From positions 186,001-250,000 of the forward strand of contig JAQGDQ010000111.1 of the NCBI GenBank assembly GCA_030141605.1: DNA of 64,000 bases, in the 5' to 3' direction. Positions 1 to 64,000 of the stretch are shown in pieces. The notes beneath the pieces were generated by a model. That model worked only from the letters and a program-made list of their open reading frames with translations, searched no databases and was not told the DNA's origin. Both the position numbers and the translations under genes were made by a program. The DNA comes from Tubiluchus corallicola. Taxonomy: Eukaryota > Animalia > Priapulida. Numbering within the stretch: position 1 is the stretch's first letter; every line of letters begins with the position of its first letter.

Positions 1-3000
1 AGCTGTTAAAGCTGTTAGTATTACAGCAGCATGGGCTGCGAAGCGTTGTCAAGTGTATACAAATGCGTTGTCTGGTACACTTAACCTTTGAACTTTTCAC
101 GATCATCATCCCTCACTGGAACCGTGAAAAGGCTTATTGTGAAACAAACTATATATTTTTTCGAGTACTTTGCTTTAGCATAGTAATGTTTTCGTAATAA
201 AAGTATTCCCATAAACTAGAATTCTCACAATTTTCATAACTGTGTTCTAACACTATGGATTACCCGTTGTCTAACCACAGTAAAGTCGGTTTGTAATAGA
301 CATGGTTATTTTTGTTTGCTATATGTTATGTCCGTGACGTGACAGGCATTGTTTACCTTGGTATTAGCCGTCTTAATCGTGTTTTAATCGTGACATGAAC
401 GCTCTTTGCCAGTATCTTGCAATTACACCCACAACCCTTACTCCATGAAAATGCATAGTTATAACAGTAACAATTATACTTGATGGTTTGAATGAGTAAG
501 GCATACTTGGAAGCAGGAATTCCGATGGTGTTATATCATTTATTGTTGTTAGCAAAGACTCTATTATTTGGGAATTTGTGTTTAATTCGAGCTTTTGGCC
601 TAACTGGATTTAGGCCAAGCTGCCTACATAGAGATTTTAATTCTAGGTATTAGATATTTCATGCCTATACTTATCACGAGTGTGTCGAGTGTGCATCACG
701 ACTGCATTTAGCGCGGATAAATTGCAGAATTTAATGCTTTTTCAAAACATCAATGATTTCATATCCTGTTAAAATCGATGTTAACTGTTTTTGATTGGTT
801 TCTGCGAAACCACTGCGTCCAGCCCCAAATACATATCTCATAACAGGGGAAACTTGCGCATAACCCGGAATGGGGGTAATATTGTTTTCCATTCGGATTT
901 TTCTAATTAAATTCGGCGACCATTTCGCATGATTACGGCTGAGAAAACGAGACAAAGAAGATATAACCGCGTCTCGTTTTGCAAAACAACGACTGGAGTT
1001 TATCAATAAAGATGTTTCCTCAAAGATTTCATATGCGTGATTATAACATGATTTGCATTGTTGATTTTTCGCTTGCTTCATGCACGAAGGCGTATTCGTG
1101 ACAGAAGCTTGGGCGCCATTTCCGTAGGTGGCGGCAGCACAGTGGGTCACCGAGTGACGTTCTGGTCACATCTTGTGCCGGCACTTTTTAAGAGCACCTT
1201 GTACCTACTTATTCCAGAATTATTGCATTAAAACTGCAGTATTGTGCTCAAGCGGAACAATTGTGCTTTCCAGAATTTAACACTAAAATTTTTTAATGTT
1301 TAGTGGCTTTTCTATCTCGTAAAAGACGGCTAAAATGGCGACTGTCTTTAGAGCTTAATTGTTTCTACATCTTCTATGCATTATTCTTTCCCTTTTATTT
1401 GTCACATATAAGGAATCCGAATACAAATCCTTATTTTCGAACATACCACAAAAATTTGGTATAAGTTACAGTGTCTGCTTGTATTGAGAAGACATCGTAC
1501 TACAAGATAGTGAGATAGTGCTGCCGCCTACTAAACGGAATTCTAGGGTAACAATACTGGGAGTGTTTTCTTGCGATTAATGTTTGATGATTGTCAAACA
1601 TTAATTTTTTTAATAATAATTATGATGAATTTTGTTAGCTTTGTGCTTTGCTTGATGTTGAAATGCTAAGAAAACATATCAAAAACCAACACTGCCGGCC
1701 GCAAATGCGTTAATCGCTTCATTATTGCAGTTTTGTTGAACCATTAAAATCTCACTTTTCCCTCTAATTTGTTTTCGCTGTTGCCAGGCTCAGGGTCGAC
1801 AAAACATTTTATTTTTACAAATGATGCGTCATTGTTTTTAAACCAAACGCTGAATTATAGAGTTTTGAAATTAGTATTATTTTGTGCAAGCTGCAAAGTG
1901 TTTTTGTACACTTGTTGCTTTGTCATACTTTGCTAGGCATTGGCGTTCAGTTGTGTTCATTTTAAGGCAACTGAAATAGAGGTGAGCAATGGTGTTTCGA
2001 GAACATCTTGAGAAGTAATAAGTAATTAATAGTTTAAGATAAAACTATGGCACTCGTATTATTTAAATTCCTGCTTGTTACTGAAAATACAGTGGATGTC
2101 TGTAGTAAGTTAATTAGTTCATTAACGTACCACCAAAACTTATAAAGTGAACAAAATAGTAAATAAACAGAGGCAACAAACTGTATAATACATAAACAAA
2201 CTAATGTCATCTGACTATTTGAATTATGTTACGAGGAGCCTTTATTTACGCTTAGAAAAAGGTAATTATGGAATTAGTTTAAAATCATTAACCCCTGCAG
2301 AGCTGGCCATTTTTGGGTAACGGAAAAGATTCAAAAGAATATCAGAAAAGAATGGTATATTTGTGGATTCGATTAAGCTCACTTTTGCTTTTATTGTAAT
2401 TGTTAAACGTTTAGCTGTGGATGCAAAACATATTTGAAGATACTGCAAGTCCCCAGCAATCTTCACAATTAGCGTTGCAGAACAGGTGTTTAGTATTTTT
2501 GTTGTTGCCATTATAGGATGCAGTTGCTAAGCCACCACCACAGTAAAATTATTATTTCCACTTCTAATAAAGGAGCTTCCAAGCGTTATTGAAGTGTCAC
2601 TATTTATGTATGTCTGAGTGCATTCAACAACATAAATAAACAATCATCATCATTCATCTCCAACACAACACTCACTGATGCAAACAAACGTTGCCGTTGC
2701 CGCGGCGACCGTTACCGTCGCTGGTGTTCGCAAAATAATGGCAGAACCTGGTCGTGATCAATTCTCGTCACAAAAGCACTTTTCAAGTGAATGGGGTAAC
2801 CGAGAGCAGAATAATTTAATTTCGTTGAAGAGACAACTGCCTATTATGGCCTGCAGGGGTCGTGGAAGATGAGAGGAATCAATTGCCGATTATTGTAATG
2901 ATGCGTAGCGCTAAAAGATGAAGAATCTTTCTACGAGTTTTATTCAATTATGGCGTCTTTTAAACTAATGGTGCGTATATGGAAGCCCGCTGTAGTGTCT

Positions 3001-4241
3001 TTGTGTTGAATAGTACTTGCCCTACCTTGTTTTGCAGGGCTTATTTTTTAGAACTGTTATGCCAAGGTAACTTCAGGTCATCTTCTACCTCGGTACGCAG
3101 AGCAATGATTCGTGATAGGCTACAAGTTTCTTCCAGTGTATGCTACCCGGGTGCTTCGAAGGCTATATCCTCTTTGTCTTGTGCAAATATGTTTATTTTC
3201 TCACTTCCTGCCTTTGGGATCATACTATTATTATTTGTTATAACTCTTTAGGCCTATCTGAAGACTTATATAGGCCATAAGTTTCTGATGGTTCATTCGT
3301 CTGTGCTTCTCGAAAAGGCGAATCTTTTTTACTTCGTGTAACGTGGTCTGCTAGCTCGTCCAACTTGGTCTTGTAGTAGTTTTGTCTAACATTGGAAGCA
3401 TGTGTTTAACGAAGAATGCCTTAAGCTGGGGCTCGACTATTTTCGGCAACATTGGTCTGTAATCTGTAATATTTAAAGGGCCTGGAACAGTATTCATTGT
3501 ATTTTAATTTATAATTAAAGTATTGAGATTACCACACGACATGCGCGCACTAAATGCCTTGAAGAAATGCACAAAAAAAATTAATTCATTTTCAATTCCC
3601 GCCAACCGAACCTTGCTGCGGGCCGGATAGGTGTTTGTATTGCGCCGTAACTGAGTGACGTCATTTATTATTCAAAATGAACGCGCCCAAGCAATTCTAT
3701 TTCAACAAATTTATTGCTGAAACTTTCCTTCCCGAGAGCCTTGACTTTTCCTTTAATGAAAAAGTAACGTAAGAGCTGAGAAGGTTTGACAAGGTTTCGT
3801 CGCATTTCCTTTAATTCATTCTGTCAATTTCGCTTGCAAAGTGTAACTGATGGTTCACTTCCTCAGAAATTAATAATTTTAAAATTGAGATGGGAAATAA
3901 TTAATTAATCACCAAGTGCGTGAGGCTCTAATTCAAGACTTTAATTTAGTTATAAACATTAATTTAATTCAGTCGATAGTAATTACTCTAACTTGGTGCT
4001 TCGAAGCTGCATTGTTTCGTGAGTTATTAGGAATGAAAAACAATTCGCCATTATGACAAGGGTTGTATGGTTCTAGTAGTTATAGCGTTTTAACCCTATT
4101 CAAATTAATGCTCAGGGTGACTTTTTCCCTTTTCCTCTTTCGCGTTCCAAGTTTGCCTGGTCACCGTATTAACAATACCATCGCTTCGAAATTCTGACTG
4201 TCGTTTTCTGGTCCAAGAAAGTTGGCAGGTTGTTGTCATGT

Positions 4242-4465
4242 GTCACGTGACTCGGCATGGCTTCAGTGGTTTCACCAATGGGCAACACTCAGCGACTTCA
4301 CTGCGTCTTATTGAGTTTCTGCTGAGCGTTTGTTGCTGGCTGTGTAAACACCATTGCATGTGTTTTCTCTCTTTGATGTATGATTTTAAGCTTCAATATC
4401 ATTTTGTTTGACCAACCAGACTGATTGTCTCAGCAACGTGGGGGCGGAATGTTTCTGCTTATAAA
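4242..4465 (+). promoter_or_regulatory. Promoter-like island
   Basis: Palindromic E-box gtcacgtgac (4242-51), CCAAT (4275), GTAAACA (4344), GC box ggggcgg (~4441), tataaa (4460). Motif-only evidence. Confidence 0.4.
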
Positions 4466-5894
4466 CTGCTAATATTTGTGAATCTCTCCCAACTCTAGTA
4501 ATTTTTTTGCTACTTTACTGTAAATTGTTGTTCATGGGACTATAATATGGACTGACGTTTTCTGATGTTTATTTCATACGTAGCAGACTTTGTCTGATGT
4601 TAAAGAGCAACCATCCTTGTGTGACTAGCACCAATCATTCTTAAGATGCTTTACTTATAGCCTTTTTGTCATGCTGTAACCATCGTAGATCCATTGAATG
4701 CAGATATGTTCCAGCTTCAAGTCCAGCTGATTCGTCAAAAATCTTTTCACATTTTTTACAAAATTTAATTTTTGTGTTTAATTATGTTGGTATTGTTGTA
4801 TTGTGGACATCAGTTGCAGTTAATAACATAGAGTGTAAAGTGGCGTTTACTAGACACCTACAGAATAGCTACTTGTAAATAATTAATGGGAAATAGCTAC
4901 CGCAAAAATAATTGCATAACGCGGGATCTGATAAATAGGTGCATTGAAAACAATATAAACTGATTTTTATCTAGAAGGAATACGCGTAACGCATACGATG
5001 CTTGGTAAACACCACTTAATTTTCATTGCGTGCACCTTCTATCATCTTTCTAGTTTTAAATGTCTGTTTTGGTCCTGTTCTGATTTACGTAATACTGCTT
5101 AAATTTCATTGGTAGCACACGTTTTTGTGTCAGCTTTTCTCACTTTCTGAACTTTTGCAAATTCCAAAAATCTGCAAAGTGTTTCATCAGAAATTCTTGC
5201 TATCTGCATAAAGTGTGGCTGCTTCAGTGACATTGTTTTCTGGCTGCAAAATCTTCATTGGCAACATGTACTGTTGTGTTGTGTCGTAAACTAATAAGTT
5301 TTGTAGTCGGATCCAACTTCAATCTATCCTTTGATTAAAAATAGGACCAAAATGATCCAAGGATCAATACTATTCACAGAGATCTTAATCCAAGGATCAG
5401 CGTTCTTCACAAGGATCGTAATGGCAGGTCACATCTGCACTAACCCAGCTTGCAGCCCTTTTTATCTACATGTGCTGCATGTGTGCACTTTTTTTCTGCT
5501 GATGCCGCTGTGTGCAATGATTCGAGTCTTCACTGTCATGCAAGTTCACGTGAATCATGTCTGCCTTCCCCGTCCACTTCCAGCGGTAGTCCTGGTAAGC
5601 AGCGATTCTCACTGTCTGGAGGAGTCTCTATTGTAACATTTGAAACCCAAATTCAGCGGCTATTGTTGTTGTTATTGAAGTTAGGGGAGCAGGGAGAAGG
5701 TGAAGCCAGCTAGTGAGTAAAACATCGAACCGTCCACTTAGTCTGGTTTCCTACTTTTACTTTCCCCTTTTTGAGGTTTTGGGATGCTATACATCTGTTG
5801 GCTTTAGAAAACCTGATTTGGATTTTTGAGACAATCTAATTTACACACTAGTGTCATAGCACCAATTATTTCAGGTCTGTACTAATATTTATTG

Positions 5895-5897
5895 TGA

Positions 5898-5928
<31 letters not shown>

Positions 5929-6058
5929 GATGGTGATAGGATGATGATAGGACGATGATGATGATGATGGTGGTGATGATGTTTATGATGATAGAGGATG
6001 ATGATGATGGTGGTGGTGATGGTGATGATGATGATGATGATGATGGTGGTGACGATGG

Positions 6059-6104
<46 letters not shown>

Positions 6105-6120
6105 GATGATATCCATGATG
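5895..6120. repeat. (GAT/GGT)n trinucleotide microsatellite
   Basis: Direct reading; explains the poly-D/M/S/H/I ORFs. Confidence 0.97.
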
Positions 6121-7579
6121 ACATTAGTGGCATTGGTGGCAGCTGTAAAGACAAAAGACTAAATGATAGCAATGCTAGCGGCTATCATAGAACTATTATG
6201 ACAATGAGTTTAGTATAATAATTCAGATAAGTTCAGTTTTATATGACAAATGCTAAATGATAGCAATGCTGGCAGCTACCATTGCACAATAATAACGGTG
6301 CTGGTGACAATATTGATGCCACTGAGTTCAGTACAGTAACTGATATAATTTCAGTTAAAAAAAAGATTTCTCTTTTAACGAGTTTTGTTGGTGACCATAA
6401 AAATTTGGTAGGTGTATAACAATGACGGCATCATTAGTTCTTGAAGGGACATTATGTATTTTATAAAATGACATTTTGACCTATTGTATATAATATAATG
6501 TCTTGACCTAATTGCCACTATGTTATTATGAAATCTTAGAAATGTACTGGATGCAGTTTGCAGTGAGAGGTGGTGTGCGGTGAATAAGATACACAAAGAA
6601 TTGCTGAATGTTTACAATTACGTCTCGCTTAGAGAGACAGAAATCAGCGAGAGAAGCAAGTGATGTGTATGTTCAGTGAAAAAACCGTTTTAGCGCTTTA
6701 ATAAGCAATCTAACTCGACAAACACTTTTAGTTTAAATAAGAAATGCGCGCAATCAGTCACTGCGTTTAGTTAAAGCGTCTTGAGGAGGAGATGAGCGAA
6801 AGAAAAAAGAAAACAAGAAGCAAGAAAGATGTCACTTGTAGACAATTCTGAAACAAAGTAGTGTGAGAGGACTGGAGAAGAAAAAAGGATGAGTTGGAAA
6901 ATTCTGAAGCAAACTAGTGTGAAAAGGATAGACAGAGAAAGGGGGAAAGAAAGAACAGGAAAGGGAGAAACAGGAAAGGAACCTAACATAAGTCAGAGAA
7001 TCAGAGAAAAAAGGTCTGTGCTTCAGCAGTATTGTTTAAGAAGGAAGCGTAGGTGTAATGTGGTGAAACGAATGTTTTGTATATATATATATATATAAAG
7101 TAGTTCTTTTAAGGGCTCATACACGCACAATATAATGCACAATAAACTTGCCCTCACTGGGTGTTGACAGTATTATTAATATAGTAGACAATTAGCGATA
7201 TCAGCCCGAAAAAACACGTAGTAATTGGCGTAGCGAATTTCGAAAATTTCATCAATAGAATTGCCTCAGTAGAACTGGCAATTAAATTGTGAATGTGCAT
7301 TGTGTAGTAAAATTTAATTGTCTTTTGCAAGTGGCAGGTCCTTTTTTATAGTAGTACAGTCTGAGAAAAGTTCTTTTAATTTTACTTGCTGGTATCGATT
7401 ATTTTTAATCGTGAATTTTTGAACGAAATTATCAAACCCTATTTGCTCAAATTTGGAACTTGACCCAGTAAGTTACGACTTCTGGTTTGGAAACCAGTTT
7501 TTCGAATTCGAAATGGATTTGGTCTAAGTCGGCCCACACTATTTCCAAGTGGTCCTTGGCTTCTGAGTGGCTTCTTGGC

Positions 7580-7780
7580 CTGTCACGTGATTCTGTCACT
7601 AAGTATTGCTTATCGACCATGCGGCAACAAGAATGTTCACAAACAAGCACTGGGCTTCGCACAAAGCAAGACGCCTCAGTAAACATGAAGCCAATGATTG
7701 CCCAGCGGCAGTGTTTACCAATATCCTCAATTCCTTCTGTTCTTTTCTGCTGGCCTAACCAAACACGTGTGACGTCATCG
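7580..7780. promoter_or_regulatory. Promoter/enhancer-like island
   Basis: gtcacgtga (7582), GTAAACA (7679), two CCAAT (~7691, ~7718), TGTTTAC (~7712), cacgtg (7764) abutting a full CRE tgacgtca (7770-77). Confidence 0.45.
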
Positions 7781-10700
7781 GTGGTTGTCTGAACTGTGGA
7801 CGGTAGAAGTCTTGCTTGGCTAAGCACTAGATTATCTCCATCGCTTAGCTCCATCATGCTGAGTTAAAACGGCAACTGGGCATAAGTTATTACAGTAATT
7901 TGATTGAGACTGATTGCATTATTAAAGTTTGAGTAGGAAGCATCTTCATTCTACAATATTTTCATGAAATGAACAATGTTAAATAACTTCATTTGAGGAA
8001 AGGATTAACTTTGCCGTATATAAAAAATAATTTGTATATAAACTTCAATGCTTAAATCAGAAGTTAATTTTCGCTGTGGCATTGAGTTCTGATGTTTTGT
8101 TATTTGTTGGAAACATGCACCAGATACTCAAAACAGTATCAAGTAAACGTTCAATAAGTACTCAATATTTCAATTTATGTGAAGTGGCATCAAGTACAAC
8201 AGATACTCAGCGCTTAAGCAGCCGGATGTGAAATCACATCAAGACCAAGCAGAATATGCACCTGTAATTAAAGCGCAGGTATGTGAAACAACGCCAGGCA
8301 CACAAGTACAACAAGCACTCAACATATCAAGTACAGATTTGCGAAATAACACCAAAGTACCGTACAATAAGCCTTCAGTACGAAATAGGTAAAAGCACGA
8401 TAGATATTTGACAACAAGTGTAGTTATGTGAAACTGCATGAAGCAAGAATACAACTACTATTCAACATACAAAATAGTTAGAACAAGTACTGAGCTTGTG
8501 AAGTACATTTACAAACTGTACAATACAAGTACAACGGGTACTTGAACGTAGCAATAAAGGTACTTCAAACAACATCGAGTTTTCTACTTAAAAGAACATC
8601 AAATTCAACAGATAATAAATCACAGCTTGAAAGGCATGAAAGCTAACTGTCAGTTTGTGAAATTCATGTTACCTGATTGAGGACACAATTCAGTGAGGTT
8701 GTTGGTGACCTTGAGCGGGCAGGTCGAAATCAAAGGTCCATTTTTGAAAAGTATACGCAACACTAACATATACGTTCGCTGTGAATCAGAGCCACACTTA
8801 ATTGCTCCAATACAGAAGCCCATCTAGCTGACCAGAGCAAAAAACTTCACTTCAACACGTTCGCCCAAAAAGTCCTTCGTGGTGCGTCAACGTCTGGGTG
8901 GTCTTGAAAGTCAACAAATATTTTTTCAGAAATTTTCGCCAGAAAGTTTATATTTTTGGCTGAAAAGGTTTGGAGGTAAATAAACGGAAAACATTCCCGA
9001 CTTGTTGTTTATGAAATTTGTAAATAGTTTATTTCAAGAAAATGATAAACTGTTTACATTACTGCATGCGTTTTTGTCAGTCTTAAGTGCAAGGCTTTTC
9101 TCGCTGAATTCGCGTTTTTAGCTTGTCTGTCAAATGCCTCCAATTTGCTAGGTTTCGCCTTCTTTTTTGGTGAGTTGCGACGCTAAGTAGCGGAAACTGT
9201 TTTCGCTGAAAAAAAGGCATTTATGTAATCCGGTGACGCATATTTACTTGTATGTTGTGTATGTCTTGAAACAATTTTTGGTAAGAGAAATTCCAAACTT
9301 TGCTTAGAAAACAAATGTTATATTCGTTTATGTTTTTTGGGCATGCTCTAGGTGAGGCGCAATGCGTTGCAAATGCAAATCTGGGAAATTACTGAATGAG
9401 AAAAGAAATTGATATAATTTGCCAGAAACAGCACCAGCAATTCTTTGTATTCACACAAACGCAATTTTTTTATGTTTGGCATATAAGTTGGCATTTCTAT
9501 CAAATTCTTGTATCACGCCAAGAATGTATGTTTGGCATGGTACAAGAATTTGATAGAAATCATACTGTTCGGCCGCATCCAAAACAGAATGACACTTTCT
9601 TTGACTTTCTATTAAGGTGAGTCCTTTTCGAACAGTATTTCTTATACGACTGACATGGCGAACGCAACTCTCCGTTATGTAGTTGTTATTGTTTGTGTAC
9701 CCGAGGATAAACAACGAATAGATCGTCTGGAAAATTGATGGTTGTGTTTGAACCAGATGTGCGTGCCTTGGCCCACGACCACCCAGCCAGCAAATAAGCC
9801 GAGAAGAAAATAGAAAAGTCTTGCCCGCGAGGAGGCGCCACTTCTCTCTTGTTTACGGCCCTTACCTTTACCTCATTCTGGCGTCCCCAGGGTTGTGTTT
9901 TAATCAGTATGCTCTGTCTACCGTCAAGATTACAATTTCACTTAACTGTATTTCTTATTGATTTAAAATTACGTCCATGAGTATTACAAAATGTGTCATA
10001 GATATTTTTTGCAGCTATAAAATGTCTTTGGAGGAAGAAAGCTGGAGTTGTTGTTGTTAGCTCAGGAGGGTCTCGTTTACCCCCAAACTCGCGGTCAATT
10101 AGGATGAACCCCGCGCTGATTGGAGATGACATATAATCTGGTGTCTATTTGCATATGTAATCACTGTGTTTTGATAAGATGTAAGTTTGTTGAGTCTGCT
10201 TTTTGGGGATGTTCATGCGGGCTTGGTCGGAAAAACAAGGCGTCTTGCGTCGTCCACGATTGTGCAGGGTCGTAATGTTTCTTGTTTGCCTATGTGGGTC
10301 GAATCACAGTCTTTTGTAGCCTATATGTATTTTAGTGTTCCCACGTATAAGAAGTAGTTCACATCACAGTGTCTTCAGCATTCATGTTTTGAGCCATGCT
10401 TTTTTAAAAATATAAGCAAAAGTCCATGCATATTCCGTTTACAGCAAGATTTCTTACTGTGCGATGGCTCAACTCATTCTTCTGACATTTAGGACTCTTC
10501 TGACATATAGCATGGCATTTGAACGATTTTGGTACTCTGCTTGGTTGCATGAACATGGCTACCGTCACAACAAAATGACCTCATCGACGTCATTATTAGT
10601 GTATGGTTGTTGTGAATGTATACATATATAATCTTTATATGCCATTAAAATACATTGATAATCACTGAATAAAAATTTTACAGAGATGATCAATACGTTA

Positions 10701-10859
10701 GTGCAGTAGCGAAAAGTAATGACGAATGAAAATAAAACGTATTTACAACTATGCAGAAATATTAAAAATCATCATTTAATTAATATGGCCATGGATATAT
10801 AAATTCTCAATTAGTGTGTATGTTGTTGTACTGGTGTGATGGTGTTTCATATCTGGTTA

Positions 10860-11700
10860 ATATTAATGATTTCGATTTTGCTTTGACTGCCGATGGGGAC
10901 TTGATTTGTTTAACCTGTAATGGTAGAGAATTCCAAAGTAGAATTGCTTGCTTGATTATAGAGTTCGTTCCATAGTGGGTATTTGTTCTAATTTGTTTTA
11001 GATTACTTCTGGAATTAACGATAGGATTTGGAAAAAAGGCAAATCTGTTATTTTGAAATTGTTAATGTATTAACTGTAAAGAGCAGAGTAAAATATTCTT
11101 TGTGTGCTTCATTGATTGGAAATTTTAAAGTTTTTCTTAGGCTAGTTTTTGAAGCTTTGAATTTTTGTCTGCTTTCCTTACGTTTGTATGAGTACCCAGC
11201 TATCAATCTCAACGCATAGTTCTGAAGGAGATTTAATTTTAAGTAGTTTTCTCTTTTTTGTTTTTTGAAGTAGCGTACATCCATATCTGAAGTGTGATAG
11301 AATTAAAGTTTTGTATCTTAGTATCTTAGTTTGTTTTGTTAGTTGCCCTTTAACTTGTCGGAGATGTGATGTGCTAGATGCCATTTCGTATATATGTTAT
11401 TAAAGTGTTCATCCCATGAAAGATTATTGTCTACCTGTATGCCCAGAAATTTAACATTATTAGTTTGTTCTATTACAGCATTATCTATTGTCAAAGTGGT
11501 TGATGACGCGTCATTGGTACTTAATAAGGGTGACAGTATCATGAATTCTGTTTTAGCATTATTCATATTAGTTTATAGTGACTAAATGCCATATTTATAT
11601 TTTTATATCTTTTTCTAAATAATTTCTTGCAGTTTGGATATTTTCATGGGCTAAGTAGATTATAGTGTCATCAGCGTATTGTGTACATGTTTTTGTTTCC
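10860..11700 (-). mobile_element. Decayed non-LTR retrotransposon (CR1/L2-like) reverse transcriptase 3' fragment
   Basis: Minus-strand translation gives QYADDT (YADD at 11678-11667), NAKTEFMI, VKFLGIQVDNNLSWDEH, LILSHFRYGC, LQNYALRLI and LLWNSLP (WNSLP at 10935-10921) in several frames, i.e. frameshifted. Boundaries approximate. Confidence 0.88.
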
Positions 11701-12549
11701 ATTAAAAAGCACTAACTACCGATATAATCAATATCTGCCCTCTGCAGTTGTGATCATATGATTCTCAAGTGCTAGAATAGCATTCACACATATAATTAAC
11801 ACATTTATGTAATAATTTGAGAAACGTGTTTGTGCTAGGTTCGCTTACATGGCCGTTGAGCTCAGAAAATGAATTTTCGACAAAGATTCGTATTTAAATG
11901 ATTGTTTTTCAAGTGACGTAAGGTAGGGTTATATCAAAAATAAGTCATTATACATCAACATTTCCTCATAGATAAGTTAATAATAATAAACAGAGGCTCC
12001 TCTTCTTGAAACTGCGATGACCCTTCGGCCTACAAACTTGCGTGTACACAATCACGTATGCCTCCATCAGGATCCACTACATCGCAAGTAGTTTTCTGTC
12101 ATCTTTGAAAAATTCAGTCAACAACTTGCACAAAAGCAGTTTGCTATGTAGTTGTGTACTCACTAGAGAGAAAATGGTGTAGGTTTACTCTAAAGGAACT
12201 TGGCACTTCAGGACGGGGGTGGAAACTGTTGCTGTCTAATGAATGTGGCCCAAAGAGAAGTACATGTATTCCGCAAGCCCTGCTAAAAGGACCGAGCAGC
12301 GCACTTTTTAGACCACGTGGTACTATTAGTCACTTTAATAATGTTAATGTTTTTTACTAATTTTGAGTTTAGTAGCTAATTGTATTCTGCTTCCACGTGT
12401 AGTATACAATGTGTACCTTGTGTAACATGGGTGTAACAGTGTCTTTCTTCTGCTTCAGGAATATTGTCTTCTGCTTCAAGTACATTACCTGTAGTGTCTT
12501 CGTCTTATACGTTGCATGCATTTTTAGGAGCATCGTATTTCTTTTAAGT

Positions 12550-12567
12550 CACACACGCACACGCACG

Positions 12568-12666
<99 letters not shown>

Positions 12667-12697
12667 CTACATCTACATCTACATCTACATCTACATC

Positions 12698-12755
<58 letters not shown>
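12550..12755. repeat. Compound microsatellite (CA)n-(CATCTA)n-(CATATA)n-(TA)n
   Basis: Direct reading. Confidence 0.97.
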
Positions 12756-12757
<2 letters not shown>

Positions 12758-13034
12758 CACTGCCTGCATCTACTGCATTATCTTTTGAAAACTCTGTTTT
12801 CTGTTCCAGTCTTAAAAGATTAATGACAGGCCATAGAAGTTGCACTTAGTGTCTTTGCCGAAAGCTCAACTTCTAATACGGTGTTTCCAACCTTTTTTTG
12901 CAAGAAATTGATGTTATCCAATGACTTTCTAGCTCAAAGGAAGTATGAACTGTATCATGGGTTTACATTTAATTTTTTGAAAAACCTATACCTCTTTTTA
13001 GTTCCGATAATGTCTTCCTTCTCTGTTCTTTTCT

Positions 13035-13076
13035 GTCTCTGTCTATCCCTCTCTGTCTCGTTCTCTCGCTCTCTCT

Positions 13077-13115
<39 letters not shown>
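13035..13115. repeat. (CT)n microsatellite within a longer polypyrimidine stretch
   Basis: Direct reading. Confidence 0.93.
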
Positions 13116-13117
<2 letters not shown>

Positions 13118-13892
13118 TCTTTCTTTCTTCCTTCCTCTCCTCCTTTCTCTCGGTTTTCTCTTTCACTTTTTTCTCGTCCGTGTTTCTCGCCGTCTCTCGA
13201 TTCTCACACCTCTCCTCTTTCCCCCCATGAGGCGCGTGCAGGTGCGCAGTTTGTGTACAGGTAACATCACGCTTGCTGCTTTTCTTACCTGTTCAGTTTG
13301 CCTACTCATTCGGCTTCTGTGTCGCTTTTCTCAGGTAAACATCGCTGGGTCATTACGTCGACCATTCAGCAAACTTGGGATCCGGCACAGAACTACCGTG
13401 CATTTCTTTACCAACCTTTCCGCCAAACAAAACCCGTCCATTTCGAACAAATCTAAACAAATAACCGGTGATCATCCGAATCGGACGAAATCCTCTTCCT
13501 CAACTGTTCTTATGCGGTGTGGTGGTTACTCGACAAACCTACCACTTACATGCAAAGTTATTAGCTGTAATTACAATGTTTTAAATTACCCGCCTTGTCT
13601 GCTTTTGACAAATAATGCATGATGCTGGGTAAACAGGAGTTTGTGTACTAAACAGACATCAATGCGTTTTTTTCTCACAATGGTCGTCATGGGCGAGTTT
13701 TGGTGTTTACACGTGATAGTTGAAGAACATTGTTGAAGAAGAGCTGAATTTCGCCGTCTCCGGTGCTTTTTTAATTCTTTTTATTGTGTAAAAAATGCCC
13801 CAACATAAATTATACAAGCTGTACTCGACGTGTTTAAAAACTCACTACGTACATTTTGCTTGGGATCCGTAAGTGATTGTATTAATGGAAGG

Positions 13893-14045
13893 AGTTTACA
13901 ATACCCCACACCATCTAAATACCCTAACCCAACCCTAATCTTAACCCTAACCCAACCATAACCCTAATCTTAACGCTAACCCAACCATAACCCTAATCTT
14001 AATCCGCTTCACGAACCAATTTCTTGTGTGCGGGAATTGTAAACT
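13893..14045. mobile_element. Small inverted-repeat element with telomere-like (CCCTAA-type) internal repeats
   Basis: agtttacaataccccacac (13893-13911) is an imperfect inverted repeat of gtgtgcgggaattgtaaact (14026-14045); interior has degenerate accctaacccaaccataaccctaatctta repeats. Confidence 0.6.
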
Positions 14046-14279
14046 TTAACAGTAGTAATTTGCTTATTTCGAGCAGTAACTAGTCAGTTAATTCAGCGTG
14101 CAACACTCGGCAAATAATTAACCATTTAGTTGTAAGTTGTGGTATGTAAATGGATGGGTATCAGGAAAATGTTTTGAGCGGCTTCACTTGCTTGGTTATT
14201 GCCTACTGGTTTCCGTTGCCTGTCCATTTACTCACTTTAGAGGCCTGGCTCATTTACTCGTTTGAGAGATTTGTCGTCA

Positions 14280-14557
14280 TAGTACGCTAATGTCCAGTTC
14301 GCTCAAAGTGCGCTAATGTCCAGTTCGCTCAAAGTGCGCTAATGTCCAGTTCGCTCATAGTACGCTAATGTCCAGTTCGCTCATAGTGCGCTAATGTCCA
14401 GTTCGCTCATAGTGCGCTAATGTCCAGTTCGCTCATAGTGCACTAATGTCCAGTTCGCTCATAGTGCGCTAATGTCCAGTTCGCTCATAGTGCGCTAATG
14501 TCCAGTTCGCTCATAGTGCACTAATGTCCAGTTCGCTCATAGTGCACTAATATCCAG
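14280..14557. repeat. 26-bp minisatellite, 10 full copies plus a partial
   Basis: Head-to-tail units of consensus tagtgcgctaatgtccagttcgctca with 1-2 substitutions and no spacers. Confidence 0.96.
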
Positions 14558-15174
14558 GTCCGCCACAACGAAAAGTGGCCCGTTCAAACTAGCGAGTTTT
14601 CTCTCTGAAAGTAAATTCCCTTTGTGGGAAGTCGATGCAAACTCACCGACAGCTACTGCAAAATGATGTCTAATGAGAACGCCTCAGCCACTTACTCTCG
14701 ATGCTTCTCGTTGTGAATAGAGAAGTGTATTTCAGCTCGCACTCAATGTCAGAGAGTAACTCTCAGCAAGTTTTGCTCTCTAGTCTGAAAATGCTTACGA
14801 GTTACTTGGCGAGTTTGTATGGCGAGAAAACTTGCTAGTCTGAACGCATAGTAACATGAGTAGAACTACTGGATTCTGCTTTGCAGTGGGTCGAACAGCC
14901 CAAAAGATCCTGTACCGGTCTTTGACTCTCCTGTTTTTGTACTATTTTGTAAAAGTGGCGCTCGCAAATTGCATCATAACGCCAAGGGAGGAGCCATGTG
15001 TTGCTTTTTGACCCCCACCCTGCACCAGGCTTTCTTATTGCTTTCTTTGTAAAGCGGTGTTCACGCTGTCAGCCAAGATAAAGAAGATGAGCGGTAATTT
15101 TGTCTTACAAACAAGCGTTCGCATGTTTCAAGTTGCCGCTCTGCTGACGAGAATGGACGCAAGATTAGCCTAAT

Positions 15175-15430
15175 CTGTCCAATCACCTGTTTGCCAAAGA
15201 CGAATAACACTGGGAGGGCAGAACGCAAATTGGCTCCTCTTCTCTGCGGAATCTCCTCGGCAAATAAGCATGCGTTTGGTCAGCTAGTTTGTTGATTGGC
15301 AACTGTTTACACGTTTGTGTGTGTGTGTGGGAAGCTTTTGAAAAAAAGAGTCTTTGCCTGGCTTTGAACCCTGTTGGCCAATGCTGGAGCACAGTTGGCT
15401 TTTGTCCTTAGATGTTTGCCTAATTGGGAA
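15175..15430. promoter_or_regulatory. CCAAT-box cluster, promoter/enhancer-like
   Basis: Five CCAAT/ATTGG (15179, 15229, 15295, 15378, 15423) plus TGTTTAC (15304) in ~250 bp; donor-like gtgagt at ~15489. Confidence 0.4.
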
Positions 15431-17414
15431 CCCTTGCAAAGTCTTGCAATAAGATGCTTCCCACAAGCTGATAATTATTGTTGTCTGTGTGAGTAAATCT
15501 AGTAATCATGTATGCATGTAACAATCAGGAGTAGATTATTCCAGTGAAAATGCTGAGATAATTATCAGTTGAGGCAGGATGCGTATACATCCTAAGATGG
15601 CGTAGTCACTTGTGCCAGTTCATTAATTCATCTTAGGGGATTATCCTTAATAGTCGGCTAGATTCCGGTCCCGCCATATCCATTCAATATTAGTATTGTC
15701 CTAGCCTTGAATGAAAGATTCTGTCTGCCCAGCTATATAAAAAACCTGATTGCAGAGGCTTTCATTTTATTCGTGTGATAATTAACTTTGATACCTGTTG
15801 GATAGTCATATGGCGTCGGTACGTAAGGCCTTTCAGCAACCTCGCTTTTTGACTTGCAGAAGCAAAGTGGTCCAGTTTTGAAAACAGTTTGGTATTTTTT
15901 GTACTGTTGTTCATGCTAAATTTATACTGTTGCTTTATCATCATCATCATCATCATGCGCCCGTCACGTCTATTGTAGGCAATTCTAAAATAAACGTAAT
16001 CTGCCCTTCAGACAGGTAAACGAAGCAGTAATCCAGCAAAAAACTATACACTGCTACGCCAGTGGCTTGTCAGCACCTTTCGACATACATAGCGGGCATC
16101 TTAGAAGTAGCCTAGTTCGTCTATTATACAACGTGTTATTACAATCCTACATACACGTTAATATACTCGTTAACATGATATACATGTTAATGTCAAGGCA
16201 ATGCACAGTATAGTTATCATCGCCATCCCACATTGTTTGTCGACGTTTAGCCTGTGCCAGTCGTCTTGGGTATATGATAAAAAGTTTTGGGTGCCTTTTG
16301 CTACAGCATTTGTTTTATACAGCTGTTCTGCATTGCAAACTAACATCGTGCCATCTTAAAGAAATGGCTCATATGTGCTTTTCAGTCATATTCTTACTAA
16401 ATATTGACTACGTTGTTGCTTCATTTCATACAGCAAGGAGTGAATCTGCAGTTGACTGGGACTATTATTATCCAGTGTTCCCGGCCAACAATATGCTGGC
16501 CATCTTGGCAGTGATATACACTTTACCATCTCCTGGAAAAAGCGATACGCAAGAATAAGGACAAAGTTTTCTATTGACTTATTGACAATAGACGTATTAT
16601 TTCTGCAGAGCTTTTCATCTTTTTATCGGTATGTTTGATTTCTGCTTCACGCTTCTGGGCGATATCTCTTCACCATTGATTATTTTTCCTGCCATCTAGC
16701 GAGACCGATCAAATTTAAAAAGCTTGATTTTGTTTTCTCAAGCTCTCCGTATTTGTTGCTCACTTGTTTGTAGTTGGCGTTTTTAATTTGTAGTTTTGTT
16801 TGTCGGCACCATCCCTTGAGGGCGCCTTCGTGATTAGACTGCTCTTTTGTCTTTGCCACCTCCATGATTGTCCAATATTTACCCACGTGACCATCATTTG
16901 TAGGAATATCCCCAGGGATCGCATTGGTGTGTTACATCTCTTGATTGCTAATACCGATGCGGAGGTTGGCGGTTTCTCGCCAAATTTAGCAATCTTTCTG
17001 TTTAAATACGGCCATGTTTACCGCCAAATATTGCAATATAGCTGGCAAATAAAGCCGTTTTCTTTTTCTGTCTTCTGTTTGTACACGGTCTTTTATAGTC
17101 GCAAGAAATCATTTTCTTTAGTTGGTTTGGTTGACAACTGTCAATTCGATTGCTTGCTGCTGACTTGTTATGAAATTTCGCCGCGTGCTTTCATACTCGT
17201 TGAGTGTTTCAATAGCAATCTTATAGCGCATGGGCAGTAATTTGTCAAGATTAATGATTTCTTATTAATGAAAATGTGTACATATTTAATCTCTTTATAT
17301 GTACACCATGGCTGAATAAATCCGCATTGCTGGAGTTACTGCGTTGTTATTAAATAAGAATTTTCAAGATTTTGCACGAGTTTGGTAAAGCTGAATTAAA
17401 TGAAATATACATTA

Positions 17415-17765
17415 TAGTAGGGTCAATATAATGGAAAAATGGCCATATTATCAGCTATCTCGGAAATTGTCCCATACTGGACGAATTTTAATTAACTCTA
17501 CAATGAAAATTAATCACCTTAATGAGCTCTAGCACTGTGCAAAGTTTAATGCTTTTGAATCAAAATGATCATTTTTCACCATTCTGCTAGACTAAATTCG
17601 TTTTGGTCAAATGGCGCCATTTTTGACGTCATAATTAGGCCCTTTGCAGTGCTCAAATTTCGGCCTAATTTGGATATGTTATCCTCTGGACCAAATACTA
17701 CAAGAAAACACCAGGAGAAGTTTTCTTGCAATTTTTAGATGTAAATCAGTATATTGACCCTACTA
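17415..17765. mobile_element. MITE with 16-bp perfect terminal inverted repeats
   Basis: tagtagggtcaatata (17415-30) and tatattgaccctacta (17750-65); terminal TA may be the target-site duplication; no coding capacity. Confidence 0.8.
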
Positions 17766-19213
17766 TTAATTTATGCCTATATTATTGACATGTTGTTAAA
17801 GTTTTGTTACAATAGGCCTAATATCGTACTAGATAAAATATACGAATGAGGAGACAGTAAGCCCTGACTCTAAAAGCACAGCATAGCCGTAGACAAACAG
17901 ACACTCTCATTTTATATTATTTTTTGAGATTATAGGGATTCAAGGCTTTTTGTTAATGCCTCATTTTTGTGTCTGTTTTATTCTGTCTTCGTATAAAATA
18001 TTCCAGTTCACTGTGCTATAGAATGTTTTAGGTTCGACTCCGAGGAGTAGCTTGTTTTTTTCTTCGTTTTTAGCTCTGTTAAATATATTTTTCGAACATC
18101 ATGTCAGCCAATTATTATCAAACCTCAGGTTTTTATTGCTGTGATGGTAAAGCTTTATAAATCGCCGAATTAAATGTTTGAACAAATTGATTAGTCATAA
18201 GCCACTTATTATTCTTATTCTGGAAACCCTTTAAATCCTTTTCGCGAGTCTGATTTCCAAGCCGAAGAGAGGGTGAAAGGTCAACGATGTTGACCAATGA
18301 GCATCATCGTGTAATCTTTCCAGCTTTTGTTGTCAGGTTGCTTAGCAAAACCTTAACATTTTTAATGGAAAGCAATACACGCATTGTGATTGTGTTTTGT
18401 CAGGTTTGTCAGAGAGTATCTGTAACCGTGGAAGACAGATGGTCCGCAATAATAGCCTATTATGTTGTCATATCTCTATTATTCTTCACAAAAACTCGCG
18501 TTTCTGCATCAGGTAAACAGTTGCTTAGTAACGGATGCGACGTGACAGCAGCTAAACAAGTTTTTAGTGCGTGTCACTTTTCACTTTTCACTTTTCCTTC
18601 ACTTTCTTTTTTCTCTGTTAGTTTTAGCTACCTCTGTAACTGTAAATTTACTTGAAGAGGTGAGTTGTTGTCGAGTGTGTGGGTAGTCGCAGAAGTAGTG
18701 CAACCCCAGTAGTCGTTGAAGTCAAGGATACAAATGCATAAATCCTTTACAAGACTATATCGTTGCATGAGCAGCCTGGTATTTGCTGCAAGGAACTCTG
18801 GGAATCCCCGATGTTAACCTGTAGCCTTATTTTTATGAATACATTACTATGCTCTTGTGGCTCTAAAATCCTTGGTGGCAACCAGAAATATTAAAGAGAT
18901 ATTAGACTACATATATTCTTTGTAGTTATGTGCTAGAAGTGAGAAGAAAGCGTTTTATCATGTAAAATTTAAATGTGTCGTCTTACGAGTTTTAAATCAC
19001 CGAAACAATACGTATAACAGTAAGTAAAAGCGTTAACTGATTATCTCATAAAACTTTTCGTACAGTTCAACAATTAACAAGCATGACGTATTAATTTCAA
19101 ATTGCTAACTCATCGCTGTGTAAACAATTGGGGTGGCGCGAACATCAAGCACTACACCTCTTTGCATATTGTATTAGTATTACAAATCTGTATGTGTCTA
19201 CAAATAAATAAAT

Positions 19214-19662
<449 letters not shown>

Positions 19663-22600
19663 TGGGGACCTATTTAAACTATCCCGAGATGTCACATTAC
19701 ATATTCGACGTTACATTACAATTCTTAGATCCGCCCACAATGTATTATTTACGCTGCTTGCCGCTTCCGCATCAGATGAGTATTGTTGCTGATGCTGCAG
19801 CATGCGCGAGATGGGATGCTCACGGCGGCACACGTCTGCTTACACGTGATGCGAAGCGCACGTGAATCTGTCTCTCGCAGTCTTCATTAGTTTCAGCGTG
19901 CGACTGAGAACTTTCTATTTCCACGCCATGTAAAACCAGTTGAGAAATGAAATAGACTTGACTAAACTGCTCCAAGAAGTATGGCTGATCAAGAAAAACT
20001 GTGACTAAGCAGGTGTCAAAGCTACGGTTATTGGCTATAAGCGTTGCTGTATTTTAACTTGTAAAATAGCTGCTGCTTCTAGTGAAAAATTAACAAGGTG
20101 ACAAATTGCTAGCACCGCGTTGTTGTATGACTACATTTTGATTCTGGGATTCTGGTCCATCTAGCAGCTAGTGAATAGTTAGACAATCATTTATATGCAT
20201 GTAAATATGTATATGTCTATATCTGTAAAAGGAACAACCGCTTTGGGAAGATAGTTTTGCATTTCCATTTTAATGCGTGAACAGTGTGGTGAACAGGTAA
20301 AGCAATGTAAGTAAACTTTATATACAAAAGTTCAGCTTTCTGCACGATCATGTAATTGTTGTGGTCACCATTTTTGTGACTTTAGCAAAAGTATTGTTAA
20401 TTTGCCTCTATTAGAAATGACCATTTATTAGTTTTCTTGCTTATTTGACGTCTAATTTACGTTGATTGTCGTAGCATGTATAGGCAATGTCGTAGAAGTT
20501 AAACTAAAAATATCTTGATAACACCATAATAAATTATTACTGATTGGGCAGTGCTGGTGTATAGAATTAAACATTTTAAGATTTTATTGTTGCAATAACT
20601 AAAACGTTTTGAGGAGTTCTCGAAAAACGTTGATCTTACTAACTCTGTTTTTCTGTAATACTGATCTTTCGACTCTGTACTTGAACGTTTTCACCATGTA
20701 GGCTTATTTTTACTTTTTCTTTTAGTTAGTTGGTGGCGTGGTCCTGTTATCGAAAATATACACATGACAGCGAGAAGCAGTCTTAATTTCAATAAAAGGC
20801 GACTAATTTTGGCCAAATTTTTTAAACAGTCTTGAAACACGTTTGTTAGGTGGGTGGGAGAGGAAGGGAGAAGGATGATCTCAAGTAAAGTAAGCTTTAG
20901 TGTAAAAGAGTTTCTTGAAGTTGAATTTAATGGGAAAGGAGATGCAGGCATCTGGACAACAGAGCTTGTTAAAAATATGTGTGCAAATTTGTTATACGTG
21001 TAGTTTGGTACATGCTATGAGCTGCAAACAGAATTAATAATTATAATGGAACCTATAAATATAATTTATAATTACATTTTTTATGTCGTGTATGTTTTCT
21101 ACTGTTGCACTGAATATGATATTACTTACTTAACCGAGTTATGTAAATCCTACCCCAAAATTAACCCAGGACAAAACAGTGCGTGCAATGGATGCATATG
21201 TAAACTTTTTCGTAAATAAATGAATAGCTAAGATGGCCAAATGAAGAAAAGAACAACAAACAAAAGCGCATTCAATTTATATTTAATACATATTGAATCC
21301 ATATTGTACATAGTTATTATAAAAATAAAGAATTATAATAATAATTATTATTATTATATGAAAAAAAATAACAAAATTGATTGCTAAGCCACATCGTTTT
21401 CATCAACGAGAAGAAATCTGACATTCAGACATTCAGTTTGTCCTTTATTTGCTTACTTATATATCATCTCTTCACTGTTTAGAATAGTAAATTCAAATCG
21501 AGGTTTTTCTCAAAATAGCTATCTCTTGTTTACTAAAAACTCATAATGTGACCCATTGTTTTTGTTTTTGTTTTAATTCGAAGTCAAGATTGCATGACAT
21601 TCTAATTTTCTGAGATTTTACACTGATTGTTCATGCTGAGTTTCCTGTTCGTTCTGCAAGACCAAATGATCTCGCATATTGACGTTTTAGCTACAAGTGC
21701 ACTTTGGGTAAGCAATTTGATTCCATTAAAATAGGAAAACAAATTTTAAACAAGGATAAGCAATTATAATTCACGATGTTTACATGAAATTTTGTGATCA
21801 TCTGAGTGCAGTTAGTACAATTTTCGGTAGCACTAGTATTGCTGGTTGCATTTAACTGTGGCTTTAAGCTTCTATAAATTCAACCGCAGTGTTTATCTAA
21901 TAGCTTGTCACATTTTGAACACTTAATTGCATCTTGTTCATCTTGTTTATTTTTAGTGAATTTTCGCCATTTGTCTCTGTCTAGTTGTGTTCATTACTCA
22001 TAGCTGTATTTACTATAACTGAGCAGCGTGCACACGTTTGTGTAATTAATAAATGCCAGATTCCCTGATTACATGTTTGCAGGATTAATGTGTATCCGAA
22101 TTACTTCAAAATGCAGTGCTTGAATGTTAGATGATTTAAAGCGCATCTTCTATTTATGATTTTACACATCCTCGATAGGTGGCAGCTTTGTATAATTATT
22201 CTTTTATTATTACATGCGTTTTTACATGTTGCCTGATTACTATTATGAAATTATATTATAACATATTTGCATTTACAAGATTATTAGCGCAGTTCAAAAC
22301 AGTTGTTAGAAATGTAAGTGACATTATGTCGTTACACATAAAAGACACCTAGGAATAGGCTTTTATATCAACTATTACTACTAATATTTTCAAGGTTTTT
22401 TTTACACTATCAGTATCTATATAACTATTTGCGTGTATAGCATGTTCAGGTCTATACACGCCAGTTTACCTTATTACATGTTGCAGAATTAATGTCTGCT
22501 TGAATTGCTTAAAAAGCCCAGCCCGTGAACGTTTGATATTTTAAAAACCATCTTCTGTCTTTTAGTTCAATCATTCTCGTATAGGTGGCAGCTCCATATA

Positions 22601-22916
22601 AATGTAATTATTATAGTTGAGCATGCATTCAAGATATACGCATTTACTCAGTCAGTGAATATTAATTATTGAATTCTTTAATAGTATTAATAGCTTGAGT
22701 CCATGTCATGTTTGTTGGATGTCTCTTGAAATTGTTTGAAAATTAGTACTGCAATGATCAATCATCTGATTAGCTTGCTAATTTTAATAAAGGTGGCAGC
22801 ACTGTACAGCTGTGCATGCATTTCCATTTATTAATGCCTGCCACAATTAGTGTTTGCACAGTTTGTAGGTACTACAGTTTATTTTAATTTTTTTGAAAAT
22901 TCATCATCCAAATTTA

Positions 22917-22920
<4 letters not shown>

Positions 22921-22977
<57 letters not shown>
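22921..22977. repeat. (TA)n microsatellite
   Basis: Direct reading. Confidence 0.96.
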
Positions 22978-22981
<4 letters not shown>

Positions 22982-24319
22982 AGATATATACATTATATAT
23001 GTATAAAATGTTCGTGTATATAAAGACTGTTTTAAACTCTCTTGTCGTTGTCTTCTAAATGTAAATGGCAGCACCAATAAGCGAGTACATTTGTTTTGTC
23101 TTGTGCTTCGATTTTCTTTTCGCTTGGAGGTTTTGCGCATGGCCATTAGCAAGGTTAACGCTTTATTCGCTGTTATTAGTACGGGAATTAAGTTATAGAT
23201 GGCAGCATCAAAATAGAAAGCATTTTATACTGCACGTGCATAGCTCGTCACGCTTCACCAGTGCAACGGTTCAAATGATTTAGGATAGGAACAGACAACA
23301 TTTTCAGAATATTAATTTTACATATCAGTTTAAGCGTACCGAAAATTTTCTTGTCCATTAAATTTTTACAGAATAGAATCTCGATGAGACTTAATGTATT
23401 TAGCAAGAATTTGACGTATTAGTAATAGGAAAACGTACTGTAATCTCTTCTTCGCAACAACGCATTGACTTTCTTGCAGTTTCCCGATAGCCTATAATGC
23501 AAAAGAATCAAACTTGGAAACGGCGGCGCACTGATTTCTAATGTTTACAAGGGTCATGACAACTTTGTGGATCCGACCAGTTATCATTTTGGGTTAATTG
23601 AAACTAAGCTTCACAAATATTAAAGGCCTGTGAGAACTTAGTTAATGTCCTTTGGTAGCCAGAACCCCAATATTCTAGCTCAAAATTCAGCGTATTACTG
23701 CTAGATAATCATGATAAAGACCTACTTTTACTGCTTTATACACTGCACGTTTAATCAAGCACACAGTCATTTCGGCCAACTATGATTTGAAATATATTTT
23801 ATATCCCCAAAGTAGTAAAAATAGCGCGAAACCTCTGTAAGAGTAAATAACACTGTTAAAGACGCGTTATTGTGGTCGCCATGACATTTATTGGTCTAGT
23901 GATAATGACGCGTGTCATCGGTCACAAAGGCCACTCGTTCGAATGCTTTTATCAGTTGCAGAAATTACCATTTTTCGATTGCTCACAAAACCACGTCTTG
24001 GAAGCGATTTATTGCTGTTGCGATCACTTAATTACGCCTGGTGATGATTTACTTGGCCATTGCGCATCGTCTTTTGATTACTGCGCAATTATTGCGCGCG
24101 TGAATGGCGACCATTGTTGATGATGTCAAGCGGGAATGATTTTACACACTCGTTTAGGGTTTATTGCGGTGGTAATGGTTAGTTTTGGATGAGATTATTT
24201 CCACCGTAATTTCAACTGATAGACATTTAATTGTGTGTCATCTGGCCGAGTTGAAAGGCGCGTATTTACATAAGGCGTAGTGGACATGAGCACATCATTG
24301 TTCCGGGGACCCGCCATTG

Positions 24320-24360
24320 TGTATGGATTGACCAATGGGCGGAGTTGCTGGGCGGGCAGC
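24320..24360 (+). promoter_or_regulatory. Candidate proximal/alternative FoxP promoter
   Basis: gaccaatgggcggag...tgggcggg: CCAAT plus two GC boxes ~430 bp upstream of the first identified coding exon. Confidence 0.4.
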
Positions 24361-24784
24361 GTTTGCGACGAATGCTAAATGAATGTGTGCGAAGCACTTG
24401 CGAGAAGATGATGCTGGATTAGCACAACAACAGCATTGCTTCACTTGTGTTGCTCATCAGTGTGACTGAGACGCTAGCAACACGGAAATCTTCAACCAAA
24501 CGAGCTGCGTCGTAGGTGACAGGTCCCATCTACTGAGGCAGAAGATGTGTTGAAGATTCGCCAGTTATATTTCTACTTTGTTTAATGAACATTTTTGGCT
24601 TCAGTTGTATGTTTATTGCAATAATTTGCCAAGTCTGAACACACATATAAACAATGCACATATATAAATGATGAGTCTAAAAATAAAAAAAGAAAATCCG
24701 GGAAAAAATTGTCACATTAGATTCGTTGTGGTTAAACTACTCTTTAAAGAAGCAGTCTAAAACGATGTTCTTTTATTTTTTCAG

Positions 24785-24979
24785 CAGTCAAAGAAGCGCA
24801 GACGGTCTCTACAGGAGAGCATTGATCAGCTGCAACAGCAGCAGCAGCAACAACAGCCTCCACTGATGATGAATCCACAGATATTAACGCCTCAGCAGAT
24901 GCAAGCCCTACTCCAGCAGCAGGTACTTACGCCTCAGCAACTACAACAACTTATGGCACAGCAGCACCTCTTACAACAG
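24785..24979 (+). CDS. FoxP: FoxP coding exon, Q-rich N-terminal region (first exon identifiable in window; phase 0-0)
   Basis: Polypyrimidine+cag acceptor and gtatgt donor; 195 nt translates QSKKRRRSLQESIDQLQQQQQQQQPPLMMNPQILTPQQMQALLQQQVLTPQQLQQLMAQQHLLQQ, matching the FoxP1/2 motif [27 protein letters not shown]. Confidence 0.93.
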
Positions 24980-27559
24980 GTATGTTGAGTTTCATGGCGT
25001 TCTGTTGTTTTTATGAAGGAGTCGTGAGTGTTACTCTGTTACCACATTCGAAAAATTAGTATGGGTGACAAATAGGTTCGTTATTGTGTGAAGCTTTGTG
25101 CTAATACACATACACAAAGGCATTGGACCATGCTGCAGAAATTCAAGTACATCGAGAGTTTTGTAATTGCAGTGAGCGTGTTAGGTGATTTTCATATTTT
25201 TACGTAACTATGCAATTCATTGGCAAAACTTAGCATTTGCTGCTGCAGTGATAAAAACACACAGTGCATTTTGGCAGTTTTATCTGATTTTGGCAGTGAT
25301 GCGTTGAAGCCAGTGGCAAAGCAGACAAGAGGCTACGAAGCAGTAAACAAAGCAGTAATGTGGGCGTGTGTTGTAAAACACCCGAAATTCTGTCCCTTTC
25401 TTCCGTTGTAGATTAAACTATATTGCCGCCCGATCCCACTGCCAGTTATTGTGATTGTTGTAACGAATGAATTGAACGTGAGTTGTCTATGCTATTGAGA
25501 ACCAGTATGTAATTCTAAAGCAGGCTGCATGAGTACAAACTTTGTAATTGTTGTCGTTGTCCATGGCCTCGTCGTCTATAAGGAGAATATGAAACTTACC
25601 CTTTTGCTCATCTCGTTAATGTTTTAACGTCGCAATAGTTTATTTATTATTATTATATTTACTCGGCAGTAAAGCTATTTTAGATTTAAGAAGTGAAAAC
25701 GTTGGTTTGTTTCCATGACAAGTTACACTGCCAATGATTGGCCGGTTATTTTACTGCACTGACTTACTTGCACGTAACCGCTATATAGTGATTGCCATAC
25801 ACTTCTTAACACTGTTTGTTTGTATACGCGCCGTTGTGAACATGCCTTTACGTCTTCGAAGCTTTGAAGCTTAATTTGCATCACAAGTTATTGTTATCTA
25901 CTTTATATAGTGAAACTGATAGGATTAAGACTTTTACTGATTTTTCTGCCATTTATCAAAACATTTCATGCGCTTTAAAAATTTCAAAATCACTTCAATA
26001 AAAAACGATAAGAAAATTAATAGCATTTTATTTGCTTGCAAAATGTCTAAAACAGTCAAATCCCTACCTATCACAATGCAACAGATTCAAAGGGAAAGCA
26101 TTTAATAAACTTTATTTATAATGTGTGTGTTATCATTTTTAGATATTAACCATTCAAGCACTATATAACCATGGATTAACGGCTAGCAGTTGAAGCAATT
26201 TTTCATAATCGCCGTTAAAATTCTCGCCGAAATCAGAGTATGGGAAATAAAACGCATTTGAATATGTAAATTGATTCTTTGAAGATGGTTATTACGCCGG
26301 GAAGGCTAGGCATTAATTACATCGTTTATAAATTTCTGCCTCTGTCGCGTCTTTGCCGCCATTATATCTGTGCCAATTTCATAACAATAAACTTACTTAA
26401 TGAATATACTTAGCGCGGATTAGTATCGCCGCACTACTTGCGAGCGGTCGACGAGTGAACGATTTTAAAAGATTATCATTATTGCGCCTTAACTAACATC
26501 GAGTGCAACGGAAGTGGTGCTGACAACCACTGGACATAGCAGTGTTTACTTTTTCGCTGGATTACTGCGGTTTTTACCTGTTTGAAGGGCAGATTTCTTT
26601 TATTTTAGAATTCTGCCTGCCTAATATCTACAACAAACGCGATTGGCATAATAATATTATGATGATGATGATGATGATGACTGTAGAAAATTTAGAAAAG
26701 CAATTTTCTGTTGGCTACCCAAGTTTTTTTTGTCATTTCATGTACAGTGTATAAAACTTATTTTAGTCTAGAGTAATAAGCTACGTTTGAATTTAAAATT
26801 CTTAAACATCACAATGGCACTGACAGGTTGCGATGACTGAAATATTTCCTTTCGCAAAGTTCTTCGAAATCTTATGCAGACGGCTCTGTATTTCGGACAC
26901 TTAGAAGCTCTCGTTCATTTACGAATGGGTTGCTATTTGTGTTTTGTACGTAATCCTACCAGACTTTACATAGGTGGCTCCGCTAACTATTGTTAAGTGG
27001 ACTCCGTTGTAATAGTTATGTTTCTGCAATACAAGAACTGCATATCTATAGCATTTCCTGCCCTTCTAGCCTGTCGGGCATTTTGCGTTATCCTTGCAGA
27101 TGCCTGGGTGAAAAATGGTCCAATCACGGCCCTTTCACTGCATGATGGCGTCTGTGCACTAAACCTGGCAGTGTTGTTTAAATTTAAATGATTGCCAAAG
27201 CAATTTTTCACTTGTTTATTTTCGCTAGCATTCCCACAGTGCATCGTGTTTGTTTGTTTATGTTTGCTAGCACGTGTTTACCTCATCTGTTCATTGTTTA
27301 CACGTAACGCTAGCTTTGTTTATTTTTTGTTGACATGGGGAGCATTTTGTTGGTGGCGTTTTTGTAAACTCAGTCCAGGCCAGCTATGCACACATGGTAG
27401 TGCAGTTTTCACCTCCGACGTCTCTTTCTTCTTCGATTTTTTTACTAATCGTCTCTGGCAAGACCACTGGCCACTTAGAAGTAAATGGCCACAAGAAAGT
27501 GTGTATATCTTATTGATTCTCATAACTGATTAGCTAGTGACAAGATATACCTGTTAACG

Positions 27560-27880
27560 TCCAGTAAGCCTTACACACCCAAGCGATTCTCAAGGCCGTT
27601 CTTTGCCGTGAAGCAATTTTCACACCTGACCAATCGTCCAGACTTCCTAGGTTGTTTACGCCAGGTTGCTGATGTGTAATCACACGTGAGTTTCCAGACT
27701 TCTGTAGACTTTCAGTATTGTGAAACCTGGTAGCTGAAACCATTTTCATATCTGAGTAAATCCGCAGACATTTTTGGTTGTTTATCACTGAAACTTTTCA
27801 CACCCAAGTGATTCTTCAAACTTTCAATGCTATGAATCTTGGTAGGTGAAGCCATTTTTACACATGAGTGAATTTTACGA
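27560..27880. repeat. Highly degenerate tandem repeat (~60-bp scale)
   Basis: Recurring cacacccaag.gattct, gaa.ccattttt.ac and agacttc blocks. Confidence 0.55.
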
Positions 27881-30800
27881 CTAAGCAGTGGAGGGAAGCC
27901 AAAGAAATATTTGGTATTGCCTTTACGCCACTTTAGTCTGTCTCCATAGTAGCTGCATTAGTATCCTGTTAATTATCATACCGTAGTGGCTGAAACTTGA
28001 TAATCTGTGCTTCTGTTTTATAACAAAAATCCCATCATTTTGTTAAAATGATACTTAAATGATGCGTTTGTTAAATCTACAATAAACTTGGTGTTCTAGT
28101 TGGTTGATTGTATGATCTAATACGAATATAATCGTTTACATAAATTTTTCAAGTTCTGAAAAAGAGTTTTGGTAAGGTGTTCTAATGCAAGGAGTTGCAG
28201 ACAACAAAATACTGTTTTAAAGATTCTTAAAATTTAAATTTAAAAAATCTTTAAATGACCCGCATAACGAAATACTTTAGGTCTCTCATTCTGTCTTTCG
28301 ACTTCTCTCCAGAAGCAGTCTTTTAGCAAAGTCAATAAACATCAGAGTTTTTGCCTCGCGGCTAGTTCTTGTACGTCTTCCGTAAACATCTTTGTTTTTG
28401 CGACGGCATCTTGCCGTACCAACAAACAGCGTCATGTTGTTGGTTGATTGAGCGCTATTAGAGGCGTTTTTATCATTCACAGTGAAGCATTCTGAGGCGA
28501 AGAACCCAACACTAGCAATACAGCTGATAACAACCATGTGTCAGTTTGAGTTTCAGGAAGGATCTAAGAGATGGTTACCCAACGTGTTTTTTCTTACATG
28601 TGCTTGATGCTTGTGTATGCAGACGACATTTCTTTGTTATCTAAGTGCAGTACTGCAGAACTGCATATTTGTTGCTCACGAACTTGGTGACCCATACCAA
28701 GTCTCACCTACCCGAATGCCCTGTCAACGTTATTATTATTGTCTGATGCTACGACAAAGCACATTTAATTTGATGAGCACTTGCAAGACACTCAAAAAGT
28801 TGTTTGGGGTGGGGGGTGTGGGGTCGTACTTTAGACCAACATACAGCGACTCATTGCAAGAGTCCCAAGACCAACTAGCCCATTTCCAGCTCTGCAGTAC
28901 TAGCACTGCAAAACCTCTGTCGACTCCATTCTTTGATGCCGCTAGTTTATACATAGTGTTCTGAATAATATTGTTTAAGACTAACTGGACAAGGGGTAGT
29001 TGAATTGTAATGATTGCGTTTTAGTCTTGTGGATATTAGTTTGGCACTTCACCAGTCTTTTATCTGCACATCCCCTGTCCTATTCTGATGAAGAGCTCCT
29101 TTACATTAACGATTACCTTTCCACAATAGCTTCTTGTGAAGTAGAATTTTGTGATTATTACATCGACGTGTCTTCAATGCTTAGCATTCAGTGGTAGGGC
29201 CAACTTAATGTTAATGGAAGTTGAGTAACAAAGCTGTTGATAAATATTTCCTTGTACTTATTGTTATTGTCTTTTACAGCTCAAAACACTGTGTAATTAA
29301 CAATTAACTCTTTACCATTCGTTTTAACTTTCTTGCACCTTCATTTGGTTTCATCAAATTTCTTCCATGTTTATTTATGTTTTTCCGGGCGCTCGGAAAA
29401 CAAGTCGAGCGACCAGGATTGAAATCAAACCATCACCGCTCGCTGCAGTGAGCAATAATAATCAAAATAGCAATATCGTGTAGTGTTGACAATGCGTCAT
29501 TCGACTGATTGGGTCTGTGGCTCGATTACGTTTGTTGCCGCATCATGGCTTTCACCATCCCATTGGGTGATTGCTTACTCGCCACAACCAAAGATCCACA
29601 ACCGTAGATACGTAACACTGGTAGTCATAGTTGCGCAAAGTCATAGATGTGATGACATGACAATGACAGTTATTGCTGTGTATAAGTGAAACCATGAATA
29701 TACACAACACTGAAGGAGCGGTTTAAAATTTTTAGAACATTTTTTTGAGTATTCGTGTCCAGAAAACCGACCAGCACTAGAACATCGTATGCATTAAGAG
29801 CGGACAAAACTGCACACATCAAATTAGTGAAATGTATTTTTAGTTCAAAGACACTATTGCATTCATCAGTCCGTTGTATACATTGCATCTAATTGTACAC
29901 AAAAAATTATGTATATAATTATGTATTTTGTACTGTACATTTTGTTACTGGTTCTTACATATTGTCAGCCAATAAAGAATATATAATATTCTTTATTGGA
30001 TGGCAATATGTAAGAACCAGTTACTCAGCGGCCGAAATTTTAAACGTGGAAACCTACATTTTTGGAGATGGGGTCGGAGTGTTCGTGTTATGGTCGAACA
30101 GAGGTTATACATGTAGTACACTCTCACAGACACGAGCATTTTTGGGATTGAAAATCTTTTTATTTTTTCATGTAGTACAGTTTAGCGTTTGGCGGATACG
30201 TCGACTGTCTAATCAATATTTGTGTTTCCAAAAAAGCACTTTCTAGTCTAGAAACTTTCTAAGAACATCCAGTGGAAGATGTCGGGTTTTTTTATTAGAA
30301 CCGCTTGCCAATGTAAAGGCGCGCAAAACTTTTCAAGTATATGAGATACATAGTTGTATGTTGAGAGGTAGCGCTCCGTTCTTATTTCAGTTTTAATGAA
30401 AATGCCATTAGGAATCTATGCGCAGTATATAACGTTTCGCTATATTCGGAGGTTCCAAGACATTGTTGATATTAACGTTGCGCCATCTAACGATCAAAAA
30501 TCGTGCCAAAAGAATAGGCTATTGTGAATCTGGTGAATCCCGCTATACTAGCAACATAAACAAAACACTAAGTGCAGTGTGGAATAAGTAAACACAGCAA
30601 AGAGGGAACTGGAGATGCATCCAATAGTGACAGTAAACATTGTGTATATTTGTTCACCGTGTCTCTAATGCATCTACCTACCAACCTCCAGGCTATTAGT
30701 CACAGCTATGAAATATTAGTTTTTCCAATAACTGCTTATTTCCCATTTACTATGTGTTATTGAATCTCCTTTTCTTTCTTGAGGTGTGAAGCGTTTAGTG

Positions 30801-33800
30801 GCTGAGGAGAAATTTTGTAAGGCTTCTTAATAACAAATTGATGTGGGTTCTCAACCCAATCGCTGGTAGGGTTTGTCAAGAGTTTTTCAACACTTGGTAG
30901 GATGACGTTTGATGAGTCTATTTTGTCGTCATCGTTTCATTTTCGATGACGACAGTTTTTTATTTTTCATTATTGTAATTTCCGTCATTATATTCGTCGT
31001 CATTATCCATTATCATCATCGTTGCAACACGACAGTTAACCTAGCCAACTACCGATTTGGCTAGTTCACATGATCTGAAAAGTGTGGTCTCGTGCATGGC
31101 CTTTCAGATCTTTGGCATTCTTTCGTGTTAAATTATTATAGTTGGTCAAATTTCGCACTTGTGACTTTGGTTCTGAGATGCACATGAACCAACACAGAAA
31201 AAGATTACCTTTATCAGTTCTGCTTTTGTTTCTTTCTGCCGAGCTAAGTCAGTCTTGCTACTAGTGATTTCCGAGCCCTTGTGTTAGGTCCATTTAGGTT
31301 GAATAATTACTCTGATTCCATTAGTCACGAAGTCTTTTGTAAAGATAATTAATAATACTAATTTTAAGCCAAAAAATATTAACAAAACGCATCATCACAA
31401 CCAAGTACTCTTATTCACGGCTTCCTGGCTGACGTCATCATTGAAGCCAGAATCAACAGTGTTCTGAGGTTCGTACAAACAGTCAACTATTTACATTGCT
31501 TGTAGTAAACACTCGGTGGCTCCGTATTTAGGCAAAATTTATGGCTGCAAACGATAATGGCTCTCGTAGCATCGTGTGGCAGAATTGGTAAACAATGTGT
31601 ATTGATCAGTTTGGATGGCTTCACACTGTGGCTTCATTTGAGAAATGAAGCATGGGCATACAAGCAAGTTGCCTTTTGGTGGTGATTCTTCGTTGTGGAC
31701 GTTTGGATTGTGTTGCCTTCGTCATCACCATTGTCGCTATAGGCTATAGCTAATCATCTTTCGGTAGCAGATAGATATAGATAAATCCAGTAGAGTAAAT
31801 CGTCTGTGGATATTACTCTGTCTAACTCCGTTTCCCATAATTTGTTTGCCTTTCAGATTCAATCAAGTGGTACTATAACATTTTGCTTTTATCTCTGTAC
31901 CAGTTAAGATGTGACGCCAGGTTTCAATAATTCATTCCTTAATTTGGTTGTATTATTTTTTTAAAAAGAAAGTCACTGAGTCATTCCTTGAGTCCATCAG
32001 CTAAGACGAAATGTTCTATTTTTATGTTGAGTGGTATTAGGTGTTGAACTGAAAAAATGAATGTTGACAACTGGCAATTTTTCAGTTTCAACGAAATGAT
32101 GAAATTCAGGATAAGCAAATTATGACATGTTCTGGATGTTCTGGAACTTCTTCTGCAACATTTTTTGGAAAATGTTCTTATAATTGACCGAGCACCGTGT
32201 GTGTCGAACCCACTTTGTTGGCGACCAAGCAAGCGTTGTCAAGGTTAAGAAGCGAACTCACTGGAGCATGTGCGATTGTGCAAAACTGTTGGGTCCCAAC
32301 TTCATTTTAGGGTCCTTTGTTGATGATTATTGTTATAGTTTTAAGATAAGCGAAATTTTGTAAGAAACAGTAAAAACGAGTCACGGGCATTAGTATTACT
32401 TAGCTTCTCTCTAGATAAAAATATTTTCTTGCAAGCGTAATTTCGTTTCAAATTTACTATATTGTTTTCCAACATGTCGTATAGCTGACTGCAATTGAGA
32501 CCCGATCATTACGTTTGATCAGTCAAAGAGTTATCGTCTTTCTTTTGCTCGTTTAATGATACCCTATTTTGTTTATTTCTGACCGAACCGAGATGGCGTA
32601 ATTTCCGCTGCTAGAAATTTCATTAATTTGGCGGATTTGGAGGCCTAATTTGTCTAAATTGTGCTCTGTCGTTGTGTTTAATCACAGATTATCGTGGGTT
32701 AGTGAAACGGAAACTAACCATTTGCAAGTTTAAGTACAGTAATTGGTTTAAAGACTTGTGACAATAGGCAAACTGAAAGGTCAGTCTTTTTAAATCAGCA
32801 AAAACAATTGCGTAGCGTAAAAAGTAGTGTGCTAGTTTAGTTTGCTCTATAATTAGATCTAATTAATCACAGTAAAAACATGCAAAGGATGTTAAACTAT
32901 CTGCTCACCATTAGCGAGCTAACTTCGTTTACGTAAACGAAGCTCGAAAACGTCGCTAATTTTGCACTTTGTATTCACTATTATGATTATTGCTTTCCGT
33001 TTAGTTCAGCAAAACAGTAAAATATTGCTCATTTTGCCTGAAAGTACGAAACTTTACATAACGCTGTAACCCATCACGATGATTAACTTGATGTGGAGCC
33101 AATAGAAAACATCCTATGTGGCCGCCATTTTCAACATGGCTGCCGCTAGCCTACGAAGGCCATGTTTTAGCTACTAAACCAATTAGGATGGTGATTTTGA
33201 TGTTTGAATATAACTTTCAACGACAAGGCATCCAAATCTGATGTTTAAAAACCCTTAAAAACCCTTAACCTGTTAGTTCAAAGCATAGTTTACCTACAGC
33301 TATAAAAATCACCCAAGATTCACGTCTAGTACTGTACCTTGCAGAACTATAAAAATCAGTCAAGCACTACCCCATACTCATTGTGATTCGTACACTGCCA
33401 AATACGCTTTCGTTGGTCAACTTTAATTCCTCATTTGTTGTAATGTGTTGTTGAGTGTTACATACCCCTCTTTTACGCACCACCCAAAACTTCCATCCCT
33501 TCCCCTCTTCCCAATAGTAGTCGCTCTGTCGCAGACGCCGTCAATTAGTAGATTTTTTATATAAAAGCTGCGATGATTCACACGCAGAAACAAAAAACCA
33601 CTGTTAGCGCAGCAATAACAATATCATCAGCTTTAAACACAAAGAAAACAACGTGTGAATGCAGTAGCTCTCATCCATAATAATAAGCTAGGGTTATTAA
33701 TAAAAGCGTCAAACTAGCATTGGAGCATCTGCACAACACATATCAGGCAGTTGTGAGGGCAACTTGATTTCAAGACTAATATGGCGCAGACTAGATTAGT

Positions 33801-35619
33801 TAGAAGTATGACATTGTAAAAAATGCACTGAATGTAGTTTAACTTAAACTTGTTGGTAAACATCCGCTTCCAGTCACATTATATTCATTATCAGTTTGGA
33901 ATTATTTGTCAGCAGGAGGTTGTCTGTGCAATAAATGATAAATGCGCGGCGTAGTTGGGTAAAGCACTGAATGAATGAATTAATTACGAGAAATCAGTAA
34001 TTTAACCAGTAAGTCAATTAATTAATCAATAGACCGAAAATGACAAAATAAAGAAACCGTCATCTGTCACACGACCAAACAAATAAAAATATATAATCAA
34101 ATGGAAATAAATTCATTAAACAATTAGTAATCAAACAAACAAACAAATAAACTAAACTAGGAACCACATTGTGAAGTTAGGCTTCTTTTACATTCCTGGC
34201 AAAATCTTTTTAGAGTATTGAGAGAGATTCGTGGTCATATGACTAGAGTCCTCCTTAAATTTATTAGCTACGAATGGTCACTTTTGGCTACTTTGTTTAG
34301 CGCTGTTTAACATCAGTTACTACTCATGCGCGCTTGACCACGAATTTCTTTTTAGGGGATTGAGATGTCCCTAGAACCTTAAACTGTTTTATCGGCTACG
34401 AATAGCTACTTTTGGCTAATTTGAGCAACGGCGTTCACCAACAGCTACTGCGCATGCGCGTTTAGCATCACGAAGCCCAAGCGTGTCTGTTTGTCCGACG
34501 CGCCGCTGACGCTTTTATCCCCACTTGATTCTCGATTAAACGTTATTTTGACACGATCGACTAGCCGTGGTTGGAGAATAAACGCAATGTCACGTAGAGG
34601 CCTGTAAAGCAATACTAACCAAACACACAAGCAAACAAGCGCTTGTTTGCCCAGGGATGGTTGCTATGGCGACCGGCTCTGAAAACTACTTGTGGATGCA
34701 ATTAGTGGTTTTCCTGTGTCCCGATAGTGTAAACAGGACAGAGACAATATCGTTTTATCCCGCTGTTGGTTGTGGTAAATTCTAAAGAAAATTCACTTGG
34801 GGTTTCACGGACGCCATCTTTATTGTTTGGCTTCTTTATTTTTGCTTGACTTATGTAGCCTGATTTTGGCTTCTGTTTTGCTAATTTTTGGCTTCCTAGG
34901 CAAAATATAGGTTGATTGGCTTTAACATTTCCTGTTGTTTTGGCCTTCTTTACATTTTTCTAACCTCAGTAGCAGTTTTTTCGCCTTTTGATTTTTTTAC
35001 TTAGCTTGTAATTTTTTCTGTTGTCTGTTTTACCTCTGTGGCCTTTCTGCTCTTTCGACTTTTTTAATTATTGGCTTCGTTGACTCTTTTGATTTTTATA
35101 CATAACATTTGTCTTTTACAAATTTACAAATTAGTCTTTACAAATTTGATCAACCAATTTTTGGTTTATTTTGTTTTTTTTGGCAACTTCAACTATTTCT
35201 TGGCTTAAAATTTTTTAAGCTTCATGTAACTGGAGGGTTTTCTTGTGCTTCAACAAAAGATTACTCATGTTTATGTGCAGTCACACCAATAACGAAATTT
35301 ATATAGTAGGCAGAATATTTTTATTGTTGCTCATTTAACACTCATATGGTTCCCAGAGCACATAGATTTTAATTAGCAATGAGTTAAAGAAATTCGGTCG
35401 AATTATATTTAATATGCGTAATATAAGTTGGATACATCAATAACAGAGATCCTTAATGGCAGGTAGCCTTATTATATCAAAGTACAAACTTTCGATCTTC
35501 AAAAATGTAAAATATATTAAAACATTCATCTTACTTTGCTTTTGCAGCTTTAGAATTTTGGTAAAATTTCTGTGATTGTTTAGCTTGTAGCTATTATTGT
35601 TTTTTCGATGTCTGTAAGG

Positions 35620-35953
35620 TAGGGTGAACATTCTTTCTTGGAAAACGAATTCGAATCGAATTCGAAGACAGCTTTAAAGATGTTCGAATAAATTTCAAAT
35701 CATTAATAAAAACCAGTTTCGCAAAGACCATGCATATTGCTTGATATTGTTCCTTAGTAAAAGCATTAATATCTGTTTAAAAATTGTGCACATAAATTGC
35801 AGCTAAACTGCGTTGATTACGCGCTGTTTCAAACGTTTTAATGATGAAGAACGTATGTAGTTGAAGTGGTGAATTATTCGAATCAATAATTTTAGCTCGA
35901 ACCGAATTCGAATTAAAATTCGATCTAACTCGAACATTCGATGCTTACCCCTA
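35620..35953. mobile_element. hAT-like MITE (TAGGG termini), copy 1
   Basis: tagggtgaacat...atgcttaccccta ends; perfect 8-bp TSD ctgtaagg (35612-19 and 35954-61); subterminal ttcgaat/cgaatt repeats; homologous to 48591-48962. Confidence 0.9.
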
Positions 35954-36763
35954 CTGTAAGGGCAGCAGGATCAGCTCCAAATTCCGTAATTCTCATGACG
36001 ATCCGTACAGGAACTGAGAAGTTCTCTTTTCCTTGACCACTAAGATGGCAGCTTACATTAGTTGTGTCGTAGTTGTTCTGAGTCTCGTTTTGTTTAATCA
36101 AAAATAAAACGGTGTCGCCTACCACGTGTTTGCAAAATGTGAATAATTCATCAACATTTTCGACAATAGTTACAGCTTCTCGCAAACAATCTGTTGGCTT
36201 AATAAAAGCGCCTTGCACTAGCGTTATTTTCTACTTGCATTATTAACGAGTTACATGACGTTTGGTGATGCTGAATGAAAAGCTTTTTTTGCTTGGCGTG
36301 TAACAATCATTCAGTCTTCGATTCGAAGAGTAACAGACAACAATGCATGTTTGTTTCCCAGACGACAATTTTGACAGTCCTATTTACGTTTTGATGAATA
36401 TCTATTTGTGTAATAGTATCTTTATTTTGTATGTTGTTAAGTTGACACATTTATTAAATTAATTTGCTAATACATAACTTTTGATTAAAAGGTGCTTTCT
36501 TTTGTCGTTATTTCAAAGTACGTGATTGCAATTGCGCGTACATACTACGAATGTATAAAATTTGCACTCGCCGTAAATTACTTCTTAATACTTGTAGGCC
36601 TAATTGCCGTAGAATATTGAAGCCAATTTGTGGTTTACAAAGTATAATATTTTATAATTACAAGACTTTATTTGAGACGATCGATGCAAAAAGTTTGTGT
36701 TGAAAATTCGTCTTTGTTATTGTCATAAAAGTCGATTGTTCAGTAAATGGGCACCACTTAGAC

Positions 36764-37156
36764 CAGGGGTTCTCAACCGGGGGGAATTCCCCTCTTGGGG
36801 GAATGAGCCACCTCCAGGGGGGGAACGAATGGGTGGAAAAATAAAAAATATGTAGAAAAGCAGAGAAAAAAGTACAGAAAGCCTTCATAGCCAACGCAAC
36901 ACACCCTCCTGCGCAAGACGTTTAGATCCGACCACGGACCACCTTTAGATCTCAACAGGAGCAAGCTGCAAGAGTCACACTGAATGTGGTGACCACAGAT
37001 TGTATTATTATTCATGAATAAAAAAATGTTGAAATTAAAAAAATGAATTAAAAAAATGCATGAAAACAATTTTCATTTTGTTTGTGGGCTAGGGGGGAAC
37101 GAGAATCAGCAGCCTTCAAAAGGGGGGAACGGGTCAAAAAAGGTTGGGAACCACTG
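36764..37156. mobile_element. hAT (Charlie-like) MITE
   Basis: TIRs caggggttctcaacc...ggttgggaaccactg; perfect 8-bp TSD acttagac (36756-63 and 37157-64); subterminal ggggggaa repeats. Confidence 0.92.
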
Positions 37157-38149
37157 ACTTAGACGTAGGTCCCTTTGTTCAAAATATTGGATGTTAGAAC
37201 TTGAACCCGTATTTTGCAATTTTATTTTGTACTAACTACTTTTGTTTCGCTTATTAGTGCCCGTCTGCAGTTGACTTAAATTCCGAAATCAAATATGCAG
37301 ACAAACATTATGATAATTAGTGCGTATTTTCTTTCTTAGTTTAGCTTCTATTTATTTAACTTAACTTAATGTTATTTTTACGTTCAATCCTTCATTTACT
37401 TATATAATAAAACTTAGCCACAGCATCCGTTAACTGATAAGCAGAATAATAGTTGTGCAAGTCTGTGAACAAACAGTTACCCGGGCTATTGTTAAAAACA
37501 CTATAATTTTTATATATATTTGTCTTAGTTTCACTGCAATAGTGTATTTGACGTCGCGTATTTTTTATTTGTCTACCTTTGACTGAGTTTCGCTAGTTGC
37601 GTGTTTTCTTCGGATAACTCAGTAAATATTCCAGGCACTTTAAAATTCTCTGCGCTGTGGCAGAAGAACCAGCATTGCATTACAAGATGCTGCCATCTTT
37701 CGCGTGAAATTTGCACTAAACCGTATTTGCTATTTAAGTAAGAAACTAATCATTAGACTCTTGATACAATATAATGACCGGAGATAACGTTAGGCTAGGC
37801 TTATAAGCAATGGCGAAATCATCATCTTACGTCACCAATCACCATTGCTGTCGTCATTGTCACTGATTTTTTCATCAGTTTGTTTTACATTTTCTGTATT
37901 ATGAAGATGAAATCATGTTATTGTAGATGTGATTATCAATGACAAAATGCACTTCCTACCACTGACACTTTCATCATCATCATCAACAACAACATAATTA
38001 CTAACGCTGCCGCTGCAAGCGCTGTTGTCACCACCAATATCTCCATCATCTCCCGCCATGTAGACTTTTACAACCGCTTCTCTAATTAGCACTTACTACA
38101 CATGCTGTTACTTGGTCACTTCTAGTTACAGTGCCCAAATCAACAACAC

Positions 38150-38480
38150 CGTCACCACCATCAGCACAATCATCATCGTCACAGTCGTTGTTATCATCAT
38201 CGTCATCATCATCATTACCATTAATCTTGAGTCACCATCATTATCGTCATTCTTGTCACCATAATCATTATCATTATCATTGGCATCATCGCCACCTTTG
38301 TCTTCATTATTGACGTCATCATCATTTCATCTTTACGATTATCATCATCTTCTTCATGACCATCGCCATCATATTCGTCATTGCAGCTATCGCCATTTTC
38401 ACTATTAACGTAGTCATCATCAGCATGATCGTCATCAGTATTACCGCCACCATTGTCACCATCATCAGCATCATCATTTT
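38150..38480. repeat. Degenerate (CAT/CGT)n low-complexity tract
   Basis: Direct reading. Confidence 0.85.
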
Positions 38481-38597
38481 CGGCACCACATCACCTCATC
38501 TTCTTCACCACCCCCCTATTTAACATTATGCATGGAGCCGACTGCAACAAACATAATCACAAGCAATTATGCATCTGCTTCATCCCACGGGCTAACT

Positions 38598-38711
38598 TGT
38601 TTACTTTCCAGCCTGCATTGTTTACTTTGGGGTTATTATTGCCAGCTGGTTGCCATGGTAACGGGAGGGGAATGATGTCATGAATTATTGCAGCAGATAG
38701 TAATGTAAACA
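38598..38711. promoter_or_regulatory. Intronic Fox + RFX motif module
   Basis: TGTTTAC at 38598 and 38619, X-box GTTGCCATGGTAAC at 38649-62, GTAAACA at 38705. Confidence 0.55.
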
Positions 38712-40507
38712 CCATTGGGATTTGTGGATTATTAGGCGGGTGAGCTATAAGATCTACAAGCAATTACAGCCATCATTTTTTGTGTGTTAGAACATAAAGA
38801 TTACAAAGAAACAAATTATTCCGGATTGATTTTGTTACTCTTTTTTCTTTTCATAATTTCTTTTGCTTCTCTCACTCTAATCTCGCGTTTACTCAGTTTT
38901 CCATTACTTTTTTTAACTTTCATTCACTTTTATTTTTTCTTCCTCCTTTTGCTCATCTTTCCCGTTTTCATCAATTTCTCTCCAGTTTTCTTTTTTATTC
39001 TCCCTTACGTTTCACACTAATTTTCTTTTATACGTTCCTGTTGTCTTCTCTTTGGATTCTGCATTTTGCTCTTGAAATTTTGGTAACAAGAAAATGCACA
39101 AAAATGCAGTTTGCGCAATCTGTTTCTTTAGCTGTTTGAAAGCCATCTGCAGCATTCAGAATTGGAAATGAGCCTCCAAACCTGAGTCGCTTCCTTTCTC
39201 TCTAGCATTACAATAACCTATGCAAAAAATGAAGTTTGTAGTTTTGATCCTGCTGTGTGGTTAATACTTCACTTAATTATGTTGTCAAAAACACTTTAAA
39301 AATTAAAAAAAACGCAAGTTTTGAGCATGGTAACATTGTTTAACATGATCCTTTTAAAATGAAAATTTTTTCCAGCAAGACATCAATTGCGCTGGAGCAC
39401 TTTTTGCCTGGATACTGTGCTGAATGCACGTCCAAGTGACCCGCTACAAAATACTGACCTGAATGACCGATAATTCCCTAACTCTTTCAGCATCAAACTA
39501 TTCAGCTTAAGAGCTGCATCAAAAGTTAACTAAGTGTGGTGGGTACTGAGTGGCAATAGATTAAGTGGATCAGTTTTCTTAAGAGCAATCAGCAATCTAT
39601 GACAAAGATGGTGCTGCATGTAGAGAAGAAGCATTCTGTTTGTGCTTGCACTCATCACTATCAAAGCAGATTGATTATTATATAATTGCAAACTAAAATA
39701 TATCGCCTGTTTTATTTTGTTACATTTAAATGTGAAAAAAGACTTGCAATCATTTGCAAACTTTCGAAGAAGTAAGACAGGATGCGTAGTAACATTTCGC
39801 AATTTAAGAAAAATGCATAATCGGGCCTAGCAGAGCCTAAATGTCATGTCAGCCTCTATTCTTAACCATAATGCACTACGCCTGGCTGCTCCACTTTGTG
39901 TTTGCTTTCCCTCGCGCAACAAGCGTTGATCTCTGATTCTGATTCTGCAGCTCGCGTCAGTCATTCCGCCGATACCGAGCAACACACGTTCGAAGATTGT
40001 TTTAGCTACCCTTGTCTCACGTGAATCATAATGATGTTACCTATTTGTGTGGTGTTTGCTTAAAATTATCTATTGGGTGTTTTTGTCTGCTTAATTTTTG
40101 TTACCATTTTGGACGGTTGGTTATGAGATGTTCGTCACCTGGCTGAGTTTTGATCTCTTTCAGTACGACTGCTTCCTATCTTGCAAAGAAGACTTCCTGA
40201 CCTAGATACCTGGTTGAAGTCGATGTGTTTGTGTTTGTTTGCCTGTGTAATTAGTGCGCGTAAAGTTAATTAAGTTATATCTTATTAAGCCAGCTGCCGT
40301 TTATTTACCTGGACAATTAAATTACGCAACGCGGTTAAATAAGCCTGAATGGAGGCGCGCAGAGATGGAAAGGATGATGTTTGATGGGGTAAATCTGTTT
40401 AGCAAAAGATTCTCTTTCTGTCGTGTGAAACTGAAAACATTTAAGACTTGTTATATGAAAATGTAAATTATTGACCTGATCATTATTATTATAAAAATAT
40501 AATCCTA

Positions 40508-40707
<200 letters not shown>

Positions 40708-43700
40708 GTCCCCGCCATCTCTTCTTTCTGTCCTCTTCTCCCTATTTTCCTTCTCTCTCCTCTCTTCATTCAGGTTTCCTTGGATCATCACGTTTTTCTT
40801 ATTTATATATTTTAACTTTAGTGTATTGCTACAATGCTTTATTTATGAATACAATATATACCATGCACTTTCACCACTTACACGGTGAATTATTTAGTAA
40901 GCCCTGCTGAATAATAGACCCATTTACTTACTGACCTTATTTCGCTCTATTCACCGCACTGCCCTAGCAATAAATGCTTTCGCTTTTACTTCGAACTTTT
41001 TAATTATTATCTTTTTCTAAGCGAAAGTCTGTGCTTTTAGTTCGTATAGTTTCGAATTATCATCATTTTATCATTAGTTACAGCACTTTCCCAAATCTAA
41101 ATCCGTGTTTTTATTCTTCATTAACTGCTTTTTTGGCTTATTGTTAATCACGCTTTAGTCACAAAGTGCAAAATTTTGCAATTCAGTGTGTCCATTTACT
41201 ATTGGCCTAAGAGACAAAAGTCCAGGTTTTATGCATGGACTTGTTTTTCCCGGTTTCATGTATTACAGCTTGCATTGCAACCGTTTTTCAAGCTCTATGT
41301 TTTCTGCCCCAGATTTCAGTGCATTATTAAATTACCTCTGCTAAATAAAGGGCCTAAGTAACGCCTCTTAGGCCAGGCTTTTGATCAACTAAGTCTATGT
41401 AATCCAGTTAATAGGTGTCAGTCTAGCAAGGCAACATGATTTCATATCAGAAGTCAACCGCCCGTCTTTTCCACCCCTGGCTCACTGCCTTTCACTGTGC
41501 AAGTCTTTCACTGTGCAAGTTCAAAATTATAAATTATTAACTAGTTCCTACTTATTAACGGACCTAGTTATTGTCCTTGTAGTACTGCTGCATGGATTAT
41601 TACATGCATACGTAGCAAAATTATGGACTAGCGAGGCAACAGCATCTATTTGTGTATGTCGGTGATGTATTGATTGCTTTGTGTACGTGTCGTGTTTAGT
41701 GAAGCCAGTTGCTGTTGTTTACGTGACGGTGGGCTTCATTCGATATGAATGAAGGTTATGCGGTTTGAGCTGATATGGAATATTGTTTGTGAGGGGAAGG
41801 GAGAGTATGAGAGTGTGACACAAACAAATGCTGGTTAGGTTAGGGTTTAACGCAGTAAGTTTAGAAAGTAATATGAGCTACAATATGGAAATAGAAAATT
41901 GGCATAATGAAATTTATTTAAGAAATATTAAGTTAAAGTTAAATAGTTCAAGTAATCAGTCACTCAGCAGTCCAGCTAGTCAGTTTCTCAACCAAAAAAA
42001 TCTGTTCTGTTGGTAGGTCTTCCTGTTTGTTAAACTTTTTGTCTGTGAAAAACTTTGTAGATGAGTATTTTATTCTAATCTGCCTTGATTTAGTTTTACT
42101 GATAATACTGATTTAGTTTTATTTTTGCCGCGCTGTAGATCGTCTCATAATTTTACATTAGATAAAAAATAAAGATTTGACCATTAACATATGAAATATC
42201 AAAAAAAGTAAGTGTGTTGAAAAGATAATGTTAATAAACTTGACCTTTTGTTTAAACATTCCTGATACAAGAAATGCTTGTTTTCGCTGGAATGGGTTGC
42301 TATTGCTCCTGGTTGCCTTGAGTTGAGCTTAAGGTTAAATAGTTAGTGTACTGTGTTGTGCCATTAACTAGCACGATTCTAGCTTCTGTGCTCGTTTTTG
42401 TCCACCGTTTTTCCATTTTTCTTTATAATTGTTTTTCTCGTTAGTCGCCCATTGCTTGTGTAATCACGTCGCTATGGCAATGGGAGGCTGCTGACTCGCA
42501 ATTAACGCTTCTGTTTGGGCCCGGCGAGGCAATTAAGTATCTTCTTTGTACTGCTGGTTTATCTGTTCAATGCAAGAAGATTCTGACACTTGCCGCGTTC
42601 CTCATGGTGCGCGCTTGCACCTAAATTGTTTGATTATTCCTATTTTCTAGCCACGGCGTTATTATTTTGTTTACGTGCTTTTGTTTAACAGCTGTAAAAT
42701 TATTCACGTGACGCCTTTGTGTGTTTACTGCTAAACAAATCAGACAAAGTATGATGAACTTTTTTGTGCATGAAAGTAAGACACAACAAGCATTATGCAA
42801 GTTTGGGATTTCTTTTGTTTTGTTACTGCAGGAGTTTTTATGAGTATTTTTGTTGTATAAGTATGGTCAGTCACTTTTTCACTGCAGATGGATTGGGTAT
42901 AGAAAACTCATTTTGCACGCCCTTGCGCAGACCAAACTCAGGAGCTGTAGAAAAACCATTATTTTGCAGCTAAACAGAAATACTTGGTGAATTGCAACTA
43001 GGTTCACAAAACATTCTAACATGTTAATAATTGCAACTATTTGTACAAAAAGAAAATGCGTACATTTATCACTTAAATATGTTGACTTATAAAGAGAGGT
43101 CACAATGCACTTAGGCCTATATTATACAACATTTTAGCAACACTTGCCATACTGAACCTTATAATCTGCTGATTTCTGTCTGTTTGCGCTACTCTGATAA
43201 CAAACACCGACGATTTTTATCCATGTTTACATTTGGTCTGTTAGCCTGTTTACTTGTAAACATTGCAAAAATGCATGTCACGTACAGGTGACCTCCATGT
43301 CAGGCTGTTCCAAATAAGGCATTAGGTTCTTCAAGTGCCCTGCCACTGTAATAAGCTTTTTTTCCCGAAATAGACGGCACTTGTAATGCTAGGCTAAAGC
43401 CCTCCCATGAATTAAACTTTTGGGCATTTAAAATCAATTAGCAATTCTGTTTATAATAAAATTGAGATTTTTTTAAGTATTAAGTGCAAAAGGCTTTATC
43501 TTGATATATTCTATGTGAAAAAATTAGGTCCCATTGACTCGAGAATATAGGTCCCATTGACTCGAGAATATGCACAATTATTCTATATATAAAAATGAAA
43601 TATTTGTAGTCTTTCCTGGGTACAGTATTCCGAAAGATCTGCAGTATAGAGAAACAGAGCCTGTGCGCAGCTTTGGTTAATGCACTAAAGCCAAATTAAC

Positions 43701-46700
43701 TTCACTCAGTATTCTGTTTAATCCCAGTTTAATAAATGTCTCTTGTTTACCCAGCAGCTCGCTGGCATATCGTTTAAATCTTTGTGCGTGAATTTGTTGT
43801 CATGGAAACCGGGCATTTAAACAAAACTCGATTATTGCCTGCCAGAAATTTCCATTTCAATAATATCCGGCGTGCTGTTTTGTATTTTTTGCTTCGTTTG
43901 GTCGTTGATTCACACCACGTTAGTCTGTTGTTTGGCGATGTCATCCAACGAACACAGCCTGCTTTCACAAGGGTGTTTCTTGACATCTTGTAGATTGAAG
44001 GTCCCAAGGTGGAACCTTGTGGTACTCTTGTTTGCATAATATTATGTGCGCTTAATGCATTCTAGATGGTAAAAGTTGCAATTCTTAAATTTGTTCGACA
44101 GCTAAAAACAAACGTCGGGGTAAATACTAGTAGGACTGCCCTATAGGTAATCATTCGATATACCCGGATTAAAATAGCCTCCTTCCAGGCATGGCATAAT
44201 TATTTGAAAAAAAAATGAAGAATTGAACTTCATGGATACCTTCACTTTGCCCCAGTTTTCTCTTATTTTGAATGATACTGTTGTTAAACTGTTTGTTAAG
44301 AAGCCCTGTCATCGTGCTGCTCCCGAACAAATCTGACTGAGATCTCTGCAAATGTGCAACTGATTATGATAGCATTGGCAACAACGATAACAGTAATGAT
44401 GGTCATGAAAACGACGACGACGATGATAATGATGATGACAATGACGATGACGATGATGATTGGTGACGGTGCTTGATGGATGAGTAAATTATGTTTCTTC
44501 CAAACTTTCTGTCCAAGCTACATCTTAGGATCTAAAGTTCCTTGCCTCTCGCTGGGCGTATCAAGTCTTATTAAATTTTTATGACTGCAGCTGTACACAA
44601 TTCTTCACTCCAAGGTCGCCAAACTGGAAAAATTTATAAAGTGAAAATGAACAACAAACAAAATAAGAAAAGGGGATTGTGTCTTGTTTGTTTTTCTCTG
44701 GTCGTGTCTATTTTTCTTCGGTGTGGGAGGAAGGTGAGATGGGAAAGCTAGAATTGGAAGTAGTAGGCACAAGCATGGAGCAAAAAATCGTTGATTTAGT
44801 TCCAAGTGTTTGAAAAGCGTTTTTAGAAGTTGAAAATTTGAAAAAATTAAGCGATCACTTGTGTATAAAGTGATCTCAGAATATGGTCCGGCATCATTTC
44901 GTCAGATATGGGAAAAAGTTCTGAGCACTGACTTGTAGCTGAAATTTAAAATCATGGATCTCGCAAGTCTACCTTTGCATCGAGAATAATTAAAATATCT
45001 GTCAATGATCTCCATACATTTTTTTATCACCAATCCAATTAGTTTTCATGCAAAAGTTGAATAACTTTATCGTTGTCAAGTGGTATGTCAAGCTATCACC
45101 TATTTCTAAAATTTTGTTTCTCTTACAGCTTCGTTTCCAATATTTTCTGTTTTAGCAACCGTGTCTATTCTATGAGTGAAATAGTAAAGAAAGCGTTGAC
45201 ATCTGTTAGATCGTGTTTATTTAGATTAAATATTTTTTAATCGTGTTTTTGACTTTTCAAAATTCTCAGCTCTAAATCTGTTACCAACCCTTCTATCTTA
45301 ACATGATTAACTTCGTCCCGGTCCATAATATGAACGCTAAGACTTTCCATGGCAGATTATGCATTATTAGGTCATCACTTTTTATCCACGCCCGTACATC
45401 TCGACAAAATAAACAAAATTTTTGTTTATCTTTACTGCATGCAGAGTACACATGTAGTTTATCTAAATATTCTTTATCTGTCTTATTTAGCCGCTGTGTT
45501 TAACCCTTTCAAACTCTGGTTGAAATATTACAAATGGTAACTTATAGCAATGCTTACATAGTAATTATACGTTTTTCAAGTGGAATGTAAGGGCTCTAAA
45601 AGACTCCGTTTTGAAAATTGTGGATTAATTGAATCATGCCATATAGAACATCGTGACTGATTACTACTAAACATGGATTCCAGGGCAGTACTAGAAAGGG
45701 GTTCGCACATTCTCTGCTATTTACTAAACATAATTTTACAGATTATTTTAGCTAGTAGAGTACTGCAAGGGTCGGTTTTGTTTCCCTACATTTGCATCTT
45801 TGTATTGTAAAGTGAGTCTGCTTTTCCGTACAACCACCAATTAAGCATTCAGAGAGCAATTCCTGATCGCCTATTTTTATGATTATACTAAACTTCAGGT
45901 AATATTTTGATGTAAAAACTAAAAAAATGCATCGCGTCTGTACATTTAGGTAAGTTTTCCCAACAATAGTAGATTTGCTTTGACATTTGCATGTTTACTT
46001 GTCTACGTGACATTTATCCAGCCACGTAGATAATATTGAGTGATTTGAAGTTTAAAGATGATAAGCTGACTCAAAATTACCCCTTTACCTCTCCATACCT
46101 GACGCAGGCACGTTGTAAATTACACACGCTCTTGTTTACTTTTGTTTACATAGTTTATTTACCCATGTTAGTCGTATGTTTGTTTGGTTTATCTGGACAC
46201 ACCTGTCGCATAATTAGCCATTTTTTTTCGACCAAATTCCACGTTTAGGTTTTTTACTAATCCAGGGGCAGTTCCATGCTTTCAGAAATGGGGTGACGCA
46301 ATTGGCCAAGTGTTCACGGTACGAGCATAGCGACGAAAATTAAGGAACATCGGGCCTGTATAGTAAATGGGTGGGGAACTTCCTGTGCAACTGCTTGTGG
46401 ATGGACTCGCGTGCTATACTGCCCCTTATTATTTCTTTTATTGAAGTAAACTGTGTAGGCATTCATGTGAACATGGTTAGGGCGCGTTCTGCGATTCAAG
46501 GTTTTGTTTTAAAAGTGCTTCCGGTGCTTCCGCCGCTGTAAGTAAGTTCTCTATCAGATAGTGTGGAGTGCCTAAATGTATGAAAAACTAAAATCGTTTA
46601 ATTATAAACTATAGAGTTATTTAACTGAAGGTTTTAATGGATCTGCCACCATCTGCTACCCATGGATCTGTTTACTAAAATTCTACAAAGAAGTTTTGAG

Positions 46701-48590
46701 CTGAAATCTTTGTTTACTTAACGCTGAGTAGGAACAATGAGTTTGTGTGTTCTTGTTGTTGTTTCCCATACTTCTCATCCTCTGCTTCCGATGAGGATTT
46801 TTCATCTTGTTGACGTTGCCAGGAAACCAGTTTTCAATGCTGGATGGACTAAAATTCGAAAATGTCGCGTTGTTTTGGATGGCAAGGTGTCCTTACTTGC
46901 CTGATCCTTACTTGCTTGAACCGTTTTTTTTGGTGAAGGACTGAAGTGATCGAAAATTGATACTGAATGAACGAAATAGCCGAACGAACGAAGTTAGTAA
47001 ATAATTCGCAGACAAGGAAAGTAGTAAAAACCGTTTGAACGAATGCAAATACGGCCGAGCAAATGACCAAAAAAAAATACTAAAGGAATGTGAGTGAAAG
47101 AAAATGAATTGATGCCTGAATGAGAATGAGTGAGTGAATGAGTTTGAGTGAGTTGCTAAGCGAATAAACAACAAACACTCGAAGTTTGAAGTATAAATGC
47201 TTACATTGATGACGGAACTATTACTAATAAAATGAGTTGCCCTTTTTCTTTTTTGCAAGCAACAAAGAGTATTTGATACTAGCGACGCCTGTTGCTATAT
47301 ATGACTAATATTGTCAACTATGACATAATGTAGGCTCACTTTTAATTGAGTCATTTCGTTTCGAAAAATATGATAAACAATACGCTGCGCGGAATGCAGG
47401 AAAGGTAAATACGGATCAGTTTCACTTTCTAATTTGTAAGATCAATACTCTACTTTTGAGTAGGAATGATTGCTAAGTGATTGAAAAAAAGGGTAGGAAA
47501 AAATGGAAAGCAGTAATTATTATACTGTTTGGCATTCAACCTGACTGTTCCAGGTAAGGTTTAATGTACATGGTTGTGGCAGGACCAGAATCCGGCTAAT
47601 ATCTGGGTAAACTTATTAAGTGAGGTGCTGCTCCAACAGAAATTTCTTAAACACACTTGGACTTGCATACTTGCTTCGTCTACAAGAGAAAGTGCTGGAG
47701 CTATATGGCACGAAACTGCTGACAGGATTTTCCTGATGTCCACCCATCCATATACTAATTAAACCATGCTTAATTTCTATGTTTTATGTTTGTTTATTAA
47801 AATGACTGCGCGCTAAGGTAAAGTTACATGTTGTTTCCCCTTTTGCAAATATGATTGGTGATTTATACTGACGATTATCAATCGGGTTTTGTTTAAGTTA
47901 TCATGCATTGTTTTAATATTTAAGATGCTTTTCAATATTATAATTATTTTTTATTGTGAAAAGAACTTTGTTATACCACGATTACTTTGTGCTGAAGAAA
48001 ATGTGCTTTCACTGTCATTTTTTGTTACTTTTAATGTAATATTTTTAAATATTTGATGACTAGGTGCAATTGGTGAAATGAGTGATCCTTTGATCCTTGC
48101 AGAACACCAGATAAGCGTTATTAATTTATGACGTACTACTTGGCCTTGTCATTGACACTTGGGAGAGCTTGAAGACAGTAGTTTATATCACTGGCTTAAT
48201 TTTAACAGTTTTGTAAGAACCCAGATAGCTACGCATTTATTAATAGCCCATACAGCGTTGTTCTCAGCAACAGTCACGGCTTGTTTATTGCTCAAGGGCA
48301 GGCTTGTTTACCACTGCGTTGTTTGTTTACGTTCTGCATCTCGCCGGTTGTTTACTTCTGACTAGAGGCTAGTTCCCGCAGGAGCGAGTCGAGCTATTAA
48401 TATACTGGGAATGTTTGAAATCACGACAGTCTACTCTGTATCGCGTTCATATTAAGGCAAACATTTTGCCGGAAAAGACGCCATCAAATAAGCAGCTTAC
48501 ATCAAAGTGTCATTTTTATTATAATGCTGTCTTTTCCTGGTACCCAACTTTGATATGTTTATATCAAGTGCACCTTATACGTATATTCGA

Positions 48591-48962
48591 TAGGGGTGAG
48601 CATTCTCTATCAGAAAGCGAATTCGAATCTAACCGAATTTCAGTATTTCGAATTCGAATTAAATTCAAATTGAGTTTGAAAGATTTTCCATATAAGTTTT
48701 TGAACTACAGTAAAAGCGGTCTTACAAAGAACATTCATATTACTCAGTTTTGTTCTGCAGAAAAACCACTAATAATTTGTTTAAAAATTGTGCACGAAAT
48801 CGCAGCTGAACGGTGTTAATTGATGCTGTTTCAAACGTTTTATGATAAAGAACGTATGTGGCTGAAGTGCTGACTTATTCCATTTGTGTTTTTAAGATCG
48901 AATCGAATTCGAACTGAAAAAACGCGTTCGAATCGAATTCGTACGTTCGATGTTCACCCCTA
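48591..48962. mobile_element. hAT-like MITE (TAGGG termini), copy 2
   Basis: taggggtgagcat...atgttcaccccta ends; 8-bp TSD atattcga/acattcga (7 of 8 match); shares internal tgtttaaaaattgtgcac and gctgtttcaaacgtttt blocks with copy 1. Confidence 0.9.
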
Positions 48963-50046
48963 ACATTCGAGTACAAAGTGTCCTCATACATCATATATGT
49001 ATATATAATGTACATATATTTGCCTGTGTGTTTCTTGCCTAATCACGTTTTGGCTTCATAGGTGCGTGATTTCCCATTATGCATGTGATCAGGCAAGAAA
49101 CACACAAACAATGACACACACAAGCAAGAAACAAAATTTAGTCATCTGAAGAAACAGTGGATTTATTAGCTAATTAGTTGTCTAATATTTTGTAAGGACT
49201 TATTGTAATTACTTTCGACGGAAACTGACAGGCGCTGCTTTTCTTCGGTCGATGTGACGTCACTGGTGGAAGATTTGGCGTTTAAAATGAGAGCACCCAA
49301 GCTCTCATCGCAACTTTAAATGAGACGTCTATCACTTGTCATACGTTTATTACTAAATTCTTCTAACATTTTCCTCGAATATCTAAATAAGCCTAACTTC
49401 TCAGAAAGCTGTCTTTTCCTTTAAGCTCCAGCAGATTAGCGGGGTCTAGCTTTTTAGGCTTGGCGGTGGGACGCTTGGGAAATTGCAAACTAGCTATTTG
49501 TTTATTTGCAAAACAAACAAAAAGGTAACCAAAACAAAGAACGAATATAAAAAAATTGCCATATAATGTCGTCAAAAGTGTTTTAGCAGTATACATAGTA
49601 TTTATGTATTTATATACTATGTATATAATATTATATAGTATACTAAGTGGGGCTGTACCCATCAAACGCGACAGCCACGCAGCTGGACGTGGGGGGTGAC
49701 AGCTCTTCTAAACAGCGGGTTATTGACTAGTCAGGATGTTTACAAAATCACCACGTTTAGAGTAACGCACAACAGATACAAACATCAAGCAAACAACCAT
49801 TGTACAGCACATCTATGGAAAATTTCCTGTTTTTCTAGCTGATTTGTGTGAATATCGAACCACAACTGTTGCTGAAATTGCACTCCATAATGTTATCAGA
49901 CTAAACAAGTCTCGATAAACATTGGCCTGATGAGGCAATTATTAATAGTGCTCATAAAAATTTAACAGGGTTGGTGGTGTTATTGAAGCTGCAAAAAATC
50001 TATAATTATTACAAATAACGCTATCTTGAAAGAAAAAAACGTGAGT

Positions 50047-50362
<316 letters not shown>

Positions 50363-52002
50363 CATACAACTATCCTTTTCTTGAATTGTCTTTCTCATTA
50401 TTTCTTTTCTTTTGCTTGTTAGATCACTTACCATTATTACCAGGCTTCTATTGGGAAAGGTTGGATTTACACTATTGTACCCTTTTAGGGTTTTGCTGCT
50501 TTACATTTTGCCACCATTGAGCACTTTCGGGTTTTCAATACTTTTGTTTTCCCATGCACTACGTATTCCCACTATTGAAGTATTGGCACTTGTAGGTTGG
50601 CTTGTGGTCACTGACTTGGTGAAAAAATGACGATTTCGGCATCATTTCTCTTTTGTGCACTAATTTACTCATGTTTTGCTAAAATATCATTTTACAGCCA
50701 ACAAAATTAAGTTCACCAGCAAAATTAAAAAAGTTATTCGTCGTTGTTTAATTCATTCATGGAGCATGAAAAATGCTTGCTGTTTAGCATTAGACTTTGA
50801 AGTGCAGGTGAAGATTACTTGATTTTTGTTATACAGTAATTGAAATAGATACAATTTATTAAAATCTTGAGCTTGCGACTTACGAGTCTAAATCCTAGCA
50901 AATTCTAGCTGTCGTTTTTGTTCATCAGCCACTATTTTATTGCTTGCTTTATGTAGTTGATTTGGCGTTTGTTATCTAAATAGGCTAAACAAAACAACCT
51001 TTAGCACTTTGTTTACTTTCTGTCATGGTAAAAAAATAGTGCAAGGTTGCACCCCTGGGTACATGCGCAGCATATACAAGATGGGCATCAGACGGTTATG
51101 CGATAAAATATATACTAGTACTAACAGGTAAAAAAATCCCACAAAATAACAATAAAGAAATGCTTAAGCGATCACTAAAAAACTATTTTTTGCATTATGA
51201 TAATCTGCAGTCACTTCTAAAGCACAGAATTCACTGCAATGAAAATCGCGGAAAAAATATAGATCAGTCAATAAGTTCCGTAAAAAATGGAGGAAGGAAA
51301 AGTTAGAAATGTGGACTTACTGCGTCAGATGCAAAATATTAGATCGTCAGTTTACAGCTTTAAATATTAGTGTAAAACTAACTATACCCCTATTGAAAAA
51401 GTCAGACATACAAAAGAATTATAGAAAAATTTTGAACCCGCTCTCCGTCTTCATTACCATGGCTTCAGTGCCAATAGCGGAAGAGATATTCTTATAAATA
51501 TTTAAGATCGTCTACAATCAAATTTAAATTAATTGGCTTCCTTATTCTTTTGATATGTGCCATTCTGAGTTTGCATTACATTGCTTCAAAAATAATTGTG
51601 TACAGCAAAAATGACAAGTAAAGCCTTGTCATCTGCATACATAGCATAGTTGAATTTGTGTTTCCCCTAAAACAACTGGTATCCTGGCCTTTCTTCAGGG
51701 TCATTGTAGAATGAGCTTGTTGTCAGACTATAGTAGACTGCAAAAAACTCAAAAAAGTAATACTAATAAATTGTCAAAGTATTATGTTCTAAAACACAAA
51801 TTTATCTTTTCCACAATGAAGCTGATTGATTTTTTTTGGTACATTTAGAGAATTTACTATTTTGATTTTTGTTCCTGAGGCATGGTTTAGATCTGAATAT
51901 AACCTTAGTTAACCTAGCTGTTTTTTTCTTTGAGCACGCTTGTGACAAAACATGTATTTAAAAAAATCCTGTATGTATCAATCTGTGTGTTTTTCTTTCC
52001 AG

Positions 52003-52107
52003 CAACAATTGCAAGAACTGTATGATAAGCAAAGCAAGCAACTCATGCAACAGCTTCAGGAGCAGCTACAGTTGAACATGTTGCAACAGAATCATCTAAT
52101 GCAACAA
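52003..52107 (+). CDS. FoxP: FoxP coding exon, Q-rich (phase 0-0)
   Basis: ttttctttccag acceptor, gtaagt donor; QQLQELYDKQSKQLMQQLQEQLQLNMLQQNHLMQQ resembles FoxP [21 protein letters not shown]. Confidence 0.93.
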
Positions 52108-52734
52108 GTAAGTTTCTTCCAATTTCTTTACATTTAGATTGGATAAACATCAACTGGTTTTTACTAATTCTCTGGCATTAGATAGTACACTCATATCTCG
52201 GTTTGCCAGACAAAACCGAGCCAATATTTATCGATACTAAGCTAATACAGTAGATGCCATGGATTAGACTCACGTTAATGTAGAATCAATCGCCTAATTG
52301 CATCAAAAATGTCTAGTACTTGCCGGTCCCGACATACAAGCTACACATGTCATGACACACTGCTTGGTTGGTTACACTGGTGTCATGATGTAAAAACAAG
52401 GTGACAGCCCGTCAACTAGCAGTCAGCTTGAGAAACAATGGACTGTGTGTCTGTAGTATGCGGAACTTTTAGCGGTCCAGATTTTGTCCGATTTTCCTGA
52501 TATCTGTAAAAGTGATATAGAATCTGTGAATTATGCATTGCATTGCAACATTGCAACATTGCTCAGTGGTCAATGCAGTCTGCAATGCAAAAAAGTGCAC
52601 CTGCAAGTGAGCTCAACTGACCAAAGGCCTCTTCTGCTGCCCAACCAAGTGCCCGGTCATTTCATCACTTTTAATTTTTCGTACAAACTTTGTTAAGATT
52701 TCATTGTTCAAAACATAATTTTTTCTTTTCCCAG

Positions 52735-52882
52735 GTGAGTTCGGAGAAGAAAGGTAAGCAGGCTCAACAGCAGCTTCATCAGTTAGTGTTACAGCAGCAA
52801 CAGCTGATACAGCAGATACAGCTGCAACATCGTAACTTTCTTCTTGGTCAGGGAGTGCTTCCTCCGATACCGCTTCCCCAAG
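52735..52882 (+). CDS. FoxP: FoxP coding exon, Q-rich (phase 0-1)
   Basis: ttttcttttcccag acceptor, gtttgt donor; VSSEKKGKQAQQQLHQLVLQQQQLIQQIQLQHRNFLLGQGVLPPIPLPQ(G); phase fits both neighbours. Confidence 0.88.
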
Positions 52883-53929
52883 GTTTGTGTTCAAGTTTTT
52901 CCAAAGCCTTAGTTGGAAAATATACTAGTTTTACAGTGGTGATAGTATTGTTCATACCGAAACAAATCATTAAACTATCTGTTTGTTTTAAAAATTAAGC
53001 AGTTTTTACTCTGGTTAGTATAGAGATAGGGACCTTATGAGACTTTTAATTCACCTATCTTTGGAATTGCTTATAAAATACCTTGTTACCAGTGGTATTT
53101 GTGTAAGCTTTTGAGTGCGTTGGTTTTAGTTTTGCGTTAACGATTTGCATGTGTTTTTCAAGCTACTTTTATGTAATACGTTTATTTCGAGTACACAAAA
53201 ATAAATTATGTAGTTGTGTAAAGTTAATTTGTTTGTATAATACTTGTGATTCGTTTAAAATTATATCTAATTTAAGTATAAAATGTTATTCGTTGTACAT
53301 AGTGTGAAACTGGATTTAAAATATTTGTTATATGAAAATGTAATTTGTTGATCTGAGCCTATATCTATTGTATTTATATAATATTGCATGTAATAATATT
53401 TTAGAAGTAAAGAATTCTAGTATTAAGATTAAGATTATTTATCTCATTTAAAGTTTGACAGTGCATAATGGACATAATAATAATTTTAACAACTAAGCAA
53501 ATTAATAAGTATTCGTTATTGTTTATATTAAAAAAAGGTTGATTATATGGAGAAAGAGTGGCGAATTGCCATACAGTCAGCCGTCCCTATTTACAAATTT
53601 GATACGTTTTGCACATATAACTTGATTAGAGTTATAATACCATTATTTTTTGAAATTCATTCAATTTCAGTGTAATAAAGAAAAAGGTAAAAAAACGTTA
53701 ATGTAAAAGTAAAAACGGGCAAATTAAGCAAAAACAACGTTAAATAATATAACATAATAATAATGTAATATAACATGTGAAAAGCAGCTTTTTGTATAAA
53801 AGCATAATCATAACAAAAAAAATCGTGAAAAGTCCATTAAGTGAGATACTAGTAATAGATAATAATAAACTCACAGTAGATTGTATTAATAAACAAGTTA
53901 ATGAAATTTAAATTACGTAATTTCTTCAG

Positions 53930-54073
53930 GTCTGAGTCCCCAGGATATGCAAACAATATGGAAAGAAGCCATGGCCTCTGGTGCTAGCGAAAATGAAAAA
54001 TACTCAGTAAATGGCCTTCTAGGGAGTAGTGGAACTTCATCCCGGCTGTCAAATGGCATTCCGGAGTTTCCGG
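53930..54073 (+). CDS. FoxP: FoxP coding exon (phase 1-1; alternative in-frame end at 54079)
   Basis: tttcttcag acceptor; (G)LSPQDMQTIWKEAMASGASENEKYSVNGLLGSSGTSSRLSNGIPEFP, matching FoxP GLSPAEIQQLWKE; two phase-1 GT donors at 54074 and 54080. Confidence 0.88.
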
Positions 54074-55104
54074 GTAAAGGTAATAAACGACTTATGCTGT
54101 AGTCATGGTATGAAGAGTTCCCGTGTTCTTACATGCATGCTTCGTTGTTAGCGGGATGATGTGTTCTTTTGCTACTGTTGTATTTTTTGCGTATTATAAG
54201 TTGTTTACTTGTTTTTGAGAGTAGATTCCTTCTCTTGTTTTGGTCAACTTACCTGCCTAAGAGGTATAACTAACAATAGATAATAATATAATTCACGAAG
54301 AGTTGCTTGTTTTAATAATGCAATTGGTTAGATGAAAATTTAATCTCATGAGCCAAATATGGCAGTCACCAGAAGTAATGGACGAAAATTGGAGACTGTC
54401 AAGGAGACAAAGATTGAATTTCTCACCTGTCCGCTTTATACTTTAGCTGCTGATGCACACTTTTAGGTAAAGTTTCACCAATAAATGCAGCTTTGCTCGT
54501 ACTGTTAGCTCATCTCAGAACTTATTTTGTAAATGCATGCAAATATACAAATAAGTGTTTATTTATTTATACATTTATTTATTTGCAAACTTCTGCATCT
54601 GTAAGTGTGCTAGCGTCCTGTACTAGTAAAAAGAATAGGTAGTCTACAACAGGAAAGTCAAAAGTGATATAAGTGTTCACTACCATTTCTCTAGAAATTA
54701 ATATATTCATTACATTTATTAACAGACTAAGCATTTAAGTAATTAAACATTTAGATTATAGTAAAATCTTCCGATAAAATGTTTTTTTCGTGAAGTATTG
54801 ACTGAATAGTAACATAGTTGTGCTACCTTTGTTTGGTATCACCACCGTGGGTCACCATGTTCTATGCAATGAACCTGCTGTTCAGAAAATGCACCAACAA
54901 ACCAGTCCCACATAGAAGACGTTTCAGTTCAAAAAAACAAGCCCGTCGTCCTTCACATTTTAACTTATTCGAAAATTTCGCTCGTCTCCGCAAACATTTT
55001 TTCTGCGTGGCTAAGAGCCATTGTGCTCCGGTATTGACACAAGACCTTACGAATGTATTTTATGAAAATATTGTTGCGACTGATGTGTGTTTGTTGCATT
55101 GCAG

Positions 55105-55210
55105 GTCACAATGACTCTCCAGTTTCCATCACCAATGTACTGTACGGACACGGAGTGTGTCGGTGGCCCGGGTGTGACACAACATGCAAAGACGAGAATG
55201 CCTTTCTAAC
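55105..55210 (+). CDS. FoxP: FoxP coding exon, N-half of C2H2 zinc finger (phase 1-2)
   Basis: ttgcag acceptor, gtaaat donor; (G)HNDSPVSITNVLYGHGVCRWPGCDTTCKDENAFL, the diagnostic FoxP LYGHGVCKWPGC motif. Confidence 0.96.
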
Positions 55211-56107
55211 GTAAATACAAACTAAAACTATTTAATAGAAAACTATTCTGCTGCTACTAATGATATCCTTATGTTGATGCAAAACAACTTATGAAACCTG
55301 TTTTTTTCTATTTGGCCTCTTATCTGTGAAATTCTCACTAGAAAATGTGTTCCAGTAAGTGCAGCGCATAGTTGTAAGCATTCTGTTTTTTGGGAATAGT
55401 GTTCCAATCTTGTTTTTCTGACTGTACCTCACTGTGAGTGTAAAAAAACGGGCATTTGGGTGTTTGTTTAAAATAAACAGGAAGTTGAAACTATTTACAT
55501 ACGTAATTATCGATGAATAAAAATTTTTGGCTTAGTATGCAAACTACTTTCTCGTAATTTGTCAACGACCAACTCATCATTAGCATGTTACTTGATTTTT
55601 TCCAGTTTTGGGAATACTGACTATATTTAGTATTATTGTTTTTAATAGTGCAACAACACTTTGTCCAATTTTGATGTGATAAAATTTGATAGCACTGTTG
55701 TTGTTATTGCTGATTCTTTGTCATCGATACGTCGTTAATTAACGATTAGTACGTAAAAATTTCATAAATCAAAATTGAAGCTTTTAAGCCTGTTGTAAAT
55801 TAGATGCCTGTTCATACTGATGTACTTTGCAATTGTAATTAATAAATTGATAATGCATGCCAAATTTTGTATTTCTTTATGTATCCTGCAACAACATTTT
55901 TGCTATAGTTCATTTTTTGCAAAACAAGTACCGTGTGGAATTCACTTGCAGCATCATGTTTTCTTCCTCTGATCTATGAGGAATGACAACATTAATTATT
56001 TTAATCTTCTCAAATTGAACCTCGTATTGCCGTGAGGTGCGGCATTACACCTATGATTTAACTGCTTTAATTGTTTGTGGTGTACTAAGTTGAAAGTTGT
56101 ATTTTAG

Positions 56108-56195
56108 GCATCTCAATGAGGAGCATCAACTGGATGATCGGAGTACAGCACAAGCCCGTGTTCAAATGCAGGTTGTTAATCAGCTAGATTTGCAG
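56108..56195 (+). CDS. FoxP: FoxP coding exon, C-half of zinc finger and start of leucine zipper (phase 2-0)
   Basis: attttag acceptor, gtaggc donor; (T)[29 protein letters not shown], diagnostic FoxP [16 protein letters not shown] motif. Confidence 0.97.
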
Positions 56196-57505
56196 GTAGG
56201 CAGCACCATCTTTTTTCTCTATGACAAATGTAAACAATTCTGCTTTCATGCTTTTAGAACAGTGACTTTCTATGATGTGTTGATTATGTTGAATTTTACA
56301 ATGGACCACAATTTTTAAACGTTTATTAATTTTAACTGTTTGTGGTATGATAAGTCGACATGTGACCTATTTTTACAGTTTGTATATTTGCTTCGTCATG
56401 TAAGAATCTATAGTTGAAAAATTCATTCTGGGTAATTTCATCTGCTGTTCTGTAAGGGAGGCTGTATCAGCCTGTATGCGGTTCCGAAAATGACTAAGAC
56501 ACCTATGCCCGTTCAGTACCTCATCTAAGAGTATTATTGTGAATAATGAATTAGGTACCGGTCCTGTCACTATGACCTACACTGAATAGACCCTACAAAT
56601 GAGTGCTGAATCTCAGTTTGCAGGAAGTGTGTAAAAACTGCTTATTTTTTAATCGGAAAATTGACCTATTTTTTGCCATCTTATCACAAATTTTGTGAGT
56701 AGTTTCAAATGGTAAACCAGTTTTAAGAAGGTGAATGTAAAAATGATGTAAGAAGAGCAAGAGCATGATCGTTACCAAATTTGGCACTAGATATTACTCC
56801 CTCACCTGTCCTGACCTTTTCAACGAAACATTGTGTATTACCAAGCAGCAGTTTATGAGTTTTGTGATGGGGGGCAATGTGGGAAAATCCACGTAAGTGA
56901 TAACGTAGTCACTTCATAAGTTATTTGTTCTGTGGCTTAGATCTCAATCTAAGATTCTTCAAAAAGTTATCAGAAAATTTACCATTGTCAAAGATACACA
57001 TACATTCCAAATGTCTTGTAAAATGTTTCTTTGTCGTAGCGTGACTTCATTATGTCACATTGATGCTCCAAGTCATTTCTCTTGACCTGGAGTGAACGTC
57101 ACCATTTCGGGTTGGTTGCGCAAATTTTGACTTTCAAGACTTTGACCGAGTGCAGTTATCAGCTGACAGGAAGCAGTTTGTGTTAACAGGAAGTGCCCCT
57201 TCCTAGCACGTAGCCATCACAGATCTGACCATTTAGTTGTAGTGCGGTTGAAAGTGATTCGGACGGGCTGGTTTCGTATTGTTGTGCGGCAAATACCTTT
57301 GCATCATTTCAGACACACAGGTGTGGTGTGCAGGTTGTTGGCATTTGGTTATGGTTCTGACTTTTCCTGTTAGATAACCATTTTATTGATTTTTTGATGA
57401 TGTATGTAGCATCATATTTTTAAGACTTGTAACTTTGTACCATGGTTTTATGGAGCTTTTAACACTTGCATATTTAACTTAATTCGATGCTTGTTTCTTT
57501 TCTAG

Positions 57506-57902
57506 CTGTCTAAAGAGCGAGAGCGATTACAAGCCATGATGCAACACTTACACATGAAACCACATCAGGGCTCTCCGAAATCTGAACCACCTCCCCCTCC
57601 TCCACCTCCTCCTCTCCTTCCCCAGCACTCGTTACCACCCCCAGTCAGCATTGCTAACCTAATGGTCATGGCGAGTGCTAGCAAGCCGCCATTAATTAAT
57701 CCATTGGCGCTGGTGTCCGCTTCATCCCCGGTGCAGCTTCCAACTTCCCCCGTGAGCCTCTCTCAGGCGAGCCCACCTCTTTCTTCTACGCCAAATACCT
57801 CCCTGACACCGGCAACTCCGTGCAATCCGCAAGCTAGCCTGTGTCACAGCGGACCAATCAGACGGAGGGTTTCAGACAAGGGCACTTTACCGATATCAGC
57901 AG
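57506..57902 (+). CDS. FoxP: FoxP coding exon, leucine zipper end, Pro/Ser-rich linker (phase 0-1)
   Basis: ttcttttctag acceptor, gtaagt donor; LSKERERLQAMMQHLHMKP...poly-Pro...NPLALVS...GPIRRRVSDKGTLPISA; 397 nt = 132 codons + 1. Confidence 0.96.
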
Positions 57903-57909
57903 GTAAGTA

Positions 57910-58144
57910 CAGGGTGTTCAGAAAGTCGTTGTGCACATATCTTTATTAACCAACGTTTCAATATAGAATACAGGAAGTAAATATGAATCAGAATTATAAA
58001 CAATGTTCAAAGTGACCCCCATTAATATCAGTACAGGCTTGTATCTTTCTTATTTTGTTTGTACCAAAAGCATTTTGGGATCAAAGGCTGAAATATTAAA
58101 AAAACATGATTAGAAAAGTCCAGAATGACTTTCCGGACACCCCG
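57910..58144. mobile_element. Tc1/mariner-like MITE
   Basis: TA|cagggtgttcagaaagtc ... gactttccggacaccccg|CA: 18-bp imperfect TIRs with TA on the left and a probably mutated TA on the right. Confidence 0.78.
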
Positions 58145-58438
58145 CAAAACTACGGCCTTAGTTTTCTCTTAGGTCCCTGACTTAAGTCCTTCAACTGATG
58201 CAATTCAACTATACTTTAGTGCAAAGCAGAAATCATTCGTGTGCCATAATCAATAGTTACTTTTAGTTTATGCTAAATATCTCTCAAAAATTTGTCAAAA
58301 TTTTCCTCACTTTAGTACTAACTTGTGATGAATAGTTTACAGTCTTGTACAGCCTGTCTTCTTCACACAGTTTTGTTTGAGAACGAAAACTGTGATGCTA
58401 TTGCATGGAATCATCACAGGTTTTTTATGCATTTTCAG

Positions 58439-58515
58439 AAATACAAAGAAACCGAGAGTTTTATAAAAATGCTGATGTTAGACCTCCGTTTACGTATGCA
58501 TCCCTAATTAGACAG
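58439..58515 (+). CDS. FoxP: FoxP coding exon, start of forkhead domain (phase 1-0)
   Basis: attttcag acceptor, gtgagg donor; (E)[25 protein letters not shown]. Confidence 0.97.
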
Positions 58516-59636
58516 GTGAGGATAAGACATGATTTTACAGTTTCTCAATGTTTTGGCTTTTAATCATTACTTTAGTAGAGATTCTAGAGCTTTTTGTAAT
58601 GCGAAATCTTAATTTGTAAGCTCAGTTAGACTGAACTCGCTGCTATAAATTTTGTAAACTAACTTTAACTGAAAAAAAAGAAACTTGGCCGAGTTTATAA
58701 TGTTGATGGTTAAGACAGGGCCTAAACTCAGTTAATTGTCTAAACTAATCTTTTAAGACGAGATACTGAACCAATAGAAGCTGCTTACCATTGCCTGACA
58801 TGTCTGACATGCTGCTTTAATGAAAGAAGTGACTGGGCAGTAAGGCAAATAAAATCATCCCGAAGCAGTATTCCTAGTGGTTACATATCCATTTAGTAAC
58901 TAGGCACAATTTTGTTTAACTTTTGTCACCTAGTGCACACTACTCACTTATGCTCTTTACTGAAATGTGAAAAAAGTGCAATTAGCCTGAGATATATACA
59001 GATTTAGGAAGTTTGGAAAATAATCTTATGCAACTGAACTATGTATCCACAAGGTGCTCGAAAGCTTCCTTATTTTATCTGTGCATTTGTACGTTTTTTG
59101 TGGTCTTCTCTGTCATTAATGCGCTTTGGTTGACCGACTTTATATGAGGTTCGCCATTGTTTTGATTATATAAGGTTTTCTTTAATTTTTCATGAGTTTC
59201 GTCATCACCATGAATACCGTGATGTTCCACAAAAACTGACTACTCATTTTGTAAATTGACCTTGTGTCAGGTGAACAGAGTGCACGAAAGAGCATTTTTG
59301 ACTTCAAACCCACATAAGGAAATAACGCCAGTTTCTAACACTAGAGAGATACACTGGTCAATTCTTTTGTGGGATAACTCTTGCACAGTTTCCTGTGATC
59401 ATTTACAAGTTCATCGTCCTGAAAGGGAAGACGGGTTAACTTGTGTGACAAAACTACATTTACCCAAAAATTGGAAACTGTTTGCACATAGTTCCCTGCC
59501 CCACCCTCTTAGCTTGATTCTGACTGCATGTCACATTATCCATGCAGCTTTCGTAACATCACTTCTGCTTAGTATTCACGCCTTGTCGTCATCTCTTTTT
59601 TCCACTCTCTAAAAACCCTGTTTTCTTATCCTCTCC

Positions 59637-59743
59637 TGTTTACACGCCCTTGTTTATGCGTCCCTGCTCGTTTTGTTTGTGCCCAGACGATTGTTTATCT
59701 TGCATCTACTGGGTTGTTTATCTTTGCCAAGCGCTTTGTTTAC
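59637..59743. promoter_or_regulatory. Co-oriented forkhead motif array
   Basis: TGTTTAC at 59637 and 59737; TGTTTAT at 59651, 59692 and 59715. Confidence 0.5.
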
Positions 59744-60970
59744 CCGCCTTCTTCGGCAAAACGAGCACCTTGTTTGGTTTATGCTTTAATGCACGCTGAT
59801 GGTTTATTCAGTGGATGAGAGAGAAATTATCTCGATGGGTCGGCAGACGGACGCATTGTCCCCGAGTTGAATTCATTCACTCAGCTGCCGGCTGAATTAA
59901 AATTATATTTTATTTACTTAGCGGCCGTATGTGGAAGTGGGCAAAACATGTCCGCTGTTTCTTCATACTTGTTTGTCGTGCGCCGTCTTTCATTTCTCGC
60001 TGAAAATAATCAATTGCTAACACGTTTACGCTCTGTAAATGGACATCTTTCACGGTAATGAACTACTTCCATATCGTAACTTTTGCGAGCACCCTTTTCA
60101 TACATTCTTCTCCCATTAATTGCACAGTTGCGTATTACTTGTTGTTAATTGTTAGAAAAGTCTGTTTCGAATGAGTTTGTTGCTGAACTGTAATGGCATC
60201 ATTTCTTTACGACCGCTTATGAGTGAGTTCTCTCGTGTGTTCTTTTTGGAACTTGTAACCCACATCTCTAGTTGTTCTTGTTCTTGATTTCCCATTGAAA
60301 ATCACGTTGATTCTTAGCATGGGTAATTTACTCATTTTGCAGTACTTGTGTTTTCAAATTCAACATTCTGGCCATACTTTTCAGGTTAAAAGTCGACGTT
60401 ATATTTTCATTTGTAAGATTGAAAAGTCATAATCACGTCATTGCTTCATTAAGGACCGAAGTGAATACTGTTTAGAGTTTTTATTAATGCATTTTTAGCA
60501 AAAATTTGTTTTATGTTTCCTAAAATGACTCTTTGGTAAGGAAGCTGTAAACAAAAAGTCTATCTAAGATAATATGTATAGCAAACTGGTGTTGTGTAAT
60601 TAAATATTATTATAATTTTCGAGTTTATGATATTGAAGGGGTCATAACTTCCAGTACTATTTGTTTCTAGTCAATGGATGGAGCCACAGGATTTCTATAG
60701 TATGCTTTTTGTCTTAATCCAGAAATTCTGATGTATCGTCACCTACCATCATGAATTGTGTATTATCAAGTTTGTGTAGGCTTTATCAACTACATGACAC
60801 TATAACGTTATTGTATTTGTACCTTTCTGGCGGCTTTCTGTGTAATATTTAAATTTAAATTTTTTATTGCTTGTTTGTTAGAAGTGGCTTGGCACTGCTT
60901 TGCTGTTTTTGGTTTTTGCCTTCCTTTTTTATCTAATTGACAATTTCACCACAAGGTGTCTCTTTTTCAG

Positions 60971-61072
60971 GCGATCATTGAAGCGCCGAATAAAGAACTC
61001 ACCCTAAACGACATTTACAACTGGTTTCAATCCAACTTTCTTTACTTCCGGAAAAACGTGGCCGCCTGGAAG
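60971..61072 (+). CDS. FoxP: FoxP forkhead middle exon, copy A (putative mutually exclusive; phase 0-0)
   Basis: tctttttcag acceptor, gtactg donor; 102 nt, [34 protein letters not shown]. Confidence 0.93.
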
Positions 61073-61133
61073 GTACTGCACTTTTGTTTTTGTTCTATTT
61101 AATGGTGTTTTTTACGACATTGTGTATATGTAG

Positions 61134-61235
61134 GCTATTATTGAAGCTCCCTTCTATCAGTTGACACTGAGTGAAATTTATCAATGGTTTATGAGGAATT
61201 TTGCATACTTTCGCCAAAATACTCACACTTGGAAG
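61134..61235 (+). CDS. FoxP: FoxP forkhead middle exon, copy B (putative mutually exclusive; phase 0-0)
   Basis: tgtag acceptor, gtacta donor; 102 nt, [34 protein letters not shown]; same length and phase as copy A. Confidence 0.92.
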
Positions 61236-62480
61236 GTACTAACTTTTGTTTATATTATGTGAATTTAACAGTGGAGTTTCGTTCAGTAAAAGTACAGGCA
61301 AATAGGAAACATAGATGTACAGCTGTAGTTCATGTAGAAGACTAAGAGCAGTACCTGTTTAGTAGAAATATTAGTTTCTAACAGTAGAGTCTGTTTTATT
61401 TTATGCAAAATAACCTTCTGTATGTGTGCAGCTTAAAACTGTATAATTAAATTTTCTTACACTTGTGTAATAACAGTAAATTGTTGTTGGCAATTTTGGC
61501 TACAAAAAAGTTTTTCAGTCATACAATGATGTTTCATTCTCGACTTAAATCACTTAGTAAATTTTCTACATGTTTTATGGACCGAGACATTGAGAATAAT
61601 GTGCATTTATTTGTAGGGTACTTTTTAACCCATGCGTGTGTTGCCTTGGCTGTGCAAGTAGTTATTTTTATTAGCCACCTGATGGCGGCACAGAGAAGTG
61701 TATTAGAAATGAGACCATTCCTTCCCTCTTCCTCTATAATGCCATATCTTCTTTTAAAAACATTGTAAAATGAATTTATCCACACTGCAAGTTAGTATTA
61801 TATTTGTCAAAATGCTGATATTCGGCTGCTTTTTGTTGCAGTTTTAACTTATTTCACGTAATTATTTTGTTTAATTAACAGTTGAATGAAGTCATGTTCA
61901 TTTCTGCCACAAGTTTCAAATCTCCATTTTGCTGAATGATAACATCGTCCAGTAAAATACTGATAGAACGCTGTTTACAAAATGTTGCAATAAGTGGGAA
62001 TGTCCACGATTCTCTAAGAAGCTTTAACTTAGTAGGGAGGCATAAGAAGAAATTTTTTGGTAAAAGAGGATAGGATAGTGATGACCCGCAAAGGAGGGAA
62101 TCTTTCTAAATAGGCAGAGTTGATATGTCTGCTTTATCTTACAGCTGTGTTATTTTTTGTTTGTTTTGCAAGAATATTTTTTGCCGGGAAGTTTCAGTCC
62201 AGCGAAATATTGTACATGCAATTTTTTGTTGAGTTGTACTTTAAATTTAAAAATTCTTGTTTTGCCTTGTGTGAAGAAATATTTACAAAGTTTTTTTAAG
62301 TAAAATTGATTTTTATTTGCTGCTTCTAATATGCTCGAACTTCAACAGAAAACTTGTGCATGAAACCCCATGCTATAGCTGCTTATTGTAGTGTTGTTTT
62401 TGTCCAGAATAGCTGTTGCTTGGCTGCCATTGGCTTCTTATAGCTTTGCTATTTGCTAATATTTGTTTCTCATCCCGTAG

Positions 62481-62605
62481 AATGCTGTGCGGCACAACCT
62501 AAGCCTTCATAAGTGTTTTATGCGTGTGGAGAATGTTAAAGGAGCGGTGTGGACGGTCGACGAGATCGAATTCTACAAACGACGGCCTCAGAGGATGTCT
62601 AGCGG
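62481..62605 (+). CDS. FoxP: FoxP forkhead recognition-helix exon, canonical type (copy C; phase 0-2)
   Basis: tttctcatcccgtag acceptor, gtaggt donor; [41 protein letters not shown](G). Confidence 0.96.
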
Positions 62606-62614
62606 GTAGGTGTC

Positions 62615-62702
62615 GTCAGCGTACGTTGACCCCGGCATGTCCTCGAACTTCGGCGGTCGGCCGCCTGCCTTACCGTCGGTTCGGGCAACTTGCCGGAGAT
62701 CA
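62615..62702 (+). other. Intronic RNA stem-loop(s) between exons C and D
   Basis: ccggca (62632-37) pairs with tgccgg (62691-96); cc(t)cgaac with gttcggg; cggcggt with accgtcg (one G-U); ggc with gcc; a small near-palindrome gtcagcgtacgttgac (62615-30) lies just upstream. GC-rich island in AT-rich introns. Confidence 0.75.
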
Positions 62703-62747
62703 TTTCTTCTTTCTAACTGTTTGTCTTTTTTGTTTTTCGTCTCTCAG

Positions 62748-62893
62748 AACGCCATACGTACCAACTTGTCGCTGCATAAATGTTTTGTAAGAATCGAGGA
62801 CGAATTTGGATCCTTCTGGATGGTCGATGACGACGAATTTGCATTGCGGCGCCATCTAACACGTGGCCGACCGCGCAAATACATCGATGTACA
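62748..62893 (+). CDS. FoxP: FoxP forkhead recognition-helix exon, alternative type (copy D, FOXP1 exon-18b-like; phase 0-2, or stop at 62895-62897 if unspliced)
   Basis: ttctaac branch site, long pyrimidine tract, ctctcag acceptor; [48 protein letters not shown](Q); ca|gtaaga donor in the same phase as copy C. Confidence 0.94.
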
Positions 62894-64000
62894 GTAAGAG
62901 TACCATTCAAAAATTTAGACGTGGAAAATTCACAAGTGGAAATCTTCACCACATATTAGTTATCAGTCTACAGACTGTTCTTTTAATGCATTTCCTTGTC
63001 GACCAGAGCAAAATAAGTAATGTGTCTGAAGTTGAGAAAGATCCAGAATTCCAAATTCGCGATCTTGCAAGATATTTGCGACTGACTCATTATTTTGTTG
63101 TTATTTATTTTCTTAGTTGTTGTGTTATAAATTTTCTTCTGGGTGTGGTGAAGGTTTCTGTGCTTGCTTATAAGTGTATTCAGCATGTTGTGTGTAACAA
63201 ATTCTAATTAAATGGATCATGCATGGAGCGAGATACTGTTTCACATACCGAGTTGAATCGATAATAATAATTGGGTCCATCGTACATCTATTAAAGGCAT
63301 GCAGTGAAGTAGTTGAATTGCTTTTTGTGGATATGTTTTGTTGTAACTCAGTTTTATGTGTAGATTAAATAAAATATCTGGCATAGTTTGTACGTGCCAG
63401 GCAGATGAGCATGTTTATTATTACATGTAAGTGCGACTTCGCTAATGTACAATGGACTGTATTTTGTTGGTAGTAGATGTTTGTTCTGCAAAATTTTATA
63501 AATGATAAATATTGTCAATAAATTCTAATCTAATCTGATGTATAACAGGTATAGATCATTCTAGCATCCTGCAGTATTTCGGCTATTGTTTAGTGTGTTT
63601 ATCAATTATTGTTCTAGATCAGTGTACTTAACCTATACGTGCCGGCATCCCCATGGGCGCGAGATATTGTTTTTGAGGGTGTGAGAATTTTCTTAAAGAC
63701 AGCATTTTCGTTTTGCTCTTCGTCATTTAGTGTTTCATAGTTTTTTTTTGTTTCAAGTTGTCAAGTCGTTGAATTTCTTTATACTTTGACTCTACATTCT
63801 TACAATCTTCATCTTTGTCCTTGTTTGGTTATGCATCAGTTTTGGCATAACCTTCTATGCAGATATACGTAGACGTGTGAAAGGTGATTATAAGTCTTCA
63901 GCACTGGAGGTGCAGTATGCAATTTAAAATTTCAGTGGGTGCCTGCATAAAAAATGTTAAGCTTCACTGTTCTAGATTATGTACACTTTTTGCTTTCTGA

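Follow-up and report, generated by a model that had tools for sequence, protein, structure and literature searches.

Two tandem exon pairs in the forkhead domain of a priapulid FoxP gene and their possible alternative use

The FoxP forkhead domain is almost invariant across animals. Its last exon comes as an alternative pair in bilaterians, the second member of which replaces His554 with Thr (Santos et al., PMC3002244; this and the other papers cited by PMC number were available as partial text, and statements about them refer to those parts). The pair encodes the Drosophila isoforms DmFoxP-A and DmFoxP-B and corresponds to exons 18 and 18b of human FOXP1, where the product of exon 18b, FOXP1-ES, has a shifted binding motif (PMC11701043). 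The pair also encodes the residues that are named as contacting bases (PMC3002244). According to the available text of the same paper, alternative splicing affects only the second part of the domain, a further pair in the first part is not described, and both fly isoforms share all residues involved in domain swapping. The preceding exon, here called the middle forkhead exon, encodes the hinge for the swap and, of the eight aromatic residues in the swap interface, six (PMC8508939). Drosophila has a single middle exon with a weak donor after the ...WK codons, and retention of the intron that follows truncates the domain in the isoform FoxP-iIR (PMC7776582).

Two other groups of genes offer parallels for the control of duplicated exons. 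Exons 4a and 4b of OGDH are tandem duplicates with less than 50 nt between 5' splice site and branch point, which lies below a steric threshold of approximately 50 nt derived from vertebrate work (PMC7969005). In Dscam1, srp and ATE1, competing RNA pairing involves intron elements that are complementary to splice-relevant sequence near the duplicated exons, and the partners, as far as the sources at hand describe them, are intronic selectors.

Here we describe a FoxP gene of the priapulid Tubiluchus corallicola, located in a stretch of 64,000 nucleotides (contig JAQGDQ010000111.1, positions 186,001 to 250,000), hereafter the window. In addition to the known pair of last exons, the gene contains a tandem duplication of the middle exon. 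We did not find a second alternative pair in the openly accessible literature on FoxP exon duplication and splicing, surveyed by titles and the opening lines of abstracts and in the accessible text of PMC11998571 and PMC8918179. Within that literature, the duplication of the middle exon thus appears to be undescribed.

Exon organisation of the Tubiluchus gene

The window contains the 3' part of one FoxP gene on the forward strand, and the forkhead exons, named K, A, B, C and D, occupy positions 58439-62897. The FOXP-CC domain (PF16159), with the zinc finger and the leucine zipper, is spread over three exons 5' of the forkhead domain. Several of the joints listed here come from an RNA-like assembly, X2, which is considered below.

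55105-55210, forward strand: FoxP zinc-finger exon (FOXP-CC positions 1-23, Pfam PF16159; joint 55210-56108 in X2)
56108-56195, forward strand: leucine-zipper exon 1 (FOXP-CC positions 25-53; Pfam match and X2 joint)
57506-57902, forward strand: leucine-zipper exon 2 and linker (Pfam FOXP-CC; joined to K in X2)
58439-58515, forward strand: constant exon K, start of forkhead helix 1 (phase 1-0; K-A joint in X2)
60971-61072, forward strand: exon A, first copy of the middle forkhead exon (102 nt, AG..GT, phase 0-0; acceptor used in X2)
61073-61133, forward strand: 61-nt intron between A and B, with candidate branch adenines
61134-61235, forward strand: exon B, second copy of the middle forkhead exon (102 nt, AG..GT, phase 0-0; donor used in X2)
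62481-62605, forward strand: exon C, canonical recognition-helix exon of the isoform A or exon 18 type (phase 0-2; B-C joint in X2)
62632-62696, forward strand: GC-rich hairpin within the intron of 142 nt that separates C from D (z -2.97, 1/200 shuffles, with bounds picked after the fold was seen)
62748-62897, forward strand: exon D, alternative recognition-helix exon of the isoform B or exon 18b type (phase 0-2 with a donor at 62893, or a stop at 62895-62897)

A sequence-only reading of the window had proposed a two-by-two layout, with A and B in phase 0-0 and C and D in phase 0-2, in which all four paths rebuild a full forkhead domain. The exact exons agree with this layout. The paths K-A-C, K-A-D, K-B-C and K-B-D contain no stop, span positions 1-84/85 of the 85-column FoxP domain profile and score 156-174 bits. 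The path K-A-B-C is likewise in frame, while the combination of C plus D is not. In the Pfam Forkhead model, A and B each cover positions 14-48, and C and D cover positions 49-82, although D as a fragment scores 23.5 bits and falls below the cut-off of 27 bits. The best PDB sequence matches of A, B and D are FOXP1-4, which indicates membership of the FoxP family. In a tree based on 141 columns, three of them doubled, the gene is placed without support among the protostomes, with a spider and a tick as the nearest sequences (89% identity), and it has no arthropod linker segment. Scanning the entire window in six frames and searching positions 50001-64000 with an HMM revealed neither a third A/B-like copy nor a hidden canonical middle exon. 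A contig from a DNA run (60716-61192) covers exon A, the intron between the copies and the beginning of B, and because it bridges the two copies the pair appears to be genomic and not an assembly duplication, if the run is not the window's own source, which is possible.

Exons C and D are the already known bilaterian pair (Drosophila isoforms A and B, FOXP1 exons 18 and 18b), a precedent that the sequence-only reading did not mention. Its proposal that the choice between C and D changes base-reading residues is in line with the published systems: D replaces His554 with a Thr, the residue also found there in the known isoform (PMC3002244), and the motif shift of FOXP1-ES is described in the accessible part of PMC11701043. 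D also contains an RGRPRKY tail and is 87% identical to a D-type exon in Tubulanus. Its putative phase-2 donor is weak. The D-type exon ends in a stop in two related loci (L022 and L028) while the Tubulanus protein runs on past D, so the end of D is ambiguous, and in Tubiluchus either a stop or onward splicing is possible. The segment 62590-62900, in which the C-D hairpin lies, does not fold more stably than its shuffles.

The two middle exons are equal in length and phase, each with its own splice sites, but they are identical at only 60/102 nucleotides and 21/34 residues. Synonymous sites are saturated (pS 0.98, pN 0.28). All 12 columns that are invariant among 68 distinct homologous exons are kept in both A and B, in a reference set that was chosen by an A+B profile and is biased towards these two exons. 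Both copies differ from the homologue consensus at 10/34 positions, compared with 0/25 in K and 3/37 in C. The 68 exons lack L539, V545 and A547 (Thr547 to Ala), which are found in A, as well as F522, Y523, Q543 and H546, which are found in B; the numbering is that of FOXP2, with Ala539 and Asn550 as anchors (PMC3002244). Judged by these substitution patterns, A and B look like an old coding duplicate with both copies under purifying selection. Conservation of the whole module in each copy fits alternative use better than half-use of each copy in tandem.

The middle exon encodes helix 2, the hinge and the start of helix 3. The hinge position 539 is occupied by Leu in A and by Ala in B, neither of which is a proline, and the swap aromatics W33, F34, F38, Y40, F41 and W48 are kept in both. 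The earlier suggestion that A/B alters a dimerisation or hinge surface stands insofar as the pair encodes the swap hinge with a Leu/Ala difference; the functional part of it, by analogy with the literature, is that this difference may tune the monomer versus the swapped-dimer state. The division of labour between C/D in base reading and A/B in the hinge is a reasonable one.

A single FoxP gene carries two tandem exon pairs in its forkhead domain, and we consider it probable that A and B are spliced one copy at a time, which would change the swap hinge and the entry of helix 3. Such an arrangement could likely yield up to four domain versions from one gene, in which A/B would set the balance between monomer and swapped dimer and C/D would alter base reading.

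The A-B intron and candidate RNA pairing

The A-B intron is the shortest of seven measured introns, the next being 142 nt. Motif prediction places branch-like adenines 30 and 42 nt away from the donor of A. Exclusion would follow if a branch point at this distance is too near the donor of A for both parts of the spliceosome to bind. The locus shares tandem duplicate exons with OGDH 4a/4b, and its candidate branch points would likewise lie less than 50 nt from the donor, but the branch point is predicted, and the threshold is of vertebrate origin and may differ in Tubiluchus. Many related loci splice introns of 48-70 nt normally, so that the steric rule may not apply to this gene, and exclusion by the 61-nt intron is suggestive only.

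Among 16 splice-site probes, intron complements exceed those of shuffled sequences for two, the donors of K and A. Together with a short complement of B, they give three candidate elements:

59624-59642, forward strand: candidate intron element complementary to the 3' end and donor of K (58509-58527); 2/300 shuffles as good
60819-60835, forward strand: intron element predicted to pair over the 3' end and donor of A (61060-61076); 4/300, 0/100 and 0/60 shuffles
61402-61411, forward strand: candidate 10-nt complement of the hinge codons of B (61198-61207), matching a motif conserved in pancrustacean loci

The element at 60819-60835 is specific to A, with a pairing energy of -30.5 kcal compared with -16.6 kcal for B, and its helix with A dominates the local fold with a core pair probability of approximately 1. 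If formed, this helix would hide the donor of A and bias the choice between the copies. The element at 61402-61411 is located 167 nt downstream of B, is the sole occurrence on the forward strand in the 64 kb, and could loop out the donor of B. Its helix is weak (-13.6 kcal; 54/3000 intron shuffles, 1.8%) and missing from the lowest-energy fold, and another 10-nt sequence complementary to B is present elsewhere. The hinge codons of B are identical to those of copy 1 in the multi-copy related loci described below. If the element is homologous to the motif in the related loci, its helix contains one compensatory change, from C-G to A-U. The two elements may thus form two hairpins, each of which would hide the donor of one exon.

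Donor pairing is not a general feature of FoxP genes, since an ungapped scan found 7/78 donors at 3/100 or better, where about three are expected. A candidate duplex at the acceptor of A was lost in a stricter scan (82/300 shuffles), and the segments 60900-61320 and 61134-61450 are no more stable than their shuffles. The arrangement resembles Dscam1, srp and ATE1 in the use of intron elements near duplicated exons. It differs from those systems, as described in the parts available, in that the partners are placed in exons, namely the 3' end with the donor and the hinge codons, and not in intronic selectors.

Splice joints in an RNA-like assembly

X2 consists of contigs only, from one small sample, and these derive from a 31-mer graph after simplification (Logan preprint). 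It is approximately 4% divergent from the window, from another population or species, and its RNA nature is a guess that the GT-AG joints support, since neither of the two matching runs listed is recorded as RNA. Besides the joints 55210-56108, zipper to K, K-A and B-C, the contigs join C to an exon outside 52000-64000, and D is skipped. The acceptor of A and the donor of B are thus used at the predicted sites. No single contig crosses the whole domain, and the A-B joint is absent from the contigs. X2 has no contig on D, on the 5' half of B or on the A-B intron, but short contigs were dropped and records filtered, so that these gaps carry no weight.

The K-A contig is unbroken and ends exactly at 61072 (depth 80.6), and the B-C contig is also unbroken (depth 104.7). 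Because the K-A contig is unbroken, K-B must be absent or pruned, and for the same reason A-C is absent or pruned in view of the B-C contig. In simulations with an unpruned 31-mer graph, three of ten isoform sets reproduce both contigs. In these sets, A and B occur in the same transcript, either spliced or with the intron retained, together with A-D. None of the sets with K-B matches, whether plain exclusion, the full two-by-two set, the coupled combination of AD and BC, or exclusion with a retained intron; A-B-C in tandem alone is compatible if further breaks are assumed. The breaks in X2 are better explained by co-inclusion of A and B or by a retained intron than by free exclusion, within the limits set by pruned minor junctions, polymorphism and the single small sample. 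The earlier expectation of four isoforms from independent choices is therefore not borne out by X2, which yields only K-A and B-C with breaks unlike those of simple exclusion, and the free two-by-two reading may be wrong for this sample. A further point against one-copy splicing is that none of the loci or proteins examined supplied a transcript in which a divergent copy stands between K and C.

It is unlikely, though with some chance of being right, that A is the working exon and that the donor of B serves mainly in an unproductive K-A-intron-B-C transcript, with coding B rare or tissue-restricted. Retention of the A-B intron stops the frame at residue 68, and in combination with K-A-D it reproduces both contigs. 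The donors of A and B, which follow ...WK codons as the fly donor does, pair weakly with U1, the fly isoform arises at the homologous donor (PMC7776582, in the part available), where Tubiluchus has two middle exons instead of one, and a related transcript (L024) joins K to copy 1 and retains the later introns. This explanation leaves the amino-acid conservation of B unaccounted for, and such retention is compatible with one-copy splicing as a by-product.

Co-inclusion of both exons as K-A-B-C, perhaps beside K-A-D, would insert a repeat of 34 residues at the swap hinge and appears improbable. The 61-nt intron is of a size spliced in many invertebrate loci, the in-frame path fits both contigs in the graph simulation, and the hinge is the exit point of the chain from the domain in swapped dimers (PMC8508939, as far as accessible). 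However, every core residue is kept along A and B despite saturated synonymous sites, and the three to four copies in related loci are hard to accommodate in one chain. A spliced two-copy form was found in 0/196 fetched proteins that contain the middle-exon segment, and the A-B joint was not seen. Word-based protein searches with A and B gave no match, nor did a degenerate B pattern against metagenomes, and both are weak blanks. Isoform clusters from eight named groups contain one middle exon each, but the known D form is also missing from them, which makes them uninformative.

Coupled exclusion with only two domains, for example A-D and B-C, is more doubtful still. The unbroken B-C contig implies that A-C is absent or pruned, and the fork at the end of A fits A-D, but the coupling requires a K-B joint, and the K-A contig would then be broken, with one small assembly as the source for either point. 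A dead pseudo-exon or an assembly artefact, to which the absence of a canonical copy might point, is largely refuted and has next to no probability, given the DNA contig that bridges A and B, the 60/102 identity, the open frames with intact splice sites, a pN far below pS, and RNA joints that touch both copies.

Recurrence in related loci and significance

A metagenome scan retained 80 of 187 loci, many of them redundant, and nine of the 80 contain 2-4 tandem copies of the middle exon with intact AG/GT borders. Among loci with both K and C and an intron after the middle exon, the multi-copy fraction is 4/32. The layout is two-by-two in L039 and four-by-two in L019. A linker segment is common to L019, L020, L024, L031, L038, L039, Oratosquilla and Armadillidium, and because it is shared with the latter two, the multi-copy loci are classified as pancrustacean-type; a copepod origin is a guess. 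A further candidate for an alternative exon, P0143, was rejected as part of a single-copy paralogue.

The extra copies in the related loci form one supported group (99/98) and contain Leu, Gly, Lys or Met at the hinge. Selection on such a copy is indicated by the comparison of L025 with L038 (dS 0.70, dN 0). One extra copy resembles A in its Leu at the hinge and in the residues D529 and N522. The order of the copies is reversed, with the canonical copy first in the related loci and A first in Tubiluchus. AU tests on 34 columns give p values of 0.32 for A+B, 0.63 for A plus the extra copies and 0.32 for B plus the extra copies, and do not decide between these groupings.

The intron motif GTATGCAAAAG is present in eight of the nine multi-copy loci and is complementary to the hinge codons of copy 1. 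Across all six distinct loci these codons are invariant, in contrast to most of the other codons; the 9-mer core of the motif is also present at six unrelated positions within the loci. Upstream pairing with the 3' end of the divergent copy is at 2/60 shuffles or better in 7/10 copies tested, one partner being a GT repeat, and three copies show nothing.

The sequence-only reading had also suggested that splicing substitutes for the paralogue diversity of vertebrates. This is weakened because one contig contains a further FoxP gene (L007) in addition to the two-copy one (L039). The proposed ten dimer types from four monomers are a matter of arithmetic and would require co-expression within a single cell.

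A wider reading, which we put forward tentatively and regard as somewhat doubtful, is that protostomes in several lineages possess an overlooked second forkhead exon cluster with two to four copies of the hinge exon, in which two RNA duplexes between exon and intron, common to these lineages, act as the switch and the choice combines freely with the recognition-helix switch. If so, one gene would set DNA specificity and swap state separately, with four domains in Tubiluchus and up to eight in L019.

If just one or two forms are made, the locus would still be of moderate interest, as a duplicated exon that appears not to have been described. A DNA-binding domain with two switches would extend the known switch of the FOXP1-ES type, and repeated exon multiplication with conserved pairing elements would offer a compact case for the origin of exon-choice control. 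Natural, selected variants that differ at the hinge provide ready pairs for testing whether domain swapping matters in vivo.

Intron motif and copies of the middle exon

The motif GTATGCAAAAG is kept in the intron 3' of copy 1 of the middle forkhead exon in eight metagenome FoxP loci (L019, L020, L025, L027, L031, L037, L038, and L039), and the codons for the domain-swap hinge in copy 1 are its complement in each of them. As judged from the sequences of L019, L025, and L038, the helix between GTATGCAAAAG and the hinge codons would intersect the one by which the extra copy is hidden, and such predicted crossing helices are like competing structures. Alternatively, the helix between the motif and the hinge could serve as an editing duplex.

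The pancrustacean-type FoxP locus L019:2033-4566 contains four copies of the middle exon in addition to C and D, the recognition-helix pair, a layout that would allow up to eight domains. The 3' end of each extra copy is complementary to an element in the upstream intron of the same copy, and these predicted pairings gave shuffle counts of 2/60, 1/60, and 0/60. A second arrangement, which is without the motif, is found in L024:1828-2654 and the protein P0006, with three copies in the order divergent, near-canonical, and divergent. Splicing in L024 is complete as far as copy 1, and the introns after copy 1 are still retained.

FoxP paralogues

A FoxP paralogue (L029:122-660 and L008:1733-2000) has its own, separate duplicate of the C-type exon, and its middle exon is joined to C-type copy 1 in one transcript and to copy 2 in another. 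L007 and L039 are located on one 103-kb contig. The pair of FoxP genes on it is separated by about 60 kb; one gene has only one middle exon, and the other has two.

FoxP exons and the K-A intron in the window

Further glutamine-rich FoxP exons lie within about 51990-54060:

near 52000-52113, glutamine-rich FoxP exon
near 52735-52885, glutamine-rich FoxP exon
near 53920-54060, glutamine-rich FoxP exon

No further clear protein-coding ORF was evident beyond the FoxP exons in the ORF list of the window, which consists mostly of microsatellites. A 1237-nt DNA-run contig with three differences (58788-60024), the longest among those listed in 52000-64000, is placed inside the K-A intron and covers the candidate complement of the K donor, a weak hint of constraint.

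Residue 547 of exon A

Exon A codes for alanine at residue 547 (61064-61066), where 66 of 68 homologues have threonine, and this codon falls within the duplex predicted at the exon. A threonine codon here would give an A-C mismatch in the predicted duplex, the type of mismatch that is edited by ADAR, and we therefore speculate that the genome may have hard-coded the once-edited state as Ala547.

What the first reader, a model, noticed from the sequence alone, without database searches (positions are those of the whole stretch)
60971..61235. Second, apparently undescribed, tandem-duplicated forkhead exon pair in FoxP (helix 1 end / helix 2 / hinge)
Seen: two adjacent 102-nt phase 0-0 exons, [34 protein letters not shown] and [34 protein letters not shown]. 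By hand alignment they share 21/34 residues, both are open, and both end AAG|GTACT. 12 of the 19 conserved non-Trp residues use different codons, indicating an old duplication with both copies kept under purifying selection. Established: the known FoxP duplicated-exon switch (vertebrate FOXP1 exon 18/18b, insect FoxP) concerns the NEXT exon. I am not aware of this exon being duplicated elsewhere, but cannot search to confirm. Inference: mutually exclusive splicing, since including both would insert 34 aa into the fold.
Basis: partly seen in the sequence, partly recalled or inferred. Interest (0 to 1): 0.92.

Follow-up and report, generated by a model that had tools for sequence, protein, structure and literature searches.

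The report
Second duplicated exon pair in FoxP
An invertebrate FoxP gene carries two intact, long-diverged copies of the exon that builds the middle of its DNA-binding domain, an arrangement also found in a few other animals; the copies are likely used as alternatives, which would change how the protein pairs with itself.

Summary
Two 102-nt phase-0 exons (A 60971-61072, B 61134-61235) encode the same forkhead segment of a FoxP gene. Synonymous sites are saturated (pS 0.90, pN 0.28), so both are old and under selection. An independent run confirms the DNA. Contigs of a probable RNA run show A spliced to the upstream exon and B spliced to the next exon.

The duplication is not unique: 3 of 115 metagenome loci and one predicted protein carry the same exon twice, while 0 of 48 loci that span the whole interval do. 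Seven searches on FoxP exons, isoforms or structure listed no report of it; the known switch is the next exon, also present here. Our scan had not noted it on other DNA.

Mutual exclusion is the best reading (0.6) but is not shown. The two junctions that would prove it were not seen, and the contig ends fit 'A, then B added' somewhat better. The copies differ at the domain-swap hinge (Leu/Ala) and at a multimer contact (Lys/Tyr). Verdict: new variant of a known kind.

The parts
60971..61072 (+). Copy A of the middle forkhead exon (end of H1, H2, hinge, start of H3); Lys at exon position 8, Leu at the hinge (position 24)
   Evidence: spliced to 58515 in a contig of run X6
61073..61133 (+). 61-nt intron between the copies; the only YTRAY branch-like motif has its A 30 nt from the donor; weak pyrimidine tract (7 of 14); first 20 nt homologous to the intron start behind B
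61134..61235 (+). Copy B of the middle forkhead exon; Tyr at exon position 8, Ala at the hinge (position 24)
   Evidence: 3' half spliced to 62481 in a contig of run X6
58439..58515 (+). Upstream forkhead exon (start of H1); its donor feeds the pair
62481..62605 (+). Known alternative exon, isoform A type (recognition helix with His)
   Evidence: Santos et al. 2011
62748..62893 (+). Known alternative exon, isoform B type (His to Thr); can end at a GTAAGA donor in the same phase as 62481-62605, or run to a stop at 62897; no cover in X6
52003..57902 (+). Six upstream FoxP exons (Q-rich region, C2H2 zinc finger, leucine zipper): 52003-52107, 52735-52882, 53930-54079, 55105-55210, 56108-56195, 57506-57902

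Best explanation
This FoxP gene holds two old, selected copies of the middle forkhead exon that are likely spliced as mutually exclusive alternatives, giving, with the known exon pair just downstream, up to four predicted forkhead domains that would differ in self-association as well as in DNA reading. SHOWN: the two copies, their selection, one outer splice junction for each, and the residue differences. INFERRED: exclusion by steric clash in the 61-nt intron, whose best branch-like motif lies 30 nt from A's donor. INFERRED: copy A (Lys8, Leu24) keeps the ladder-multimer contact but alters the domain-swap hinge, while copy B (Tyr8, Ala24) does the reverse. The direct base-reading residues lie in the next exon, so this pair would tune dimer or multimer state and partners more than sequence specificity.
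For: Selection: pS 0.90 vs pN 0.28, Fisher p 2.5e-7, alike in codons 1-17 and 18-34. A simulated dead copy at distance 0.5 stays open with 21 or more identities in 3 of 20,000 runs. Fold: both copies keep all six aromatic swap-interface residues that fall in this exon (FoxP1 numbering W33, F34, F38, Y40, F41, W48; review PMC8508939 section 2; mapping through 2KIU chain 16-49). Neither half of either copy is relaxed (C-halves score 50.7 and 50.2), as expected if each folds as the whole element. RNA: X6 contigs join 58515>60971 and 61235>62481 at GT..AG. Intron: the branch-like A is 30 nt from the donor, under the <50 nt steric limit used for human exons (PMC5740500, passages). Both donors share a homologous GTACT plus U-rich start (alignment score 9-11 vs at most 3 against nine other donors). 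Same architecture with pS above pN in L014, L035 and L061. Hinge Ala role: PMC8508939 and PMC3002244. R356 as rung contact: bioRxiv 10.1101/2023.07.12.548762 (passages); it maps to exon position 8 through the FoxP3 alignments, with the residue-number offset inferred.
Against: 58515>B and A>62481, which mutual exclusion needs, were not seen. In a toy graph, pure mutual exclusion breaks the upstream contig at 60972 and breaks again at the start of the next exon. The X6 contigs instead run unbroken through both outer junctions, and one ends exactly at 61072, as in the models where A is followed by either B or the next exon. Drosophila splices 60-70 nt introns fastest (PMC5762160, passages), so 61 nt need not block A>B. 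The introns in L014, L035 and L061 are 654, 675 and 1290 nt, so sterics cannot be the general mechanism. No significant RNA pairing around the splice sites: best 4 of 60 shuffles, 10 sites tested. X6 is one small run, RNA only by guess, 0-9% diverged over the exon pieces, and it has holes in constitutive exons too. The functional reading rests on residue mapping only.
Confidence: 0.6

Rival explanations
1. A is constitutive and B is added behind it, always or as a cassette, so some transcripts carry a 34-residue internal repeat inside the forkhead domain, as in the vertebrate COE/EBF duplicated helix.
For: The X6 contig geometry matches the toy models 'U-A-next + U-A-B-next'. A+B is in frame. 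60-70 nt introns are well spliced in Drosophila. [quoted passage not shown] Unlike in L014, L035 and L061, neither copy here is close to the usual sequence (22/34 each to the majority, median 27 among 59 single or first copies).
Against: No A>B junction was seen either. Only one complete fold can be built from A+B, yet both copies keep the full core and show no half-relaxation. Both exon ends fall inside helices (established fold). A haplotype difference at 61042 (third codon position) would also end a contig at 61072, and graph cleaning can remove short links.
Confidence: 0.28
2. B is a real but minor or regulatory exon (poor isoform or decoy; retention of the 61-nt intron gives an early stop), and A makes nearly all the protein.
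For: B's acceptor has a weak pyrimidine tract (7 of 14). B carries residues found in none of 59 single or first copies at positions 7, 8, 13, 28, 30 and 31. Intron retention gives a premature stop.
Against: The B-containing contig has depth 104.7 against 80.6 for the A-containing one, although contig depth is a poor measure. Strong protein-level selection on B; the one listed difference in B is synonymous (61226).
Confidence: 0.09
3. One copy is a dead relic, or the pair is an assembly artefact.
For: Neither copy shares three 5-residue words with a scored protein among 5.8 billion, so no close relative confirms them at protein level.
Against: X3 and X5 contigs cover the arrangement, both copies are spliced in X6, and neutral decay is rejected.
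Confidence: 0.03

Closest known systems
Bilaterian FoxP isoA/isoB, vertebrate FOXP1 exon 18/18b (Santos et al. 2011, PMC3002244; parts 2-4 of 6 of the text read; supplement not read)
   Same: Same gene and domain, tandem-duplicated homologous exons; that pair is itself present here at 62481 and 62748.
   Different: It concerns the next exon (recognition helix, His554 to Thr). The paper treats the first-part exon as constant and says both Drosophila isoforms are identical at all domain-swap positions. The pair here differs at the hinge itself.
Sterically enforced mutually exclusive exons (57 of 629 human clusters, PMC5740500; OGDH 4a/4b, PMC7969005; passages read)
   Same: Equal-length homologous exons with a predicted branch point under 50 nt from the upstream donor.
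   Different: The branch point here is only a motif guess, and the limit is a vertebrate figure; the organism's minimal intron size is unknown.
COE/EBF helix H2d-H2a exon duplication with mandatory inclusion (PMC2394523, abstract read)
   Same: Transcription factor with a tandem-duplicated in-frame helical exon; the model for the co-inclusion rival.
   Different: There the repeat lies in a dimerisation helix. Here it would sit inside a compact DNA-binding fold, and co-inclusion is not shown.

Membership tests
FoxP subfamily | FoxP-type forkhead domain | tested here: met
   Best PDB hits of both copies are FOXP1, 4, 2, 3; Pfam Forkhead above cut-off
FoxP subfamily | Upstream C2H2 zinc finger and leucine zipper | tested here: met
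   Translation of the model, blastp to FoxP proteins (names), Atlas lead FOXP-CC (weak)
FoxP subfamily | Ala (not Pro) at the H2-H4 hinge | tested here: inconclusive
   B has Ala; A has Leu, neither Ala nor Pro; Drosophila has Cys
Known FoxP isoA/isoB exon switch | [quoted passage not shown] | tested here: not met
   A and B match Pfam positions 14-48; the pair at 62481/62748 matches 49-82 and is the known switch
Tandem-duplicated mutually exclusive exons | Adjacent homologous exons of equal length and phase with intact splice sites | tested here: met
Tandem-duplicated mutually exclusive exons | Both exons occur in spliced transcripts | tested here: met
   One outer junction each in run X6; RNA status is a guess supported by GT..AG joints
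Tandem-duplicated mutually exclusive exons | Each exon joins both flanking exons and the two are never joined | tested here: inconclusive
   58515>B, A>62481 and A>B all unseen; contig ends lean against
Tandem-duplicated mutually exclusive exons | A mechanism that bars double inclusion | tested here: inconclusive
   Branch-like motif 30 nt from the donor; no frameshift; no significant RNA duplex
[quoted passage not shown] | Direct A>B junction in most transcripts | tested here: inconclusive
   No contig crosses it; X6 has no cover at 61134-61182

The most novel reading that the evidence does not exclude
Several invertebrate lineages share an overlooked second FoxP exon switch, possibly from one ancient duplication, that sets the oligomeric state of the forkhead domain (swap hinge versus ladder contact) independently of the known specificity switch, making FoxP a 2 x 2 combinatorial DNA-binding domain. 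Copy A groups with the second copies of L014 and L061 in the best tree, without support; one clade of second copies is neither shown nor rejected (p-AU 0.28).
Probability: 0.25. Interest if true: 0.8.

Novelty: new variant of a known kind. Interest (0 to 1): 0.6.

Why it matters
The FoxP forkhead domain is among the most conserved in animals, and whether its domain swapping and multimerisation matter in vivo is still argued. A natural exon pair that changes the hinge residue and a multimer contact, while leaving the base-reading helix to a separate switch, would allow that question to be tested with isoform-specific reads, proteins and knock-downs. The recurrence in other animals shows that FoxP gene models miss this exon. 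If instead both copies are included, it is a forkhead domain with an internal repeat, which would be stranger.

Tried and rejected
No whole genome is held, so the organism's minimal intron size could not be measured. Word-indexed protein searches with B, with A and with part of exon 57506-57901 gave no scored hit (weak evidence). The run search listed no RNA holder on record (no evidence either way); X6 came in as an addition. A closer read-laying on 60880-61330 gave no result, so the full variant list in A and B and any short X6 pieces are unseen. No cover of exon 62748 or of 61134-61182 in X6 proves nothing. Docking-site style pairing was tested and rejected: a 19-nt arm over the 58515 donor (partner 59624-59642) and a 13-nt arm over A's donor (partner 61344-61356) are not beyond shuffles (4 of 60 and 11 of 60 for those sites). 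The organism could not be placed: a 28-row tree puts it between arthropods and the other bilaterians with no starred support. Exon trees on 34 columns resolve neither one origin nor several: p-AU 0.19-0.28 for the four constrained groupings; two more groupings were already in the best tree without starred support. Spliced isoforms could not be folded, since the folding tool takes unspliced sequence only. Multi-stretch hits other than P0003 were dropped: P0004, P0006 and P0040 look like divergent multi-forkhead proteins, P0016 is a partial repeat, and P0071 and P0143 show no second full copy.

Full report
OBSERVATION. The window holds most of a FoxP gene on the + strand. Seven upstream exons from 52003 to 58515 splice in frame into a Q-rich region, zinc finger, leucine zipper and the start of the forkhead domain. 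Two 102-nt exons follow, A (60971-61072) and B (61134-61235), 61 nt apart. Both match Pfam Forkhead positions 14-48 above the cut-off and have FOXP structures as best hits. No third copy exists in the window. The next two exons (62481, 62748) are the known isoA/isoB pair.

REAL, OLD AND SELECTED. Run X3, from another study, has a contig over 60716-61192 with 3 other letters and 1 gap. The diverged run X5 also covers A, the intron and B, at depth under 5. X1 may be the source sample and is not counted. Between A and B, 19 of 21 synonymous sites but 23 of 81 non-synonymous sites differ (p 2.5e-7), alike in both halves. Neutral decay does not reproduce this. The first 20 intron bases behind A and behind B are still homologous, which points to a shared splicing signal.

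EXPRESSION. Three contigs of X6 were laid (same species label, another study, RNA by guess). One joins 57902>58439 and 58515>60971 and ends exactly at 61072. Another starts at 61183 inside B, joins 61235>62481 and runs on into an exon outside the window. So both copies are spliced. The junctions 58515>B, A>next and A>B are all unseen.

WHAT THE CONTIG ENDS SAY. In a toy de Bruijn graph, pure mutual exclusion breaks the upstream contig at 60972. A fork after A (to B or to the next exon) ends it at 61072, as observed. A haplotype difference at the third codon position 61042 would give the same end, and X6 has holes in constitutive exons too (57787-57824). The lean towards co-inclusion is therefore real but weak. 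This is the main result against my reading.

NOT UNIQUE. A profile of A and B against 1.84 billion representatives gave 905 hits, of which the best 150 were examined. The top hit, P0003, is an open frame that reads through two tandem copies of this exon. The best identity of any single exon was 25/34. Three hold a second intact copy with AG/GT: L014, L035 and L061, with introns of 654, 675 and 1290 nt; each has pS above pN. None of the 48 loci that span upstream exon to next exon (33 distinct peptides) has a second copy. Among 67 proteins from 10 clusters (scallop, tunicate, urchins, ticks, acorn worm, insects, a coral, one unnamed), the 61 with a forkhead show one middle-exon peptide per cluster (only 15 of 34 tick members were listed). 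The duplication is thus patchy.

ORIGIN. In L014, L035 and L061 the first copy is near the usual sequence and the second is divergent. Here both copies are 22/34 from the majority. Copy A shares Asn7 and Gln20 with all three second copies, and Asp14 and Leu24 with that of L014, but 34 columns cannot decide between one origin and several. The organism is an invertebrate bilaterian that I could not place.

HOW IT LIKELY WORKS. Exon position plus 15 gives FoxP1 domain numbering (2KIU chain 16-49, with its engineered Pro at 39). Six of the eight aromatic residues of the swapped-dimer interface lie in this exon, and both copies keep all six, so each likely folds as the whole element. That argues for alternatives rather than an insert. 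The 61-nt intron has one YTRAY motif, 30 nt from the donor, under the 50-nt limit used for human exons. But Drosophila splices introns of this size fastest, so the block is inferred, not shown. RNA pairing was tested and is not beyond chance.

PREDICTED EFFECT. At the hinge A has Leu and B has Ala, the residue linked to domain swapping. At the position of mouse FoxP3 R356, a ladder-multimer contact (offset inferred), A has Lys and B has Tyr, found in 0 of 59 single or first copies. The base-contacting residues N550, R553, H554, S557 and W573 lie in the next exon. The predicted effect is on self-association; this is inference from mapping.

COMPARISON AND NOVELTY. It works like the known FoxP isoA/isoB switch but is not that switch. 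Santos et al. (parts 2-4 of 6 read) treat the first-part exon as constant. A 2025 FoxP survey (PMC11998571, passages on exon, isoform, splice, tandem) and an arthropod Fox survey (PMC9269926, passages) do not mention it. Searches on FoxP exons and isoforms, and search 44 on domain swapping, listed no report. I saw most of those papers only as listings, the library lacks most subscription papers, and supplements were not read. Our scan's look-ups by sequence and by relatives were blank; by words they gave three related but different notes. The co-inclusion rival has a precedent in COE/EBF (abstract).

VERDICT. A real, old, expressed duplication of a second FoxP forkhead exon, recurring in other animals and not found in print. 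Mutual exclusion 0.6, co-inclusion or cassette 0.28. New variant of a known kind; interest 0.6.

Noticed in passing
window 59637-59743, also 27255-27323 and 48282-48355: The forkhead motif TGTTTAY occurs 102 times in the window against 42.6 expected (0 of 100 shuffles reach it), with same-strand clusters of 4-5 sites; one cluster lies in the intron upstream of copy A. Possible FoxP autoregulatory enhancers.
   Followed up: partly
   Followed up: yes
window 62748-62897: The isoform B exon can end at a GTAAGA donor after 62893 in the same phase as the isoform A exon, so it may be internal rather than terminal.
   Followed up: partly
L015, L033, L070, L089 (also L044, L101): A strongly divergent FoxP-like gene class. 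In L033, L070 and L089 the single middle exon shares the motif LCDIYAWF with the second copy of L014; it might be an alternative exon fixed in a duplicate gene.
   Followed up: no
P0016: A predicted protein reads through a partial tandem repeat of the 5' half of the same exon.
   Followed up: no
window 57908-58142: A repeated element in the 536-nt intron; many contigs of X1, X3 and X5 pile up on it.
   Followed up: no
window about 24786-24980: A further Q-rich FoxP-like exon far upstream; the model between it and 52003 was not completed.
   Followed up: partly
window 61031: X6 and X5 both read G, which changes Ser21 to Ala in copy A.
   Followed up: partly

What the first reader, a model, noticed from the sequence alone, without database searches (positions are those of the whole stretch)
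61040..61205. Exon A/B choice swaps the domain-swapping hinge residue (FLY vs FAY)
Seen: copy A has Leu (ctt, 61040-42) and copy B has Ala (gca, 61203-05) in the F-x-Y-F motif; the residues just before helix 3 also differ (KNVAAWK vs QNTHTWK). Established: this position is Pro in most Fox proteins and Ala in vertebrate FOXP2 (A539), where it permits 3D domain-swapped dimers. Inference: splicing may tune domain-swapping propensity and DNA bridging.
Basis: partly seen in the sequence, partly recalled or inferred. Interest (0 to 1): 0.7.

Follow-up and report, generated by a model that had tools for sequence, protein, structure and literature searches.

The report
Second swappable exon pair in FoxP
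An invertebrate FoxP gene carries two intact side-by-side versions of the exon that builds the middle of its DNA-binding domain, likely used one at a time; the leucine/alanine difference at the 'domain-swap' hinge is real but likely matters less than a change on a nearby surface loop that is predicted to affect how the protein bridges DNA.

Summary
Observation confirmed. A spiralian-like FoxP gene has two 102-nt phase-0 copies (A 60971-61072, B 61134-61235; 21 of 34 residues alike, synonymous sites saturated) of the forkhead H1-H2-H4 exon, 61 nt apart, upstream of the known bilaterian C/D pair. Spliced contigs of a close relative join the upstream exon to A and B to C; mutual exclusion is inferred, not seen. 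Leu (A) and Ala (B) sit at the FOXP2 A539/FOXP3 A372 hinge. The swap reading is weak: published swap suppressors are Pro, Gly and Ser; Leu is a helix former; A500L is mild in a FOXP1 mutational scan; FOXP1-4 with their linker are reported monomeric, and FOXP3 bridges DNA as a non-swapped ladder. A stronger candidate is B's Tyr at the FOXP3 Arg356 bridging position (0 of 93 other segments; largest scan effect). Tandem copies of this exon also appear in a copepod gene model and an unnamed nematode-like ORF; six paper searches found no description.

The parts
55105..55210 (+). FoxP zinc-finger exon (LYGHGVCRWPGC)
   Evidence: tblastn to fetched FoxP proteins; GT-AG borders
56108..56195 (+). FOXP coiled-coil exon 1
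   Evidence: Pfam FOXP-CC 41.1 bits
57506..57902 (+). Coiled-coil end and linker exon; best matches are mollusc FoxP proteins
   Evidence: covered by spliced X2 contigs
58439..58515 (+). First forkhead exon FH1 (…[12 protein letters not shown]), phase-0 donor that feeds A/B
   Evidence: X2 joint FH1 to A with GT..AG ends
60971..61072 (+). Exon copy A, 102 nt, phase 0-0, forkhead H1 end to H3 start
   Evidence: spliced to FH1 in X2 record 10
60989..60994 (+). Copy A codons 7-8, Asn-Lys: keeps the basic residue equivalent to FOXP3 Arg356 / FOXP1 Lys484
   Evidence: numbering from W366-A372 register
61040..61042 (+). Copy A codon 24, Leu, at the H2/H4 hinge (FOXP2 A539, FOXP1 A500, FOXP3 A372)
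61073..61133 (+). 61-nt GT-AG spacer between A and B; branch-point-like TTAAT at +27 to +31
   Evidence: the other seven introns measured are 536-2455 nt
61134..61235 (+). Exon copy B, 102 nt, phase 0-0
   Evidence: 3' half spliced to C in X2 record 11
61152..61157 (+). Copy B codons 7-8, Phe-Tyr: replaces the conserved basic residue at the FOXP3 Arg356 position
   Evidence: Phe 0 and Tyr 0 of 93 other segments at these positions; K484Y row
61203..61205 (+). Copy B codon 24, Ala, at the hinge
62481..62605 (+). Exon C (NAVRHN…), canonical second forkhead half, phase 0-2
   Evidence: spliced from B in X2
62748..62893 (+). Exon D (NAIRTN…), the known bilaterian isoform-B / FOXP1-ES-type exon; likely donor GTAAGA at 62894, same phase as C
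   Evidence: Santos et al.
58509..58527 (+). FH1 exon end and donor, predicted to pair with 59624-59642
59624..59642 (+). Intronic arm complementary to the FH1 donor

Best explanation
A and B are two diverged, intact tandem copies of one forkhead exon that are likely spliced one at a time, so that, with the known C/D pair, this gene would make up to four forkhead domains, and the A/B choice is predicted to act mainly through surface residues (B's Phe-Tyr in place of the acidic-basic pair at the FOXP3 Arg356 bridging position, and Gln for Arg/Lys before helix 3) rather than through Leu versus Ala at the hinge. Shown: layout, reading frames, splice sites, divergence, FH1-to-A and B-to-C joints in a close relative. 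Inferred: mutual exclusion (likely helped by the 61-nt spacer, since joint inclusion stays in frame and would escape decay), and the effect on multimer formation and DNA bridging, which rests on vertebrate FOXP3/FOXP1 data.
For: Same length, phase and profile span. pS 0.90 against pN 0.28, 12 of 21 shared residues with different codons: old duplication with both frames kept. All core residues (L10, L12, I15, Y16, W18, F19, F23, Y25, F26, W33) are kept in both copies, as expected if each must complete a domain alone. X2 contigs skip introns at GT..AG and use both exons. Any branch point in a 61-nt intron lies under about 50 nt from the donor, the distance used as the steric criterion for human mutually exclusive exons. 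Position 8 is Lys/Arg in 79 of 93 other segments and never Tyr; it maps to FOXP3 Arg356, a ladder interface residue whose mutation (R356E among those made) impaired TnG binding and DNA bridging. Of the substitutions at all 13 differing positions looked up in the FOXP1 scan, K484Y is the largest (abundance -0.77, binding +0.52); next E483F (-0.39, +0.24), E490D (-0.30, +0.08), R504Q (+0.10, -0.25), A500L (-0.21, +0.12).
Against: No contig shows FH1-to-B, A-to-C or A-to-B; the two joints seen also fit a transcript holding A and B in tandem. X2 is only guessed to be RNA, differs at 27 of 606 aligned letters, and gave 3 contigs. Introns of 56 nt are spliced in human cells (listing), so 61 nt is no absolute block, and this animal's minimal intron size is unknown. 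Position 8 is non-basic in 12 of 93 other segments, His in 2, so loss of the basic residue is not unique. Ladder bridging has not been shown for any invertebrate FoxP in what I read. The FOXP1 scan used an isolated domain in bacteria with single changes on a human background; it measures neither swapping nor bridging.
Confidence: 0.5

Rival explanations
1. One reading: exon choice sets Leu or Ala at the hinge and thereby tunes domain-swapped dimer formation and DNA bridging.
For: Position is the established hinge. Leu is rare there (2 of 93 segments). Small changes nearby shift swapping (FOXP2 Tyr40Phe about 10-fold, as reviewed). In the FOXP1 scan abundance at position 500 rises with low helix propensity (Spearman 0.49, p 0.03, 19 variants, scale recalled), so Leu could shift the monomer's stability. 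A bulky side chain at a swap-interface position could matter sterically.
Against: Known suppressors are Pro, Gly, Ser, not helix formers. Cys is common there. A500L is mid-ranked, 8th of 19 for abundance and 10th for binding. FOXP1-4 with linker were monomeric, and swap-suppressing A372G/S had little to mild effect on FOXP3 activity. Bridging structure fits only the non-swapped fold.
Confidence: 0.15
2. The two isoforms are biochemically near-equivalent; both copies persist because each is spliced at a useful level, and the 13 differences are tolerated drift.
For: Most single substitutions are near wild type in the FOXP1 scan. Both copies sit on long branches (0.39-0.68), which fits relaxed constraint. 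Each copy carries residues unseen elsewhere, scattered along the exon.
Against: Retention of two copies past synonymous saturation is easier to explain if they differ in use. K484Y and R504Q are not neutral in FOXP1.
Confidence: 0.2
3. A and B are both included in tandem, giving a forkhead with a 34-residue internal repeat.
For: Only FH1-to-A and B-to-C joints were seen; record 10 stops at the last base of A. Joint inclusion is in frame. The copepod RefSeq model XP_023335178.1 carries both copies in one chain, though this may be an annotation artefact.
Against: No A-to-B joint seen either. Core residues are kept through the whole of both copies, although a tandem product would need only part of each. 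The spacer is 61 nt against 536-2455 nt for the other introns.
Confidence: 0.12
4. One copy is a decaying pseudo-exon or an assembly duplicate.
For: Both copies are divergent from the family consensus. The 5' half of B was not covered in X2 (a hole proves nothing).
Against: 59% nucleotide identity excludes an assembly duplicate. No stops or frameshifts, pN far below pS, splice sites of both used.
Confidence: 0.03

Closest known systems
Bilaterian FoxP isoA/isoB exon pair, vertebrate FOXP1 exon 18a/18b (FOXP1-ES) (Santos et al. 2011, PMC3002244, parts 2-4 of 6 read; Gabut 2011 seen only through PMC4978528 passage)
   Same: Tandem duplication of a forkhead exon in FoxP giving two DNA-binding domains; that pair is present here as exons C and D.
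   Different: The known pair encodes the second half (helix 3 onward) and changes base-reading His to Thr. A/B encodes the part before it, including the hinge; Santos et al. treat that part as constant and say both fly isoforms share all swap residues. C+D together would shift the frame; A+B would not.
FOXP forkhead domain swapping via the Pro-to-Ala hinge (review PMC8508939, passages and section 4 part 1; Leng et al. bioRxiv 10.1101/2022.02.08.479534, passages and section 6)
   Same: Same residue; isolated A- or B-type domains may well swap in vitro, as neither has Pro.
   Different: No natural splice switch at this residue is described in what I read; Leu was not among the tested residues; swap dimers were not the form found when the linker was present.
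FOXP3 ladder multimer on TnG repeats (Zhang et al. 2023, PMC10719092, passages)
   Same: The Arg356 interface position lies inside the duplicated exon; A keeps a basic residue.
   Different: Shown only for vertebrate FOXP1-4; B has Tyr there; no isoform switch of this interface is described.
Mutually exclusive exon clusters held apart by donor-to-branch-point proximity (Hatje et al., bioRxiv 10.1101/133215, passages)
   Same: Equal-length homologous exons inside a folded domain, short spacer, two clusters in one transcription-factor gene (as TCF3, CUX1).
   Different: Human threshold; branch point not mapped here; exclusion not shown by reads.

Membership tests
FoxP subfamily | Forkhead domain of FoxP type | tested here: met
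   Pfam Forkhead on A, B, C; best solved-structure hits FOXP4, FOXP1, FOXP2, FOXP3
FoxP subfamily | C2H2 zinc finger and FOXP coiled coil upstream | tested here: met
Known bilaterian isoA/isoB exon pair | Duplicated exon encodes the second half of the forkhead with His-to-Thr change | tested here: not met
   True for C/D, not for A/B, which cover profile positions 14-48
Mutually exclusive exon cluster | Tandem homologous exons, same length and phase, intact splice sites | tested here: met
Mutually exclusive exon cluster | Each exon spliced into transcripts | tested here: met
   A acceptor and B donor used in X2 contigs of a close relative; A donor and B acceptor not seen in use
Mutually exclusive exon cluster | Both bypass joints present and no joint between the copies | tested here: inconclusive
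   None of FH1-B, A-C, A-B seen among 3 contigs
Mutually exclusive exon cluster | A mechanism of exclusion (frame shift, branch-point proximity, competing RNA pairings) | tested here: inconclusive
   No frame shift; 61-nt spacer fits proximity; no docking/selector set found, local fold z 0.67
Hinge-controlled domain-swap switch | Alternative residue sits at the A539/A372 hinge | tested here: met
Hinge-controlled domain-swap switch | One state is a low-helix-propensity residue (Pro, Gly, Ser) | tested here: not met
   Leu and Ala against the tested suppressors; propensity scale recalled
Hinge-controlled domain-swap switch | Different monomer-dimer equilibrium | not testable with these tools
   needs purified protein
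FOXP ladder DNA-bridging multimer | TnG-repeat binding and bridging that depend on the Arg356-type residue | not testable with these tools
   only the residue mapping was done

The most novel reading that the evidence does not exclude
FoxP has repeatedly duplicated the exon that carries its self-association surfaces (here, in a copepod and in a nematode-like animal), and splicing switches the protein between a DNA-bridging form and a non-bridging form, independently of the older C/D switch that changes base reading: a two-by-two code for looping and specificity in one gene.
Probability: 0.2. Interest if true: 0.75.

Novelty: new variant of a known kind. Interest (0 to 1): 0.45.

Why it matters
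Whether FoxP proteins bridge DNA by domain swapping or by non-swapped multimers has been disputed. A natural pair of isoforms that differ only in the 34 residues holding both the swap hinge and the ladder interface residue gives a direct, evolution-made test of the two models. It also extends the known FoxP splicing scheme from one exon pair to two, with signs that the same exon was duplicated in other lineages. If the isoforms prove equivalent, it is a modest addition to FoxP gene structure.

Tried and rejected
No RNA holder was listed for the stretch; X2 came by species label. A protein search with exon B plus flank found no candidate (weak evidence). No B-like or A-like close homologue appeared: best identity 74%. 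Trees of the 34-residue segments are unresolved: A with B not rejected (p-AU 0.27), B with the divergent copepod and nematode-like copies not rejected (0.14), B joins the copepod copy only with 46/31 support and both are long branches, so shared versus separate origin is open; P0245 (multi-forkhead, not FoxP), P0006 (mis-modelled) and segments under 31 residues were left out. Competing docking/selector pairings around A and B: none convincing; A acceptor and A donor beat 20 of 20 shuffles only narrowly, B, C and D sites did not; local fold z 0.67. P0001 has whole-domain repeats and P0122, P0261 partial repeats; not counted as exon pairs. The Atlas search only returned FOXP-CC clusters. No fold or complex was predicted: the spliced domains are not contiguous in the window and such models would not give a swap equilibrium. 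The phylum was not determined. Paper searches for a described duplication of this exon: (none found); subscription papers such as Schatton 2018 (bees), Stroud 2006, Chu 2011 and Perumal 2015 were not seen, nor the supplement of Santos 2011, which lists annelid and mollusc gene structures and could bear on novelty.

Full report
What is there. The window holds the 3' part of a FoxP gene on the + strand: zinc finger, coiled coil, linker and a forkhead split over several exons. Its variable exons match mollusc and annelid FoxP best, so the animal is likely a spiralian; the phylum was not determined. After the first forkhead exon (FH1, 58439-58515) come two homologous 102-nt phase-0 exons, A (60971-61072) and B (61134-61235), 61 nt apart, and then two versions of the next exon, C (62481-62605) and D (62748-62893). 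C/D is the known bilaterian pair of Santos et al. 2011 (PMC3002244; parts 2-4 of 6 read). A/B is a second pair, upstream of it.

The observation. Codon 24 is CTT (Leu) in A and GCA (Ala) in B. It aligns with the Ala of solved FOXP2, FOXP3 and FOXP4 chains and with the Pro of FOXP1 chain 2kiu; the papers name it A539 in FOXP2 and A372 in FOXP3, with Pro in most other Fox proteins. The residues before helix 3 differ as stated. In all, 13 of 34 residues differ.

Both copies are alive. They share 60 of 102 bases; pS is 0.90 and pN 0.28, like the ancient C/D pair (0.82, 0.32), so the duplication is old and both frames were kept. All hydrophobic core residues survive in both. In run X2 (guessed RNA, 3 contigs laid, 27 of 606 aligned letters different, so a close relative or distant population) one contig joins FH1 to A and another joins B to C, both at GT..AG ends, with no cover in introns. 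No contig shows FH1-B, A-C or A-B. Mutual exclusion is therefore inferred: from equal length and phase, from full core conservation in both copies, and from a 61-nt spacer, against 536-2455 nt for the seven other introns measured, that puts any branch point under about 50 nt from the donor, the steric criterion used for human clusters (bioRxiv 10.1101/133215, passages). Against this, joint inclusion would stay in frame, the two joints seen also fit an A+B transcript, and a 56-nt human intron is spliced (search listing).

How widespread. Of 450 proteins fetched, 386 carry the motif (the set is the top of three searches plus cluster members, heavy in insects and molluscs). Two hold two copies of just this segment: the copepod Eurytemora model XP_023335178.1 (P0121) and an unnamed genomic ORF that reads through a spacer between two copies and groups with nematode-like sequences by my recall of that motif (P0246). 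In 11 isoform clusters of molluscs, crustaceans and flies (105 proteins listed, 81 with the region), 0 of 11 show two versions of the A/B segment while 6 of 11 show both C and D. So the duplication is patchy, not general. Trees on 34 columns cannot tell one origin from several.

Does Leu versus Ala tune swapping? Probably little. In FOXP3 the hinge works through helix propensity: Pro, Gly and Ser shifted the isolated domain to monomer (bioRxiv 10.1101/2022.02.08.479534, section 6). Leu is, after Ala, among the best helix formers (Pace-Scholtz scale, recalled). Invertebrate FoxP tolerates Cys (23 of 93 distinct segments), Leu (2, in a cluster that includes a bdelloid rotifer protein), Ser and Met there. 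In a published scan of the human FOXP1 domain (PMC13759329, passages and rows of supplement files 1 and 6; files 13-15 not searched) A500L gives abundance -0.21 (FDR 0.15) and binding +0.12 on a 0 to -1 scale, mid-rank among 19 variants; abundance at this site correlates with low helix propensity (rho 0.49, p 0.03), placing Leu away from Pro/Gly/Ser. That assay does not measure swapping, and a steric effect of Leu at the swap interface is not excluded. More basic: FOXP1, 2, 3 and 4 were monomeric with their linker, A372G/S had little to mild functional effect, and FOXP3 bridges DNA as a ladder that fits only the non-swapped fold (PMC10719092, passages). A review that favours swapping as functional was also read (PMC8508939), so the question is not closed in print.

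A better candidate. Counting from W366-A372, exon position 8 is FOXP3 Arg356, named as a ladder interface residue; interface mutants, R356E among them, lost TnG binding and bridging. A has Lys; B has Tyr, preceded by Phe. Position 8 is Lys/Arg in 79 of 93 other segments, His in 2, non-basic in 12, never Tyr. Among the substitutions at all 13 differing positions, K484Y has the largest effect in the FOXP1 scan (-0.77, +0.52) and is the largest binding residual of the 20 changes at that site; R504Q (B) lowers binding (-0.25), T508A (A) removes a listed DNA contact with no loss (+0.12). I therefore think the A/B choice most likely alters surface self-association and affinity. This step is inference from vertebrate proteins; ladder bridging is not shown for invertebrate FoxP in what I read.

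Novelty and verdict. Six searches and passages of PMC11998571, PMC4978528, PMC3685541 and PMC6219247 gave no description of a duplicated first-half forkhead exon in FoxP; subscription papers and the Santos supplement were not seen. The scan had no note on this place or sequence. It is a new variant of a known kind: the exon pair is real and seemingly undescribed, the hinge residue is correctly identified, but the swap-tuning role is a minority reading (about 0.15). Interest 0.45.

Noticed in passing
window 58489-58527 and 59624-59662: The FH1 exon end and donor, which feed A/B, can pair with an intronic arm 1.1 kb downstream (core 18 of 19 pairs; -33.3 kcal/mol; 0 of 100 shuffles as strong, z -3.5; six other donors not significant). 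The site was picked after seeing the repeat list, so the test is post hoc; conservation untested.
   Followed up: partly
window 61073-61092 and 61236-61255: The intron starts after A and after B are alike (16 matches in a 21-column alignment, U-rich), although synonymous sites of the exons are saturated; other donor pairs score far lower. Possibly a shared splicing element.
   Followed up: partly
window 62748-62899: Exon D has a strong donor (GTAAGA at 62894) in the same phase as C's, so D is likely internal; read through, it ends at TAA 62895-97. D was not covered in X2.
   Followed up: partly
P0121 (Eurytemora carolleeae XP_023335178.1): Gene model holds two tandem copies of the A/B-equivalent segment, one canonical and one divergent; likely an unrecognised alternative exon pair in a copepod.
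   Followed up: partly
P0246 (unnamed ENA ORF, 118 aa): Two copies of the same exon separated by about 39 codons of intron-like sequence in a nematode-like FoxP.
   Followed up: partly
P0122 (Odontomachus brunneus isoform X22) and P0261: Partial repeats of the same exon segment in an ant isoform and an unnamed ORF.
   Followed up: no
P0275, P0301, P0336, P0360-P0362: FoxP proteins with Leu at the hinge (FLYF); the cluster of P0336 includes a bdelloid rotifer protein.
   Followed up: partly
window 61031: X2 differs here (T to G), turning Ser21 of exon A into Ala; the listed difference in B (61226) is silent.
   Followed up: no
window 5880-6220, 12550-13170, 19150-19700, 40480-40800, 50020-50290: Long simple-sequence repeats (CA, TA, GA and trinucleotide arrays) upstream of the mapped exons; no long coding frames there.
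   Followed up: no

Follow-up and report, generated by a model that had tools for sequence, protein, structure and literature searches.

A GC-rich stem in the intron between two alternative forkhead exons of FoxP is probably not the lock that keeps them apart

What keeps the two alternative exons for the second half of the FoxP forkhead domain from being joined to each other? The pair is about 600 million years old, and the literature searched gave no explanation of how it stays exclusive. A sequence-only reading of the window (the whole 64,000-nt stretch of DNA that was analysed) had proposed that a hairpin in the 142-nt intron between the two exons, here called C and D, enforces their exclusion by shortening the distance between donor and branch site. 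Our analysis suggests that the hairpin, as a computed sequence feature, is real and well placed, and that it is probably not the lock that keeps C and D apart. The fold is computed throughout; the exon pair, the phases, the frameshift and the GC anomaly described below come from the sequence.

By translation and homology searches, the window carries one FoxP gene, on the + strand, of which it includes the 5' part and the middle, with exons that encode the glutamine-rich region, the zinc finger, the leucine zipper and the forkhead. The best named relatives of the leucine-zipper exon are a bivalve and a nemertean (the two named among four matches); a further search gave an abalone as the best of four, with ticks weaker. 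The stretch upstream of the forkhead is of the spiralian form, without the insert seen in insects. From these likenesses, whose E-values are modest, the gene looks like a protostome FoxP, most similar to those of lophotrochozoans and not to those of arthropods. Its forkhead is encoded by two tandem exon pairs, A/B and then C/D, some of whose joints are seen in contigs of X6, one small run whose RNA status is guessed and whose exons are about 5% divergent from the window:

60971..61072, + strand: exon A, first forkhead half, 102 nt, phase 0/0 (translation, tblastn; joint from the upstream exon to A in X6)
61134..61235, + strand: exon B, tandem duplicate of A, 102 nt, phase 0/0 (translation, tblastn; B-C joint in X6)
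62481..62605, + strand: exon C, Drosophila isoform A / FOXP1 exon 18 type, 125 nt, phase 0 in and 2 out (translation, tblastn, X6 contig)
62606..62747, + strand: C-D intron, 142 nt, donor GTAGGT, acceptor CAG (sequence)
62748..62893, + strand: exon D, isoform B / FOXP1 exon 18b type, 146 nt, phase 0 in, internal (homology; donor kept in other loci)

Exons A and B are both present in the X6 contigs, and together with C/D they would make up to four forkhead domains possible. Duplicates of the first-half exon also occur in other animals, with two copies in one locus (L003, 815-1404) and four in another (L012, 1605-3120), the copies lying 344-403 nt apart; L009 (1-81) was grouped with the same observation.

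C and D are homologous exons in tandem, of the NAVRHN and NAIRTN types, that each encode the second half of the forkhead. Homology identifies them as the FoxP A/B (FOXP1 18/18b) pair, and the earlier view of them as mutually exclusive is probably right. Alternative exons of these types have been traced to the base of Bilateria (Santos et al., PMC3002244), and they correspond to exons 7 and 8 of Drosophila FoxP (PMC7776582) and to 16/16b of mouse Foxp1 (PMC8989529). Both exons enter in phase 0 and leave in phase 2, the donor of D being presumably used in this animal. This donor (CA/GTAAGA, phase 2, GT at 62894) overlaps an apparent stop at the end of D. We nevertheless rejected D as a terminal exon and read it as internal, because the same overlap recurs in 14 of the 16 other loci long enough to include it (4 of 20 contigs stop short of it) and because proteins of Haliotis and Tubulanus connect D with the downstream exon that C also joins. 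That downstream exon lies outside the window.

Since the exit phase of C is 2 and the entry phase of D is 0, a C+D join is frameshifted: 13 wrong residues lead to a stop at 62788, which lies 103 nt before the donor of D and so more than about 50 nt upstream of a later junction. A joined transcript that stops this early is a decay substrate by established rules. The phase-2 donor of C is present in 31 of 31 loci that hold both exons. Nonsense-mediated decay of C+D is likely to be a safeguard that needs no hairpin, and the frameshift with its early stop, which the sequence-only reading had missed, makes a hairpin lock unnecessary. In human, 377 of 629 MXE clusters (60%) have non-triplet exons (PMC5740500).

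The intron itself is strikingly GC-rich, as had been claimed, with a GC content of 54%, where six other introns of this gene have 30-37%. In the window 8 clusters come to 0.60 or more, and the one in this intron peaks highest, at 0.67; the segment 62615-62702 has 65% GC, a value reached by 0.05% of all 88-nt windows in the 64 kb. Two helices are predicted in the minimum-energy (MFE) fold:

62615..62630, + strand: short hairpin, 6 bp, about -6.8 kcal/mol, context-dependent, predicted (MFE fold)
62632..62696, + strand: long GC-rich stem-loop, 25 bp, 65 nt, -34.7 kcal/mol, predicted (MFE fold)

The long stem has 18 G-C, 5 A-U and 2 G-U pairs. The helices that the sequence-only reading had listed for a long stem and a small hairpin all reappear in this fold, apart from an arm given as cc-cgaac, which reads CTCGAAC and includes a U-G pair. 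Folding bore out a stable long stem, whose mean pair probability is 0.93-0.94 in 6 of 6 sequence contexts (up to 62300-63100); across the same six contexts the short hairpin varies between 0.36 and 0.97. Within 62300-63100 we found no alternative partners of the docking-selector type for the stem arms, which pair with each other. In the local context the donor (62601-62610) can pair with the branch region (62712-62721), G+1 facing the branch A, with a probability of about 0.45, and this pairing is lost in 2 of 4 contexts. Two YGCY motifs sit at the weak top of the stem; the C-D intron shows no YGCY enrichment (3 against 2.6 expected, 102/200 shuffles), and a YGCY cluster upstream of C was rejected (11 against 8.4 in shuffles, 235/2000).

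How unusual this fold appears depends on the bounds chosen: z is -2.12 for the whole intron (5/200 shuffles), -2.88 from donor to branch (4/1000) and -4.07 for the stem cut out after the fact (1/1000). Among the 150 lowest-energy 80-nt windows, taken from 1598, 7 others reach z -3.76 or lower, so that hairpins of this quality are uncommon in the 64 kb, though this one is not alone. The strongest hairpin of the window is an AT-rich, near-perfect inverted repeat at 9481-9560 (z -7.8), probably the end of a mobile element.

Does the stem recur where the exon pair recurs? A metagenome scan yielded 59 loci with D; 31 of them also hold C, and these collapse to 20 distinct introns that are arthropod-, spiralian-, amphioxus- or vertebrate-like, labels that come from peptide likeness and not from records. 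At 142 nt the intron studied here is the shortest of the 21, its 20 orthologues having 313-1955 nt, and it aligns with none of them. The hairpin has no counterpart in these distant orthologues, which counts against the idea that it enforces the exclusion. Nor are hairpins enriched after C donors, z lying below -2 in 1 of 20 against 2 of 34 control donors (p = 0.15). Two spiralian-like loci, L051 and L039, do have hairpins after the C donor (-37.8 and -23.4 kcal/mol) that together with that of the window are the three most stable of the 21. Their two-sequence consensus has 11 of 23 pairs changed on both sides. We rejected a shared structure for these two, as the result was equalled or exceeded in 39 of 1000 column shuffles and in 4 of the 209 other pairs of introns; with intron lengths of 945 and 671 nt, such stems cannot alone bring the branch near. 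To judge from these loci, the stem is at most lineage-specific, while the exclusion is pan-bilaterian and the frameshift is present wherever both exons were seen.

D relatives were absent from the prokaryote genomes and viral contigs scanned. In nine loci (L037, L038, L040, L047, L049, L050, L052, L053, L054) a D-type exon directly follows the first-half exon, without C, and these loci appear to have retained only the 'alternative' exon. The intron before D is 56-64 nt long in 5 of the nine, so some invertebrates apparently splice introns with less than 50 nt between donor and branch. AG-free zones upstream of D are often long in the 20 orthologous introns, reaching 312 nt with a median of about 83 nt, which hints that the branch points for D may be distant in many animals.

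The proposed shortening depends on where the branch site of the intron lies:

62710..62717, + strand: branch-site consensus TTTCTAAC, A at 62716 (intron +111, -32 from the end), presumed in use (motif)
62718..62747, + strand: polypyrimidine tract and acceptor of D (sequence)

The branch consensus with its A at 62716 is present as had been noted, and the distances given with it, about 110 nt linear and about 30-45 nt unpaired, agree with the computed 110 and 29-45 nt. A weaker candidate, TTGAC, stands at +24 inside the short hairpin, and an AG at about +93 precedes the acceptor. The linear distance of 110 nt from the donor to the best branch motif is thus above the minimum of about 50 nt, itself a linear, mammalian figure (PMC7969005). 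Folding reduces the unpaired linker to 45 nt with the long stem alone and to 29 nt with both helices, or to 33 nt if, following published footprints, pairing is barred in 10 nt at the donor and in the 20 nt preceding the branch. The 29-nt value is partly built in, because it was computed with open footprints of 9 + 19 nt, which make 28 nt the floor. For comparison, a modelled yeast A complex gives a minimum linker of 42 nt for a stem between donor and branch, in a setting where stems aid splicing (PMC12350175).

Short computed linkers are also generic, which further weakens the case for enforcement by the hairpin. The linker is below 42 nt in 54 of 60 shuffles, with 37.7 +/- 4.1 nt in shuffles against 32 nt for the real intron; it is 41-47 nt in five long introns of the same FoxP gene, and 45 nt or less in 8 of the 13 long orthologous introns that have a branch candidate (7 of 20 had none). 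What sets this intron apart is local stability and not the linker number: the computed fold comes to -0.39 kcal/mol per nt, whereas the 13 orthologous introns give -0.11 to -0.28 and the five long introns of the same gene -0.18 to -0.24.

The strongest form of the proposal is a hard steric lock, in which both helices form, the donor-branch distance falls below the spliceosome minimum and C never joins D. We regard this as unlikely; the broader claim of mutual exclusion by folding, that a stem alone drops the donor-branch distance of a spliceable 142-nt intron below that minimum, is doubtful to the same degree. The 29-33 nt left by both helices do lie below both the 42 nt modelled for yeast and the mammalian value of about 50 nt, and opening the linker to 50 or 55 nt costs 18-20 kcal/mol, a value reached in 7 and 6, respectively, of 100 shuffles of the intron's middle part. 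The 61-nt A-B intron points the same way, with 29 nt to its best branch candidate by plain length, and the A-B and C-D linkers are the lowest two of 7 introns. Opening to 42-45 nt is another matter: 77 and 84 of 100 shuffles cost as much as or more than the real intron, and a block at that distance would rest on the -6.8 kcal/mol hairpin, which starts at +10, at the U1 edge. With opening easier at 42-45 nt and harder at 50-55 nt, the steric verdict turns on the threshold of this animal. The floor of 28 nt, the 56-64-nt introns before D and the frameshift all tell against a lock, and our literature search gave no case of a stem causing such a block. If it were true, the gene would have two steric locks in tandem, linear for A/B and folded for C/D, and melting of the weak hairpin would act as a switch. 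The stronger steric case in this gene is that of A/B, whose intron is 61 nt long, whose exons stay in frame and which has no backup from decay.

A second way to read the stem is as a neutral leftover, a GC-rich insertion or decayed element in a short intron that folds from its GC and has no role, with decay and trans factors doing all the exclusion work. The compaction of shuffled bases, almost equal to that of the real intron, is what this reading would lead one to expect, and the 7 other windows of similar z and the lack of the hairpin in distant orthologues agree with it. We hold it to be rather unlikely nonetheless: no second copy of the stem was found in the window or in the orthologous loci (best E 4.8), no Rfam family or tRNA matches it, and the highest GC peak of the window is placed clear of donor, branch and tract.

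Sequencing runs give some view of the locus in use. Three X6 contigs run from the upstream exon to A, from B to C, and from C beyond its donor. The last of these leaves the window sequence at the C donor and continues into 15 letters that are neither D nor found in the window, which indicates that donor 62606 is used and that C can skip D. Transcripts in X6 thus include C without D, and no contig holds D; contigs do not show absence. The same-sample run X3 spans the C-D intron, with a T missing at 62726 and two further differences within 62250-62912. X4 has a gap over 62567-62775, X5 ends at 62555 and X6 has no contig on the intron or D, none of which implies absence. Two same-sample DNA runs that cover the stem region gave no extra contigs for it, unlike the short repeat at 57955-58060, copies of which turn up in numerous further contigs from X2, X4 and X5.

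The C-skipping contig bears on an opposite view of the stem, as a zipper that leaves a permissive 45 nt and promotes C-to-D splicing, the unproductive transcript then lowering FoxP via decay. The yeast definition of a zipper is at least 6 bp, at least 10 nt from the donor and 20 nt or more away from the branch, with a linker of 42-85 nt (PMC12350175). The long stem, which has 25 bp, starts 26 nt from the donor, stops 19 nt short of the branch A and leaves a linker of 45 nt, comes within one base of this; with its end pair frayed it stands 20 nt before the branch with a linker of 47 nt, and the second helix sits in the linker. Short structural donor-branch distances accompany efficient splicing in yeast (PMC2536676). 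A linear distance of 110 nt, however, needs no zipper, and the sole contig of guessed RNA origin has C skipping D, so we consider this very unlikely. The same yeast results, with the 45-nt linker above the modelled 42 nt, also speak against the earlier claim that shortening by the stem blocks splicing.

A role outside splicing seems to us barely credible. It would have the intron retained, the hairpin after the TAG at 62607-62609 stimulating read-through into D, or the hairpin giving rise to a small RNA. After that TAG the intron is free of stops and in frame with C and D (62610-62897), and a 65-nt hairpin has the size of a pre-miRNA. Yet the frame is kept by length in only 4 of 20 orthologous introns, and a search with the intron-plus-D frame returned no protein with a similar intron-derived stretch among 110 matches. 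As for a small RNA, the Rfam comparison gave no match, a Drosha substrate would usually be longer than 25 bp, and the hairpin ends off the splice sites. Open C-intron-D frames were also seen in other animals (P0001 and P0030), both found because they are open.

The explanation that we tentatively prefer, at somewhat less than even confidence, is that the C-D stem acts as a lineage-specific modulator on top of frameshift decay. The predicted 65-nt stem would slow splicing into D, while exclusion of C+D would be secured by the frameshift and early stop, with the transcripts cleared by decay. Such a brake might work by crowding, as the predicted structure takes up almost all of the room between the footprints of U1 and U2 and stops 19 nt short of the branch A. 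Alternatively, the loop of the stem may be presented to a splicing regulator, as with MBNL on mammalian 18b; MBNL1 is described as the main suppressor of FOXP1 18b, the ortholog of D (PMC8189919). Being entirely intronic, the hairpin cannot loop out either exon, but it can alter distance, narrow the U2 landing zone or bind protein. Whether modulator or neutral, it would be one more lineage-specific intronic hairpin.

Among known systems, the sequence-only reading took its parallel from arthropod Dscam exon 17, a precedent that fits poorly with a FoxP gene that looks spiralian and not arthropod-like. In the 2013 work of Yue et al., hindrance at that exon is said to come from linear branch proximity or interval size, and structures there reportedly mask or approximate splice sites and bias choice, and do not act by stem-shortening. 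Exon 17 is likewise a two-exon cluster for which steric hindrance and RNA structure are invoked (cited in PMC7969005); the available text of PMC12962786, PMC6071210, PMC6027157 and PMC7404189 holds no detail on it beyond listings. The docking-selector type of Dscam exon 6 differs from our stem, whose arms pair with each other (0.93-0.94).

The closest relatives are the FoxP A/B and FOXP1 18/18b pairs (PMC3002244), which are the same tandem second-half forkhead exons, the C and D peptides matching both types. Compared with its orthologues, the intron here is set apart by its 142 nt and GC-rich stem, against 313-1955 nt in the 20 others, and the gene by its duplicated first-half exon A/B, which the accessible text of Santos et al. 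(PMC3002244) does not describe. OGDH 4a/4b (PMC7969005) shares a short intervening intron within an exon pair, and its branch points also lie in a hairpin. The distance there and in human clusters is linearly short, 25-41 nt (PMC7969005, PMC5740500), with 57 of 629 human clusters below 50 nt (PMC5740500), whereas here it is 110 nt and short only when folded.

In the literature found, mostly outside subscription journals, there was no report of intronic structure in FoxP or of a stem whose shortening of the donor-branch distance blocks splicing; for stems in this position it describes only the helping direction. The yeast zipper of RPS17B (PMC2536676, PMC12350175) resembles our stem in lying wholly between donor and branch, in its 45-nt linker and in poor conservation of primary sequence across relatives. 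Yeast zippers, as described in these sources, occur mainly in long introns, are not part of an exon pair and are tied to efficient splicing, the opposite of the role proposed here. With 45 nt left by the long stem and 29-33 nt by both helices, the C-D intron falls on either side of the modelled 42-nt limit, which makes it a convenient test piece.
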